A program made the translations under genes and the position numbers. The notes below the pieces were generated by a model. The model was not told the origin of the DNA. It searched no databases and saw only the letters and a program-made list of their open reading frames with translations. DNA of 42,066 bases from a virus (Duplodnaviria > Caudoviricetes), in IMG/VR virus record IMGVR_UViG_3300043676_000035, positions 1-42,066 of that record. The stretch is one strand, 5' to 3'. This document shows positions 1 to 42,066 of this stretch, piece by piece (within the stretch, counting starts at the first letter, position 1; each line of letters starts with the position of its first letter).

Positions 1-197
1 GATCCTCGCGCGCGCGCGCGTATTGTGTGCGGAACTGCTCATGCGTGCGCAGCCAACGACGGATCGTTGGCCAATGCGGCCTTCCCGGCTGATCGCAGTA
101 TTCACGAACGCTCCCACCGTCTGCGATATGCTCGCAGAACTCCTCAGCCATTTGCATCGAAAACTTGGAGTTTCCGTGCAGCTTTACCGGCACCAGG
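1..197. repeat. Terminal direct repeat, left copy (likely circular-assembly overlap)
   Basis: Matches 41870-42066 except at positions 6 (T vs G) and 70 (G vs A); implies a ~41,869-bp circle. Confidence 0.95.
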
Positions 198-202
198 GCC
201 AT
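1..202 (-). CDS. terS: 5' part of terminase small subunit (duplicated by the overlap); probable true start ATG at 202
   Basis: ATG GCC CTG GTG CCG GTA AAG is in frame with the GTG-started ORF 41577..42062. Confidence 0.75.
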   Translation of the reverse strand, partial: MALVPVKLHGNSKFSMQMAEEFCEHIADGGSVREYCDQPGRPHWPTIRRWLRTHEQFRTQYARARED

Positions 203-216
203 ATGCGCTGGAATGG

Positions 217-423
217 TCACGCGGCCATCATCTCCTGCCAGCCCTCTAGCCGGCCCATAACCCTCTCAAACGCCACCTGAGACCTAACCTTGCCCAGCTC
301 GATTGCCTTGATGTGCCCACCAATCACAACGAACAGCTTGCAAGGCTTGTCCTGCCACAGATACGCGAGGCCCATCTTTTCGATAGCCTCAATGATTGCT
401 GCCTTGACGATTGCTCGCCTCAT
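217..423 (-). CDS. Hypothetical protein
   Basis: 68-aa ORF coupled (ATGA) to the upstream gene, directly before terS. Confidence 0.55.
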   Translation of the reverse strand: MRRAIVKAAIIEAIEKMGLAYLWQDKPCKLFVVIGGHIKAIELGKVRSQVAFERVMGRLEGWQEMMAA

Positions 424-587
424 GCCTGTCCCCGAAGAACCTTGCGGCGTAGCGTGCGGACGGCGTACAGGGTCGCAACTGCCTCACGAATGCTAGGCGT
501 GTCGGGCATCTCCGACTCGCGCATGGCCTTGCGCAAATGCTCGCTTGCCTTGGCCTCCAGGGTGTCGATCTCCTGCAGCGTCAGCAT
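420..587 (-). CDS. Hypothetical protein (MLTLQEIDTL...)
   Basis: C-terminal part of ORF 420..806; ATG overlaps the stop of 587..934. Confidence 0.5.
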   Translation of the reverse strand: MLTLQEIDTLEAKASEHLRKAMRESEMPDTPSIREAVATLYAVRTLRRKVLRGQA

Positions 588-934
588 CAGGTTGCCTCGA
601 TAACCGAAAGCTGCCAGCCCTGGCCGAATTGGATTTGCGTCTCGCCAGCGAGAACAGGGCTTGTCGCCCCCGCAACGAGCAACGTCTGACCTGCCGGCGT
701 AACCTCGTAACGCACACGCTTGCCGAGCTCGACTTGCACCCAGAGCGCGGCAGTGCCGGCTGGTGCCGCAGAGGCTTCCGAGGTGTCCGCTGCGCCCGTG
801 GTGCATGAGAGCAGGTCACGTCCGAGCAACGGAAATTTGATAGCCTGGACCACCGCAAAGGTGAGGTCGTTTCCCCCTACGCGGGGAATGCCGACGACGC
901 CAGCGAAGGCGAAGCAATGAACGGCCGTGGTCAT
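587..934 (-). CDS. Hypothetical protein (beta-rich)
   Basis: 115 aa, translationally coupled in the pre-terminase operon. Confidence 0.6.
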   Translation of the reverse strand: MTTAVHCFAFAGVVGIPRVGGNDLTFAVVQAIKFPLLGRDLLSCTTGAADTSEASAAPAGTAALWVQVELGKRVRYEVTPAGQTLLVAGATSPVLAGETQIQFGQGWQLSVIEAT

Positions 935-1209
935 CAGCCTTCCTTTCGTCCGTGGATAACGCGCTTCTTGACAGTCACGCGCTCGCCCTTGTCGGTGGCG
1001 CCCACGTCAATTTCGTCACTTGGGGCCGCAGCAGCAGGCGCAGCCTCCAGCATCGTTTCCGTGAGCATGCGCAGCGCCTCGATGCTCACCATTATCCGCC
1101 CTATCGACCCATCGGCAGGCGGGTGGCTCTGGCCGCAGTCGCGGATGTGGTGAACAAGCGCTTCCTCGTGGGCCTTGATGCAGGCGGCAAGCTGCTCTGC
1201 TGTGACGTT
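934..1209 (-). CDS. Hypothetical protein (start uncertain, GTG)
   Basis: C-terminal half of ORF 934..1473 looks protein-like (VTAEQLAACIKAHEEAL...). Confidence 0.45.
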   Translation of the reverse strand, partial: NVTAEQLAACIKAHEEALVHHIRDCGQSHPPADGSIGRIMVSIEALRMLTETMLEAAPAAAAPSDEIDVGATDKGERVTVKKRVIHGRKEG

Positions 1210-1214
1210 GATTT

Positions 1215-1547
1215 TCAATTGAGCCTCGTGGATCGGTGCTCGATAAGCTCGGGATGTGCTGCCTGCACGGTCTCGACCCACGCCTTGACGGCCTTGGGGC
1301 TGCCTATGTTGGGCACTGTGGCCAGCGCTGCAAACAGGGCTTTGCGGCTGGTGCCGGCCGGGAGCGGCAGGTCCATCCAGCAAGAGGCGGTGGGGCTGTC
1401 GGCCGAGAGGGACAGCTTGGCGTTCGGAACCGTCAGTACGCGGCACACGACCTTGCGGCCGGCGCGCACCCAATTGTAAGTGCCGTGACCGTAGCCGATG
1501 GAGCCGAGATGGACCGCTACAGCCTGTCTAATCTCACCGCGCTTCAT
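1215..1547 (-). CDS. Hypothetical protein (MKRGEIRQAV...)
   Basis: First gene of the leftward late-type operon; internal ATG of ORF 1215..1613. Confidence 0.55.
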   Translation of the reverse strand: MKRGEIRQAVAVHLGSIGYGHGTYNWVRAGRKVVCRVLTVPNAKLSLSADSPTASCWMDLPLPAGTSRKALFAALATVPNIGSPKAVKAWVETVQAAHPELIEHRSTRLN

Positions 1548-1724
1548 GTTGTTTTCCGTGAAAGAGCCCGCCCAGCGGCAAGGCCGGGCGGGAACTCTGA
1601 GGGAGGGAGTCAAATATGAACGAATCAGGCATGGCCCTATTCGCGTTGTCTGTCAAATGCGAGTTGCGTGGGATTCCAAAGGCTTGCGGCGGCAGGCTAA
1701 GACTGAATCACAACATCGTGATGT

Positions 1725-1761
1725 GTACGCCCTTGCGTACGTCCGCAAATCACTCTATGGT
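1725..1761 (+). promoter_or_regulatory. Sigma70-like promoter with overlapping palindromic operator
   Basis: TTGCGT(1733-38)-N17-TATGGT(1756-61); palindrome TTGCGtACGTcCGCAA 1733-1748. Confidence 0.6.
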
Positions 1762-1789
1762 CTGTCTATCGGACAACGGAGAGACGGAC

Positions 1790-2020
1790 ATGGACGACAA
1801 GAACCTCTACGCCTTCGACTGGATCAAGGCCCGCTTGGCCGAGAAGCGAACCGTGTACCTCAGCCGGCAGTTCTACAACGGGACCCGCCACATCAAGATC
1901 ACGCCGCGTCGCATCAAGGATATCGATACCTTCCTGCGCATCGCGGGCGGCAAGCTGCAAATCCGCGAGGGCAAGTCTTTCTTCGATGTCCTCGGCCACT
2001 ACCGGGTGACCGCACAATGA
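1790..2020 (+). CDS. Hypothetical basic protein (moron gene 1)
   Basis: GGAGAG SD, ATG 1790, 76 aa. Confidence 0.7.
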   Translation: MDDKNLYAFDWIKARLAEKRTVYLSRQFYNGTRHIKITPRRIKDIDTFLRIAGGKLQIREGKSFFDVLGHYRVTAQ

Positions 2021-2250
2021 GCAGCGTCGGGTACTACGCTGGGCTGAGGCGGGAGAGCCGCAAGGCTTTCCTTCTCGGCCCATACGCCACCAGGGCCGAG
2101 GCTGAGGCGGTGCTTGCCCAGGCGCACGAACGAGCCATTGAGATCGACCCGTTTTGTCATTTCGACGAGCCGGGGATATTCCGCCTGGAAAGCCCTCAGC
2201 TCCCTGAGGGTCGACTTAATCACGTGCTCGGAGTGTACAATGGCGCCTGA
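2017..2250 (+). CDS. Hypothetical protein (moron gene 2)
   Basis: ATGA overlap; contains LLGPYATRAEAEA motif common in small phage proteins. Confidence 0.7.
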   Translation: MSSVGYYAGLRRESRKAFLLGPYATRAEAEAVLAQAHERAIEIDPFCHFDEPGIFRLESPQLPEGRLNHVLGVYNGA

Positions 2251-2455
2251 CGACATCGCGGCGGCCCGGCGCAAGCTGGGCCTCTCCGCTCCCGCATTCG
2301 CCCTCATGCTCGGGTACTCAGGAGAGCAGCGGCGCCAGATGACTTACGCCCTGGAGAGCGGCCGGCGCGAGTTGCACGAGGCGCAGAGGCGGTTGCTGGA
2401 GGCGTATCTGACTGGCTACCGGCCGGCTGATTGGCCGTGCGCTCCAGGCGCCTAG
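2240..2455 (+). CDS. XRE-family HTH protein
   Basis: IAAARRKLGLSAPAFALMLG...YALESGRR is an HTH_3-like pattern; GGAG SD. Confidence 0.8.
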   Translation: MAPDDIAAARRKLGLSAPAFALMLGYSGEQRRQMTYALESGRRELHEAQRRLLEAYLTGYRPADWPCAPGA

Positions 2456-2581
2456 CTGAGACGACGGCCACGGATATCAGCCATTCCATGCGCTCTGCCG
2501 CATCCTGCTTGTTGTCGGACGCTTCGATGATCTCCAGGCATTCCGTGAGCACGGCAAGCCTGGCCTTGATGTCGGAGAGGG

Positions 2582-2683
2582 TCATAGGGATTTCCTCAGT
2601 GCGCGAAGGAAGGCATCGGCCAACGCCCAAATCACGAACACCCAAAACGCGGTGAAGATGGCGAACAGGGCTAGGGTGCTCAT
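2582..2683 (-). CDS. 33-aa single-TM peptide
   Basis: MSTLALFAIFTAFWVFVIWALADAFLRALRKSL, GGAG SD. Confidence 0.5.
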   Translation of the reverse strand: MSTLALFAIFTAFWVFVIWALADAFLRALRKSL

Positions 2684-2685
2684 CG

Positions 2686-2961
2686 TCAGTATCTCCCCTC
2701 CAGGACAGCCGTGATTTGCCGCAAGCACTGGCCCTCCGTGATCCGACCAAGGCGGCAAAGTTGTATGGCGTATTTAGCTCTACGGATCGTGTCGTCTGCC
2801 GGCGCGGGCACTGCGGTTATCAGCCCGGTCCATGTGCCCGGCAGCTCGTGCACCATGCGCGTTGCAATGCGAGCTGCGGTGGCGCGCTCCGGCTCATAGT
2901 CGGAGCGCATCATCTCGCAAACGCTGGCGAGCCGGATAAGTCTGGCCCGTGGGGGCATCAT
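2686..2961 (-). CDS. Hypothetical protein
   Basis: 91 aa, coupled to the DUF5664 gene. Confidence 0.6.
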   Translation of the reverse strand: MMPPRARLIRLASVCEMMRSDYEPERATAARIATRMVHELPGTWTGLITAVPAPADDTIRRAKYAIQLCRLGRITEGQCLRQITAVLEGRY

Positions 2962-3344
2962 TTGCCCTCCTTTGCCCGATCATCCTGGCCCAGCCTTTCG
3001 AGCTGATAGGTCAGAAGGAACGTCAGGCAGCAAGTTGCATGCGCTAGGTGCGATAGGCCGGTCTCGGGGTCGCGGTCCTCTCCTCTGGCAAACGCGAAGA
3101 TGTGGCGCAACGCTGCGGCTATCAGCCGGCGCCATGCCATGCCCTTGCGCCAGTTGTCGGGGGCATACTTGCCGGCGCCGTGGGTCAGCACCTTGCCAAC
3201 TTCCTCCAACGCTGCGAATGGCAGGAGGTCTAGGCGGTTCTTGGCGGCATCATCCTTGCGGCCGGACGCGGCCGGAGCGGGATCGAGACGGAGCTGAGAG
3301 CGGGCGCATTCAACACCGTTGAAATCCAGGGTATCGGCCATCAT
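2958..3344 (-). CDS. dATP/dGTP diphosphohydrolase N-terminal domain protein (DUF5664)
   Basis: G.K.D..K.R.DLLP...GA.KY..DNWRKG...AA.RH...GE..DPETGL.HLAHA signature. Confidence 0.88.
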   Translation of the reverse strand: MMADTLDFNGVECARSQLRLDPAPAASGRKDDAAKNRLDLLPFAALEEVGKVLTHGAGKYAPDNWRKGMAWRRLIAAALRHIFAFARGEDRDPETGLSHLAHATCCLTFLLTYQLERLGQDDRAKEGK

Positions 3345-3462
3345 TGGCTCCACTCCATCTCGTCTAGCCACCGCATGAGGTCGGCCGAGCGTCGGCGCTC
3401 ATCGCGAAGGCGACGACGTAGGCGGGAACATTCGAGGAGTAGCCAGCGGGTGCTGTCGGAGG

Positions 3463-4314
3463 TCATGCGGCCCCCTTGCTCAGCTCGGCCACAAGCCGGT
3501 CAACGTCGGCGCGGTACTTCGGGAGGATTGGCCCCTTGTAGGTGCCGGCCACGATGCTGCGGGCGACCATGAGAGGGATCGACTCGCCCGTGTCTCTAGG
3601 AGAGCCGCCGATTGTGTCCATTGCGGCGCTTACCGAGTACGCCCCATGGGCTGAGTGCGGGGCGGCGGGCCGCTCACAGGTGCGCAGGAACCATTTCTGC
3701 CATTCGGCCTCCCAAGCGGCTTCCGCACACTTGCGCTGCTTGCCTCGCCAGTGAGCCCGGAACTTCTTGGCCTCGTTATCCACCAAATGTGCATGCTCTG
3801 GACTTTCTTTGGTTGCCCATGCATGCCACTCTGCCGGCAGGCTCCAATCTGCTTCCAATTCAAAAGAAACTGAGAGAGCGCTCTCTCTCTCTATAATTTC
3901 TTTGTTCTTAGTATTAGTCCTTTGTATGTGTCCGGAATTTCCAGAAACTGGATTTGCCGGAACACCACTTTCCGGCTTTTCCGGAAAGTGGTCGGGGCTC
4001 GGTGAACTGGTGCTCGCAAGCTCTTGAGGGTCATCGGAAAACAGGTAATCCGTGGCGCCGCCCTTGGTCCACTCGCGCTTGCAGTATCCCCGCCCGATGG
4101 CCTCTTTCACCAGGGCATAGGCCGTATCCTTGGATATCCCGTATTCCTTGCGCAGCCACTTGACGTTGAACGTCCAGTCGAGCGGCAGCCGCAGGATTGA
4201 GACCAGGAACCCCTTGCATGCAAAGGATATGGTTGCATCGGCCAGCAATACATTGCTGATCTTGGTGTAGGCGCGGTTGAGCCCGGACACCCTGAAAATG
4301 GTTTGCTCGTTCAT
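3463..4314 (-). CDS. Replication initiator (N-terminal wHTH, C-terminal DnaT-like domain), lambda O analogue
   Basis: YTKISN.LL.D..IS..KG.L..L.LP.DW.F motif; S/P linker; E..KFR.HW...W...WQKW C-terminus; GGAGG SD before ATG 4314. Confidence 0.8.
   Translation of the reverse strand: MNEQTIFRVSGLNRAYTKISNVLLADATISFACKGFLVSILRLPLDWTFNVKWLRKEYGISKDTAYALVKEAIGRGYCKREWTKGGATDYLFSDDPQELASTSSPSPDHFPEKPESGVPANPVSGNSGHIQRTNTKNKEIIERESALSVSFELEADWSLPAEWHAWATKESPEHAHLVDNEAKKFRAHWRGKQRKCAEAAWEAEWQKWFLRTCERPAAPHSAHGAYSVSAAMDTIGGSPRDTGESIPLMVARSIVAGTYKGPILPKYRADVDRLVAELSKGAA
3878..3992. other. Putative lytic replication origin inside the initiator gene
   Basis: Five TTTCCGGAAA-like units at 3931-3987, a 12-bp inverted repeat ACCACTTTCCGG/CCGGAAAGTGGT at 3964-3992, and an adjacent AT-rich tract ~3890-3928. 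Confidence 0.7.
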
Positions 4315-4571
4315 GCTGCCCTCCGTGCGCCCAGCACGACAGCAGCCCGCATTGCGGCGCCCAGCGTGGGGTGATAACCAGCCACCTTGACGCCATCCAC
4401 GGTTGCCCAGCACTCGCCGCGGCCGAGGAACCGACCGACCCTGAGTCGATTTGTCGCGTCCCTCCACTCGTATTTCGATGTGCCGGGCTTCTTTGAGTTG
4501 CCGGTGAGCCAGCACGAGAACTTCACGCCCGCGATCAGGAATGGCGGGGCCCCTGATAGGGTATCGGTCAT
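4311..4571 (-). CDS. Hypothetical protein
   Basis: 86 aa, ATGA overlaps on both sides. Confidence 0.65.
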   Translation of the reverse strand: MTDTLSGAPPFLIAGVKFSCWLTGNSKKPGTSKYEWRDATNRLRVGRFLGRGECWATVDGVKVAGYHPTLGAAMRAAVVLGARRAA

Positions 4572-4765
4572 TGGGAGCCCTCCAGGGCCTTCGCCAGCTT
4601 GGCGAGCCGTTCGGCGTACTTGCGCAGCTCGCGGGCGCGGATCGGTGAGCCGTTAAATTCGGCCGTACAGAGGAAGGTCAGATGCTTGGCGATGCTCGCA
4701 ATTAGATCGGCCGTTCTGATTTCGCCGTTCTCAGTTAGGCGTGTGACTTGCAGGGGGCGGGTCAT
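4568..4765 (-). CDS. Hypothetical protein
   Basis: 65 aa, coupled. Confidence 0.6.
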   Translation of the reverse strand: MTRPLQVTRLTENGEIRTADLIASIAKHLTFLCTAEFNGSPIRARELRKYAERLAKLAKALEGSQ

Positions 4766-5088
4766 AGCGCGACCCCGCGCGTGCTCTTGAGGTACGCCCT
4801 CGCATTGAGCCGGGTACGGCCGTCAATGGGCTCGCGAACGCCGAGCATCCATGACGCCACCGCCATGAGCACGGCTCCCCGAACGGGATAGCGCCCGTTC
4901 ATGGCCCAATTAACGGAGCTTTCGTTGATCCGGTAGAGGCGGGCGAATGCCACTTCCGAGCCGCATTCCTCGCACGCGAGGTAAAGCTGGTGCCGGAGAT
5001 GTCCATCCAGGACGGACAGCCTGCCCTTGTCGGCCGCTACGTGATGGCGGAGCTGCTGTTCCTCGAAAAATTCGGTTGGCCTGTGCAT
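4762..5088 (-). CDS. Putative HTH DNA-binding protein
   Basis: GSEVAFARLYRINESSVNWAMNGRYP resembles a Cro/C1 HTH. Confidence 0.55.
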   Translation of the reverse strand: MHRPTEFFEEQQLRHHVAADKGRLSVLDGHLRHQLYLACEECGSEVAFARLYRINESSVNWAMNGRYPVRGAVLMAVASWMLGVREPIDGRTRLNARAYLKSTRGVAL

Positions 5089-5091
5089 GAT

Positions 5092-5379
5092 CTAGGCCCC
5101 CTGCTTGGTGTAGCGGCGGCGGTCGTCACGCCCTCGGAAGGCGCGGCCTACCTGCTTGGTGCGGTCGGCATACCCAGCATGCTCGCGGCACCGCCAATCA
5201 GATGAGATCACCCCGCCATCCGAGGGCTTATAGGCGCCCGACGACATGGCGCGGATGCGCGCGAGGAACTCAGATAGCGTTTCGCCAGCGGTTGACTGAG
5301 CGACCAATTTCAAGGATGGTGTTCCCACGTCGGTAATCTCCTCTGAGATAGTTCCAAACCGATGCGAAGGTCGGCCCAC
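5092..5379 (-). CDS. Hypothetical protein
   Basis: 95 aa, first gene of the replication operon; start uncertain. Confidence 0.45.
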   Translation of the reverse strand: MGRPSHRFGTISEEITDVGTPSLKLVAQSTAGETLSEFLARIRAMSSGAYKPSDGGVISSDWRCREHAGYADRTKQVGRAFRGRDDRRRYTKQGA

Positions 5380-5404
5380 GCCAATGGGTGCGACCCGTCT
5401 CCAT

Positions 5405-5441
5405 CAAAACCCGGTAGCGCTTGCGACGCTGCCGGGTTTTG
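5405..5441. terminator. Long hairpin with A/T-tract flanks (terminator/attenuator-like)
   Basis: CAAAACCCGGTAGCG-N7-CGCTGCCGGGTTTTG. Confidence 0.6.
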
Positions 5442-5570
5442 TTTTGCCTCCAGCCATAGGGCCAGCGTCCGCATTGCTCGTGCAGAGAGCGCCGAAGTAC
5501 GCAGCTTGACGGCGGTGGAGAGTACGCCCTTGATTTGACATGATTTGTCGATCAGCGCCACTGAATAATT

Positions 5571-5590
5571 TGTGGACAACCTGTGGGAAA
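5571..5590. promoter_or_regulatory. Two tandem DnaA-box-like 9-mers
   Basis: TGTGGACAA (5571-79) and TGTGGGAAA (5582-90) vs consensus TGTGGATAA, next to a short AT-rich patch. Confidence 0.4.
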
Positions 5591-5782
5591 GCGGCCTCCG
5601 CACGTTCAGCGGTCCTGAATTTGCCGGTTGCATGTACGCCAGTTGTCAGATAGGCAGCAACGGATCGCTCCCGGCTTGGCGGGGGTCCGTGTCGAGCTTG
5701 GGGGTCCGGCGGGGCGCGTTGGACCGGAGCGGCATGAGCGCCGGGAGCGATCATTTCCACGCAATAAGCCGATTCGAAGGGC

Positions 5783-5951
5783 GCTACCATGCACGGTAGC
5801 AGGTCTAGCGTCACCGAACGCTTGACAATCCTACGTTTTGGGTAATATGGTAGCGCTAACGGTAATGCTATAGGGCTATGAGGCTACCACCCTATGCGGT
5901 AGCGCGCTCGGTAGCATTCACGGTAGCGGAGGCTCTAGGACTCATGGTAGC
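5783..5951. repeat. GGTAGC repeat array, candidate centromere/operator of the par operon
   Basis: GGTAGC at 5795, 5849, 5898, 5910, 5922, 5946; GGTAAT at 5841, 5861; inverted GCTACC at 5783, 5883; 12-bp periodicity. Confidence 0.75.
5822..5851 (+). promoter_or_regulatory. Sigma70-like promoter of the HNH-par operon
   Basis: TTGACA(5822-27)-N18-TATGGT(5846-51), embedded in the repeat array. Confidence 0.65.
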
Positions 5952-6453
5952 GGGGAAGCTAGACGGCACGATTAGCTTCGATGAGGTTCGGAGCGCGCTG
6001 GCCTATGACCAGCACACGGGCGAGCTCCGCTGGCGGGAGGGCAGGCGCAAGGCTGGTAAGATCGCCGGCGTCCGTCTGCCGCGCGGGTACATACGCATTC
6101 AGCTAGGCAGAGACAGAAACCAGTATCTTGCGCATCGTCTGGCGTGGCTGTGGATGACCGGGCTCTGGCCGAAAGCAGAGATTGACCACCGCGACGGCAA
6201 CCCCAGCAACAACTCGTGGGCCAACCTCCGCGAGGCGACGCGCGCGCAGAACGGCGCAAACCGCAAGATGAGCAGCAACAACCGCCTGGGCATTAAGGGC
6301 GTTCGAAAGAGGGCCGACTACAAGCGCTTCGAGGCGCAAATTAAGGTGGACGGACGCAAGCGCGTTATCGGGTACTACGATACGGCGCAGGAGGCCGAGC
6401 GGGCTTACAAAATCGAGGCGGGCCGCCTCTTTGGTCTATTCGCGAGGGACTGA
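5944..6453 (+). CDS. HNH endonuclease with C-terminal AP2 domain
   Basis: YLAHRLAW...IDHRDGNPSNN...NLREAT..QN; GIKGV...FEAQI...IG.Y.TAQEA..AY; likely start ATG 5944. Confidence 0.9.
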   Translation: MVAGKLDGTISFDEVRSALAYDQHTGELRWREGRRKAGKIAGVRLPRGYIRIQLGRDRNQYLAHRLAWLWMTGLWPKAEIDHRDGNPSNNSWANLREATRAQNGANRKMSSNNRLGIKGVRKRADYKRFEAQIKVDGRKRVIGYYDTAQEAERAYKIEAGRLFGLFARD

Positions 6454-7101
6454 ATGATGGTGCACAAGAAGCAACCTATGATGGTGGTCACAGTCGCCAG
6501 TACCAAGGGCGGCGTATCAAAGACCACCCTATCCAGCGCCCTCGCCGTCCGCGCCGCTGCGGATGGCCTAAAGGTTGCGCTAATCGACACCGACCCACAG
6601 GCGTCGCTTGCCCGCTGGCATGAATTGCGCGGCAGTCCCGCCAACCCAAAAATCGTTGAAATTGACGCGGCGCGCGAGGCCATTGCGCTGCTCATATCCC
6701 AAAAATGGGACATCGTAATAATCGACACACCGCCCGCGTTTCTCGACAAGGTGGAGAACGCCATAAGCCTTGCTGACTTCGTGCTGGTGCCCTGCCGGCC
6801 GAGCGCAGTTGATGTCGAGGCTGTGCGCGACGTTGTTTCAATCTGCAACGACCATGGCAAGCCGTTTGCGTTCATTATCACGCAGATTTTGCCGCCCCCA
6901 GGCCGCATCGTGGAGGGCGCCCGAAAGTACCTTGAAGCGAGCGGCGATGTTATGTCGTCGCAAATGACCAGCCGAAAACCCTACGCGGCCGCCATGACGG
7001 TCGGGAAGACCGGCCCCGAAATCAGGGGCGGGGAGGCTGCCGCCGAGGAAATAAAGGCCATTTGGGCAGAGGTCAGCGAGAGGATGCGGAAGGCGTCATG
7101 A
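6454..7101 (+). CDS. parA: ParA-family ATPase (short, type Ib)
   Basis: KGGVSKTT deviant Walker A, LIDTDPQAS, IVIIDTPP, ADFVLVP; 215 aa, no N-terminal HTH. Confidence 0.93.
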   Translation: MMVHKKQPMMVVTVASTKGGVSKTTLSSALAVRAAADGLKVALIDTDPQASLARWHELRGSPANPKIVEIDAAREAIALLISQKWDIVIIDTPPAFLDKVENAISLADFVLVPCRPSAVDVEAVRDVVSICNDHGKPFAFIITQILPPPGRIVEGARKYLEASGDVMSSQMTSRKPYAAAMTVGKTGPEIRGGEAAAEEIKAIWAEVSERMRKAS

Positions 7102-7385
7102 GCGACGACGACATGACGGAAATGATCGAGACCCTGCTTAGGCAGCAGTCTGCTGTCATCACTACGGCGAAGGCTCGGGGAGCGCGCGAAATGCAGGGTG
7201 TGCACCACCTGGATAGGCGCGGCATGCGCACGCCTCCCGAACACATCCGAAACGTTCAATTCAACGTCAAGGTTTCGCAGCGATGGAAATCCAGAGTTGA
7301 GCGGTATGCTGCGGCTAAGGGCATGAGCTCGACTGAGGTTATAGTGCGGGCGTTTGATGCCTATGCGGCGGCGAACAAAGAATGA
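7098..7385 (+). CDS. Small ribbon-helix-helix protein (ParG-like centromere binder)
   Basis: VQFNVKVSQRWKSRVERYAAAKGMSSTEVIVRAF is an RHH pattern; flexible N-terminus; ATGA overlap with parA. Confidence 0.8.
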   Translation: MSDDDMTEMIETLLRQQSAVITTAKARGAREMQGVHHLDRRGMRTPPEHIRNVQFNVKVSQRWKSRVERYAAAKGMSSTEVIVRAFDAYAAANKE

Positions 7386-8371
7386 CCTACCGCGGAACCG
7401 TGCTCGGCTTCCTCTTTCTGTTGTTGGCCCTGGTGCTCGCCGGCTGCGAAGTGCTCGGGGTTTACGAGTACGTCCGCGAACAGAACGCCAGCGCCTATAT
7501 ACTGGTAGCAAGCTGCACCATTGCGCTAGTCACCCCTGGGCTTCCAGCGCTCGGGGACTGGTTCTGGCGCGGCAGGCAAGGCTTGTACTGCTTGGGCGCC
7601 TGGCTTGCGTTCGCTATCTGCCTGACAATCGTTCTGACTGCCGCCATCCAGCGCACAGGCGCGGCCACAGACGGCGCAACGCAGGCGCGCGCCGCCGCCG
7701 AGCGGGCAACCAAGATTGCGGAGGCCGCCGAGAGGCAGGCTAAGGACGATTACACGGCCGCACAATCGGCCGCCCTAACGGAGTGCGTTGTTAGGGCCAA
7801 GCGCTGCATGGACGCGGAAGACAAGGCCGCGACCGCGCGCGCGACGCTTGCGCGAGCTCGGGCAGACCTCGTGTCGGCTCCGGCCGGCGTCCAGGCGGAC
7901 CCCTTGGCCGCGCGGCTCGCGGGGTTGCTGCGCATGTCCGAGGATCAATTCAGGTTGATGCAACCATTGATGGTGCCGCTGGCCCTGTCGCTCCTGTCGG
8001 TGCTGTTCTTTGCGGGATGGGCTCGGTTGGATTTCACGCCAGCACCAGGAAAGCCCCAGGAGGCCCCGAAGGCGCCGATCGTTACTCCGGCAGCCAAGCC
8101 CCAGCTGGCCCTTGTTCGGCCACCAGCGGCCAAAAATGGGGCCGTGGCGGCGTATTTAGTGAACCGGACCGAGCCAGCGCCCGGAGATGAAGTGGAGATA
8201 GAGCGAACCATGTATGCCGACTATGCGGCGTGGTGTGCTCAGGTTGGTGCTGCCCCACACAAGCCCGGCCCGTTCGCTCAGGAGCTTGGCGGCGTCGCAA
8301 AGGCTGCCGGACTGAAGATTGCCATCCGGGGTCAGCAAGCGTTTTGTCTGGATCGCCGGCTAGTCGCTTAG
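7382..8371 (+). CDS. Membrane protein: ~3 TM, coiled coil, TM, Pro/Ala linker, C-terminal winged-helix-like domain
   Basis: Hydrophobic segments visible; C-terminus VAAYL...MYADYAAWC...PFAQEL resembles the D5/P4-primase C-terminal wHTH; ATGA overlap. Confidence 0.75.
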   Translation: MTYRGTVLGFLFLLLALVLAGCEVLGVYEYVREQNASAYILVASCTIALVTPGLPALGDWFWRGRQGLYCLGAWLAFAICLTIVLTAAIQRTGAATDGATQARAAAERATKIAEAAERQAKDDYTAAQSAALTECVVRAKRCMDAEDKAATARATLARARADLVSAPAGVQADPLAARLAGLLRMSEDQFRLMQPLMVPLALSLLSVLFFAGWARLDFTPAPGKPQEAPKAPIVTPAAKPQLALVRPPAAKNGAVAAYLVNRTEPAPGDEVEIERTMYADYAAWCAQVGAAPHKPGPFAQELGGVAKAAGLKIAIRGQQAFCLDRRLVA

Positions 8372-8442
8372 AGCGGCACAGTCGCAGCCAGCACCACCAG
8401 AATCAAAAGGAGCCCGCCCAGGGCTCCGGCAACGGCATACAT
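8368..8442 (-). CDS. 24-aa hydrophobic peptide, candidate type I toxin
   Basis: MYAVAGALGGLLLILVVLAATVPL; SD AAGGA lies within hairpin 8443-8468. Confidence 0.5.
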   Translation of the reverse strand: MYAVAGALGGLLLILVVLAATVPL

Positions 8443-8672
8443 GGCGTGTTCCTTAAAGGAGATACGCCACACACAAGTTACAAGGCCATCTGAGAGAAGC
8501 CCGGCGCTTACATGCTGCCAGGGAGGCCACGAAAGGGTGAGGCGAGATCGCCACAGCGTTCCTGTGTTCTGAAATCGTACCAGCCCACATCAGCAGATCG
8601 TCAGATTCAACCGTTACCTGGTTGGCAAGTGTTGCGGTGCAGCGTATTTGTCTGGAACAAGCTTGGCCTTGG

Positions 8673-8927
8673 CTAGTTGAGTCGTCTGGATTTAAGCGGC
8701 CTACCAGTCTCATCCAGACCGAAAACGCAGGGCAGAACGTTCTCCCCCTGGCTTCGCAAGCGCAGCCAGAAAGCAAGATGATAGCCGGGCGGTATGTGCT
8801 CCTCGCGCTGCCAGTTGGATACAGCCTGCATGGATACGCCAACTTCCTTGGCTACGGAGGCGGTGCCCCCTAAAGCTTTAATCGCAGCCTTGACGGTCGT
8901 GTGCGTCTTGGGTCGCTTCATGAGCAT
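8673..8927 (-). CDS. cro: Cro-like repressor
   Basis: AIKALGGTASVAKEVGVSMQAVSNW...IPP; divergent from the cI-like gene. Confidence 0.85.
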   Translation of the reverse strand: MLMKRPKTHTTVKAAIKALGGTASVAKEVGVSMQAVSNWQREEHIPPGYHLAFWLRLRSQGENVLPCVFGLDETGRPLKSRRLN

Positions 8928-8932
8928 GGTAT

Positions 8933-8975
8933 ATCGTACATGAAAGCTGTACACCAGTCAAACAGCAATGCTGAA
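8933..8975 (-). promoter_or_regulatory. PR-like promoter plus two operators
   Basis: Minus strand TTGACT(8961-56)-N17-TACGAT(8938-33); operators TACATGAAAGCTGTA 8937-51 and AACAGCAATGCTGAA 8961-75. Confidence 0.8.
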
Positions 8976-8999
8976 TATGCACAGTCCAGGGGATCACCT

Positions 9000-9305
9000 A
9001 TGCAAGAGCGTATGGTTGATCCGCTGCATGAGCCGCCCGCCATAGGGGAGCGGCTGCGTTTGGTTTTCTTGGCGTGGCGATCCACCGCAAGTGGAAAGCG
9101 CACCCAAAAGGAGTTTTTCGCGCGAGCCGGCATTGCCCCCAACACTGGTTCTAATTGGATCACTGGCCGTGAGCAGCCCCGCGTGTCGGAGGCTATCAGA
9201 TTGTGTGAGGTATACAACCTCACGTTGGATTATATTTACAGAGGCGACCCCAGCGGCCTCCGCTACGAAATGCGGGACAAAATCGCCCTGATGCGCAAAT
9301 CCTAG
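9000..9305 (+). CDS. CI-like XRE HTH repressor without an S24 peptidase domain
   Basis: IGERLR...TQKEFFARAGIAPNTGSNWITGREQP...TLDYIYRG; start 9000 or 9012. Confidence 0.85.
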   Translation: MQERMVDPLHEPPAIGERLRLVFLAWRSTASGKRTQKEFFARAGIAPNTGSNWITGREQPRVSEAIRLCEVYNLTLDYIYRGDPSGLRYEMRDKIALMRKS

Positions 9306-9318
9306 GGTTTTCCCTAGG
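9301..9318. terminator. Hairpin at the repressor stop
   Basis: CCTAGGG-TTTT-CCCTAGG. Confidence 0.4.
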
Positions 9319-9422
9319 TCCTATATCTGAGTCCACCGCCACTGATTCGCTCTAGCGGCCCATTTCCTGGGGCGGCCAGCGTTAACCCTGTGTGGCTCTT
9401 TTGCATTCCGGTGAGATGATAA

Positions 9423-9472
9423 TTCAGCGGTGCTGTTTTCTTATTGCAATGTACAGCATTGCTGTATATGAT
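9423..9472 (+). promoter_or_regulatory. PL-like promoter plus two operators
   Basis: TTGCAA(9444-49)-N17-TATGAT(9467-72); operators TTCAGCGGTGCTGTT 9423-37 and TACAGCATTGCTGTA 9452-66. Confidence 0.82.
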
Positions 9473-9518
9473 TTGCCCAGATAACAGGGGCGCGTCTTCA
9501 AACCCCATGGAGACGAAA

Positions 9519-9722
9519 ATGCAAGCCGAACCGAACACAGAGATCAACCCGGAGCTGCTTCGCCAGCTTCGTTTCGAGATGACCAACGCCGACTGGTGCG
9601 AGGGCTTTAAGGCATTCGATGCCGGCGAGCACTTCACAATGCACAAGGGCAGGGATTGGGCGATGGGGTGGCTTAGCTGCCGCCTCGTGGGGGCCAAGCT
9701 ATTGAGCCGGTACATTCAATAA
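9519..9722 (+). CDS. Hypothetical protein (first PL gene)
   Basis: GGAG SD at 9509-12, ATG 9519. Confidence 0.6.
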   Translation: MQAEPNTEINPELLRQLRFEMTNADWCEGFKAFDAGEHFTMHKGRDWAMGWLSCRLVGAKLLSRYIQ

Positions 9723-9748
9723 CCGGCAATCTTCTGAGGGCAGACAAC

Positions 9749-10162
9749 ATGAAAAGCCTTGAAACCCTGCGCGCCGAAAGCGCAATGGCCAGGATGGACG
9801 CGGACAGCGTGAGGCGTGCCGCCGAGCGCGCCGAGCGCTACAGCAGAGACCCAGACGCCTACTTGCGGCGCCGCGCCGCCATCGGGTGGAAGAACGATGC
9901 GCCGCGTGACGCGACGCCTCCCGAGGAATTGGAGCCGGGAACCCTCCCTGGCTACAAGCTCCACCTGTCTATCGACGCAATCACCGACGCAATCCTAGAG
10001 CTCCGGGCAGAAAAGAAGCGCGCGGCTCGCCATAACGAGGACGAGCGCACTGCGATCAAATCGGCCTTCAATCACACGTTCGCTGACGTAGGGCTTCGGC
10101 TGGTGAATATCCCCGGCTGGAACCGCTGGGAACGAACCATCATAAACACGAGGCTTGCATGA
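9749..10162 (+). CDS. Hypothetical protein
   Basis: 137 aa, GAGG SD. Confidence 0.65.
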   Translation: MKSLETLRAESAMARMDADSVRRAAERAERYSRDPDAYLRRRAAIGWKNDAPRDATPPEELEPGTLPGYKLHLSIDAITDAILELRAEKKRAARHNEDERTAIKSAFNHTFADVGLRLVNIPGWNRWERTIINTRLA

Positions 10163-10386
10163 GCTATCCCCGCCAGCATGCCACGGTATGGGCGATCTAT
10201 CGAAAGCAGGATTGGGGATCGGGCCGCAAGACGTGGCGCCGCGTCTCTGGAACTTATGGCCGAGAGGAAGACGCGCGGAGCTTCAAGAATAGCAGCGCAC
10301 GCCTGCGCTCAAACCGCGAGCTGGCCATAAGAAAGTTGCGGATCATGGCTTGGTTTGAAAACAGATGCGAGGAAGCAACGTCATGA
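10159..10386 (+). CDS. Hypothetical basic protein
   Basis: 75 aa, ATGA overlaps. Confidence 0.6.
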   Translation: MSYPRQHATVWAIYRKQDWGSGRKTWRRVSGTYGREEDARSFKNSSARLRSNRELAIRKLRIMAWFENRCEEATS

Positions 10387-11222
10387 CCCCCAGGGAACTC
10401 CTAGCCGCTCTCGCCGCACCATTCCCGCCCGACGCCATCTCTTGGCGTCTCGGGACCATGAAGGCCGACAAGACCAAGGGTATGGCCCTTGCCTATATCG
10501 ACGCCCGCGATGTGATGCGCCGGCTGGATGAGGTCATGGGCGCCGACTGGCAGTGCGAATACGTCCCAATGCCGAACGACACTTGCTGCTGTCGCATCGG
10601 TCTAAAGATAGACGGGGAATGGCGCTGGCGCTCGAATGGCGCGATCAACCTGTCGGACAGTCAGAAGCCCGAGGCCAAGGAGATGGCCGAGAAAGGCAGC
10701 TATTCGGACGCATTCAAGCGTGCGGCCGTGCTCTGGGGCGTAGGGACATACCTCTACGATCTCGGTGCAACATGGGTCACGGTAGAGCCGCGCGGCCAAA
10801 GCTATGTCATCCCGGCCGGGGAACTCTCTCGCCTCGCCGGCATCCTGCGCCGTGGGAGCCCGGTCACTGCCCTGACCCCTCCCACGGCGCCAGCGAGGGA
10901 AACCATGGTTGAGGCTGTTGACCCTGTTGCAGCCGTAGACCCTCGGCTGAAGCCCGCGCCCGCGCGCACGCCAATGACCACGGCCCGAGACAGCGACGCC
11001 GTCAGAAGGCTCATCTTGGCCGCGCTCGCTATGTGTGCCAACCGCGAGCAAGCGTTGGAGTTTAGTCGAGCCAATGGCCAGCAGTCGGCCAATTGGTCGC
11101 TCATGCTCCCCGTAGACCAGCGCCTTGTGCTCAAGGCGGTGAAGGACAAGTTCGCGGAAATCACGTTTGAGGAACAGGCCCGCGCCAAGGCTAGCGCGGT
11201 GAATGCAGGCGAGGCAGCATGA
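10383..11222 (+). CDS. Rad52/Rad22-family (Sak-like) single-strand annealing protein
   Basis: LAYIDARDVM.RLDEV.G..W...EKG..SDAFKRAAV.WGVG.YLY. Confidence 0.9.
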   Translation: MTPRELLAALAAPFPPDAISWRLGTMKADKTKGMALAYIDARDVMRRLDEVMGADWQCEYVPMPNDTCCCRIGLKIDGEWRWRSNGAINLSDSQKPEAKEMAEKGSYSDAFKRAAVLWGVGTYLYDLGATWVTVEPRGQSYVIPAGELSRLAGILRRGSPVTALTPPTAPARETMVEAVDPVAAVDPRLKPAPARTPMTTARDSDAVRRLILAALAMCANREQALEFSRANGQQSANWSLMLPVDQRLVLKAVKDKFAEITFEEQARAKASAVNAGEAA

Positions 11223-11584
11223 GCACCAGCGAGCGCGCAACCGCCAATATCCGGCCGCTACCGGAGCGAGACCAGCCCATCAGCGAGCAATACAGGATCA
11301 TCGCTAAGGAGTGGGTGCAACTTGACGGCGCGGCCCGCATGCTGGAGGCGAGCAAGGATGCCGTTCTGTCACAGACAATTATGAGGTACGGCACAAATGC
11401 CGCATCCATGGCTGCAGCCGAGCGACTGGCTAAGTCGTCGGACGAGTGGGTGGACTACGTCAAAAAGATGGTGGAGGCACGCACGGCCGCAAACCTCAAG
11501 AAAGTCCACCTGGAATTTATCAGGATGCGGCACAGCGAATGGATCGCTGGAGATGCCAACGCACGAGCGGAGCGTCGGCTATGA
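11219..11584 (+). CDS. Helical protein of the recombination module
   Basis: 121 aa, coupled to sak; coiled-coil character. Confidence 0.7.
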   Translation: MSTSERATANIRPLPERDQPISEQYRIIAKEWVQLDGAARMLEASKDAVLSQTIMRYGTNAASMAAAERLAKSSDEWVDYVKKMVEARTAANLKKVHLEFIRMRHSEWIAGDANARAERRL

Positions 11585-12027
11585 AGCGCCCCCATATCAA
11601 CCTCACAACTAAGCTCGCAGCGGCCCTGCTCACCATCGTCCGCCCTGACGAGCACGGGGAGTTGCGCCGCGTCATCTCTCACGCCGACGCCCAGAACATG
11701 ACGGCGGTTCAGATTATTTCGGTTTTCGTGTGGGACCATGATCCGATACGCCATGAGGCGGGCGGCCCCGCATTGCCTTGGAACCTGACGCCAAGGCCCA
11801 TTATCGAGCACCGCCGCAAGTCCGCTAAGATCGATGCACCAGCGATTGCCAAGGGCAAGCGCCTGCGCACCGAGCAAGAGGCATTCCGGCGCAGGCTGCT
11901 GGAGAAGTCTGGCCAGATTCCCGTCGATGTGCGCGGATCGCGGGATGACGGACACGAACGAAAGCCGCCCAAGCGCGCGTGGCCCTCGCGACCGTTCCCA
12001 AAGAAACCAAAGAGAAACGCCCGATGA
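11581..12027 (+). CDS. HNH-like nuclease (degenerate)
   Basis: WDH.PI....GG.....NL.P....H..K...D...IAK.KR pattern. Confidence 0.65.
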   Translation: MKRPHINLTTKLAAALLTIVRPDEHGELRRVISHADAQNMTAVQIISVFVWDHDPIRHEAGGPALPWNLTPRPIIEHRRKSAKIDAPAIAKGKRLRTEQEAFRRRLLEKSGQIPVDVRGSRDDGHERKPPKRAWPSRPFPKKPKRNAR

Positions 12028-12185
12028 TCGCCCTTGTCCCAATCTGGATTGCCGCCGCCGTCAGCTTAGCCAAGGGCATTTCGTGGCTGGTGCGCGCTGA
12101 GATTGCCAAACGCAGGGCAGCCGGCGAAGCGTTCCCCCCGAGGAATACTGTCGCCGTGCATCAGGGGAATGACATCCCATGGTGA
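12024..12185 (+). CDS. Small membrane protein
   Basis: MIALVPIWIAAAVSLAKGISWLV..., ATGA overlap. Confidence 0.5.
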   Translation: MIALVPIWIAAAVSLAKGISWLVRAEIAKRRAAGEAFPPRNTVAVHQGNDIPW

Positions 12186-12192
12186 CCGTGAA

Positions 12193-12208
12193 ATCCTGCC
12201 CGTAGGCG
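12193..12208 (+). repeat. Left copy of a 16-bp direct repeat
   Basis: ATCCTGCCCGTAGGCG vs ATCTTGCCCGTAGGCG at 15516-15531. Confidence 0.6.
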
Positions 12209-12229
12209 ATATCGGATTTCCGATATCGC
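12206..12229. other. Perfect 11-bp inverted repeat with 2-bp centre (bidirectional terminator or recombination site)
   Basis: GCGATATCGGA-TT-TCCGATATCGC between convergent genes. Confidence 0.65.
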
Positions 12230-12232
12230 TTC

Positions 12233-12451
12233 TCAATTCAGCTTGTTGCGCACCCATCCATAGAAACGCGGCACCCAATCGGGTGCGATCTTGACACTGA
12301 AGACCTCGCGGCCGGCGACGTGCCCCCACGTGGCCGCCTGCTTCAGTCGACGCATCGCATCCTCGGCGTCTGGCGCCATCACGTGAAGTTCCCATTTGGC
12401 GCCGTCCAGATTGTACTCCACGGCCCACTTCTCGAATCTGCGCGTGTCCAC
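12233..12451 (-). CDS. Hypothetical protein
   Basis: GGAGG SD, GTG start. Confidence 0.65.
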   Translation of the reverse strand: MDTRRFEKWAVEYNLDGAKWELHVMAPDAEDAMRRLKQAATWGHVAGREVFSVKIAPDWVPRFYGWVRNKLN

Positions 12452-12467
12452 TGCTTGCCTCCTCTGT

Positions 12468-12695
12468 TTAGTAGACCTCGACGGCAACCGGATGCTTCGC
12501 CTTGCGTCTAACAGTGATCGTAACTGTCGCCTCGCCGTCCGCGCTCTCCAGCGCGAATCTCACCGCAGCGCGCGCCGCGTCTATCGCTCGCGTCCCCGCG
12601 CGGTCGGAGTTGCAGTTAAGCGCCGCAGTGTTCTGGTGCGGCTTGCTCCACGCGACCACTATCTCAACCTGAGGCACCCGCTCCGGCATCGTCAT
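12468..12695 (-). CDS. Hypothetical protein
   Basis: GAGGAGG SD, 75 aa. Confidence 0.65.
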   Translation of the reverse strand: MTMPERVPQVEIVVAWSKPHQNTAALNCNSDRAGTRAIDAARAAVRFALESADGEATVTITVRRKAKHPVAVEVY

Positions 12696-12702
12696 CGCCT
12701 CC

Positions 12703-12795
12703 TCACTTAAAGCTTGTTGTCCCTAGGAACACGAGACCCACGCCGACAATAACCAGCACAACACCCAGCAACGCGACCTCCCAATTCGTGGCCAT
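12703..12795 (-). CDS. 30-aa single-TM peptide
   Basis: MATNWEVALLGVVLVIVGVGLVFLGTTSFK, GAGGAG SD. Confidence 0.6.
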   Translation of the reverse strand: MATNWEVALLGVVLVIVGVGLVFLGTTSFK

Positions 12796-12805
12796 GCGCC
12801 GCTCC

Positions 12806-12988
12806 TCACGTTCCTGCCAGGGTTTGGGCAAATCGTTGCGCTTTCATCGCCGCTTCGAAGCCATCGTTGTAGCCGTCGGTGTAAGCCCGGCGTAGCGCCT
12901 TGAGCGCCTTCACGTCGCAGTTGTTGCCGAGCAAGCGAAACTTACCGGCGATGTCCTTGGCCCACTGCAGCCCGCCTTTCTCAGCCAT
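12806..12988 (-). CDS. Hypothetical protein
   Basis: GGAGGAGG SD; AY.DGY.DG motif. Confidence 0.65.
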   Translation of the reverse strand: MAEKGGLQWAKDIAGKFRLLGNNCDVKALKALRRAYTDGYNDGFEAAMKAQRFAQTLAGT

Positions 12989-13004
12989 CTGATAGCCTCC
13001 TCCG

Positions 13005-13331
13005 TTACGCAGCTACGGTTTTCGTAGCAACGTCCTTCACAAGCTCAACGTCGCTCGGGGTCGTCCAGAAGCGATGCGTCTTGCCATTGTCTGACGATGT
13101 CCAGAAGACGGCGTACTCTCTCGCCGGCTGGCCGACGTAGTCTTTGCCTATCTCGACGATCTTCGCGATGCCGCCCGCCGACCATGCCCAATCCTGATTG
13201 TTGAGATAGCGAACCGTCTGACCAACGCGCCAATGATCGGGAAGCGGGCGCTGATCGAACGCCTCGCGCCGCAGCTTGGCGGCTTCGGCCTCAAGCGCCG
13301 CAGCGCGATCTAGTTTCGCTTGGTCCACCAC
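13005..13331 (-). CDS. Hypothetical protein, SH3/KOW-like beta domain
   Basis: WRVGQTVRY...GIAKIVEI...WTTPSDVELV. Confidence 0.65.
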   Translation of the reverse strand: MVDQAKLDRAAALEAEAAKLRREAFDQRPLPDHWRVGQTVRYLNNQDWAWSAGGIAKIVEIGKDYVGQPAREYAVFWTSSDNGKTHRFWTTPSDVELVKDVATKTVAA

Positions 13332-13381
13332 GGATTCTCCGATACCTTTTTGCGGACGCCCGCAAAGAGGCGCTCCTCTCG

Positions 13382-13612
13382 TTACTGTGTCGTCGCCGTG
13401 AACTTGCGCACCATCGCGCGATAGCGATGCGCGTGTTTTGCAAGCGCCTGAGACAAGCCCGAGCGATGGCCGGGCAGTCCCAGCCAGCCGGCCGTGCTGG
13501 CGTGAGCAGCGCGGATCATTTCCTCGGTCGGCTCTGACGGCAGCACCGCATAACCCTCAAAGGTCAGTTGCAACAACGCGTCCCTGCCGATGATCTGTTC
13601 AGGTGTCCGCAC
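13382..13612 (-). CDS. Hypothetical protein with PTEEMI motif (start approximate)
   Basis: GYAVLP.EPTEEMIRA...YRAMV motif common in small phage proteins. Confidence 0.6.
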   Translation of the reverse strand: MRTPEQIIGRDALLQLTFEGYAVLPSEPTEEMIRAAHASTAGWLGLPGHRSGLSQALAKHAHRYRAMVRKFTATTQ

Positions 13613-13628
13613 GCCCGCCCCTCCTCGC

Positions 13629-13820
13629 TTACCGCTCGATTTCCACAAATCTCAGAACGCCGGGCTCGTAGTAAGTCACTCGCGTGCCCGCGCACCTATC
13701 ACACCTCGACTTCACCCGCGCTCGGCCGTCCGGCATCTTCCGCATGCCTTGAACGATGAAGTCGTGCTCGCACTTCGCGTAGTCCAGCGCAGCTTGCAGT
13801 CCTTCGACGATTTTGCTCAT
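13629..13820 (-). CDS. Small Cys/His protein
   Basis: CxH...CxxC, GAGGAG SD. Confidence 0.6.
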   Translation of the reverse strand: MSKIVEGLQAALDYAKCEHDFIVQGMRKMPDGRARVKSRCDRCAGTRVTYYEPGVLRFVEIER

Positions 13821-13831
13821 GCCAGCGCTCC

Positions 13832-14080
13832 TCAGTTTCGGTTGGCGATGGCGGAGGTGGTCGTGCCCGCGTCTATCGTGGGCGCCTCAAACTCGCCGTT
13901 GATCCCCATGGCCTGCTTGCGGCCATTGATGAACACGCAGTAATCGTCGCCAGCAAAGAACGCGCCGTACCAATCCATGACGTGTCGCACCGCTGCAGCG
14001 TCAATGCGCATCTGAACAATGTCCGCGCTATCTGGATCGTCCGACGCATCTCTGTTTTCAAACCTCAGCGTGACCTGCAT
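13832..14080 (-). CDS. Hypothetical protein
   Basis: GAGGAG SD, ATG 14080. Confidence 0.6.
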   Translation of the reverse strand: MQVTLRFENRDASDDPDSADIVQMRIDAAAVRHVMDWYGAFFAGDDYCVFINGRKQAMGINGEFEAPTIDAGTTTSAIANRN

Positions 14081-14096
14081 GGCGTGCGCTCCTCGG

Positions 14097-14207
14097 TTAT
14101 TTGTGGATTGCACCAATCAAGATTACCAGCGCCGCCATGAACAGCATGCCTCCCACAAATCCGAGCGCGCCCGGATCACTCGCTGCAAGCCATTCTCGGA
14201 TGTCCAT
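14097..14207 (-). CDS. 36-aa single-TM peptide
   Basis: MDIREWLAASDPGALGFVGGMLFMAALVILIGAIHK. Confidence 0.5.
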   Translation of the reverse strand: MDIREWLAASDPGALGFVGGMLFMAALVILIGAIHK

Positions 14208-14389
14208 GGCCGGTTCTCTCACGCTCTCTTGCGCTTCGCCTTTGGCGGCGGCGCTATCTTGCCGCTGCGCGGGTCAATCGTGAACGATGTCCCCGCTTTG
14301 ATTTCCCGCACCCGTAGCTCTCTACCCGATGGGTGCTTGATCGTTACGGTCTTGAGGCCGCCCGCTTTGATTGTCGGCATTCGCCGCTC

Positions 14390-14692
14390 CTACCTTGTTG
14401 ATTGCCAGAAACGCTCAGCACTCTGCATTCCCGCCTCTATGTTCTTGCGCCCGACCGGATTGGCCGAGTGGACGCGCCACACGAACGGATCACCGCGACC
14501 ATGAAATGCGCGGGCCTCGATCTCGCGGACCACCGGCATAACCGTATCGTCGCCTCCAAGGTCATGGTCGAAACTGACCTCATAAATGTCGCTTGCGAAG
14601 TGCTTGAAGCAGAGCAGCGCGTCCGCCGACGACTTCGCCCAACGCCAAGTGACATCTGGCGGCTCGCGAAGGTCGTCGATCCACAGCTTCAC
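14390..14692 (-). CDS. Cyclic-phosphate-processing receiver domain protein
   Basis: LWIDD.R.PP...SFDHDLG...VHSANPVG signature. Confidence 0.85.
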   Translation of the reverse strand: MKLWIDDLREPPDVTWRWAKSSADALLCFKHFASDIYEVSFDHDLGGDDTVMPVVREIEARAFHGRGDPFVWRVHSANPVGRKNIEAGMQSAERFWQSTR

Positions 14693-14747
14693 CTAGCGGC
14701 TCCTCCGTTGAACCCCGGGCATAAGGCCCGGGATGCTCCTCCGCTAC

Positions 14748-14939
14748 CTAGTCGGTTTCCATGTCCTGGATACACTGTGGACGTCTCAAATGGCGAAGGC
14801 GCGCCAGCAGTGGGTCGTCACTCGGGTCGCTCTGTGGGCGTGCGTTGAGCAGATCGAAGTAGGCATGCGCCATGTCCTCCAAGAGGTTCATGGAGTTGAG
14901 GCATGCGGTCTTCAATTCTGCGACCTCCGCGTCAGTCAT
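14748..14939 (-). CDS. Hypothetical protein
   Basis: GGAGG SD, 63 aa. Confidence 0.55.
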   Translation of the reverse strand: MTDAEVAELKTACLNSMNLLEDMAHAYFDLLNARPQSDPSDDPLLARLRHLRRPQCIQDMETD

Positions 14940-14950
14940 CTGCCTGCCTC

Positions 14951-15547
14951 CTAGCGTTTACGCGCCTTCGCGCGCTTGATGTAGTTGATGACGCTGGCGC
15001 GGGTCATGCCGAACTTGCGCGCCAGAGCCGATTTGTTTGCGCCCTTCTTGGTGGCGAGCTTCACAAGCCTCGCTGCCCGCGAGGCGTTCAGCATTGGCTT
15101 CGGGCCATAGGCGTATCCGCGTTCCTGGAGCGCCCTGATGCCAGCCGACGTGCGTTCGGAGGTCTGTTCCGCCACGAACTGCGCCACCGCGCCGAACACG
15201 CTCAGCAATAGCCGGCCGGTCGGCGTTGACCAGTCGATGCCCTCTGTAATTGACCGGAAACCCGCGCCCGAGGCGTGTACGCGGTCCAAGATCAGGAACA
15301 GTTCGCGCAGGTTGCGAGTGAGCCGGTCGAGCTTGTAGACGACCAGCGTATCGCCGGGGCGTAGGTCCATCAGCGCAAGCTCTAGCTGCTTGCGCGTGCG
15401 GCGCTTCGATGCGCTCGCGTGTTCCTTGTAGATATTCCAACACCCTTCACGCTCCAGTGCGTCGATCTGTGATCGCAAGTTCTGATCTGCGGTGCTCACG
15501 CGGGCGTAGCCGATGATCTTGCCCGTAGGCGCCGCTTGCTTCTGCAC
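14951..15547 (-). CDS. Small serine recombinase (resolvase/invertase family)
   Basis: IGYARVSTADQ, LRPGDTLVVYKLDRLTR, ID.STPTGRL, C-terminal HTH. Confidence 0.95.
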   Translation of the reverse strand: MQKQAAPTGKIIGYARVSTADQNLRSQIDALEREGCWNIYKEHASASKRRTRKQLELALMDLRPGDTLVVYKLDRLTRNLRELFLILDRVHASGAGFRSITEGIDWSTPTGRLLLSVFGAVAQFVAEQTSERTSAGIRALQERGYAYGPKPMLNASRAARLVKLATKKGANKSALARKFGMTRASVINYIKRAKARKR

Positions 15548-15554
15548 ACCGATC

Positions 15555-15640
15555 CGACCTTATCCACCGTTACACCGCATCCTCCCACAAATCGCTTGAC
15601 GTGTCAAATAGGCGTATGCTACTTATGTATGCTACTTATA
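15555..15640. promoter_or_regulatory. Divergent control region / possible res-like site
   Basis: Palindrome TTGAC-GT-GTCAA 15596-15607; tandem 13-mer GTATGCTACTTAT x2 at 15614-15639; TTATCCACC 15560-68. Confidence 0.5.
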
Positions 15641-15664
15641 CACCATTGGAGACGGAGGACGGAC

Positions 15665-15802
15665 ATGAGGATCACGGTAAGCTTCGATGGGGAAGAGTGG
15701 TCAGTCTGGGAGGCAAACAGCATCACCCGCCTCGGAACCAGGAAGACCAGGAAAGCCGCCGAGAGACTGGCAGACAAGATCAGGAAGGAAGCGGGGCTCT
15801 AA
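15665..15802 (+). CDS. Small hypothetical protein
   Basis: GGAGG SD; MRITVSFDGEEWSVW... Confidence 0.65.
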   Translation: MRITVSFDGEEWSVWEANSITRLGTRKTRKAAERLADKIRKEAGL

Positions 15803-15831
15803 GCCCCGCCTACCTGTAACCGGAGCCCGCT

Positions 15832-16044
15832 ATGACCCGCGAGACGCCAGAACTACCCGATGATGGTGCGGCTGCGGTGCGCGCGGCGCGTGATCGAGTG
15901 ACGGACATCGTTCAGCGCGCGGTGCTGGCCGAGCGCGAAGCGTGCGCCAAGCTGGCTGATCGGCACGCGGAAGATGCCGAGCACTTAACCCAGGCGGAGA
16001 ACACTGCGATCCTCATCGCGGCAGACATCCGCATGAGACGATAA
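15832..16044 (+). CDS. Hypothetical protein
   Basis: AEREACAKLAD...IAADIR motif typical of small phage proteins. Confidence 0.7.
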   Translation: MTRETPELPDDGAAAVRAARDRVTDIVQRAVLAEREACAKLADRHAEDAEHLTQAENTAILIAADIRMRR

Positions 16045-16075
16045 GGAAGCCCCAGAGGCTTGAGCAATGAGACAC

Positions 16076-16165
16076 ATGGACATCGGCAAGGCTTGGGCGA
16101 CGTGGGCGATCATCCTCGCCGTCGCCTGCCTCATGGTCGGCCTCGTGCTCGGGAAGCTGTTGTGA
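16076..16165 (+). CDS. 29-aa single-TM peptide
   Basis: MDIGKAWATWAIILAVACLMVGLVLGKLL. Confidence 0.5.
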   Translation: MDIGKAWATWAIILAVACLMVGLVLGKLL

Positions 16166-16267
16166 TGTGCATGCTGTGCAACGAGCCCGCTAACGATCCG
16201 TGCGGGGACTATGTAGAAGCCGCGCGCTGCCAAATCTGGCGCCGCGCGAAACGGTAAGATAGGCCCC

Positions 16268-16534
16268 ATGACAAGCCCCATCATCGTCCAGGCGCTAGCG
16301 GCAACAGAGTTGCGCAATCATCCGTTGAGGACGCAGGACGATTGCTGCGCGCTCGCGGCGCGCGTTGCGATGATGCTGGAAATGAAGCCGTGGACGGATG
16401 AGCTGATTTTCGAGACAGCGGCGAGCATGGCCGCTGGCGTTTTTGGGCCGGCCTATGAAGCTGCCAATTATGGTCAGCGTACAGCATGGATCGATATGTG
16501 CGAGCGCGCGATCCGCAGCGAACTAAAACGGTAA
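16268..16534 (+). CDS. Hypothetical protein
   Basis: 88-aa ORF in the run of early genes. Confidence 0.55.
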   Translation: MTSPIIVQALAATELRNHPLRTQDDCCALAARVAMMLEMKPWTDELIFETAASMAAGVFGPAYEAANYGQRTAWIDMCERAIRSELKR

Positions 16535-16546
16535 GGAAGGCCGCTA

Positions 16547-16735
16547 ATGGGCAAGCCACTCCAGATCAGCGACGAGCAAATCGCATTCCTTGCGCGCTTC
16601 GCTCCGCGAGGCTGGATGGCATATCCGCGCGATGACACAGACGAGCAGGTCGCGGTCGATTTGGCGCTGCGGAAGCGCTGGCTACCCGGCGCAGCATCCA
16701 TGACGCCCCGGACGGCTGGATTGTCCGCCTCATGA
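16547..16735 (+). CDS. Hypothetical protein
   Basis: AAGGAAGG SD, 62 aa. Confidence 0.5.
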   Translation: MGKPLQISDEQIAFLARFAPRGWMAYPRDDTDEQVAVDLALRKRWLPGAASMTPRTAGLSAS

Positions 16736-16938
16736 CGGAGGCGGCGAGTGAGATCGAGCGGCTGGACCGTATGGTCGCGCACGCCTCCGCGGTTGGAGTG
16801 ACATTCCCACCCGATACGCTGCCCAAATCTCCGGGTGCAGCTGTCATGGTGGAATGCCCCGTCTGCAATACGGTGTGGGAGGCTGACAATCACGACAGAT
16901 GCCCTACGTGCGCACTCCCGCCGCAAGGCCTCAACTGA
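16732..16938 (+). CDS. Small zinc-ribbon protein
   Basis: CPVC...CPTC. Confidence 0.6.
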   Translation: MTEAASEIERLDRMVAHASAVGVTFPPDTLPKSPGAAVMVECPVCNTVWEADNHDRCPTCALPPQGLN

Positions 16939-16974
16939 GGTCTCTTTGTTTCTGCAACTCCACAGCGTTCAAGT

Positions 16975-17002
16975 CGTTCGCATAATAGATCTTATGGAAT
17001 AT
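16975..17002. other. dif-like XerC/XerD recombination site
   Basis: CGTTCGCATAA-TAGATC-TTATGGAATAT: 11-6-11 layout with the CGCATAA/TTATG core of dif; intergenic, AT-rich. Confidence 0.82.
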
Positions 17003-17083
17003 ATTCATCTTCCCGCCACAATCGACAGGGGTTTACGGCTGTTTCTGGGAGAAGCAACCTTATCCCATATTCGGAGCGATTTG

Positions 17084-17167
17084 TCAAATATGAGGCGCCA
17101 CGATGACCACCGCGGCACCCGCCAGCACACACACGATGAACCATCCAAACAGGATTGCCCGGTTCAA
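17084..17167 (-). CDS. 27-aa TM peptide (TTG start)
   Basis: (M)NRAILFGWFIVCVLAGAAVVIVAPHI; TTGA overlap with the upstream stop. Confidence 0.4.
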   Translation of the reverse strand: MNRAILFGWFIVCVLAGAAVVIVAPHI

Positions 17168-17421
17168 TGAATTAGGGCGCGCAGGAGGGCTGCCGCTTTC
17201 TCCGGCGAGATCAAACCAACTATGGACGTGATTGCTACCGTAGCCATGGCGGCGATCTGCATCCACGGCAGCCTCTTGCCATGGTCCTTGGTGCCGTTGC
17301 CGTTTCGCCGTAGGTGCATCATGACGAGCCCCCAACGGTCGTCCGACCTTGCTTGCAGGTTCTCTAGTCCAGATTCCAGCTTCCCAACCCGGTAAGCCAT
17401 CTCTACCAGTTGCACGTGCAT
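17164..17421 (-). CDS. Holin-like membrane protein
   Basis: Coiled N-terminus plus C-terminal TM, in the lysis cassette. Confidence 0.55.
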   Translation of the reverse strand: MHVQLVEMAYRVGKLESGLENLQARSDDRWGLVMMHLRRNGNGTKDHGKRLPWMQIAAMATVAITSIVGLISPEKAAALLRALIH

Positions 17422-17506
17422 GGGTCATAGCGCGTCGCGCCCCTCTATTTAGCCGTCGCCGCCGGGCTTGCTGGTCTGCTAGCCCACCCCAACACGGTGG
17501 CAGCCC

Positions 17507-17632
17507 CTAGAAACGCCGTAGAGGCTGCGCCAAGCGCCGCCACGGTTCCACCCTGTAGAGATATGCTGCCAGGACCGCGCACGCGCTCCCAGAGGCCACC
17601 AAGAGCCAAACAACGATGGCGGGGCTGGTCAT
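17507..17632 (-). CDS. 41-aa TM peptide with basic tail (holin/antiholin candidate)
   Basis: MTSPAIVVWLLVASGSACAVLAAYLYRVEPWRRLAQPLRRF; ATGA overlap. Confidence 0.45.
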   Translation of the reverse strand: MTSPAIVVWLLVASGSACAVLAAYLYRVEPWRRLAQPLRRF

Positions 17633-17892
17633 GACAGCGGAACCTGTTTTTGCTCGCATTTATCCGAATACACGGTGGGCTTTCCTGATTTCTGAGTTGC
17701 ATACACCGAGTTATGGGCGATTATCTGCTTTCGCGCCTCACCCTTGGCCTCATCGCATTTCCATACGATGGGCTTCCACGGACGCAAGTCCGAGACCGGA
17801 ACCGGCTTATCGGTCGCGCACCCGCCAAGGATCGTCGCGACCAGGCTTGCCAGCAGCAACGGCCTCACGGACTGTTTCGGCTTGTTTCGCAT
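17629..17892 (-). CDS. o-spanin (Rz1-like lipoprotein)
   Basis: Signal peptide with lipobox LGGC; overlaps the i-spanin in another frame. Confidence 0.7.
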   Translation of the reverse strand: MRNKPKQSVRPLLLASLVATILGGCATDKPVPVSDLRPWKPIVWKCDEAKGEARKQIIAHNSVYATQKSGKPTVYSDKCEQKQVPLS

Positions 17893-18055
17893 TTGCGTCG
17901 GCCTTCTGTGTGATCTTCGCCTCAAACTTTGACGCACCTACGGACCGCTCGTGATATTTCCAAGCCTCATACCCCACGCCCGCCGCGAGTAGCGCGACCG
18001 CGTAGAGAACCCATCGGGAGCCCGTCAGGGCCGCCAGGGCACCTAGGAACGTCAT
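17807..18055 (-). CDS. i-spanin (Rz-like)
   Basis: N-terminal TM plus helical periplasmic segment, right after the endolysin. Confidence 0.7.
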   Translation of the reverse strand: MTFLGALAALTGSRWVLYAVALLAAGVGYEAWKYHERSVGASKFEAKITQKADANAKQAETVREAVAAGKPGRDDPWRVRDR

Positions 18056-18906
18056 TGGGTTGCGCCCTCCCTGCACCGCTGGGCGTACTGCGCCAGCTCA
18101 AAGATAATGACGGCCGCAACCGCAATGCCGCCGATTTCAAGCATATGATCCTGCAGGAACGCCATGGCCCCGGCGCAGCTCGCCGTTATGGTTTTGATGT
18201 TCATGCGGTTGGCCCAATAGAGCCAGCTATCCATTTTCAGACGGTCGTGGATTTCAAAGTGCGCTTCGGTGCTCAATGCCTCGGCTTCGATTGCCTTGGG
18301 TGCAACTACGGCCTCCTCCGTCTCAGGCGATCCGCCGAGGATCGCCGGGTCCAGGTCCGCCATGATCTTTAGGACCGCCATGCACCCGTCTTGCCGGTCA
18401 ACCGCTGTCGAGCTGTATTTTCCGTCCGACACGAATTTGCCAGCTTGATAGTGGTTCGTGTCGGCCCATAGATAGGGCGAGAGACCACGATTGGGGTGGC
18501 GATAGCCAAATCCGTTGAACCGCTCCAGCTCGTAGCAGACACGTTCAATGGGCCACTCGCGGACATTCTGCAGCCCCTTGATCCGCAGCGCGTCAATGGC
18601 GCTTTCGTCCCATCCAAACGGGGGCGAGCCTTTGGCGGGCCGTCCGGCCGGGACGTGGTAGGTGCGCGCGCTCAGGCTGTCCCCGTTGTGCAGATGGGTG
18701 CCGAAATTGCAGTAACTCTCCCTCATGTGCGCCAGGCCGATGAAGTACCAGGGCACACCAAGCGCACCGCCGACCGCCTCGTAATGAGCGCGGCCGGCTA
18801 GCACCTTGGTGGCGGCCCGCCGCGCCTGGCCATCGCGGTCCGGTCGGATTTCGACGGACGCCCAGAGCCGGGCGTATTCGTCGCGAAGATCGTCAAGCGT
18901 CGGCAT
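18052..18906 (-). CDS. Endolysin, lysozyme-family (COG5526-like) with C-terminal hydrophobic segment
   Basis: GVPWYFIGLAHMRES..NF.THLHNGD.L..RT.HVPAGRP...W.ESAIDAL...ERFNG.GY...SPYLW..T. Confidence 0.88.
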   Translation of the reverse strand: MPTLDDLRDEYARLWASVEIRPDRDGQARRAATKVLAGRAHYEAVGGALGVPWYFIGLAHMRESYCNFGTHLHNGDSLSARTYHVPAGRPAKGSPPFGWDESAIDALRIKGLQNVREWPIERVCYELERFNGFGYRHPNRGLSPYLWADTNHYQAGKFVSDGKYSSTAVDRQDGCMAVLKIMADLDPAILGGSPETEEAVVAPKAIEAEALSTEAHFEIHDRLKMDSWLYWANRMNIKTITASCAGAMAFLQDHMLEIGGIAVAAVIIFELAQYAQRCREGATQ

Positions 18907-18912
18907 GGCCCC

Positions 18913-19248
18913 TCAATGCGTTACGGCATCGGCGACGCCGTTAGGCTTGCTCTGCTCCATTGGAGCGTTCGGCGCCTTGGCCTCGATAACCCCAGAGCAG
19001 AACCTTGCCAGGTCGCGCGTTGCTGTCCCGAACGGAAACGATCTTATCAGCTCCACCAGGACGGCCGCGTCGGCATCTTCCAAGAGGAGGCCGTACGGGT
19101 CCGCGCTTGCGTCCAGCGCGTCCCACACGCGGCGCCTCTTTAGCATCTGATCGAACGAACATCCGCGCTCGCCTGGATGGCGCAGCACAGCCTCGATGAT
19201 GTCGCGACCTGTGTTCCCATCTACGTCGGGGAGTGATATATATTTCAC
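18913..19248 (-). CDS. Putative tail-fibre assembly chaperone
   Basis: 111 aa between fibre and endolysin; GGAG SD, GTG start. Confidence 0.55.
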   Translation of the reverse strand: MKYISLPDVDGNTGRDIIEAVLRHPGERGCSFDQMLKRRRVWDALDASADPYGLLLEDADAAVLVELIRSFPFGTATRDLARFCSGVIEAKAPNAPMEQSKPNGVADAVTH

Positions 19249-19295
19249 GTTCGGTTCTCCATTTGGGTTGGACTTACACGGGGATGCACACCGCT

Positions 19296-19742
19296 ATGAG
19301 CGACAGACAATCGGAAATTCAGCGCATTCGGGCTGTGAACGCGAGGGCCGCCCAAGAGAGGGCCGAACTCTCTGCGCGGATTAGCGAGCTGCTGCGGTTC
19401 CTCGCGGCAGGGGCCGCTGCTGCTGCTCTGGCTTTTCTTGTGCGGCGCCTCTTGGTTGACCTCGGTGTTTCGTTCAGCGTTGCCGTCCCCGCGTCCTACC
19501 TTGCGTGCATACCTGTCGGGTACTGGCTCAATCGTCTGTTTGTGTTCCATTCGGAGCAGCAGGGCCCGCTTGTTTTTGCTAAGTTTTGTATTTCGCTGCT
19601 GGCTGGCCTCGCAACCGTATCGATTGTAAGCATGACGTTCGCCGCCGTGCTCAACGGGGACGTAGCGCACGGCCTCGGTATCTGCGCATCGGCAGCCGTC
19701 AACTACGTGCTGACTAGGGCCATATTCGCGAATAGAGAATGA
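19296..19742 (+). CDS. gtrA: GtrA-family membrane protein (4 TM), inverted in the late operon
   Basis: LLRFL.AG.......Y.LNR.FVF...F.KF....AHG.GI...A.VNY. Confidence 0.82.
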   Translation: MSDRQSEIQRIRAVNARAAQERAELSARISELLRFLAAGAAAAALAFLVRRLLVDLGVSFSVAVPASYLACIPVGYWLNRLFVFHSEQQGPLVFAKFCISLLAGLATVSIVSMTFAAVLNGDVAHGLGICASAAVNYVLTRAIFANRE

Positions 19743-19759
19743 GCGTTCCATCTTCTCTC

Positions 19760-21973
19760 CTAGAAAGCTGGAAGATATCGTATCGTGCCGTTGTCATTCA
19801 CCGGAAGCCACTTCGTTGGATTTCCAGTGGAGCCACTGGAGCCCGGTGCATTCGCAAACGTGACGCCTGAGCCCGTTCCGGCCCCGTTGGTCAGGTCGGC
19901 CGTTGAAGTCATGAGCGTCCCCGTATTGGTCACAAATCCCGCGGATGTAATCCGCGCATAGGTCACGCCGCCGCCCGTATTCCTGAAAGCGTGGGTGGTG
20001 TGAGAATAGTAGTTCGTGGAGTCCGTGCCCGATATTCCCGCCTCAAAGACAGTGTTGGCGCCGCCAGCATCATAGAAGCCAAAATATCCTGAACTGCTTT
20101 TGATGGCCGCTACACCGCCAATAGTAAAGCCGTGAGTAGCGTCGGGGACACCTACGGCCACATCCAGCGATGCCGCGAACACTTTTTTGGCTACGCCGAT
20201 GCCTCCGGTGACGATCAGCGCCCCCGTGCCCGTGGTTGTGCTGGCCGTCGCGTTCGCGACGGTAATCACGCCAGTTGACGAAATGGTGGGTGGCGTGGTG
20301 GCCGGCGTCAGAGGAACGACGCCAGCGCCGCCGCCCACCACAATCGCATTGGCGGCCAGCGCAGCAGAGGATGCCAGGGCGCCGGCCGCGGTGTAGGCTA
20401 GGATGCCGCCGCTGGTGCCCGAAGCTAACCCGGTGCCGCCGCGCGCCACGGATAGCTGGCCGGTCCACCCGAGCGTGAACGACGTAGAGTTGATAACGGC
20501 GCCTGCCGGCGTCCCTCCCAAAGCCAACGTGACGTTTGTATCGTCGGTCTTGCTGATGTTGCCAAGCGATGACACTCCAGTACCACCGTTGCCCGCGCCG
20601 AGCGTGCCGGTGACGGCGTTGCCAGACGACAGCAGCAATTGCCCGAAGGCCAGCGCGTTGCCGGCCGAGTTGACGCGAAGGACCTGATCGCTGGTGCCCT
20701 GAATATCGGCCACGTTGGCGGTAGCGTTGCCGGTGACGCCGATGACGGAGCGCGCCACGCCCTGACGCAGCATAGCATCCGTGATCTTGTTGTTGCCGAC
20801 AGCGGTGACGCCGGAAGCGTTGATAGTAATATCGCCGCTTAGGGATTTCCAAAGAGGCGTGGCGGAAGTCTGACCGACAACGATCTGCCCATCAGTGCCC
20901 GCTGCTGCCGGGGTAACAAGATTGCCGTTAACTCGGTAGGCGCCAGCCGCATTGATAACCCCATCCACGGCGCTGCCCGTGGGTGTCCCAATTACAACCC
21001 CCGCATCGCTGGCGGAAAACCTAGCCGTACCGCCAACCGTAATTGCCCAAGCATTCGACGAGGTAACCGAAAACCCTGTAACCGCGTAGATGCCAATGCC
21101 AACAACGAGGCTGGTGCTAAAGTATCCGGTTGTGAACCGCGCGCCTGTGTCTCCCAGCTTGAACACATTATCAAGGCCAGAACAGATGCGGTCTTGATCG
21201 GCATCGACGGTGAGGAGAACCCTATCCGCCACACCATTGCGGTATCCCTTCAAATCGAAAAGCGAATCCTCTGCCCCCGCTGTGGCAGTAACCAGTCCGG
21301 CGTTAAGGATGCACGCGCTTAGAAGGCCGCCCGTCGTGTTGTACCCTTGCCAGTAAATTGATCCGCCTGGGCCGCCGCTTGGCGTGTCGTCGCGGTTACG
21401 CAGAATGAGAATAGGATACTGCTGTCCACCCACAGTGGATGCAGCAATGACAAAGGTGTCGGTGACCGCCTTGAATAGGCACGTGCCGACCTCGCCAACA
21501 GCGTCGTCGGTGCCGATCGTGACGCGGCCGGTGTCGTCGACATAAAGCCCGCCGATGCCGCTATTCTGATTGCCGAGCCAGAGCTTCTTGCCAGCTCCGC
21601 TAGCGACAAGCATAACGTCGCCGGCCACTGAACCATTTAGAACAGCATTTGTTGCGCCGGCCACCGCGAGAACGCCATCAGCGAACGTTCGTCCTATGGA
21701 GAGGGAGGCACTGGTGCCTGCCGCTCCACTCAAGAGCGCCAGCGATACGGCATGAATGCCGTTGCTATCGTCGATAGACACGCCGGAGGATTGCAACGCG
21801 CCAGCGATGCCATCGAAGCGAGGAACCGTATTATCGACGGAGCTAGTTGGCAAAAGCGCGCGCACGGCCTGTATGGCATCCCAGACATTGCTATAGGGCA
21901 GCCCGCTTGACGGCTGGTGCGTTACGTCGTGCGCCTGCTTCTGCGCGCCGATCCTAGTGTCAATCGCGCTCAT
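19760..21973 (-). CDS. Tail fibre / receptor-binding protein
   Basis: 737 aa G/S/T/A-rich, GGTG repeats, N-terminal NVWDAI motif. Confidence 0.85.
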   Translation of the reverse strand: MSAIDTRIGAQKQAHDVTHQPSSGLPYSNVWDAIQAVRALLPTSSVDNTVPRFDGIAGALQSSGVSIDDSNGIHAVSLALLSGAAGTSASLSIGRTFADGVLAVAGATNAVLNGSVAGDVMLVASGAGKKLWLGNQNSGIGGLYVDDTGRVTIGTDDAVGEVGTCLFKAVTDTFVIAASTVGGQQYPILILRNRDDTPSGGPGGSIYWQGYNTTGGLLSACILNAGLVTATAGAEDSLFDLKGYRNGVADRVLLTVDADQDRICSGLDNVFKLGDTGARFTTGYFSTSLVVGIGIYAVTGFSVTSSNAWAITVGGTARFSASDAGVVIGTPTGSAVDGVINAAGAYRVNGNLVTPAAAGTDGQIVVGQTSATPLWKSLSGDITINASGVTAVGNNKITDAMLRQGVARSVIGVTGNATANVADIQGTSDQVLRVNSAGNALAFGQLLLSSGNAVTGTLGAGNGGTGVSSLGNISKTDDTNVTLALGGTPAGAVINSTSFTLGWTGQLSVARGGTGLASGTSGGILAYTAAGALASSAALAANAIVVGGGAGVVPLTPATTPPTISSTGVITVANATASTTTGTGALIVTGGIGVAKKVFAASLDVAVGVPDATHGFTIGGVAAIKSSSGYFGFYDAGGANTVFEAGISGTDSTNYYSHTTHAFRNTGGGVTYARITSAGFVTNTGTLMTSTADLTNGAGTGSGVTFANAPGSSGSTGNPTKWLPVNDNGTIRYLPAF

Positions 21974-23109
21974 TACAAAAGCTCCTCAACATGGAGAGTC
22001 GCCGCCGCGACCCCGCCAAATAGACGGCCACTGGTGGTTCCGTTCATGCGCATTGCCGCGCCGAACGCACCCGATACGTTGACGCTCCATGTCACCGAGG
22101 AAACCGACCCCGGCGCGTATTCGTAGACAAGGACACCCTCGCTGCCGTTTGATCCAGACGGGCATACCCAGGCGCCAGCGCGAACCGCGTCCGGGCCAGC
22201 CCCAGCGAACATTGCCGCCACCCAATTGCTATTGGAGACAAACCCCATTCCCCTGAACGTGGCGCGCACCCGGCTATCGGTGCGGCGGGGGGCGTGCGCA
22301 ACGCTGAGGATTTGCGTGCCCTCCGTGATCTGCGGTATTGTGTTGTCAATGGGAATAGCCGGCGTGGTGATGTCTGACGAGTTGGTCGCGTATTCCGCAT
22401 AAGCATGATTTGGCGCTGCCTGCCGAACGCGAAGCGGTGACATATATTTCGCATTGTCGCTGCCTGCCGTCGCGTCTGCTTGTGTCGCGAGGCTAAGCAT
22501 TGCGGCCACAATCTCTGCCAGAGTATCGTATGCAGCGGAAACGCCGCCCAGAACCACGTCAATGGCGGCTTTCAGCCCGGCAGGCGTCACGGCGCGCGCC
22601 GTGTCTGTGCCGGTCGTGGCCTCCGCAGTTGTGGCCAGCTCCACCTTGCCCGCGACAGTTTCCGACGCGGCAGATATTAGCGTAGTCGGGTCATTGACGC
22701 CGTTCACGATCCACACGTTGGCGTAATATGTAAACTTCTGAACAGAGCCCAGGAGAAGGGCGGCGGTTGGTATGCCCGTTCCCAAGGCAGACTGAATGGC
22801 TTTTGCCCCGGTGCTGTCTACATTAAGCGTCGGGGTTGCGCCGTTTGTGGCGTGCATCCGGCAGGTAATAGAAATCCCGTCAACAAGAGAAAGAACCTCG
22901 TTTGTGGTGACGGTATAGGCCGTCGCGCCGCCGCCCGTCACAAGGCTGCCCTGCCAGTCTAGACACCACTTTTTCACAGCGACCATAAAGGCGCGAATGG
23001 AGTCGTTGAGCGTGCCCGGTCCCTGTCCCTCGCTCGCCACGATGGTGCTATCAGCCGTCCCGTTGGATGCCGCTGTCGTTGAGAATGCGTTCTGTACGCC
23101 CGTTGCCAT
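21973..23109 (-). CDS. Tail fibre (proximal/anchor)
   Basis: N.GA.TLNVD..GAK.I and ASETVAGKVELATTAEA..GTD..RAVTP fibre repeats. Confidence 0.85.
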   Translation of the reverse strand: MATGVQNAFSTTAASNGTADSTIVASEGQGPGTLNDSIRAFMVAVKKWCLDWQGSLVTGGGATAYTVTTNEVLSLVDGISITCRMHATNGATPTLNVDSTGAKAIQSALGTGIPTAALLLGSVQKFTYYANVWIVNGVNDPTTLISAASETVAGKVELATTAEATTGTDTARAVTPAGLKAAIDVVLGGVSAAYDTLAEIVAAMLSLATQADATAGSDNAKYMSPLRVRQAAPNHAYAEYATNSSDITTPAIPIDNTIPQITEGTQILSVAHAPRRTDSRVRATFRGMGFVSNSNWVAAMFAGAGPDAVRAGAWVCPSGSNGSEGVLVYEYAPGSVSSVTWSVNVSGAFGAAMRMNGTTSGRLFGGVAAATLHVEELL

Positions 23110-23110
23110 C

Positions 23111-23812
23111 TCATGCCCTCCCAAGAACGGAACGGAGCTTGCTTAGATTGACGCGATGACGCTGCGCGGTCGGCAATGCGGGCGCCCTCTGCGCTTGTGC
23201 GTCCGCCGCTTCTTGATCGTATTCCTCGCGCGTCATTTTCTTGTCATCGCTCTGCCCAGAGAGCGAACCGAAGCTCACGCCGGCGTCGTCCTTGGGTTGC
23301 ATCTGCGCCTGCTGTTGGGGCGCTAGCCCGACATTTCGGGCGATGGCCGCCAGAATATCCTCTGGAAGGCCGGCAAATCCTGCGCTGGGTTGCGTTTCTG
23401 GTGTTGCCTGGGGGGTAGGCAGGGGTCCGGGCTGCTGGCCTTGTACGGGGCTCGGCTGTGTTGCAGGTGCTCCACCTACCTCAAAGTGCATTGGGTCGGG
23501 ATTGCGCCAGTCGCCACCCCACGTCATGCCGTGCTTGGCCGCCAGTTCCCGCGCGAGGTCGGGCGGGAGGCTGCCGGCCGCGTCGCGCGGGTTGTCGGAC
23601 CAGTTCACGTCAACCGCGTTGCCGAACGCATGTCGTGATGGCGTGCTCGTGCCGGCGATGTTGCGGGGGTTGTATCCGCCTGACTGATCCCCCTTAATCG
23701 GGTATCCGCGTTCCTCCAGGTCATTCAGAAGCGCCTGGAAACGCGGCGCGTGATCGCGCGCTACCGTGAATTTGGCGCCGCCGTTCGTGACAATTTGGGC
23801 GAGGTCAACCAT
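23111..23812 (-). CDS. M15-family Zn peptidase (virion-associated murein hydrolase) with disordered tail
   Basis: GGYNPR.IAG....SRHAFG.AVDVN...WGGDW...DPMHFE. Confidence 0.88.
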   Translation of the reverse strand: MVDLAQIVTNGGAKFTVARDHAPRFQALLNDLEERGYPIKGDQSGGYNPRNIAGTSTPSRHAFGNAVDVNWSDNPRDAAGSLPPDLARELAAKHGMTWGGDWRNPDPMHFEVGGAPATQPSPVQGQQPGPLPTPQATPETQPSAGFAGLPEDILAAIARNVGLAPQQQAQMQPKDDAGVSFGSLSGQSDDKKMTREEYDQEAADAQAQRAPALPTAQRHRVNLSKLRSVLGRA

Positions 23813-25356
23813 TAGTCCGCCCTCTCGAATTGATCCCATGGGGATCGCTTGGGTATGGTCGTCACCCCCGGAGCGCTCAAGTCGGCCTCGATACTGTCAG
23901 CGGCGCCTCCTATGCGCTCACGCAAGGCGCGCGCCATTGAGATCAGTCGATCATCCGACGACGGAGCCAGCTCGGGGCGGGCGAAGCGGCCGGGGTTGCC
24001 GGCTGGCTCGTCACCTTGTCCACTCGGCGGAACCGGGACGCCGCCCGACAGGAGTTTGAGCTGGCGTGGGTCTTGAATTGGCCCCGCCGCCTCTGGTGTC
24101 GGTTTGGCCTCAAGAGGCGGCAGCTCGTATGTGCCGCGCGGGGCTTTGTCGGGGCTCACGAGCCCCCCGCTACGCCATTTCACCCAGCCGCGAAACGCTT
24201 CCGGGTCCGCATATGGCTCGCCAGCCTGGTTCACCAGGGCGCGGTCATCAATGCGCGAACGGCGCGGGCCGGACGCCATGTTTGGATCGGTGCCTAGGTC
24301 AACGCGGCTGCCCGGCTCGCTTCCGCGCAGGGGCCGGCCTATGTGGTCATCCTCGGGCACGCGAACCATGGGCGTATCGTCGCCGGGTGCGCCGAGCATG
24401 CCAGAACGGGGCGGATTGCCGGGCGGATGCCCCACGACATAAGAGCTATCCGCCTCGTGCTGCGCGGGCTTGACCCGGATGTTCTCCCAGCCGTTTTCCC
24501 GCATGATTTGGGCAACATCGTCAGCGGAGAGCTTGCCGGTGGAGCTGCTGCCGCGCCCACCCATGGCGCCCAGCTCGAAGTCACCGCCGCCTTGCATCTT
24601 TTGGCGGGCGCGCATTGCATCCCGTCGCGCAACCTCTGTGCCCTCATCAAGGATAGGGGCGAAGCGCTCGTTAAGGGCGTTCGCTATCTCTTGGTCCGTC
24701 TTGCCGGCCTGCGCGAGCGCCCGCACTAGCTTCTGCGCGTCCTGCCGCTGCAGAATCTTGCCGCCGGCAACGCCAAGCTCGGTACCGCCATCCGGCGCGG
24801 GCTTCGACGCCTCGGCTGCGCCCGTTCCCTCGTTCACGCCGCCCCATGTCTTGGCGCGGCTAACCATGGTTCCTATTGCCTGATCGCTGCCGGGGTATTC
24901 AGTCCCGGTATGGTCGCGGTAGAACTCGCGGAAATTCTCGACGATCTTTTGAGTCTTGACGCCTCGCGCAGTCTCGCCGGCAAATTGCTTGTCCAGCTCC
25001 ACAAGTTTGCGCACGAGCGTCGGGGTCCAGGTAGCTTTGCCGCCCGCCGCCCCAAGTTCGGCTGCCATTGTCCCGCCCGCCGCCCGCGCGAACCCCGGCG
25101 AGAGCATGCCCGGCCCGAGCGCAAAGGCATCTGCCCCTATGTCAGCGTCTCCTCGAGATGACGGCAGGCTCGGGTCGTTCTCCCACCGCTTGATGCGTCC
25201 ATAAATATCGGTTGCCGCATCTGCGATGGCGCCCGGTGCAGCCTGCACAGCCCGCGCAACATCCATCAGCTTCGCGGGGCTGAGCGCAAGCCGGCCTAAG
25301 CCCGCGCGCATGGGGTCCGGCTCGGCTTTCTCGAATTGGTCCCAGCGGTCGGCCAT
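23812..25356 (-). CDS. Modular internal virion/ejection protein
   Basis: 514 aa, last of the ejection cluster; repeated ELGxxGG linkers; WDQFE at both termini. Confidence 0.7.
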   Translation of the reverse strand: MADRWDQFEKAEPDPMRAGLGRLALSPAKLMDVARAVQAAPGAIADAATDIYGRIKRWENDPSLPSSRGDADIGADAFALGPGMLSPGFARAAGGTMAAELGAAGGKATWTPTLVRKLVELDKQFAGETARGVKTQKIVENFREFYRDHTGTEYPGSDQAIGTMVSRAKTWGGVNEGTGAAEASKPAPDGGTELGVAGGKILQRQDAQKLVRALAQAGKTDQEIANALNERFAPILDEGTEVARRDAMRARQKMQGGGDFELGAMGGRGSSSTGKLSADDVAQIMRENGWENIRVKPAQHEADSSYVVGHPPGNPPRSGMLGAPGDDTPMVRVPEDDHIGRPLRGSEPGSRVDLGTDPNMASGPRRSRIDDRALVNQAGEPYADPEAFRGWVKWRSGGLVSPDKAPRGTYELPPLEAKPTPEAAGPIQDPRQLKLLSGGVPVPPSGQGDEPAGNPGRFARPELAPSSDDRLISMARALRERIGGAADSIEADLSAPGVTTIPKRSPWDQFERAD

Positions 25357-27254
25357 TATCGGACCCTCTCGACGCCGTGGGGGTCAACGAAGCGGGTGCC
25401 CTTGGGGAGCTTTAGGGCTTGCTCGAATGTCTGCGGCCTCTTAGGCGGTGCCCCGTTCTCCTGCTCTATGGCGACGGGCCGCCCGATGCTTGACAACTTT
25501 TCATCCGCGCGCCGCAGGGCGCTCAGGATGTTGGGATTGCTTGCGGCAAGCTTTATTCCCCTTCGCATGACGGATGGGTCGCGCGAGGCCAGGAGCTGGG
25601 CAACATGGTTCGCCACCCGCGTATCAATCGCAGCTCCAGCCTTATTCGCACCGTACTTGGTGATGACGGCGGCGATCCACCCGGCCGGGTTCGTGAGGCT
25701 GAAACCTCCGACCAATGACCCTACGCCGCCCGCGAGCCCCAGCTCCATGAGCTGTCGGGCCGTCGTGGAGTTTCCGCTTACGGCGCCCCGCGCTAGGTCC
25801 ATCAGCCTTTCATGGTGCAGGAAAGTTTCAACCTGCTGCGCGCGCATAGGTCCTAGCGCTACCTCCATCCGCTCGCGAGCCGCTGGCGAGCCCGCGATGG
25901 TGCTAGCGAGGTTTCTGCGGTCTCCAACTTCGTTGGCGTGCTCAATGAGGCGTTCTGTGTACCCTTGCCGGAATAGCTGGCGCTCTTGCTTCGTCATTTG
26001 CGCGATAGCCTTCTCGGCCTCCTGCGCCCCCACGCGAGACGTGACGTAATTGGCCCCCGCCTCCAGGGCATCATTCGCGCGGAAAATACCGTGAGCCACG
26101 CCGCGCGCCTGCGCGTAGCTCGGCACGGCCTCGTCAAGAGCCGAGACAAGGCGATCAGTTATGCCCGCTACGTCTCCCGCTTCGGCGTTTCGGCCGGCCC
26201 TACTGAGTGCGCCGTGGCTATCGTTCAGGTTGCGTTTAACGATGTCCCAGAACTCCAGGGTAGGCCCCTCGGTCCCGTACGGGTCCGTGACAGTGCGGCC
26301 CGCCGTCCTGCGGTTTGCGAATGTTTTGGTTGCGTCGCGAACAGCCTCCTGCACCGCAGGGGACTGCGTAAGCTCATCTAGCGCGGGACTATTGATGCCG
26401 TTTGCGCCCGCGCGAAACGCGGCATCGTAGAACGGTTTACGCGCCGTGCGCGCCATCTCCTCAAGAGCCGCGCGAGACTCCCCCGCCGTAGGGCCGCCAG
26501 ACACATCGCGTAGAAATTCTTCAAGCCTGGGCGCCTGCGCCTCGAAGCGCGGCTGAATTACGCTTTGCAGCGTGTCCCTTGCCTCTGGAGACGTATTGGC
26601 CGCCGAGCGCGCAAGGGCTCGGCCCCTTTCTCCCATGATATCCATTAGGCGGGTCTCGCCGCCGAAAGATGCGTCGCCGCCTGGTGCCGCCATCCTTTCT
26701 TGCAGCTGGCTTGCGGCCATGTGTTGCAGGTTCTCAGGGGGAATATTGGCTCCCTCGCCGGCCATGGTTGACCTGTATGATTCCGCCACGCGGCGGGCAG
26801 CCTCACCCTCTGGGTTCACCGCGCCGCGAACGGCGTTCCTGACGGGAGCCGCGACGGCCTTGCCAGCGTTCAGCGCTGTTTCCAGCGCAACGGGGCGCGG
26901 CAGCGCTGGTGCGCCGGGGCCAACCGATCCGAGAGCAAGAACGTCTTGCGGCGATACATTCTGAGGCCCGGCCTTGGCGCGCTCCGAGGCCCGGAACACA
27001 TCGTTGATCATATTGAGAACGCTCGGGCTGCCTGATGCGGCAGCCTCGGGGTTTGGTGGCGCGGGCGCTTTGTTTTGCGGGAGCTGCCAGTCGCGCGGAT
27101 CATCCGACAGAAATGCGCCCTTGAGATTGGTTGGCGCGGCGGGCTCCTGCGCAGGCGACTGGCGGGCGCCGCCGAGCGCCGCCGTTGCAGCCTCCACCGT
27201 CGGCGCCTCGATCTCGTATGTCTTGCCGTTTGCTTCGATCTCAAACGTAGCCAT
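25356..27254 (-). CDS. DNA ejection protein
   Basis: MATFEIEANGKTYEIEAP N-terminus, Ala-rich helical body, LPKGTRFVDP.G C-terminus. Confidence 0.75.
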   Translation of the reverse strand: MATFEIEANGKTYEIEAPTVEAATAALGGARQSPAQEPAAPTNLKGAFLSDDPRDWQLPQNKAPAPPNPEAAASGSPSVLNMINDVFRASERAKAGPQNVSPQDVLALGSVGPGAPALPRPVALETALNAGKAVAAPVRNAVRGAVNPEGEAARRVAESYRSTMAGEGANIPPENLQHMAASQLQERMAAPGGDASFGGETRLMDIMGERGRALARSAANTSPEARDTLQSVIQPRFEAQAPRLEEFLRDVSGGPTAGESRAALEEMARTARKPFYDAAFRAGANGINSPALDELTQSPAVQEAVRDATKTFANRRTAGRTVTDPYGTEGPTLEFWDIVKRNLNDSHGALSRAGRNAEAGDVAGITDRLVSALDEAVPSYAQARGVAHGIFRANDALEAGANYVTSRVGAQEAEKAIAQMTKQERQLFRQGYTERLIEHANEVGDRRNLASTIAGSPAARERMEVALGPMRAQQVETFLHHERLMDLARGAVSGNSTTARQLMELGLAGGVGSLVGGFSLTNPAGWIAAVITKYGANKAGAAIDTRVANHVAQLLASRDPSVMRRGIKLAASNPNILSALRRADEKLSSIGRPVAIEQENGAPPKRPQTFEQALKLPKGTRFVDPHGVERVR

Positions 27255-28582
27255 CAGGGTCTCTCCCTGATGCGGACGCCGCCGCCAAGATCGGTCCACC
27301 CGTCATTCGCGCCGCCACGCCCCTGCGGCGTCATGCGAGTGTCGGCCTCTCCATATGCGCGACGATAAGCGGCAACGGCGCGCTGCTTGGCGCCTTCGGC
27401 CTCGTCGATGTATTTCTGCAGCCTGTCCTTAGCATCCTCAACAGACTGCGCACCATCAAGCGCTGCGGCGGAATTTTCGAGCCTCTGGCCTTCTTGATTG
27501 GAAACGTTGCCGAGCGCGCCGCCCGTCTTGCTTGCGTCACGCATGGCCTGCAAAGCCTGGAACCCGGCCCGTGCGCGGAATTGCTTTAGCGCGGCCTCCG
27601 CAGAAGCGCCCCCTTGTCCGGGGACGTTAGGCAGCTTGCCCATAATCCCGAAATTGCTCCCGAGCCCGCCGTGCGCAATAAGCGCTCTCGCGTCCGCCTG
27701 GGCTTGGCTGATATTCGCGATTGTGGACTCAAGGGCCGTCTTGTCGGTACGCTGCGTCTGTTGGAATTTCTCATCGGCCGGGCCGCCCGGAATAGGAACG
27801 GTCCCCTGCGTCGGATCGCTCGGCTCTTTCCACTGGTAGCCAGGCGGCGGCTTAGGTGTGTTCTGAAATACCGGCTTGCCGTTCTTCACGAGGGCCGCAC
27901 CAGGCGCAACAACCTTTTCCGGGTCAGCCCCGGTCGCAACCTCGATGGCCGGCGCGGTCGGAGATGCGCCCGGCATGAACCGCTTTTCATCTGCCTTCAA
28001 ATTAAAGCCCTTGGGCGCGAAGATCGACAGCAGCGCAGCCTGTAGCGAGGCCGGGTTACGCGTGATCGCCTTTGCTTCCTCTGGCGAATTGGCAATCCCG
28101 CGCTCCATAAGTGTCTTGATCGTTAGGTTTTCCGTCTGGCGAGCCTTATCTTGCTCGCGCATCGTCTTTAGGCCGCCCTCGCCGCTTAGGCCGCTCAGGA
28201 ACGCCATTACCTTGTCACCGATTGGCAAGCCTTCCTCGTTAGTCGGGAACGCCACCGATGGCGCAGGCTGCCTTGGTGCAGCGGCCGGCGCCGCTGTGGC
28301 GGGCGGGGCAGGCGGGGCGTAGGGAACGCCCGCACCTGTGATCTTTGGCGGGACGGCGCCGTCAGGGATAGGCGGCAACGAGCCGGCCGATGGAGCGAGG
28401 CTGCCGAACGAAGGGGCCGCCACAGACGATCCCAACACGTTCGCATCGCCAGCCGTGCCCGCCACGGCGCCGCCGCCCTGTTGCCTTGCCAACAGAGCCT
28501 TTAGCTGCTCAATGGGGTCTTGCAGGTCGGGCGAGCCCGGAGAGAGCTGGCCGGATTGCAGGAGGTCGATCAGGGATGCCAT
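27254..28582 (-). CDS. DNA ejection protein
   Basis: PPPGYQW...PIPGGPAD and GALGNVSN.EG motifs; position. Confidence 0.75.
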   Translation of the reverse strand: MASLIDLLQSGQLSPGSPDLQDPIEQLKALLARQQGGGAVAGTAGDANVLGSSVAAPSFGSLAPSAGSLPPIPDGAVPPKITGAGVPYAPPAPPATAAPAAAPRQPAPSVAFPTNEEGLPIGDKVMAFLSGLSGEGGLKTMREQDKARQTENLTIKTLMERGIANSPEEAKAITRNPASLQAALLSIFAPKGFNLKADEKRFMPGASPTAPAIEVATGADPEKVVAPGAALVKNGKPVFQNTPKPPPGYQWKEPSDPTQGTVPIPGGPADEKFQQTQRTDKTALESTIANISQAQADARALIAHGGLGSNFGIMGKLPNVPGQGGASAEAALKQFRARAGFQALQAMRDASKTGGALGNVSNQEGQRLENSAAALDGAQSVEDAKDRLQKYIDEAEGAKQRAVAAYRRAYGEADTRMTPQGRGGANDGWTDLGGGVRIRERP

Positions 28583-28585
28583 GGC

Positions 28586-29431
28586 TTATAGCTTCCCCCC
28601 GATGCCGCCGCCTACGGAAGACGACTGATTGTTGGTCTTGGTGTAGGATGTGCCCGACGACTGGCCGCCCAGCTGCGCGCCGCCGTATAGAAGCTCGGCA
28701 AGCCAACTCATATCGCCCTGCGCGATTTTCTTTTTCATGTCCTCTAGGGTCAGGATTTGGTTGTCCTGACGATCTCGGGCCGCGAGCGCCGCGTTGCCGG
28801 TATCAATGCCGGCCCCGCGAAGCGCCGCCGCTTGTTTGTCCAGGTCGGCCGACGTTGTGGCTGCCGTTGTGTTAGCGTCAAATAGTGTGCGCGCAGCCGC
28901 ATCGCTGCGGCCCTTTTCTTTGTTGAGCTGATCCACAAGGATCGGTAGCTGCGCCTGCCCTACGCCGCGCGCCGTGGACTCCTGATTGATGCCCGACATG
29001 TCGCGGCCTGCACCCGCAAACGTGCTGTTGTTGCGCCATGCCGTTTGGTCGCCAACCGTCTGCAGCAACTTTTGCAGGTTCGGGTCGTCCATGAATCCGG
29101 TGACGTTCGTACCGTCTGCGGTAGGGCTCAGGCGCTTGTTCAGCTCATCATATCCCTGATGCACAGCAGGGGCGCCGCTCTGGGATGCGAATAGGTCGCT
29201 CGTGAGCTTATTGATATCGCCCGTCCACGGATTGGCGCCGTTGGTTTCCAGCGAGTCAATCGCCCCGAGCTGCTTATCGTTTGGGCCGGTTGACTCGCCG
29301 GCCGTCCCCAGCTTCCCAAGGAATGTCTTGAGATATGGAATGGTCTCATCCCACGGGTCCGTCTGGCTCGCTTGATTGGTCGTGCTGGAACCCTTGCCAC
29401 TCGTGGTCTTGCCGCTTAGCGAAAAGCTCAT
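28586..29431 (-). CDS. DNA ejection/pilot protein
   Basis: S/T/G-rich termini, T..DPW motif; position. Confidence 0.7.
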   Translation of the reverse strand: MSFSLSGKTTSGKGSSTTNQASQTDPWDETIPYLKTFLGKLGTAGESTGPNDKQLGAIDSLETNGANPWTGDINKLTSDLFASQSGAPAVHQGYDELNKRLSPTADGTNVTGFMDDPNLQKLLQTVGDQTAWRNNSTFAGAGRDMSGINQESTARGVGQAQLPILVDQLNKEKGRSDAAARTLFDANTTAATTSADLDKQAAALRGAGIDTGNAALAARDRQDNQILTLEDMKKKIAQGDMSWLAELLYGGAQLGGQSSGTSYTKTNNQSSSVGGGIGGKL

Positions 29432-29883
29432 GATACGGCCCTCTCAAAGATCGGGACGCCTGCACTGTGCTCGCCAATGACACGGAAGTCTTTGAGCACC
29501 CGGCCCCATCCCACCTTGCCTGCGAAGCGAATGCTCTTGCATCTCTCTTTGCGGGCAAACTTATCCATGCCGTCATTGACGACGTTCGCCCATCGCCACA
29601 TCTGGCGACCGACCAAGGCGTGCACGTTCACCCACCGCGCCCCCGCGGCTTCCTCGTTGATGTCCGTGAGAAACACCGCCATAACCTGAGCCGGCGCATG
29701 CTCGGTAACGACCCAGACTTGCAGGGTGCCCGCCGCAATGCGCTCTGGTGTATCCGGGTCCAACATTTCGGACGCCGCAGATAGCCCGCGGCGCATCAGG
29801 TCTTCACAATGCGGCCACGCCCTCGCGAACATATCGGGGGGTATCCGCCACAGATTTAGCCCGCCGTCAGCCTCGGCATTCAT
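29428..29883 (-). CDS. GNAT-like fold virion assembly protein
   Basis: LQVWVV...V.AL.G..M..W......FARKE.CK.I.F.G..GW.RVL. Confidence 0.7.
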   Translation of the reverse strand: MNAEADGGLNLWRIPPDMFARAWPHCEDLMRRGLSAASEMLDPDTPERIAAGTLQVWVVTEHAPAQVMAVFLTDINEEAAGARWVNVHALVGRQMWRWANVVNDGMDKFARKERCKSIRFAGKVGWGRVLKDFRVIGEHSAGVPIFERAVS

Positions 29884-30175
29884 ATCCGAAGGTCCTGTCT
29901 GTGCTCACCGCATTTGCATGCACGATTGTGAACGCACCTTGCACAACGGACGCAACGGGAATGTACGTGGTAGCGAGCGCGCCGGCCGCGTTGAGCGTTC
30001 GCGGAGCGAGAAACACGCGAGCGCCCGCGCCGCAGTTGTCGGCCTCAACCACGGTCGTCGTATGACCGTCGCGCAAGGTAACCTCGCCAACCGCTAGGGA
30101 GCGTCCCTGCCACAGCTCGCGGATGGATTGGACGATCTTACGGAGATCATTTTCGCCGGAGTGGAGATAGCTCAT
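29867..30175 (-). CDS. Small tail structural protein
   Basis: 102 aa beta-rich, G.FTI.HAN. Confidence 0.65.
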   Translation of the reverse strand: MSYLHSGENDLRKIVQSIRELWQGRSLAVGEVTLRDGHTTTVVEADNCGAGARVFLAPRTLNAAGALATTYIPVASVVQGAFTIVHANAVSTDRTFGYECRG

Positions 30176-31911
30176 TAGAACAACCCCGAGCGGTTGGTGT
30201 CGGGCTCAACGCCCGTCATGAAAGTCCAATCGGTCGCCTCGGGTATGCGTATCTTGGCACGGGCGTAGCGGGTTTCCTCTAGGACAGGGCAATTGCCGTC
30301 CGAGTCCATTTCGCTTTCGTCGCCTTCCGTGTCCGTCGCGTTCAGGTTGTCGCGCTTGATGACGGAGCAGAACACGCTGTCGGCGTCCGTGATGGGCCGC
30401 AGCCCGTTGATGTCGATGCGGTACCCCTCGTCAATGCTCTGCTCTGCTGTGTGCAGTTCGGCCTCAAGGATGTCCCCCGTGAAGAACCCCAGAGAATGCG
30501 TGGAATCGAACACCGAAATATTCGGCAGTGACGCCGAGCTGAGGCTGTCGAGGGAGAACGACAGAAGGTCCACCGAGGCGCACACAAGGCCGCCGCTCAC
30601 GTAGGCGTTGGCGTAGGTACTCCCTGTCAATTCGAGATGCGTGGAGTCCACCACGATCAGTGTCCAGGTTCCGTTCGCTTCGGTCGTGCCGGTCACGCCC
30701 TTAACGGTGCGTATCATGCCTGTCGTCAGAGCTGCCGTGGAGCTCACCGTTAGGCGCACGCGGCTTGACGTTCCGCTTGCCGTTCCCGTTATAACAAGAG
30801 CGCCGGCCGCTACGTTTTCGTCCAGGCTCTCCAGCGTCACGCCGGGCCGCACGACAGGAGCCAGGTATTCCCCGGACAGCTCGACAGGAGACCAGCGCTT
30901 GATCGTTGTGTGATAGGCGAGCCCCTTGTCCATGAGACCAGTTGCGCCGCCTATAGACTTGTAACCCCATAGGATGGTGCTGCTTGCGGGGTCAGCCGCT
31001 CCGACGATAAGCCCCACCGCCGTGTCGTCATAGGCCAGCGCGAGCACATCGGCGGGCGCGCTCGCGGCATGCTTGCCGAGGAACGTGCGGTCTACGCGCT
31101 CCTCGCCTATGGGGATGTAACCGCCATTCGCGTCGATCTGCGCGAAACCTTTCAGGGATAGATAGTGCGCCGAGCCGGCCGAAATCACGAAGGAATGCGG
31201 CGCCAGGATACCGGGCGCGGCCTGCAATCTGTCGATCTGGAACACAAACTCAGAGCCGGGCGCAAATACCATGCGCCGCCATCCGCCCGCCTGCCCAATC
31301 AACCCCACGTCGCCCGAGACCTCCCCGACAACGTACACGCGGCCGTTGTCCGGCAAGTCCTGATAGTCGGAATTATTGACGCCGCTGCTCCATTCCGTCA
31401 CGTCATTAAGGCCCGACCAATGCACACGGAATGGGTCGTCTAAGAGATCGCAGGCAACAACGAACCGCCCGACAACAGCCACCCACCCGGCTTGTGGAGG
31501 GCTGCCCGTCAGGTCGTCGAATGCCGTATCCGAGCTGATATCGAACAGCTGCATATCGTCATTGCGCTGTGTTGCAATCAGGAAATTGTTGAACTGCGCA
31601 AACACCCAATTGGCGTCCGCGTCCAGCGCCGTGTATCCGCCGCCCTTGGACACCAGGCTCCATGCTAGGGTTGTGTTGTCGAGTAAGTAGAGATTGGTGG
31701 ACGTGCCCGCGAACAAGAATGCTGAACCGTCCTCCTTGCGCGCGACGTAGTACCCGCGACATGGGCCCGGCAGCGCGCCAGTGAACGTCTCTATGTCCTT
31801 AAACGGGCCATACCCGTCAGAGCGCGGCAGAACGTTGCGCAACAGGCGTGTGTAGTTCTTCCGAAGATCGGAAACGTCGGGCCGCCATTCGCCAAGCGGG
31901 AGAACTGCCAT
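30175..31911 (-). CDS. Tail nozzle/stabilisation protein (P22 gp10 / tubular B-like) with FCCH-like insert
   Basis: GEW.PD start, propeller-like repeats, WSG.ND...W; follows the adaptor. Confidence 0.78.
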   Translation of the reverse strand: MAVLPLGEWRPDVSDLRKNYTRLLRNVLPRSDGYGPFKDIETFTGALPGPCRGYYVARKEDGSAFLFAGTSTNLYLLDNTTLAWSLVSKGGGYTALDADANWVFAQFNNFLIATQRNDDMQLFDISSDTAFDDLTGSPPQAGWVAVVGRFVVACDLLDDPFRVHWSGLNDVTEWSSGVNNSDYQDLPDNGRVYVVGEVSGDVGLIGQAGGWRRMVFAPGSEFVFQIDRLQAAPGILAPHSFVISAGSAHYLSLKGFAQIDANGGYIPIGEERVDRTFLGKHAASAPADVLALAYDDTAVGLIVGAADPASSTILWGYKSIGGATGLMDKGLAYHTTIKRWSPVELSGEYLAPVVRPGVTLESLDENVAAGALVITGTASGTSSRVRLTVSSTAALTTGMIRTVKGVTGTTEANGTWTLIVVDSTHLELTGSTYANAYVSGGLVCASVDLLSFSLDSLSSASLPNISVFDSTHSLGFFTGDILEAELHTAEQSIDEGYRIDINGLRPITDADSVFCSVIKRDNLNATDTEGDESEMDSDGNCPVLEETRYARAKIRIPEATDWTFMTGVEPDTNRSGLF

Positions 31912-32573
31912 CACCAGGCCGTGGGCTGCAGTGCCCACCCTCCCTGCTGTGTGAGCTCGTTCGTGGCCGACTTGAGGTCATCGAACGCTGCCTTCGTGGG
32001 GGATTTCGTCGGCTGATCCCGATCCGGGTCGAAAAGCTGCATCATTACCACGTGTTTGAGCACGTGGGCGTACAGCTCATATTTGGCGCGGCAGCGGATT
32101 AGTCGCTCGCCGTAGGTCATCCACGGATTGCTGGCCTCACCATCGGTCGCGGGTGCCGCGGCTTTCGTCACGCATGCAATGCGCACCGTGTATGCCTGGT
32201 CTGGGACGGGACAGAGGCGCAGAGCGTTGCCATACCAGCAATACGCGAGCGGCTGGTTGATCTGCGTGCCGTTCTTGCTCAGCAGCTCGATACGCTCGGG
32301 CGGCTCCGGGTGCAGTTTGTAGGGCGTGTCGCCAATGAACAGGTTGAGATAATCAAATTTGATGATGTTGCCCAAATCGGCATCGTCGCTCGACGTGTAG
32401 AACTCCTGATCGGCAATGGTCGTGAGCGTGAAAGCGCGCGTCTCGTTGAAGTGAAAGCGGTCCTTTTGATACGCCTCGATAGCTGTCGTGATCGCAGACG
32501 CAATGGCGCCCGTGACATTCGAGCGGCGGATTTCCGAGGCAATCCGCGCTTTCATGATCGTCTGCGTGGTCAC
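31911..32573 (-). CDS. Head-tail adaptor (tubular A-like)
   Basis: Helical N-terminus, P..Y..Y....RL.PVPD.AY motif. Confidence 0.78.
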   Translation of the reverse strand: MTTQTIMKARIASEIRRSNVTGAIASAITTAIEAYQKDRFHFNETRAFTLTTIADQEFYTSSDDADLGNIIKFDYLNLFIGDTPYKLHPEPPERIELLSKNGTQINQPLAYCWYGNALRLCPVPDQAYTVRIACVTKAAAPATDGEASNPWMTYGERLIRCRAKYELYAHVLKHVVMMQLFDPDRDQPTKSPTKAAFDDLKSATNELTQQGGWALQPTAW

Positions 32574-33067
32574 CCTTCAATCTCCAGGGTAACCTCGAAT
32601 ACTTCGCCGGAGGCCGGCGTGTAGGTGGCGGCAGTCGCGGTCTCCAGAAGACCGTACAGAGCGGCAACGTTGTTGCCCTCCGACGCCACGTCAAAACCGA
32701 GGCCGCCTGTGATGGCGAAGCCCTTTTGCTTGTCGGTCGTGGTAACCTCTGCGCCCGTCGCCAAATCGCAAGCAACCGTTCCAATCCACCACTGAGCCGA
32801 GCCCACGGCATACGCGCCATTGTCGCCGTTGGTCGGAACGCCAGGATCACGCGCGTACAGGTGGAGATTGAACGTGGCCGTTGTCACGGCTTCGTTATCA
32901 GAGAACAGACGCACGCGCTGAATACGGCCGCGCCCGTTGCTTCTGTCGGTGCCCCAACGCATTGGCACGACGCTTGCGGCTGTGGCGCTATTGGCCACAA
33001 GCTCATTCTGTGCGTACTGCGTGGTATTCGCAGGACGCGCGAAGCTATAGCGCGCGCAATAGAACAT
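32570..33067 (-). CDS. Virion structural protein
   Basis: F.RPANTTQY motif, beta-rich. Confidence 0.65.
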   Translation of the reverse strand: MFYCARYSFARPANTTQYAQNELVANSATAASVVPMRWGTDRSNGRGRIQRVRLFSDNEAVTTATFNLHLYARDPGVPTNGDNGAYAVGSAQWWIGTVACDLATGAEVTTTDKQKGFAITGGLGFDVASEGNNVAALYGLLETATAATYTPASGEVFEVTLEIEG

Positions 33068-33079
33068 GGCCGCCTCCCG

Positions 33080-33502
33080 TTATACGCCCAAGTAACAGAC
33101 GTATGCCGGCGTCGAGACGCCCGTAATGCGGATGATCATCTCTCCGCTGGCGTCCTGCGCGATGACCTTTGAGGCGGCCGTTTGGTGCGCGTGGTAAGCG
33201 CCACCCGTGCCGGCATCGATGGTGATGGCCTCGCTGGCGTCTGCCGTATTGATGATGCGGCAACGGAACGTGTCGCCAATCTGCGGCTGCGGGATTGCGG
33301 CCACCAGCAGAGCGGCAGTCGGCAGCACGTCGGTACGGGCCGAGCCCGAGGGATCACGAAGGATGAAGCCGGACAGGATTTGCGCTGCCGTGTACGTTGC
33401 AGCGCCCGCCGTGGTGATCTCCGTAGGGGCATCAGAGCGACCAATGAACCGCTCGGCTCGCACGATCATGTCATTGTATTCAGTTTCGGTGCCGGTGGAC
33501 AT
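33080..33502 (-). CDS. Capsid decoration-type protein
   Basis: T.TAAQILSG.I......RTD.LPTAA.L motif. Confidence 0.65.
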   Translation of the reverse strand: MSTGTETEYNDMIVRAERFIGRSDAPTEITTAGAATYTAAQILSGFILRDPSGSARTDVLPTAALLVAAIPQPQIGDTFRCRIINTADASEAITIDAGTGGAYHAHQTAASKVIAQDASGEMIIRITGVSTPAYVCYLGV

Positions 33503-33513
33503 TTCAGGTCTCC

Positions 33514-34104
33514 TCAGTAGAGCGTTGCGATTGGGCCAAGACCCGTGGTGAATGTGGTTGGCACGGTGATGCTGGCGTACCCGGCCGGCGTCCCGTAAAC
33601 GAGCGAAGTGATCTTGCCAGCGCCGAAGTTTCCGACGACGTGAGTATTTAGATCGTTCGTATTGTCGTCATTGATAACGCCCACGTAGTAGGTGGCAGGG
33701 CCTACCGCAGCATACGGCGCGGTAAAATCAACGCGCGTGTAGCTGTCTGCCGTGAACCCCGACACGTTCGTGGATGCGGAGATCGCCACCCGCGCGCCGG
33801 TCGAATCAAACAGCATCACCTTGGCATTGCCGTTAGTGTTGGCCCCCATGAACAGGGCGACGCCAGTAACAGTGCAATTCGCGGGGACGAAGCATTCGGC
33901 GACGTAAAGCTCCGTAACCACAACATCAAGGTTTGTTCCGTCCGCGGCAGCCGTCGCTGCGTTGCCCCCGGTGTGAACACAGCGAGGCGTTGCAGTGAAA
34001 CCGCCCGCCGCCACCACGCCGCCCGTTGGGGTCACAACCCCCGAGATATTCCCCGTCACGTTTCCCGTGACGTTGCCGATAAGGTCGGCGGCAATCGTTG
34101 CCAT
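33514..34104 (-). CDS. Head fibre/decoration-type protein
   Basis: GNVTGNVTGN repeat plus beta-sandwich. Confidence 0.65.
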   Translation of the reverse strand: MATIAADLIGNVTGNVTGNISGVVTPTGGVVAAGGFTATPRCVHTGGNAATAAADGTNLDVVVTELYVAECFVPANCTVTGVALFMGANTNGNAKVMLFDSTGARVAISASTNVSGFTADSYTRVDFTAPYAAVGPATYYVGVINDDNTNDLNTHVVGNFGAGKITSLVYGTPAGYASITVPTTFTTGLGPIATLY

Positions 34105-34113
34105 CGCATGCCC

Positions 34114-34530
34114 CTATTGATCGTTGACGTTGACGGTGTACGCGATGACTATTTCCGCAACGCCCGCCGTGGCTGCCGTGCCCGATTGCGTGTATTTGAC
34201 AAACGGCAGAGTGTCCGCAGAGAGGGTGAGGTCAGCGCCTCGCAGAACCATGTAGGAGCCGGTTGAGCCCTCAAGAACATCAGCAGCGGCCACCATATCG
34301 TTGTAGGAAGTGGCATTTTGCCCGACCGTAAGAACGTTGGTTGTTGCCGCATTGAATGCGGTTTTAATCTTGACCATCACCCACTGAATGGATGCGAGGG
34401 CCGGGATATACCGAGCAAACGGCCTGCCAGTGCTGATGTCCGTATCGTTGAAATTGATCGTCTTGTGCAGATAGTGGACAAGCGGCATGCGCTCGTCGCG
34501 CGTCTGCGTAGCTGAGGTGTTCGTGGCCAT
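34114..34530 (-). CDS. Capsid cement protein, paralogue B
   Basis: MATNT...VHYL.K.I...IPA....AFNA.TN.L.VG...A.AG.AE. Confidence 0.7.
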   Translation of the reverse strand: MATNTSATQTRDERMPLVHYLHKTINFNDTDISTGRPFARYIPALASIQWVMVKIKTAFNAATTNVLTVGQNATSYNDMVAAADVLEGSTGSYMVLRGADLTLSADTLPFVKYTQSGTAATAGVAEIVIAYTVNVNDQ

Positions 34531-34550
34531 CGTGAATCCCTTGGGGTGGT

Positions 34551-34570
34551 GGGCGGGCCGAAGCCCGCCC
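34551..34570 (-). promoter_or_regulatory. cUUCGg tetraloop hairpin between the cement paralogues
   Basis: GGGCGGGC-TTCG-GCCCGCCC, no U-tract. Confidence 0.65.
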
Positions 34571-34577
34571 CCTTGCG

Positions 34578-34991
34578 TTAGGCGTTCACGAGGCCGTCTT
34601 GGACCAAAAATTCGATCCAGACTTCCGCGATGCCCGTGGTTGCGGCGGTGCCCGTCACGTCCACAGTGCAGTTAATGAGCGTATCGACCGATACATACCA
34701 ATCGTTCGAGGTCGCCATCTCATCCGCGACAATCACGCCAACCGTGCCAAGGGCTAGATCGGTCGCGAAGCCGTCATCATCGGCAACGGTGCCGATATCG
34801 AGCTGGTTGGTCGATCCCGCGTTAAACGCTTCCCGAACTGCCACGCCGCCGCGAAGGACGATTGCGCCGGCCGGAATCCAGCCGAGCGGCACAACGAGCG
34901 TCGCGTCGGCCTTAGTGATCTTCTTGCGCAAATAGTGGACCTGGTGAGTCTGATAGACCCGAGCCACCGTGCCTGCTGTGTTAGTTGCCAC
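34578..34991 (-). CDS. Capsid cement protein, paralogue A
   Basis: Immediately after the MCP; jelly-roll-like; aligns by eye with 34114..34530. Confidence 0.7.
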   Translation of the reverse strand: MATNTAGTVARVYQTHQVHYLRKKITKADATLVVPLGWIPAGAIVLRGGVAVREAFNAGSTNQLDIGTVADDDGFATDLALGTVGVIVADEMATSNDWYVSVDTLINCTVDVTGTAATTGIAEVWIEFLVQDGLVNA

Positions 34992-35001
34992 GTTGGCCTC
35001 C

Positions 35002-36099
35002 TTAGCTCTGACGAACGGCGTAGGTGGAGATAGTCACCGTGCCGAAGTCGATTGCGTTGAACACGGTCTTTTTCAGGCCCCAGATTGACCAAGCGCCCAG
35101 CTCCAGCTCGCGGTCATGGTCGAACAGCTCCTCGCTCCACCTGTACTTCATGGGGCCATAGCTGTTGCTTTTGCCATAGCCGCAGACGGCTGCCTGAGCG
35201 CCCAGCAGCACAGCGCGACGAACGGTCGTGATGGCCACCGAAGACGAGCTGTTGACGCCCTGGGTCACGTCCTGAGACGAGCGCAGAACGATGCCGTTCC
35301 ACTCACCAAGCGCGCCGGTATAGATCGGGGACTTGGTTGCCTCCGAGCCGGCCATGGCCGCCTTGGTGATGTCGAGCCAGCCGCCAGACGTGGCGTTGGT
35401 GCGAAGCGAGGTAACCTGCGCCGGATCGAGATAACAGACGTACTTGGGCTGGCCACCGATCATGATCGGACGGACCATGTTGGAGCCGGTGCTGGCGATT
35501 TCCTTGGCCTTGTCGAGCAAGGCCACGGTGAACGTGTCGGAGCTGGTCAGCAGCTCGTCCGTGGTCGCGGTGCCAGCGAAGATTTTGCGAGTGCTGGTGT
35601 GCGCAGTTACGGTATTCAGGCCGCAGAACACGGAGCCAGCCGTTGCACTCTCGGTATTGGCCGGGAGATAGCCGCACACGTGGTTGAAGAAAGAAACCGA
35701 CTTGCGGTCCTTCCACCACTGCACTAGGCCGTTCTTGCCCTGCTCACGCAAGTCGAAGGGAATGCGCTGAGCGTCGATGGTGGCGCCCTTGTTGCGCACG
35801 CCGACAGTCTGGCCCAGCTCATTGATGAGCAGAGCTTGCGAGTAGAACGACAGGCCCTCGGCGTTGCCTTGGGCTTTCTGTCCCTCGGTGAAGCCCTTTC
35901 CAGACAAGCGGGCGCGCAGCGCGAAGGTGATCTGATCGCCGGCTTGCTTGCTGGTGTCGCTCTTGATCTGGATGATTGAATCGTCATCCTCGCCCATGAG
36001 CTTGGCGATATCGGACGTGTCGCGCTCAGCTTCGGCCACTTCCTTGGACCAAAGCTTGACTGCCATGGCGTCACCGACGCCGAAAGATGTGGTGGACAT
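35002..36099 (-). CDS. Major capsid protein (N4-gp56/DUF4043 family)
   Basis: AVKLWS...GD.ITF.L...EG...GN.E.L...R.VLLGAQA...W.EE.FD...G.KKT.FN..DFG; SD AAGGGG before ATG 36099. Confidence 0.9.
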   Translation of the reverse strand: MSTTSFGVGDAMAVKLWSKEVAEAERDTSDIAKLMGEDDDSIIQIKSDTSKQAGDQITFALRARLSGKGFTEGQKAQGNAEGLSFYSQALLINELGQTVGVRNKGATIDAQRIPFDLREQGKNGLVQWWKDRKSVSFFNHVCGYLPANTESATAGSVFCGLNTVTAHTSTRKIFAGTATTDELLTSSDTFTVALLDKAKEIASTGSNMVRPIMIGGQPKYVCYLDPAQVTSLRTNATSGGWLDITKAAMAGSEATKSPIYTGALGEWNGIVLRSSQDVTQGVNSSSSVAITTVRRAVLLGAQAAVCGYGKSNSYGPMKYRWSEELFDHDRELELGAWSIWGLKKTVFNAIDFGTVTISTYAVRQS

Positions 36100-36305
36100 G
36101 AGAATCCCCTTGTGTCGTTCCGGTGGAGTCTCGTGCTGTGACGCCAGCGCGAAGCGGAACGGCACACCTTGTCGTCGGTGCCGGGGATTGACGATGAGCG
36201 TTTAACGCTGCTCAGGCGGAACGGCTTTTTTCCCTGCCGGTCGGGGAGCCATGTACGCGGCTCACCCTGCGTGAATGTGTCGATTTGCAGGCGGTGTCAA
36301 GAGCC

Positions 36306-37376
36306 TTATCGCTTGCCCGCAAGAAAGTCGCTCCATGCGGCGCGTCCGTTCTTGGCAATGTAAGCGGTGCGCGCTGAGCTGTAATCGTTGTCGCTCATGT
36401 TGGACAACTTCTCTCGCGTGACCGCCTCTCCAATAGCGCCACCGCCACCATTGCCGAGTGTCTTGTTGGTCTTCTGCGCAGCGTTTATGCGCTCGATTTC
36501 CGCGAGCGCCTCCGCAGATTGATCTTTACCCGGAGCGCCCGCTTTCTTCTGATATCCAAGCGCCTGCGCGATGCCATAGAGCTTCTTTGCAACCGACGCC
36601 TTCTGCCCGTGACTCTCTCGAATGAGGTCGTGGATTTCAGAGAGCACCATGCCTTGGCGCCGCGCCTCATCGGTAACGCCTGCCGCCTCCAGCATCTTGT
36701 GTCGAGCCGAGATGCCGTAGTTGAGCGCATCGGTGAAATCTGCGTTTTCCTTGCTGAAGCTGGCAACGTCCGACGTGAAGAACGATTGCAAATTGCTCCG
36801 GTCACGTTCTTTCTGTGTATCCTCGGCCGTCTTGCTGACCTTGCCGCTCAGGTCGGAGAGCTGCGACTTGGCCCACTTCACCCACGCAAAAATATCCTGC
36901 TCTGGATCGGGCTCGGCAGCAGGCGCGGCCTTGACTGCTGCCTTCTGTTCCTCACCCTTCGGCAGAACCTCAGTGAGGATAGACAGCCTCTCGCGAGCCT
37001 GGATCAGGTTCCCGCGAAGCGTCTGCGCCTCGCCCTTCGCCGTCTTGGCTTCCTCCTTGACGCGGAGGAACGCCGACTTGGGAACAAAGCGGCCGGTCTT
37101 CTGATCGCGGATCGCGCCATCTGCCTCAACGATAATCTCGCCATCGTCCATGGCATCGGCAACGGGCGTCGTCTCGGCCTTGCCGTTCGTGACCGGGGGC
37201 GCCTTCGCCTCGATCTTTTTACTGGCGTCCGTAAAAAGATTGTCGCTTTTCTCGCCGCGCGACTTGAAATAGTCGCGCTCGCCATCGGTCATAACCTCCG
37301 ACGTAGCCGGCTCGAATGCGGGAGGCGCGGTAACTGCGCCAGCATCCGGGGCGCTTATGGCTGCATCAGTGCTCAT
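36306..37376 (-). CDS. Scaffolding protein
   Basis: Between portal and MCP; RFVP...coiled coil; L..MSD.DY C-terminus. Confidence 0.8.
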   Translation of the reverse strand: MSTDAAISAPDAGAVTAPPAFEPATSEVMTDGERDYFKSRGEKSDNLFTDASKKIEAKAPPVTNGKAETTPVADAMDDGEIIVEADGAIRDQKTGRFVPKSAFLRVKEEAKTAKGEAQTLRGNLIQARERLSILTEVLPKGEEQKAAVKAAPAAEPDPEQDIFAWVKWAKSQLSDLSGKVSKTAEDTQKERDRSNLQSFFTSDVASFSKENADFTDALNYGISARHKMLEAAGVTDEARRQGMVLSEIHDLIRESHGQKASVAKKLYGIAQALGYQKKAGAPGKDQSAEALAEIERINAAQKTNKTLGNGGGGAIGEAVTREKLSNMSDNDYSSARTAYIAKNGRAAWSDFLAGKR

Positions 37377-37393
37377 AGTTTCCTCTTTCTAGG

Positions 37394-39613
37394 TCACATT
37401 CCAAGGCCGCCAGGAGGCACTAGGCCACCGGGCGCAGCGGGGGGAATCATTGCGGGCATGTCCTGTGCAGGCGGTTGCATCTCGCCCAACTCCGGCAACT
37501 CGGCGGGAGGCTTCGGCCCTGCCGTGCCCGGCGATAGCGCATCGCCCTCGCTTGCTGCCATGGCGCGGTCTTTTTCTGCGCCGATAGCGTCGAGCACCTG
37601 ACGATAGGCGCCAACCTGATACTCGGCCTGCTGCACGCCAATCTTGGCGATGTCGAGCACGGCGCCAGCACGCGAGGCATCCGCCGAGGCTTCCTTTTGC
37701 TCGGTGTCAGCGCGCTTGTTCTTGATGTCTTCCACCGCCGACGTAATAGCCAGCATCTTATGCTTCTCAGCGTCCGGGTCCGGCTTCTGCGAAATCTGTC
37801 GCAGCGCATCAACCAACTTCGACGGCAATCCCGGCGCATAATCAAGGATCGTGACCGCAACCTCTGGCGTCAACATATCCTTGAACGCCGGCAAGACCTG
37901 CATGAGCGCGGCCCAGACCTTTTCCTTGGTGTTTGGGGAGCTTGGCGCCTCCGATACCTCAGTGTCATACTGCCCCATGACATCGCGCCTAATGAGCGGA
38001 ATCGCCTTCCACCCATTGTCGCCGTTAATGCGAATCATTCGCGGCGTGTCGGTCGCGAGATATTTCTGGATGTAACAGAGACGTGTCTGCCCAACCTGCT
38101 GCTTGAAAAGCGCAAAGTTATCGAACAGGGAGGCCAGGATCGTCATGGCCGCCTGCTTGCGCTGCGCCTCCAGCACGCCCGGCTGGTCACGGTCGGCCGC
38201 GCCCAGCAGCTCCAGGTTGACACCCGACGTGGTGCCAAACGAACCATCCGCGATTTGGAACAACTGCATTACGCCAGCCGTGATGCCCGCACCCGGCTTG
38301 GCCATAATCTTGCCCTTGGCGATAGCGCCATCCGCAAGCACCGTGACCGCGTTCGGCTTGGCGTAGTTGGCCAGGAACTCCCGCGCATCATCCATGGCCG
38401 ACTTCTCAACCAGGATACCGCCCTTGGCGGTGCTGTTGACGATGTGCATGATCTGAGCAAAGAATTTGTTGCTCCAGATTTGCGGGTCTTTTAGCACGCG
38501 CACGATGCCGAACCACGTACCCTCTACGTCGTCGGGTTCGTAGGTGATGACGTTGAACGTGAAACCGTCCGGCCGCGGTCCGGGGCCACACTGCAGTATC
38601 TTGCTGCCGAGGAACGCCTGCTTATAGACCTTGCGGCGCAGCTTGGCGCTAGGGGGCGTCTGCCCTCCCATCTTCGCAACATGCGCCGGCCAATCAGTCT
38701 CGCTCACGTCAATCAACAGGTCTTCCGGCTTAACCTGCTGCTGCGCCATCGCGGCCTGCTGGATAACCGCCTGCGCATCGGGGCGCACGGTCTTGTAATA
38801 ACCCTCCAGCTCCGACCACTGCACCTGTACGATTGTAACTTCGCGCTTGGGATCGTTGGAGACGTTGTTTTCTGCCCGCAGCTCTTTCTGCTCCTGGGTC
38901 TTCGGGTTCGGGTCTTTGCCCGACGTGATGTCGCCGGCCCATGACGCATTGAGGTCTTCGTCCATCACATCGGGAGAGTCCGTGATACCCGGCAGCAGCG
39001 CGCGAGCCTCGCTGAGCAGCATCTTGCGAGCGCGCCAAATTCGCTTGGCGTCAAGCAAGTTGTCATCGCGAGCGTTCTTGTCCCACCCCATCTCGCCGGG
39101 AAATACGCGATCCTCTATGTATTTGCCCTTGGGGTCTTGATCGAAATCGATCTTGGCCTCGGTGAACCCCATCCCGCAAATCGTGGCGTCGCGGAATGCG
39201 CGCGACTGCTTACGATCCGCATTGCACCCGCGTGCCATCCAATCCGACGTGCCCGACAGAACCTCGTTCTCCTTGATGTCGCCGGGGTCCGTGATGTCGG
39301 TTGGCAGAAACGCAGTCTTGTGCCGGTTGTTGGCCTCAATGCCGCAGATAGCGCGCACGAACTTCAAAGTTTTATTGAATGTCACAGCCGGGCGCTGCTC
39401 ATCCACCAACTTCTGCACGTCGGTCTGATTCCATTGGCCCGGCCCAGCCACAAAATTGAACTCCTGCAGCGCATTGGTGCGCCACGTGTTGGAATGCTCC
39501 ATATCAGCAATGATCTGCTCCTTGAGCATGAGGAACAGGCCGAGCTCGTCCTGCTGGGAAGACGGCTTGTCTTCGACGGGAGCGGCGTCGCTTAGCGCTT
39601 GGTCATCCATCAC
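37394..39613 (-). CDS. Portal protein (P22-like)
   Basis: G.QW.....L....RP..TFN, G.E.NNR, FG.VR.LKDPQ...NK; Pro-rich tail. Confidence 0.9.
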   Translation of the reverse strand: MMDDQALSDAAPVEDKPSSQQDELGLFLMLKEQIIADMEHSNTWRTNALQEFNFVAGPGQWNQTDVQKLVDEQRPAVTFNKTLKFVRAICGIEANNRHKTAFLPTDITDPGDIKENEVLSGTSDWMARGCNADRKQSRAFRDATICGMGFTEAKIDFDQDPKGKYIEDRVFPGEMGWDKNARDDNLLDAKRIWRARKMLLSEARALLPGITDSPDVMDEDLNASWAGDITSGKDPNPKTQEQKELRAENNVSNDPKREVTIVQVQWSELEGYYKTVRPDAQAVIQQAAMAQQQVKPEDLLIDVSETDWPAHVAKMGGQTPPSAKLRRKVYKQAFLGSKILQCGPGPRPDGFTFNVITYEPDDVEGTWFGIVRVLKDPQIWSNKFFAQIMHIVNSTAKGGILVEKSAMDDAREFLANYAKPNAVTVLADGAIAKGKIMAKPGAGITAGVMQLFQIADGSFGTTSGVNLELLGAADRDQPGVLEAQRKQAAMTILASLFDNFALFKQQVGQTRLCYIQKYLATDTPRMIRINGDNGWKAIPLIRRDVMGQYDTEVSEAPSSPNTKEKVWAALMQVLPAFKDMLTPEVAVTILDYAPGLPSKLVDALRQISQKPDPDAEKHKMLAITSAVEDIKNKRADTEQKEASADASRAGAVLDIAKIGVQQAEYQVGAYRQVLDAIGAEKDRAMAASEGDALSPGTAGPKPPAELPELGEMQPPAQDMPAMIPPAAPGGLVPPGGLGM

Positions 39614-39933
39614 TGCGCATCCTTGGGTATCTCGCGCATCACGGCAGTCTTGCGGCGAAGGGCCGAACGCGACAGCTCTAGGGTGACTTTCTCGGCATCA
39701 TTGTTGATGATGGCCTGTAGCTCCAGCAGCGACGACAGCAGGTCGGGATTGAAGCGCTTGCGGGCAACGGCCACGCCCTGAGCCACGAAGCCCGCCATGC
39801 TCTCCAGCGCCATCTTCTTGCCCAGCAGAATCAGCTCGTCCTTCTCAAGGCGGTTGACATCAAACGTGATGAATGCGCCCAGGCTCTCGCCGGCTGCGGC
39901 GCGCTTTGCGGCATCTTTGTCAAGCTGGCTCAT
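39610..39933 (-). CDS. Hypothetical protein
   Basis: 107 aa between terL and portal. Confidence 0.6.
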   Translation of the reverse strand: MSQLDKDAAKRAAAGESLGAFITFDVNRLEKDELILLGKKMALESMAGFVAQGVAVARKRFNPDLLSSLLELQAIINNDAEKVTLELSRSALRRKTAVMREIPKDAQ

Positions 39934-40079
39934 TTAAGCCCCCAGGCTATGGCGCAGACTGTCGCGACGTAGGCGACAAGCGCGACGATTTCCCACGGCT
40001 CGGGCACGATCATGATGATGGCGATGGCGGGTGCCACCATCGCCAAGTGCATACTTGCCTCTAAGGCTAGACCCTTCAT
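39930..40079 (-). CDS. Small 2-TM membrane protein (start uncertain)
   Basis: Hydrophobic C-terminal half of ORF 39930..40169. Confidence 0.45.
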   Translation of the reverse strand: MKGLALEASMHLAMVAPAIAIIMIVPEPWEIVALVAYVATVCAIAWGLK

Positions 40080-41584
40080 GCGCTCATCCATGACGATTGA
40101 TCTCGCGGCTGATGCCGGCGATGGGGGTTTTCTTTGGGGTAGATGCCGCAAGCGAGTGTGTTGTTCCACGCGTCCGCGAGATTCGGACTCGGAATACCCT
40201 GCTTGCGCAGCTCTTTCTTGCTAATGACGACATGTTTGCCGAGGATGGTGTAATCGTAGGTCTGCTGGGTCAGCTCACCGATGAATTTCTCAATCAGCTT
40301 CCATGTCTCGGGGTCATGCGGTAGCTGCTCAATGCAGCAATCCATCTGCGCGAACCAGTGCCGGCAGCGGAACCATAGCTCATCGCGTAGGCGGTGCTCT
40401 GTCTCGCTGATGGCGGTAGCCTCGGCCACGTTGACGCCAGTCGTGATCTCGCGCACCACCGACCCAGGCAACCGCATGTGATCGTAGCAGCTAGACCCGA
40501 TGCCGATCACGTCAACCGCGATTTCCTTGGGCTTCTCATGATTGGGCGCGGCCTGATACATGGCGATGATGCGGCCGGCGAGCTGCGGCCCGTCGAGCTG
40601 GCGCCACTCGCGCGTGTAGCTGCTCAGCAGCGTGTTGCCCCGCCGCGCCATGACCGTGCTCGGGTCATCACCGAAGCGGCCAGGGTCCACGCCCCACACT
40701 GGCCACACGTTTGACTTGACAACAGGGCGGCCAATCGCGGCCATGACGTTGGCCAGCGAAACAACCGTCTCATCATCCTGGTTCGGGAACTCGCCAAGCA
40801 CGCGGACGCGATACTTGTTCGATCCCCTGCCAAACATCGCAATGATGTCGTCGATGTGCCCGCGCGCCCGTGGCACGTCTTCGCTGTTCACAACCATCGT
40901 GTCCCACATGTGACGCATGGTCGTATGCGTCTTGTGAAAGAACCCGGTGGCGCGCGTGGGGTTGCCCACCGCGAGCGCGATCGCGCCCGGCGTTGATAGA
41001 GTGCCAGCGCCAGCCTCAATGGTTTCCTCGGGTATGCCTGACGCTTCCTCGAATACCGCAAGAATGGTCTTGGCGTGGATGCCCTGCAAGGCTTCCGGCC
41101 GGTGCTTGGTCGCGGTGCGCGCGACTGCAAACGCCTCCTCGGGGGCACAGCGCATGACCACGCGCTCTTTCTGCCATTCGATCTCGGCCTTGAGAGCGGG
41201 AGGCAGCCGGCTAATCCACTTCGCTATCTCGGGCCACAGGCCGTCTCGCAGCTGGTCTTGCGAGTTGGCGACGATGGGCACTTTGGTGTCTGGCCCGCCG
41301 CACAGCAGCACAAACAGGATCACAATCGACAGAAAGCACGTCTTGCCGACGCCATGCCCTGAGCGGATCGACAGACGGCCCTTGGCAGTGAAGCGCTCAC
41401 GCCACGCCTTGCGGAATTTCTTGAGGGCGATCACCTGCCAATCCTCCAACTGCGGAGCATTGTCGGGGTTAGAAGCACCAGGAGGAAGAAACCCCAGAAC
41501 GCCAGTGGCAAACAGCAGAACATCGCCATTGAGCGCAGCTTGCGCCCAGGCGACCTCGCGAGGATCGGCTTCGCCGTCAAGCAC
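40076..41584 (-). CDS. terL: Terminase large subunit
   Basis: SIRSGHGVGKT Walker A, VFEEASG Walker B, GNPTR, WGVDPGRFGDD and SPNLADA nuclease motifs. Confidence 0.95.
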   Translation of the reverse strand: MLDGEADPREVAWAQAALNGDVLLFATGVLGFLPPGASNPDNAPQLEDWQVIALKKFRKAWRERFTAKGRLSIRSGHGVGKTCFLSIVILFVLLCGGPDTKVPIVANSQDQLRDGLWPEIAKWISRLPPALKAEIEWQKERVVMRCAPEEAFAVARTATKHRPEALQGIHAKTILAVFEEASGIPEETIEAGAGTLSTPGAIALAVGNPTRATGFFHKTHTTMRHMWDTMVVNSEDVPRARGHIDDIIAMFGRGSNKYRVRVLGEFPNQDDETVVSLANVMAAIGRPVVKSNVWPVWGVDPGRFGDDPSTVMARRGNTLLSSYTREWRQLDGPQLAGRIIAMYQAAPNHEKPKEIAVDVIGIGSSCYDHMRLPGSVVREITTGVNVAEATAISETEHRLRDELWFRCRHWFAQMDCCIEQLPHDPETWKLIEKFIGELTQQTYDYTILGKHVVISKKELRKQGIPSPNLADAWNNTLACGIYPKENPHRRHQPRDQSSWMSA

Positions 41585-42062
41585 GCTCTCCCCCGCCGTG
41601 AATCAGAGCCGGAACCTCGCCCCTCGCAAGAGCCTCCCAAAGCGTGCGGAAGCTCTTGCCTACCTCGTGCGTCGCTTCGATCTTTTCCCCGTACACCTTG
41701 GGGCGCAGCTTGCCGGCCATCCATTTGCGGGCATCAATGCGAAGCTTAGAGCGCGCGACATGCTCGTGGTCCAGAACGCGGACCGTCTCATCGCCGCGCT
41801 GCACGTCCATCCAATCGTTGCGGGCGTCGTCGGCTATCTCTTTGATTTCAGCAAACAAAGAGTCGGCCTGATCCGCGCGCGCGCGCGCGTATTGTGTGCG
41901 GAACTGCTCATGCGTGCGCAGCCAACGACGGATCGTTGACCAATGCGGCCTTCCCGGCTGATCGCAGTATTCACGAACGCTCCCACCGTCTGCGATATGC
42001 TCGCAGAACTCCTCAGCCATTTGCATCGAAAACTTGGAGTTTCCGTGCAGCTTTACCGGCAC
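41577..42062 (-). CDS. terS: Terminase small subunit (Sf6-like)
   Basis: F..QYARAR..QAD....EI..IADD...ARSKLRIDARKW...KL.PK.YG. Confidence 0.92.
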   Translation of the reverse strand: MPVKLHGNSKFSMQMAEEFCEHIADGGSVREYCDQPGRPHWSTIRRWLRTHEQFRTQYARARADQADSLFAEIKEIADDARNDWMDVQRGDETVRVLDHEHVARSKLRIDARKWMAGKLRPKVYGEKIEATHEVGKSFRTLWEALARGEVPALIHGGGERA

Positions 42063-42066
42063 CAGG
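41870..42066. repeat. Terminal direct repeat, right copy
   Basis: Matches 1-197 with two mismatches. Confidence 0.95.

What the first reader, a model, noticed from the sequence alone, without database searches (positions are those of the whole stretch)
16975..17002. dif-like XerCD site where attP normally lies, in a phage with no integrase
Seen: CGTTCGCATAA-TAGATC-TTATGGAATAT in the AT-rich gap where early and lysis transcription converge. Known: E. coli dif is GGTGCGCATAA-TGTATA-TTATGTTAAAT; from memory, rhizobial dif sites have a TTATGGAA-type XerD arm. Inference: either host XerCD resolves dimers of the plasmid prophage, or this tailed dsDNA phage integrates at host dif like an IMEX. IMEX behaviour is best known from filamentous phages such as CTXphi.
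Basis: partly seen in the sequence, partly recalled or inferred. Interest (0 to 1): 0.8.

Follow-up and report, generated by a model that had tools for sequence, protein, structure and literature searches.

The report
Plasmid-type Xer site in a podophage
A complete 42-kb tailed phage with plasmid-partition genes carries the 28-base site that rhizobia-like bacteria use to untangle DNA circles, with a core like those on their plasmids, so it likely borrows the host enzymes to keep its own circular genome single rather than to enter the chromosome.

Summary
The site is real, unique and intergenic. Both 11-bp arms match the predicted dif of Hyphomicrobiales (26/28 overall, 22/22 in the arms), which names the host order. 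The 6-bp core TAGATC is not chromosomal: with these arms it is absent from 185,579 species genomes. C-ended cores occur only as extra sites (13 of 100 multi-site, 0 of 280 single-site genomes) and on rhizobial plasmids. The genome is a closed 41,869-bp podovirus circle with ParA, a small serine resolvase and a repressor, and no tyrosine or large serine integrase. Among relatives, ParA and integrase exclude each other. The cultured plasmid prophage POI1126 carries an unannotated, C-ended site at the same place, after the lysis genes. Best reading (0.6): a plasmid-type Xer site for resolving multimers of the plasmid prophage, probably backing up its own resolvase. IMEX integration is less likely (0.17): no integrated copy, no junction, core mismatch; a VGJ-type route is not excluded. 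Against: closer ParA relatives lack the site, and about 100 other viral contigs carry such sites mostly without ParA. The scan noted dif sites in tailed phages 47 times on other DNA; a tailed IMEX (LME-1) is already published.

The parts
16975..17002 (+). 28-bp Xer recombination site (xrs/dif-like), 11-6-11
   Evidence: arms identical to genome sites L193 and L208
16975..16985 (+). predicted XerC arm
   Evidence: alignment to Kono 2011 dif rows and 120 genome sites
16986..16991 (+). 6-bp core TAGATC, C-ended (secondary-replicon type)
16992..17002 (+). predicted XerD arm, identical to the Bradyrhizobium/Nitrobacter dif arm
16926..16943 (+). terminator-like hairpin ending the rightward early ORFs, 32 bp before the site
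   Evidence: consensus scan only; 4 found in the region against 2.3 in shuffles
14951..15547 (-). small serine recombinase (resolvase/invertase, 198 aa, YARVST motif, no large-serine Recombinase domain)
   Evidence: PF00239 E 5e-39; PF07508 absent; sequence
15596..15639 (.). candidate res site or operator upstream of the resolvase: near-palindrome 15596-15607 and tandem 13-bp repeat 15614-15639
   Evidence: read from the sequence; function inferred, not tested
6454..7101 (+). short ParA-family ATPase
   Evidence: phrog_164 E 2e-42; PF13614; about 40% identical to plasmid ParA proteins
7062..7385 (+). small protein after parA, likely a ribbon-helix-helix partition partner
   Evidence: weak PHROG hits to Arc-like repressors, E 0.005-0.009; single-sequence model was poor and gave no fold match
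3463..4515 (-). phage-type replication initiator with an internal AT-rich patch (about 3776-4000)
   Evidence: PHROG replication initiation hits; GC windows
8901..9305 (+). HTH repressor (temperate lifestyle, inferred)
   Evidence: PF01381, phrog_8 and phrog_4
17164..18906 (-). probable lysis cassette (lysin-like 18052-18906, spanin-like ORFs, small membrane ORFs) ending 160 bp from the site
   Evidence: weak Rz-like hit, ORF translations; lysin identity inferred
35002..36165 (-). N4-gp56-family major capsid protein (podovirus virion module 19760-42062)
41870..42066 (+). 197-bp overlap with bases 1-197: the record is a closed 41,869-bp circle
   Evidence: self-BLAST 99%; circular contig of 41,899 in run X1

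Best explanation
This is a 28-bp Xer-type site with Hyphomicrobiales dif arms and a plasmid-type core on a circular, ParA-encoding podovirus, and it likely lets the host's XerC/XerD resolve multimers of the phage's own circle while it persists as a plasmid prophage. Shown: sequence, uniqueness, arm identity, core class, closed circle, ParA, resolvase, repressor, no integrase. Inferred: (1) the host is in the Hyphomicrobiales; (2) lysogens keep the genome as a low-copy plasmid partitioned by ParA and its neighbour; (3) host XerC/XerD bind the site and recombine two identical copies on a dimer; (4) the divergent, C-ended core limits exchange with chromosomal dif; (5) the site backs up the phage's serine resolvase, as plasmid R27 has both its own recombinase and an xrs. 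Whether FtsK or accessory proteins activate the reaction is unknown.
For: Core plus inner arms: 0 matches in 185,579 species genomes and in the JGI metagenomes. Of 120 genome sites with the same arms, 118 cores end in A and 0 start with TAG. C-ended cores: 13 of 401 Hyphomicrobiales genomes, all 13 with a further A-ended site; 13 of 100 multi-site against 0 of 280 single-site genomes (hand count; Fisher p 2e-8; genomes not independent). Best PLSDB matches are intergenic sites on rhizobial plasmids; 8 of 12 fetched have xxxATC cores (BLAST favours cores like the query). Among 13 related records, 6 have ParA, 4 a tyrosine integrase, none both; 4 of the 5 other ParA records have a resolvase. POI1126, shown to be a plasmid prophage (PMC5492332, passages), and plasmid pOps-OCH-23_4 carry a C-ended site just after the lysis genes. 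Under 80 kb, ParA is in 2 of 4 viral records with C-ended cores and 0 of 39 with other cores. One circular contig and no junction at the site in run X1. R27 precedent (10.1101/2024.04.05.588136).
Against: The five other ParA relatives show no site, including the complete G005, so the site is dispensable in the clade. The phage already has a resolvase, and enterobacterial plasmids of 30-100 kb tend to lack xrs. Most viral contigs with such sites lack ParA: 1 of 22 and 7 of 49 have it. Relative G488 has a C-ended site with an integrase and no ParA. The ParA association is confounded by 105-118-kb phages that have ParA with either core type. Six other plasmid or phage records of this capsid family from other host orders have no match. 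No plasmid-type Rep was identified; only one KOPS motif and no ARG-box- or IHF-like motif near the site. Plasmid state is not shown for this phage.
Confidence: 0.6

Rival explanations
1. IMEX attP: the phage integrates through host XerC/XerD, either VGJphi-like by XerC-side homology into a dif whose core begins TA or TAG, or into an xxxATC site of a chromid or plasmid by XerD-side homology.
For: No integrase; position analogous to int in RHph_Y1_10. VGJphi attP differs from dif1 only on the XerD side of the core (PMC5357621, passages). One genome, G071, has a TAGATA core, 5 of 6 alike. Plasmid cores TATATC and TGGATC are also 5 of 6 alike. The POI1126-type cores begin GAT or TAT like O. anthropi dif I and II. 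A tailed IMEX exists (LME-1).
Against: No exact core in any genome. G071 is 47% GC around the site, with different outer arms (24/28), a poor host for a 61% GC phage. No junction in run X1. None of 5 checked related prophages lies at dif. No DUF3653 match. Both arms are canonical, unlike TLC and GGI attP. ParA plus resolvase point to an autonomous circle.
Confidence: 0.17
2. The site serves the lytic cycle or any circular stage (unlinking or monomerising replicating circles), whatever the mode of lysogeny.
For: 106 IMG/VR loci carry these arms (some redundant), with highly varied cores, mostly without ParA or integrase. At least 15 of 77 lie at the terS-terL junction (my count). Some co-occur with a phage integrase (G488, G470, G473, POI1126).
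Against: Here the site is not near the terminase but in the position seen in a proven plasmid prophage, and its core is of the secondary-replicon class. No direct evidence for a lytic role.
Confidence: 0.15
3. A functionless passenger picked up recently from a rhizobial plasmid; the resolvase does all resolution.
For: Absent from the other ParA relatives; own resolvase present.
Against: Both arms are perfect; no plasmid-like flanking DNA was seen (one search matched only the 30-bp query; one search found no near phage); same position in POI1126; such sites recur in about 100 viral contigs.
Confidence: 0.08

Closest known systems
xrs of large enterobacterial plasmids, e.g. R27 (Fournes et al., 10.1101/2024.04.05.588136; parts 1-3 of 5 read)
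   Same: 28-bp site with 6-bp core, no recognisable accessory sequence, alongside a self-encoded recombinase
   Different: Here on a 42-kb tailed phage of Alphaproteobacteria, a size class that tends to lack xrs in enterobacteria; own enzyme is a serine resolvase; no KOPS bias; activity untested
dif sites of alphaproteobacterial chromosomes and secondary replicons (Kono 2011, PMC3025954, passages and Table S1 rows; Azospirillum preprint 10.64898/2026.09.14.751567, passages)
   Same: Arms identical or nearly identical; intergenic; single copy
   Different: Core differs from every chromosomal core seen; carried by a virus
Ochrobactrum phage POI1126 (PMC5492332, passages)
   Same: Podovirus with the same capsid family (33%), partition genes, plasmid prophage, and a C-ended dif-like site just after the lysis genes (found here; 'Xer' occurs 0 times in the paper)
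   Different: 60 kb, RepA/RepB-type partition genes, encodes a tyrosine recombinase rather than a serine resolvase
Legionella phage LME-1, a tailed IMEX (10.1101/2021.09.12.459815 and PMC12407071, passages)
   Same: Short-tailed phage carrying a host dif-like site
   Different: Its att is identical to 22 bp of host dif and it is found integrated; single recombinase XerL
VGJphi and TLCphi of Vibrio cholerae (PMC5357621, PMC9226527, passages)
   Same: Double-stranded dif-like attP; VGJphi diverges on the XerD side of the core
   Different: Small non-tailed elements; VGJphi site is 29 bp; TLCphi has a matching core, a degenerate XerD arm and the activator XafT
P1 Cre/loxP (PMC7969092, passages)
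   Same: Multimer resolution for a plasmid prophage
   Different: P1 uses its own tyrosine recombinase; here the 28-bp site would use host enzymes

Membership tests
XerC/XerD site (dif/xrs) | 11-6-11 layout with inner palindrome, intergenic | tested here: met
XerC/XerD site (dif/xrs) | arms match dif of a taxon | tested here: met
   22/22 with L193 and L208; XerD arm equals Kono 2011 rows; 380 of 401 Hyphomicrobiales genomes have the motif
XerC/XerD site (dif/xrs) | bound and recombined by XerC/XerD | not testable with these tools
   needs EMSA and recombination assays
IMEX, full-core type (TLCphi, GGI, LME-1) | core identical to a host dif | tested here: not met
   0 exact matches; best 5 of 6
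IMEX, VGJphi type | XerC-side core homology with a host dif | tested here: inconclusive
   0 of 120 start with TAG, but G071 does; true host unknown; only about 180 of 534 order-wide matches were listed
IMEX (any) | no integrase of its own | tested here: met
   PF00589 and PF07508 absent; a small serine resolvase is present
IMEX (any) | found integrated at dif between two hybrid sites | tested here: not met
   no junction; 0 of 5 related prophages at dif; no second same-strand site or window-like virion gene in the 80 long genome loci; sampling is limited
IMEX, TLCphi type | XafT-like activator and degenerate XerD arm | tested here: not met
   PF12375 absent (that XafT is DUF3653 is recalled); XerD arm canonical
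Phage-plasmid | complete virion and lysis genes on a closed circle | tested here: met
Phage-plasmid | partition system | tested here: met
   ParA clear; partner only weakly supported; centromere not found
Phage-plasmid | plasmid replication initiator | tested here: inconclusive
   only a phage-type initiator, PHROG E 2e-9, no Pfam hit
Phage-plasmid | extrachromosomal maintenance in a lysogen | not testable with these tools
   no host; the one DNA run is probably the source
cer/psi-type site with accessory sequence | ArgR or ArcA box beside the XerC arm | tested here: inconclusive
   no ARG-like box with a recalled E. coli consensus; ArcA not tested; alphaproteobacterial factors unknown

The most novel reading that the evidence does not exclude
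A tailed phage-plasmid that toggles between a free circle and a host-Xer-integrated state with no integrase, docking by partial core homology into xxxATC sites of rhizobial chromids and plasmids or into a TAGATA dif; it would be one case of a broad, undescribed use of host XerC/XerD by alphaproteobacterial tailed phages, with the last core base marking replicon class.
Probability: 0.15. Interest if true: 0.72.

Novelty: new variant of a known kind. Interest (0 to 1): 0.45.

Why it matters
Plasmid Xer sites and dif-integrating phages are both known. In the papers searched, a host-Xer site on a tailed plasmid prophage was not described. The work gives a host order for an uncultured phage, a simple sequence mark (C-ended core) that separates secondary-replicon from chromosomal sites in Hyphomicrobiales, and an overlooked site in a cultured plasmid prophage. 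It also warns that a dif-like site in an integrase-less phage is not by itself evidence of integration: 106 viral loci carry such sites with varied, mostly non-chromosomal cores.

Tried and rejected
No near DNA relative in GenBank phages and no phage record covering 80% of the 30-bp site. ParA found no IMG/VR relative by single-sequence scan. Pattern search of 55 related viral records: none convincing; 4 had 2-mismatch hits at control level; the capsid scan covered 34 of 64 parts and missed G488. Resolvase-related loci were distant (38-58%) and 2 of 159 had a near-core match. Closer relatives (capsid 80-85%, resolvase 83-87%) lie on contigs I could not fetch, so conservation of the site in close kin is untested. 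No useful repeats near the site. KOPS: one in the genome; the GC-skew turning points (about 11,600 and 1,100) do not coincide with the site. The model of the parA neighbour was low-confidence and matched nothing. TerL search of PLSDB gave no small alphaproteobacterial phage-plasmid among the 60 rows shown. Run X1 is probably the source and contigs drop rare junctions, so 'no junction' is weak. Rejected: chance match; large serine integrase; TLC-type IMEX. Literature searches; 'plasmid prophage' + 'dif-like' + 'XerC' gave 0 papers; most subscription papers are not in the library. The Azospirillum and Fournes preprint supplements (lists of sites) were not seen and may already show core differences by replicon.

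Full report
1. Observation. Bases 16975-17002 are as reported. The site is the only ATAA-N6-TTAT core in the window and is far beyond chance: 0.02 expected with 2 mismatches; 39.9 bits against 16.5 for the best of 60 shuffles (profile partly circular). It is intergenic, between rightward early ORFs and leftward lysis ORFs, 32 bp after a terminator-like hairpin. The gap is 46% GC against about 61% for the genome.

2. The genome. The ends overlap by 197 bp at 99%, and a public soil-metagenome run, probably the source, holds it as one circular contig of 41,899 letters at depth 18.8 with no joint or loose end at the site. It is therefore a complete circle of 41,869 bp. It encodes a podovirus virion module (N4-gp56-type capsid, portal, terminase), a repressor, a phage-type replication initiator, a short ParA with a small neighbour, and a 198-aa serine resolvase 1.4 kb from the site. 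It has no tyrosine integrase, no large-serine Recombinase domain and no DUF3653 match.

3. Whose dif. A scan of species genomes for the arms returned 120 loci from 8 of 64 parts, nearly all Hyphomicrobiales or unnamed Alphaproteobacteria. Two match both arms fully, 26/28 overall. The motif is in 380 of 401 sampled genomes of that order, and Kono 2011 lists the same XerD arm for Bradyrhizobium, Nitrobacter and Rhodopseudomonas dif. The host is most likely in this order (inference).

4. The core is not chromosomal. Of the 120 genome cores, 118 end in A and none starts with TAG. Exact-arm sites with a C-ended core occur in 13 of 401 genomes. Each of these also has an A-ended site, on another contig in 12 and 3.7 Mb away in one. 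By my count, that is 13 of 100 multi-site and 0 of 280 single-site genomes; five of the 13 share one core and are probably kin. The best PLSDB matches are intergenic sites on plasmids of Bradyrhizobium, Rhizobium, Devosia, Afipia, Methylobacterium, Agrobacterium, Sinorhizobium and Bosea. Of 12 fetched, 8 have xxxATC cores; BLAST favours such cores, so this is not a frequency. Against this: genome G071 has a TAGATA core, one base from the phage's, but is 47% GC there and matches 24/28. Only about 180 of 534 order-wide matches were listed, so other TAG cores may exist.

5. Relatives. Among 13 related records including the window, 6 have ParA and 4 a tyrosine integrase, none both; 3 fragments have neither. 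Four of the five other ParA records have a small resolvase, and none has the site. The site is therefore not conserved at 53-72% capsid identity; closer kin exist but could not be fetched. One relative found later, G488 (capsid 55%), has a C-ended site just before terL, with an integrase and no ParA. Related prophages occur in 7 of 401 genomes; none of 5 checked lies at dif.

6. A cultured parallel. Ochrobactrum phage POI1126 shares the capsid family (33%) and was shown to replicate as a plasmid prophage (PMC5492332, passages). It and the near-identical plasmid pOps-OCH-23_4 carry CGATCGGATAA (G/T)ATTTC TTATGGAACTA between the lysis genes and the partition region. The paper does not mention Xer. 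Both also encode a tyrosine recombinase. Six other records of this capsid family from other host orders had no match to the pattern used.

7. Wider picture. Three non-overlapping scans gave 22 + 7 + 77 IMG/VR loci with such arms, some redundant. Their cores are very varied; none of the 14 distinct cores in the first set is among the 7 common genome cores, though GATGCA is a frequent single-site core. ParA occurs in 1 of 22, 5 of 7 (C-ended) and 7 of 49 records (the 50 longest of 77 were sent, one not held); tyrosine integrase in 3 of 22, 3 of 7 and 6 of 49. The C-ended/ParA link (p 0.003) rests on few, partly related records. So these sites are widespread in tailed phages and are not simply a substitute for integrase.

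8. Mechanism. Two copies on a dimer have identical cores and can complete both strand exchanges; a mismatch at the XerD end of the core would hinder the XerD-first, FtsK-driven exchange with chromosomal dif (established tyrosine-recombinase logic; lack of XerD-side homology blocks XerD catalysis in VGJphi). With ParA, a resolvase and a closed circle, the simplest reading is multimer resolution of a plasmid prophage, redundant with the resolvase as in R27: 0.6. VGJphi-type or chromid-directed integration stays possible (0.17), as do a lytic-cycle role (0.15) and a passenger (0.08). No binding, recombination or plasmid state is shown.

9. Comparison and novelty. It works like a plasmid xrs and meets the sequence features of an Xer site. 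It fails the tested features of full-core and TLC-type IMEXs and is inconclusive for the VGJ type. A tailed IMEX is published (LME-1); non-tailed dif-type phages are well covered. The phage-plasmid survey PMC7969092 has no mention of Xer, and searches found no paper on Xer sites of plasmid prophages, within the limits of the library. The scan's index holds 47 earlier notes on dif sites in tailed phages in other genomes and none holding all words of the ParA-resolvase-dif query; these are unchecked leads. Papers seen: passages of PMC3025954 (plus Table S1 rows), PMC5357621, PMC9226527, PMC5492332, PMC7969092, PMC12715192, PMC12407071, PMC7901474, 10.1101/2021.09.12.459815 and 10.64898/2026.09.14.751567; parts 1-3 of 5 of 10.1101/2024.04.05.588136; listing only for PMC7062461.

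10. Verdict. Observation confirmed; interpretation partly supported; new variant of a known kind; interest 0.45.

Noticed in passing
L464 (KY417925.1 about 37953-37980, minus strand); L463 3870-3897; L481: Unannotated dif-like site after the lysis genes of plasmid prophage POI1126 and two close relatives, followed by an IHF-like motif.
   Followed up: partly
   Followed up: partly
L120-L239 and L002-L023, 50-bp flanks: IHF-like motif (recalled consensus, 1 mismatch) enriched on the XerD side of genome sites (28 of 118 against 5.3 shuffled) and on both sides of viral sites (7 and 6 of 22 against about 1); absent at the window's site.
   Followed up: partly
G482, G483, G486, G494, G502, G510, G514, G530, G481: A group of 105-118-kb viral records with a ParA-like ATPase, an Xer site and no tyrosine integrase: likely large alphaproteobacterial phage-plasmids.
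   Followed up: no
G005, G006, G007, G008, G014 against G010, G012, G015, G047: Within this podovirus clade, ParA (mostly with a resolvase) and tyrosine integrase exclude each other and lie at different genome positions, suggesting repeated lifestyle switches.
   Followed up: partly
window 7382-8371 (+): 329-aa membrane and coiled-coil ORF right after the parA pair, with a 32% homologue after parA in G014; no family hit.
   Followed up: no
window 14390-14692 (-): Stand-alone cyclic-phosphate-processing receiver domain protein (PF20274), possibly counter-defence.
   Followed up: no
window 2958-3371 (-): dATP/dGTP pyrophosphohydrolase-like gene, 78% identical in G005.
   Followed up: no
L028 / G005 11651-13659: The capsid gene of relative G005 is split into two matching parts about 800 bp apart, suggesting an intron or insertion.
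   Followed up: no
G057, G253, G281, G354, G307: Five 6.5-7.6-Mb genomes share a GATATA site on one contig and a CATATC site on another, probably chromosome and chromid.
   Followed up: partly
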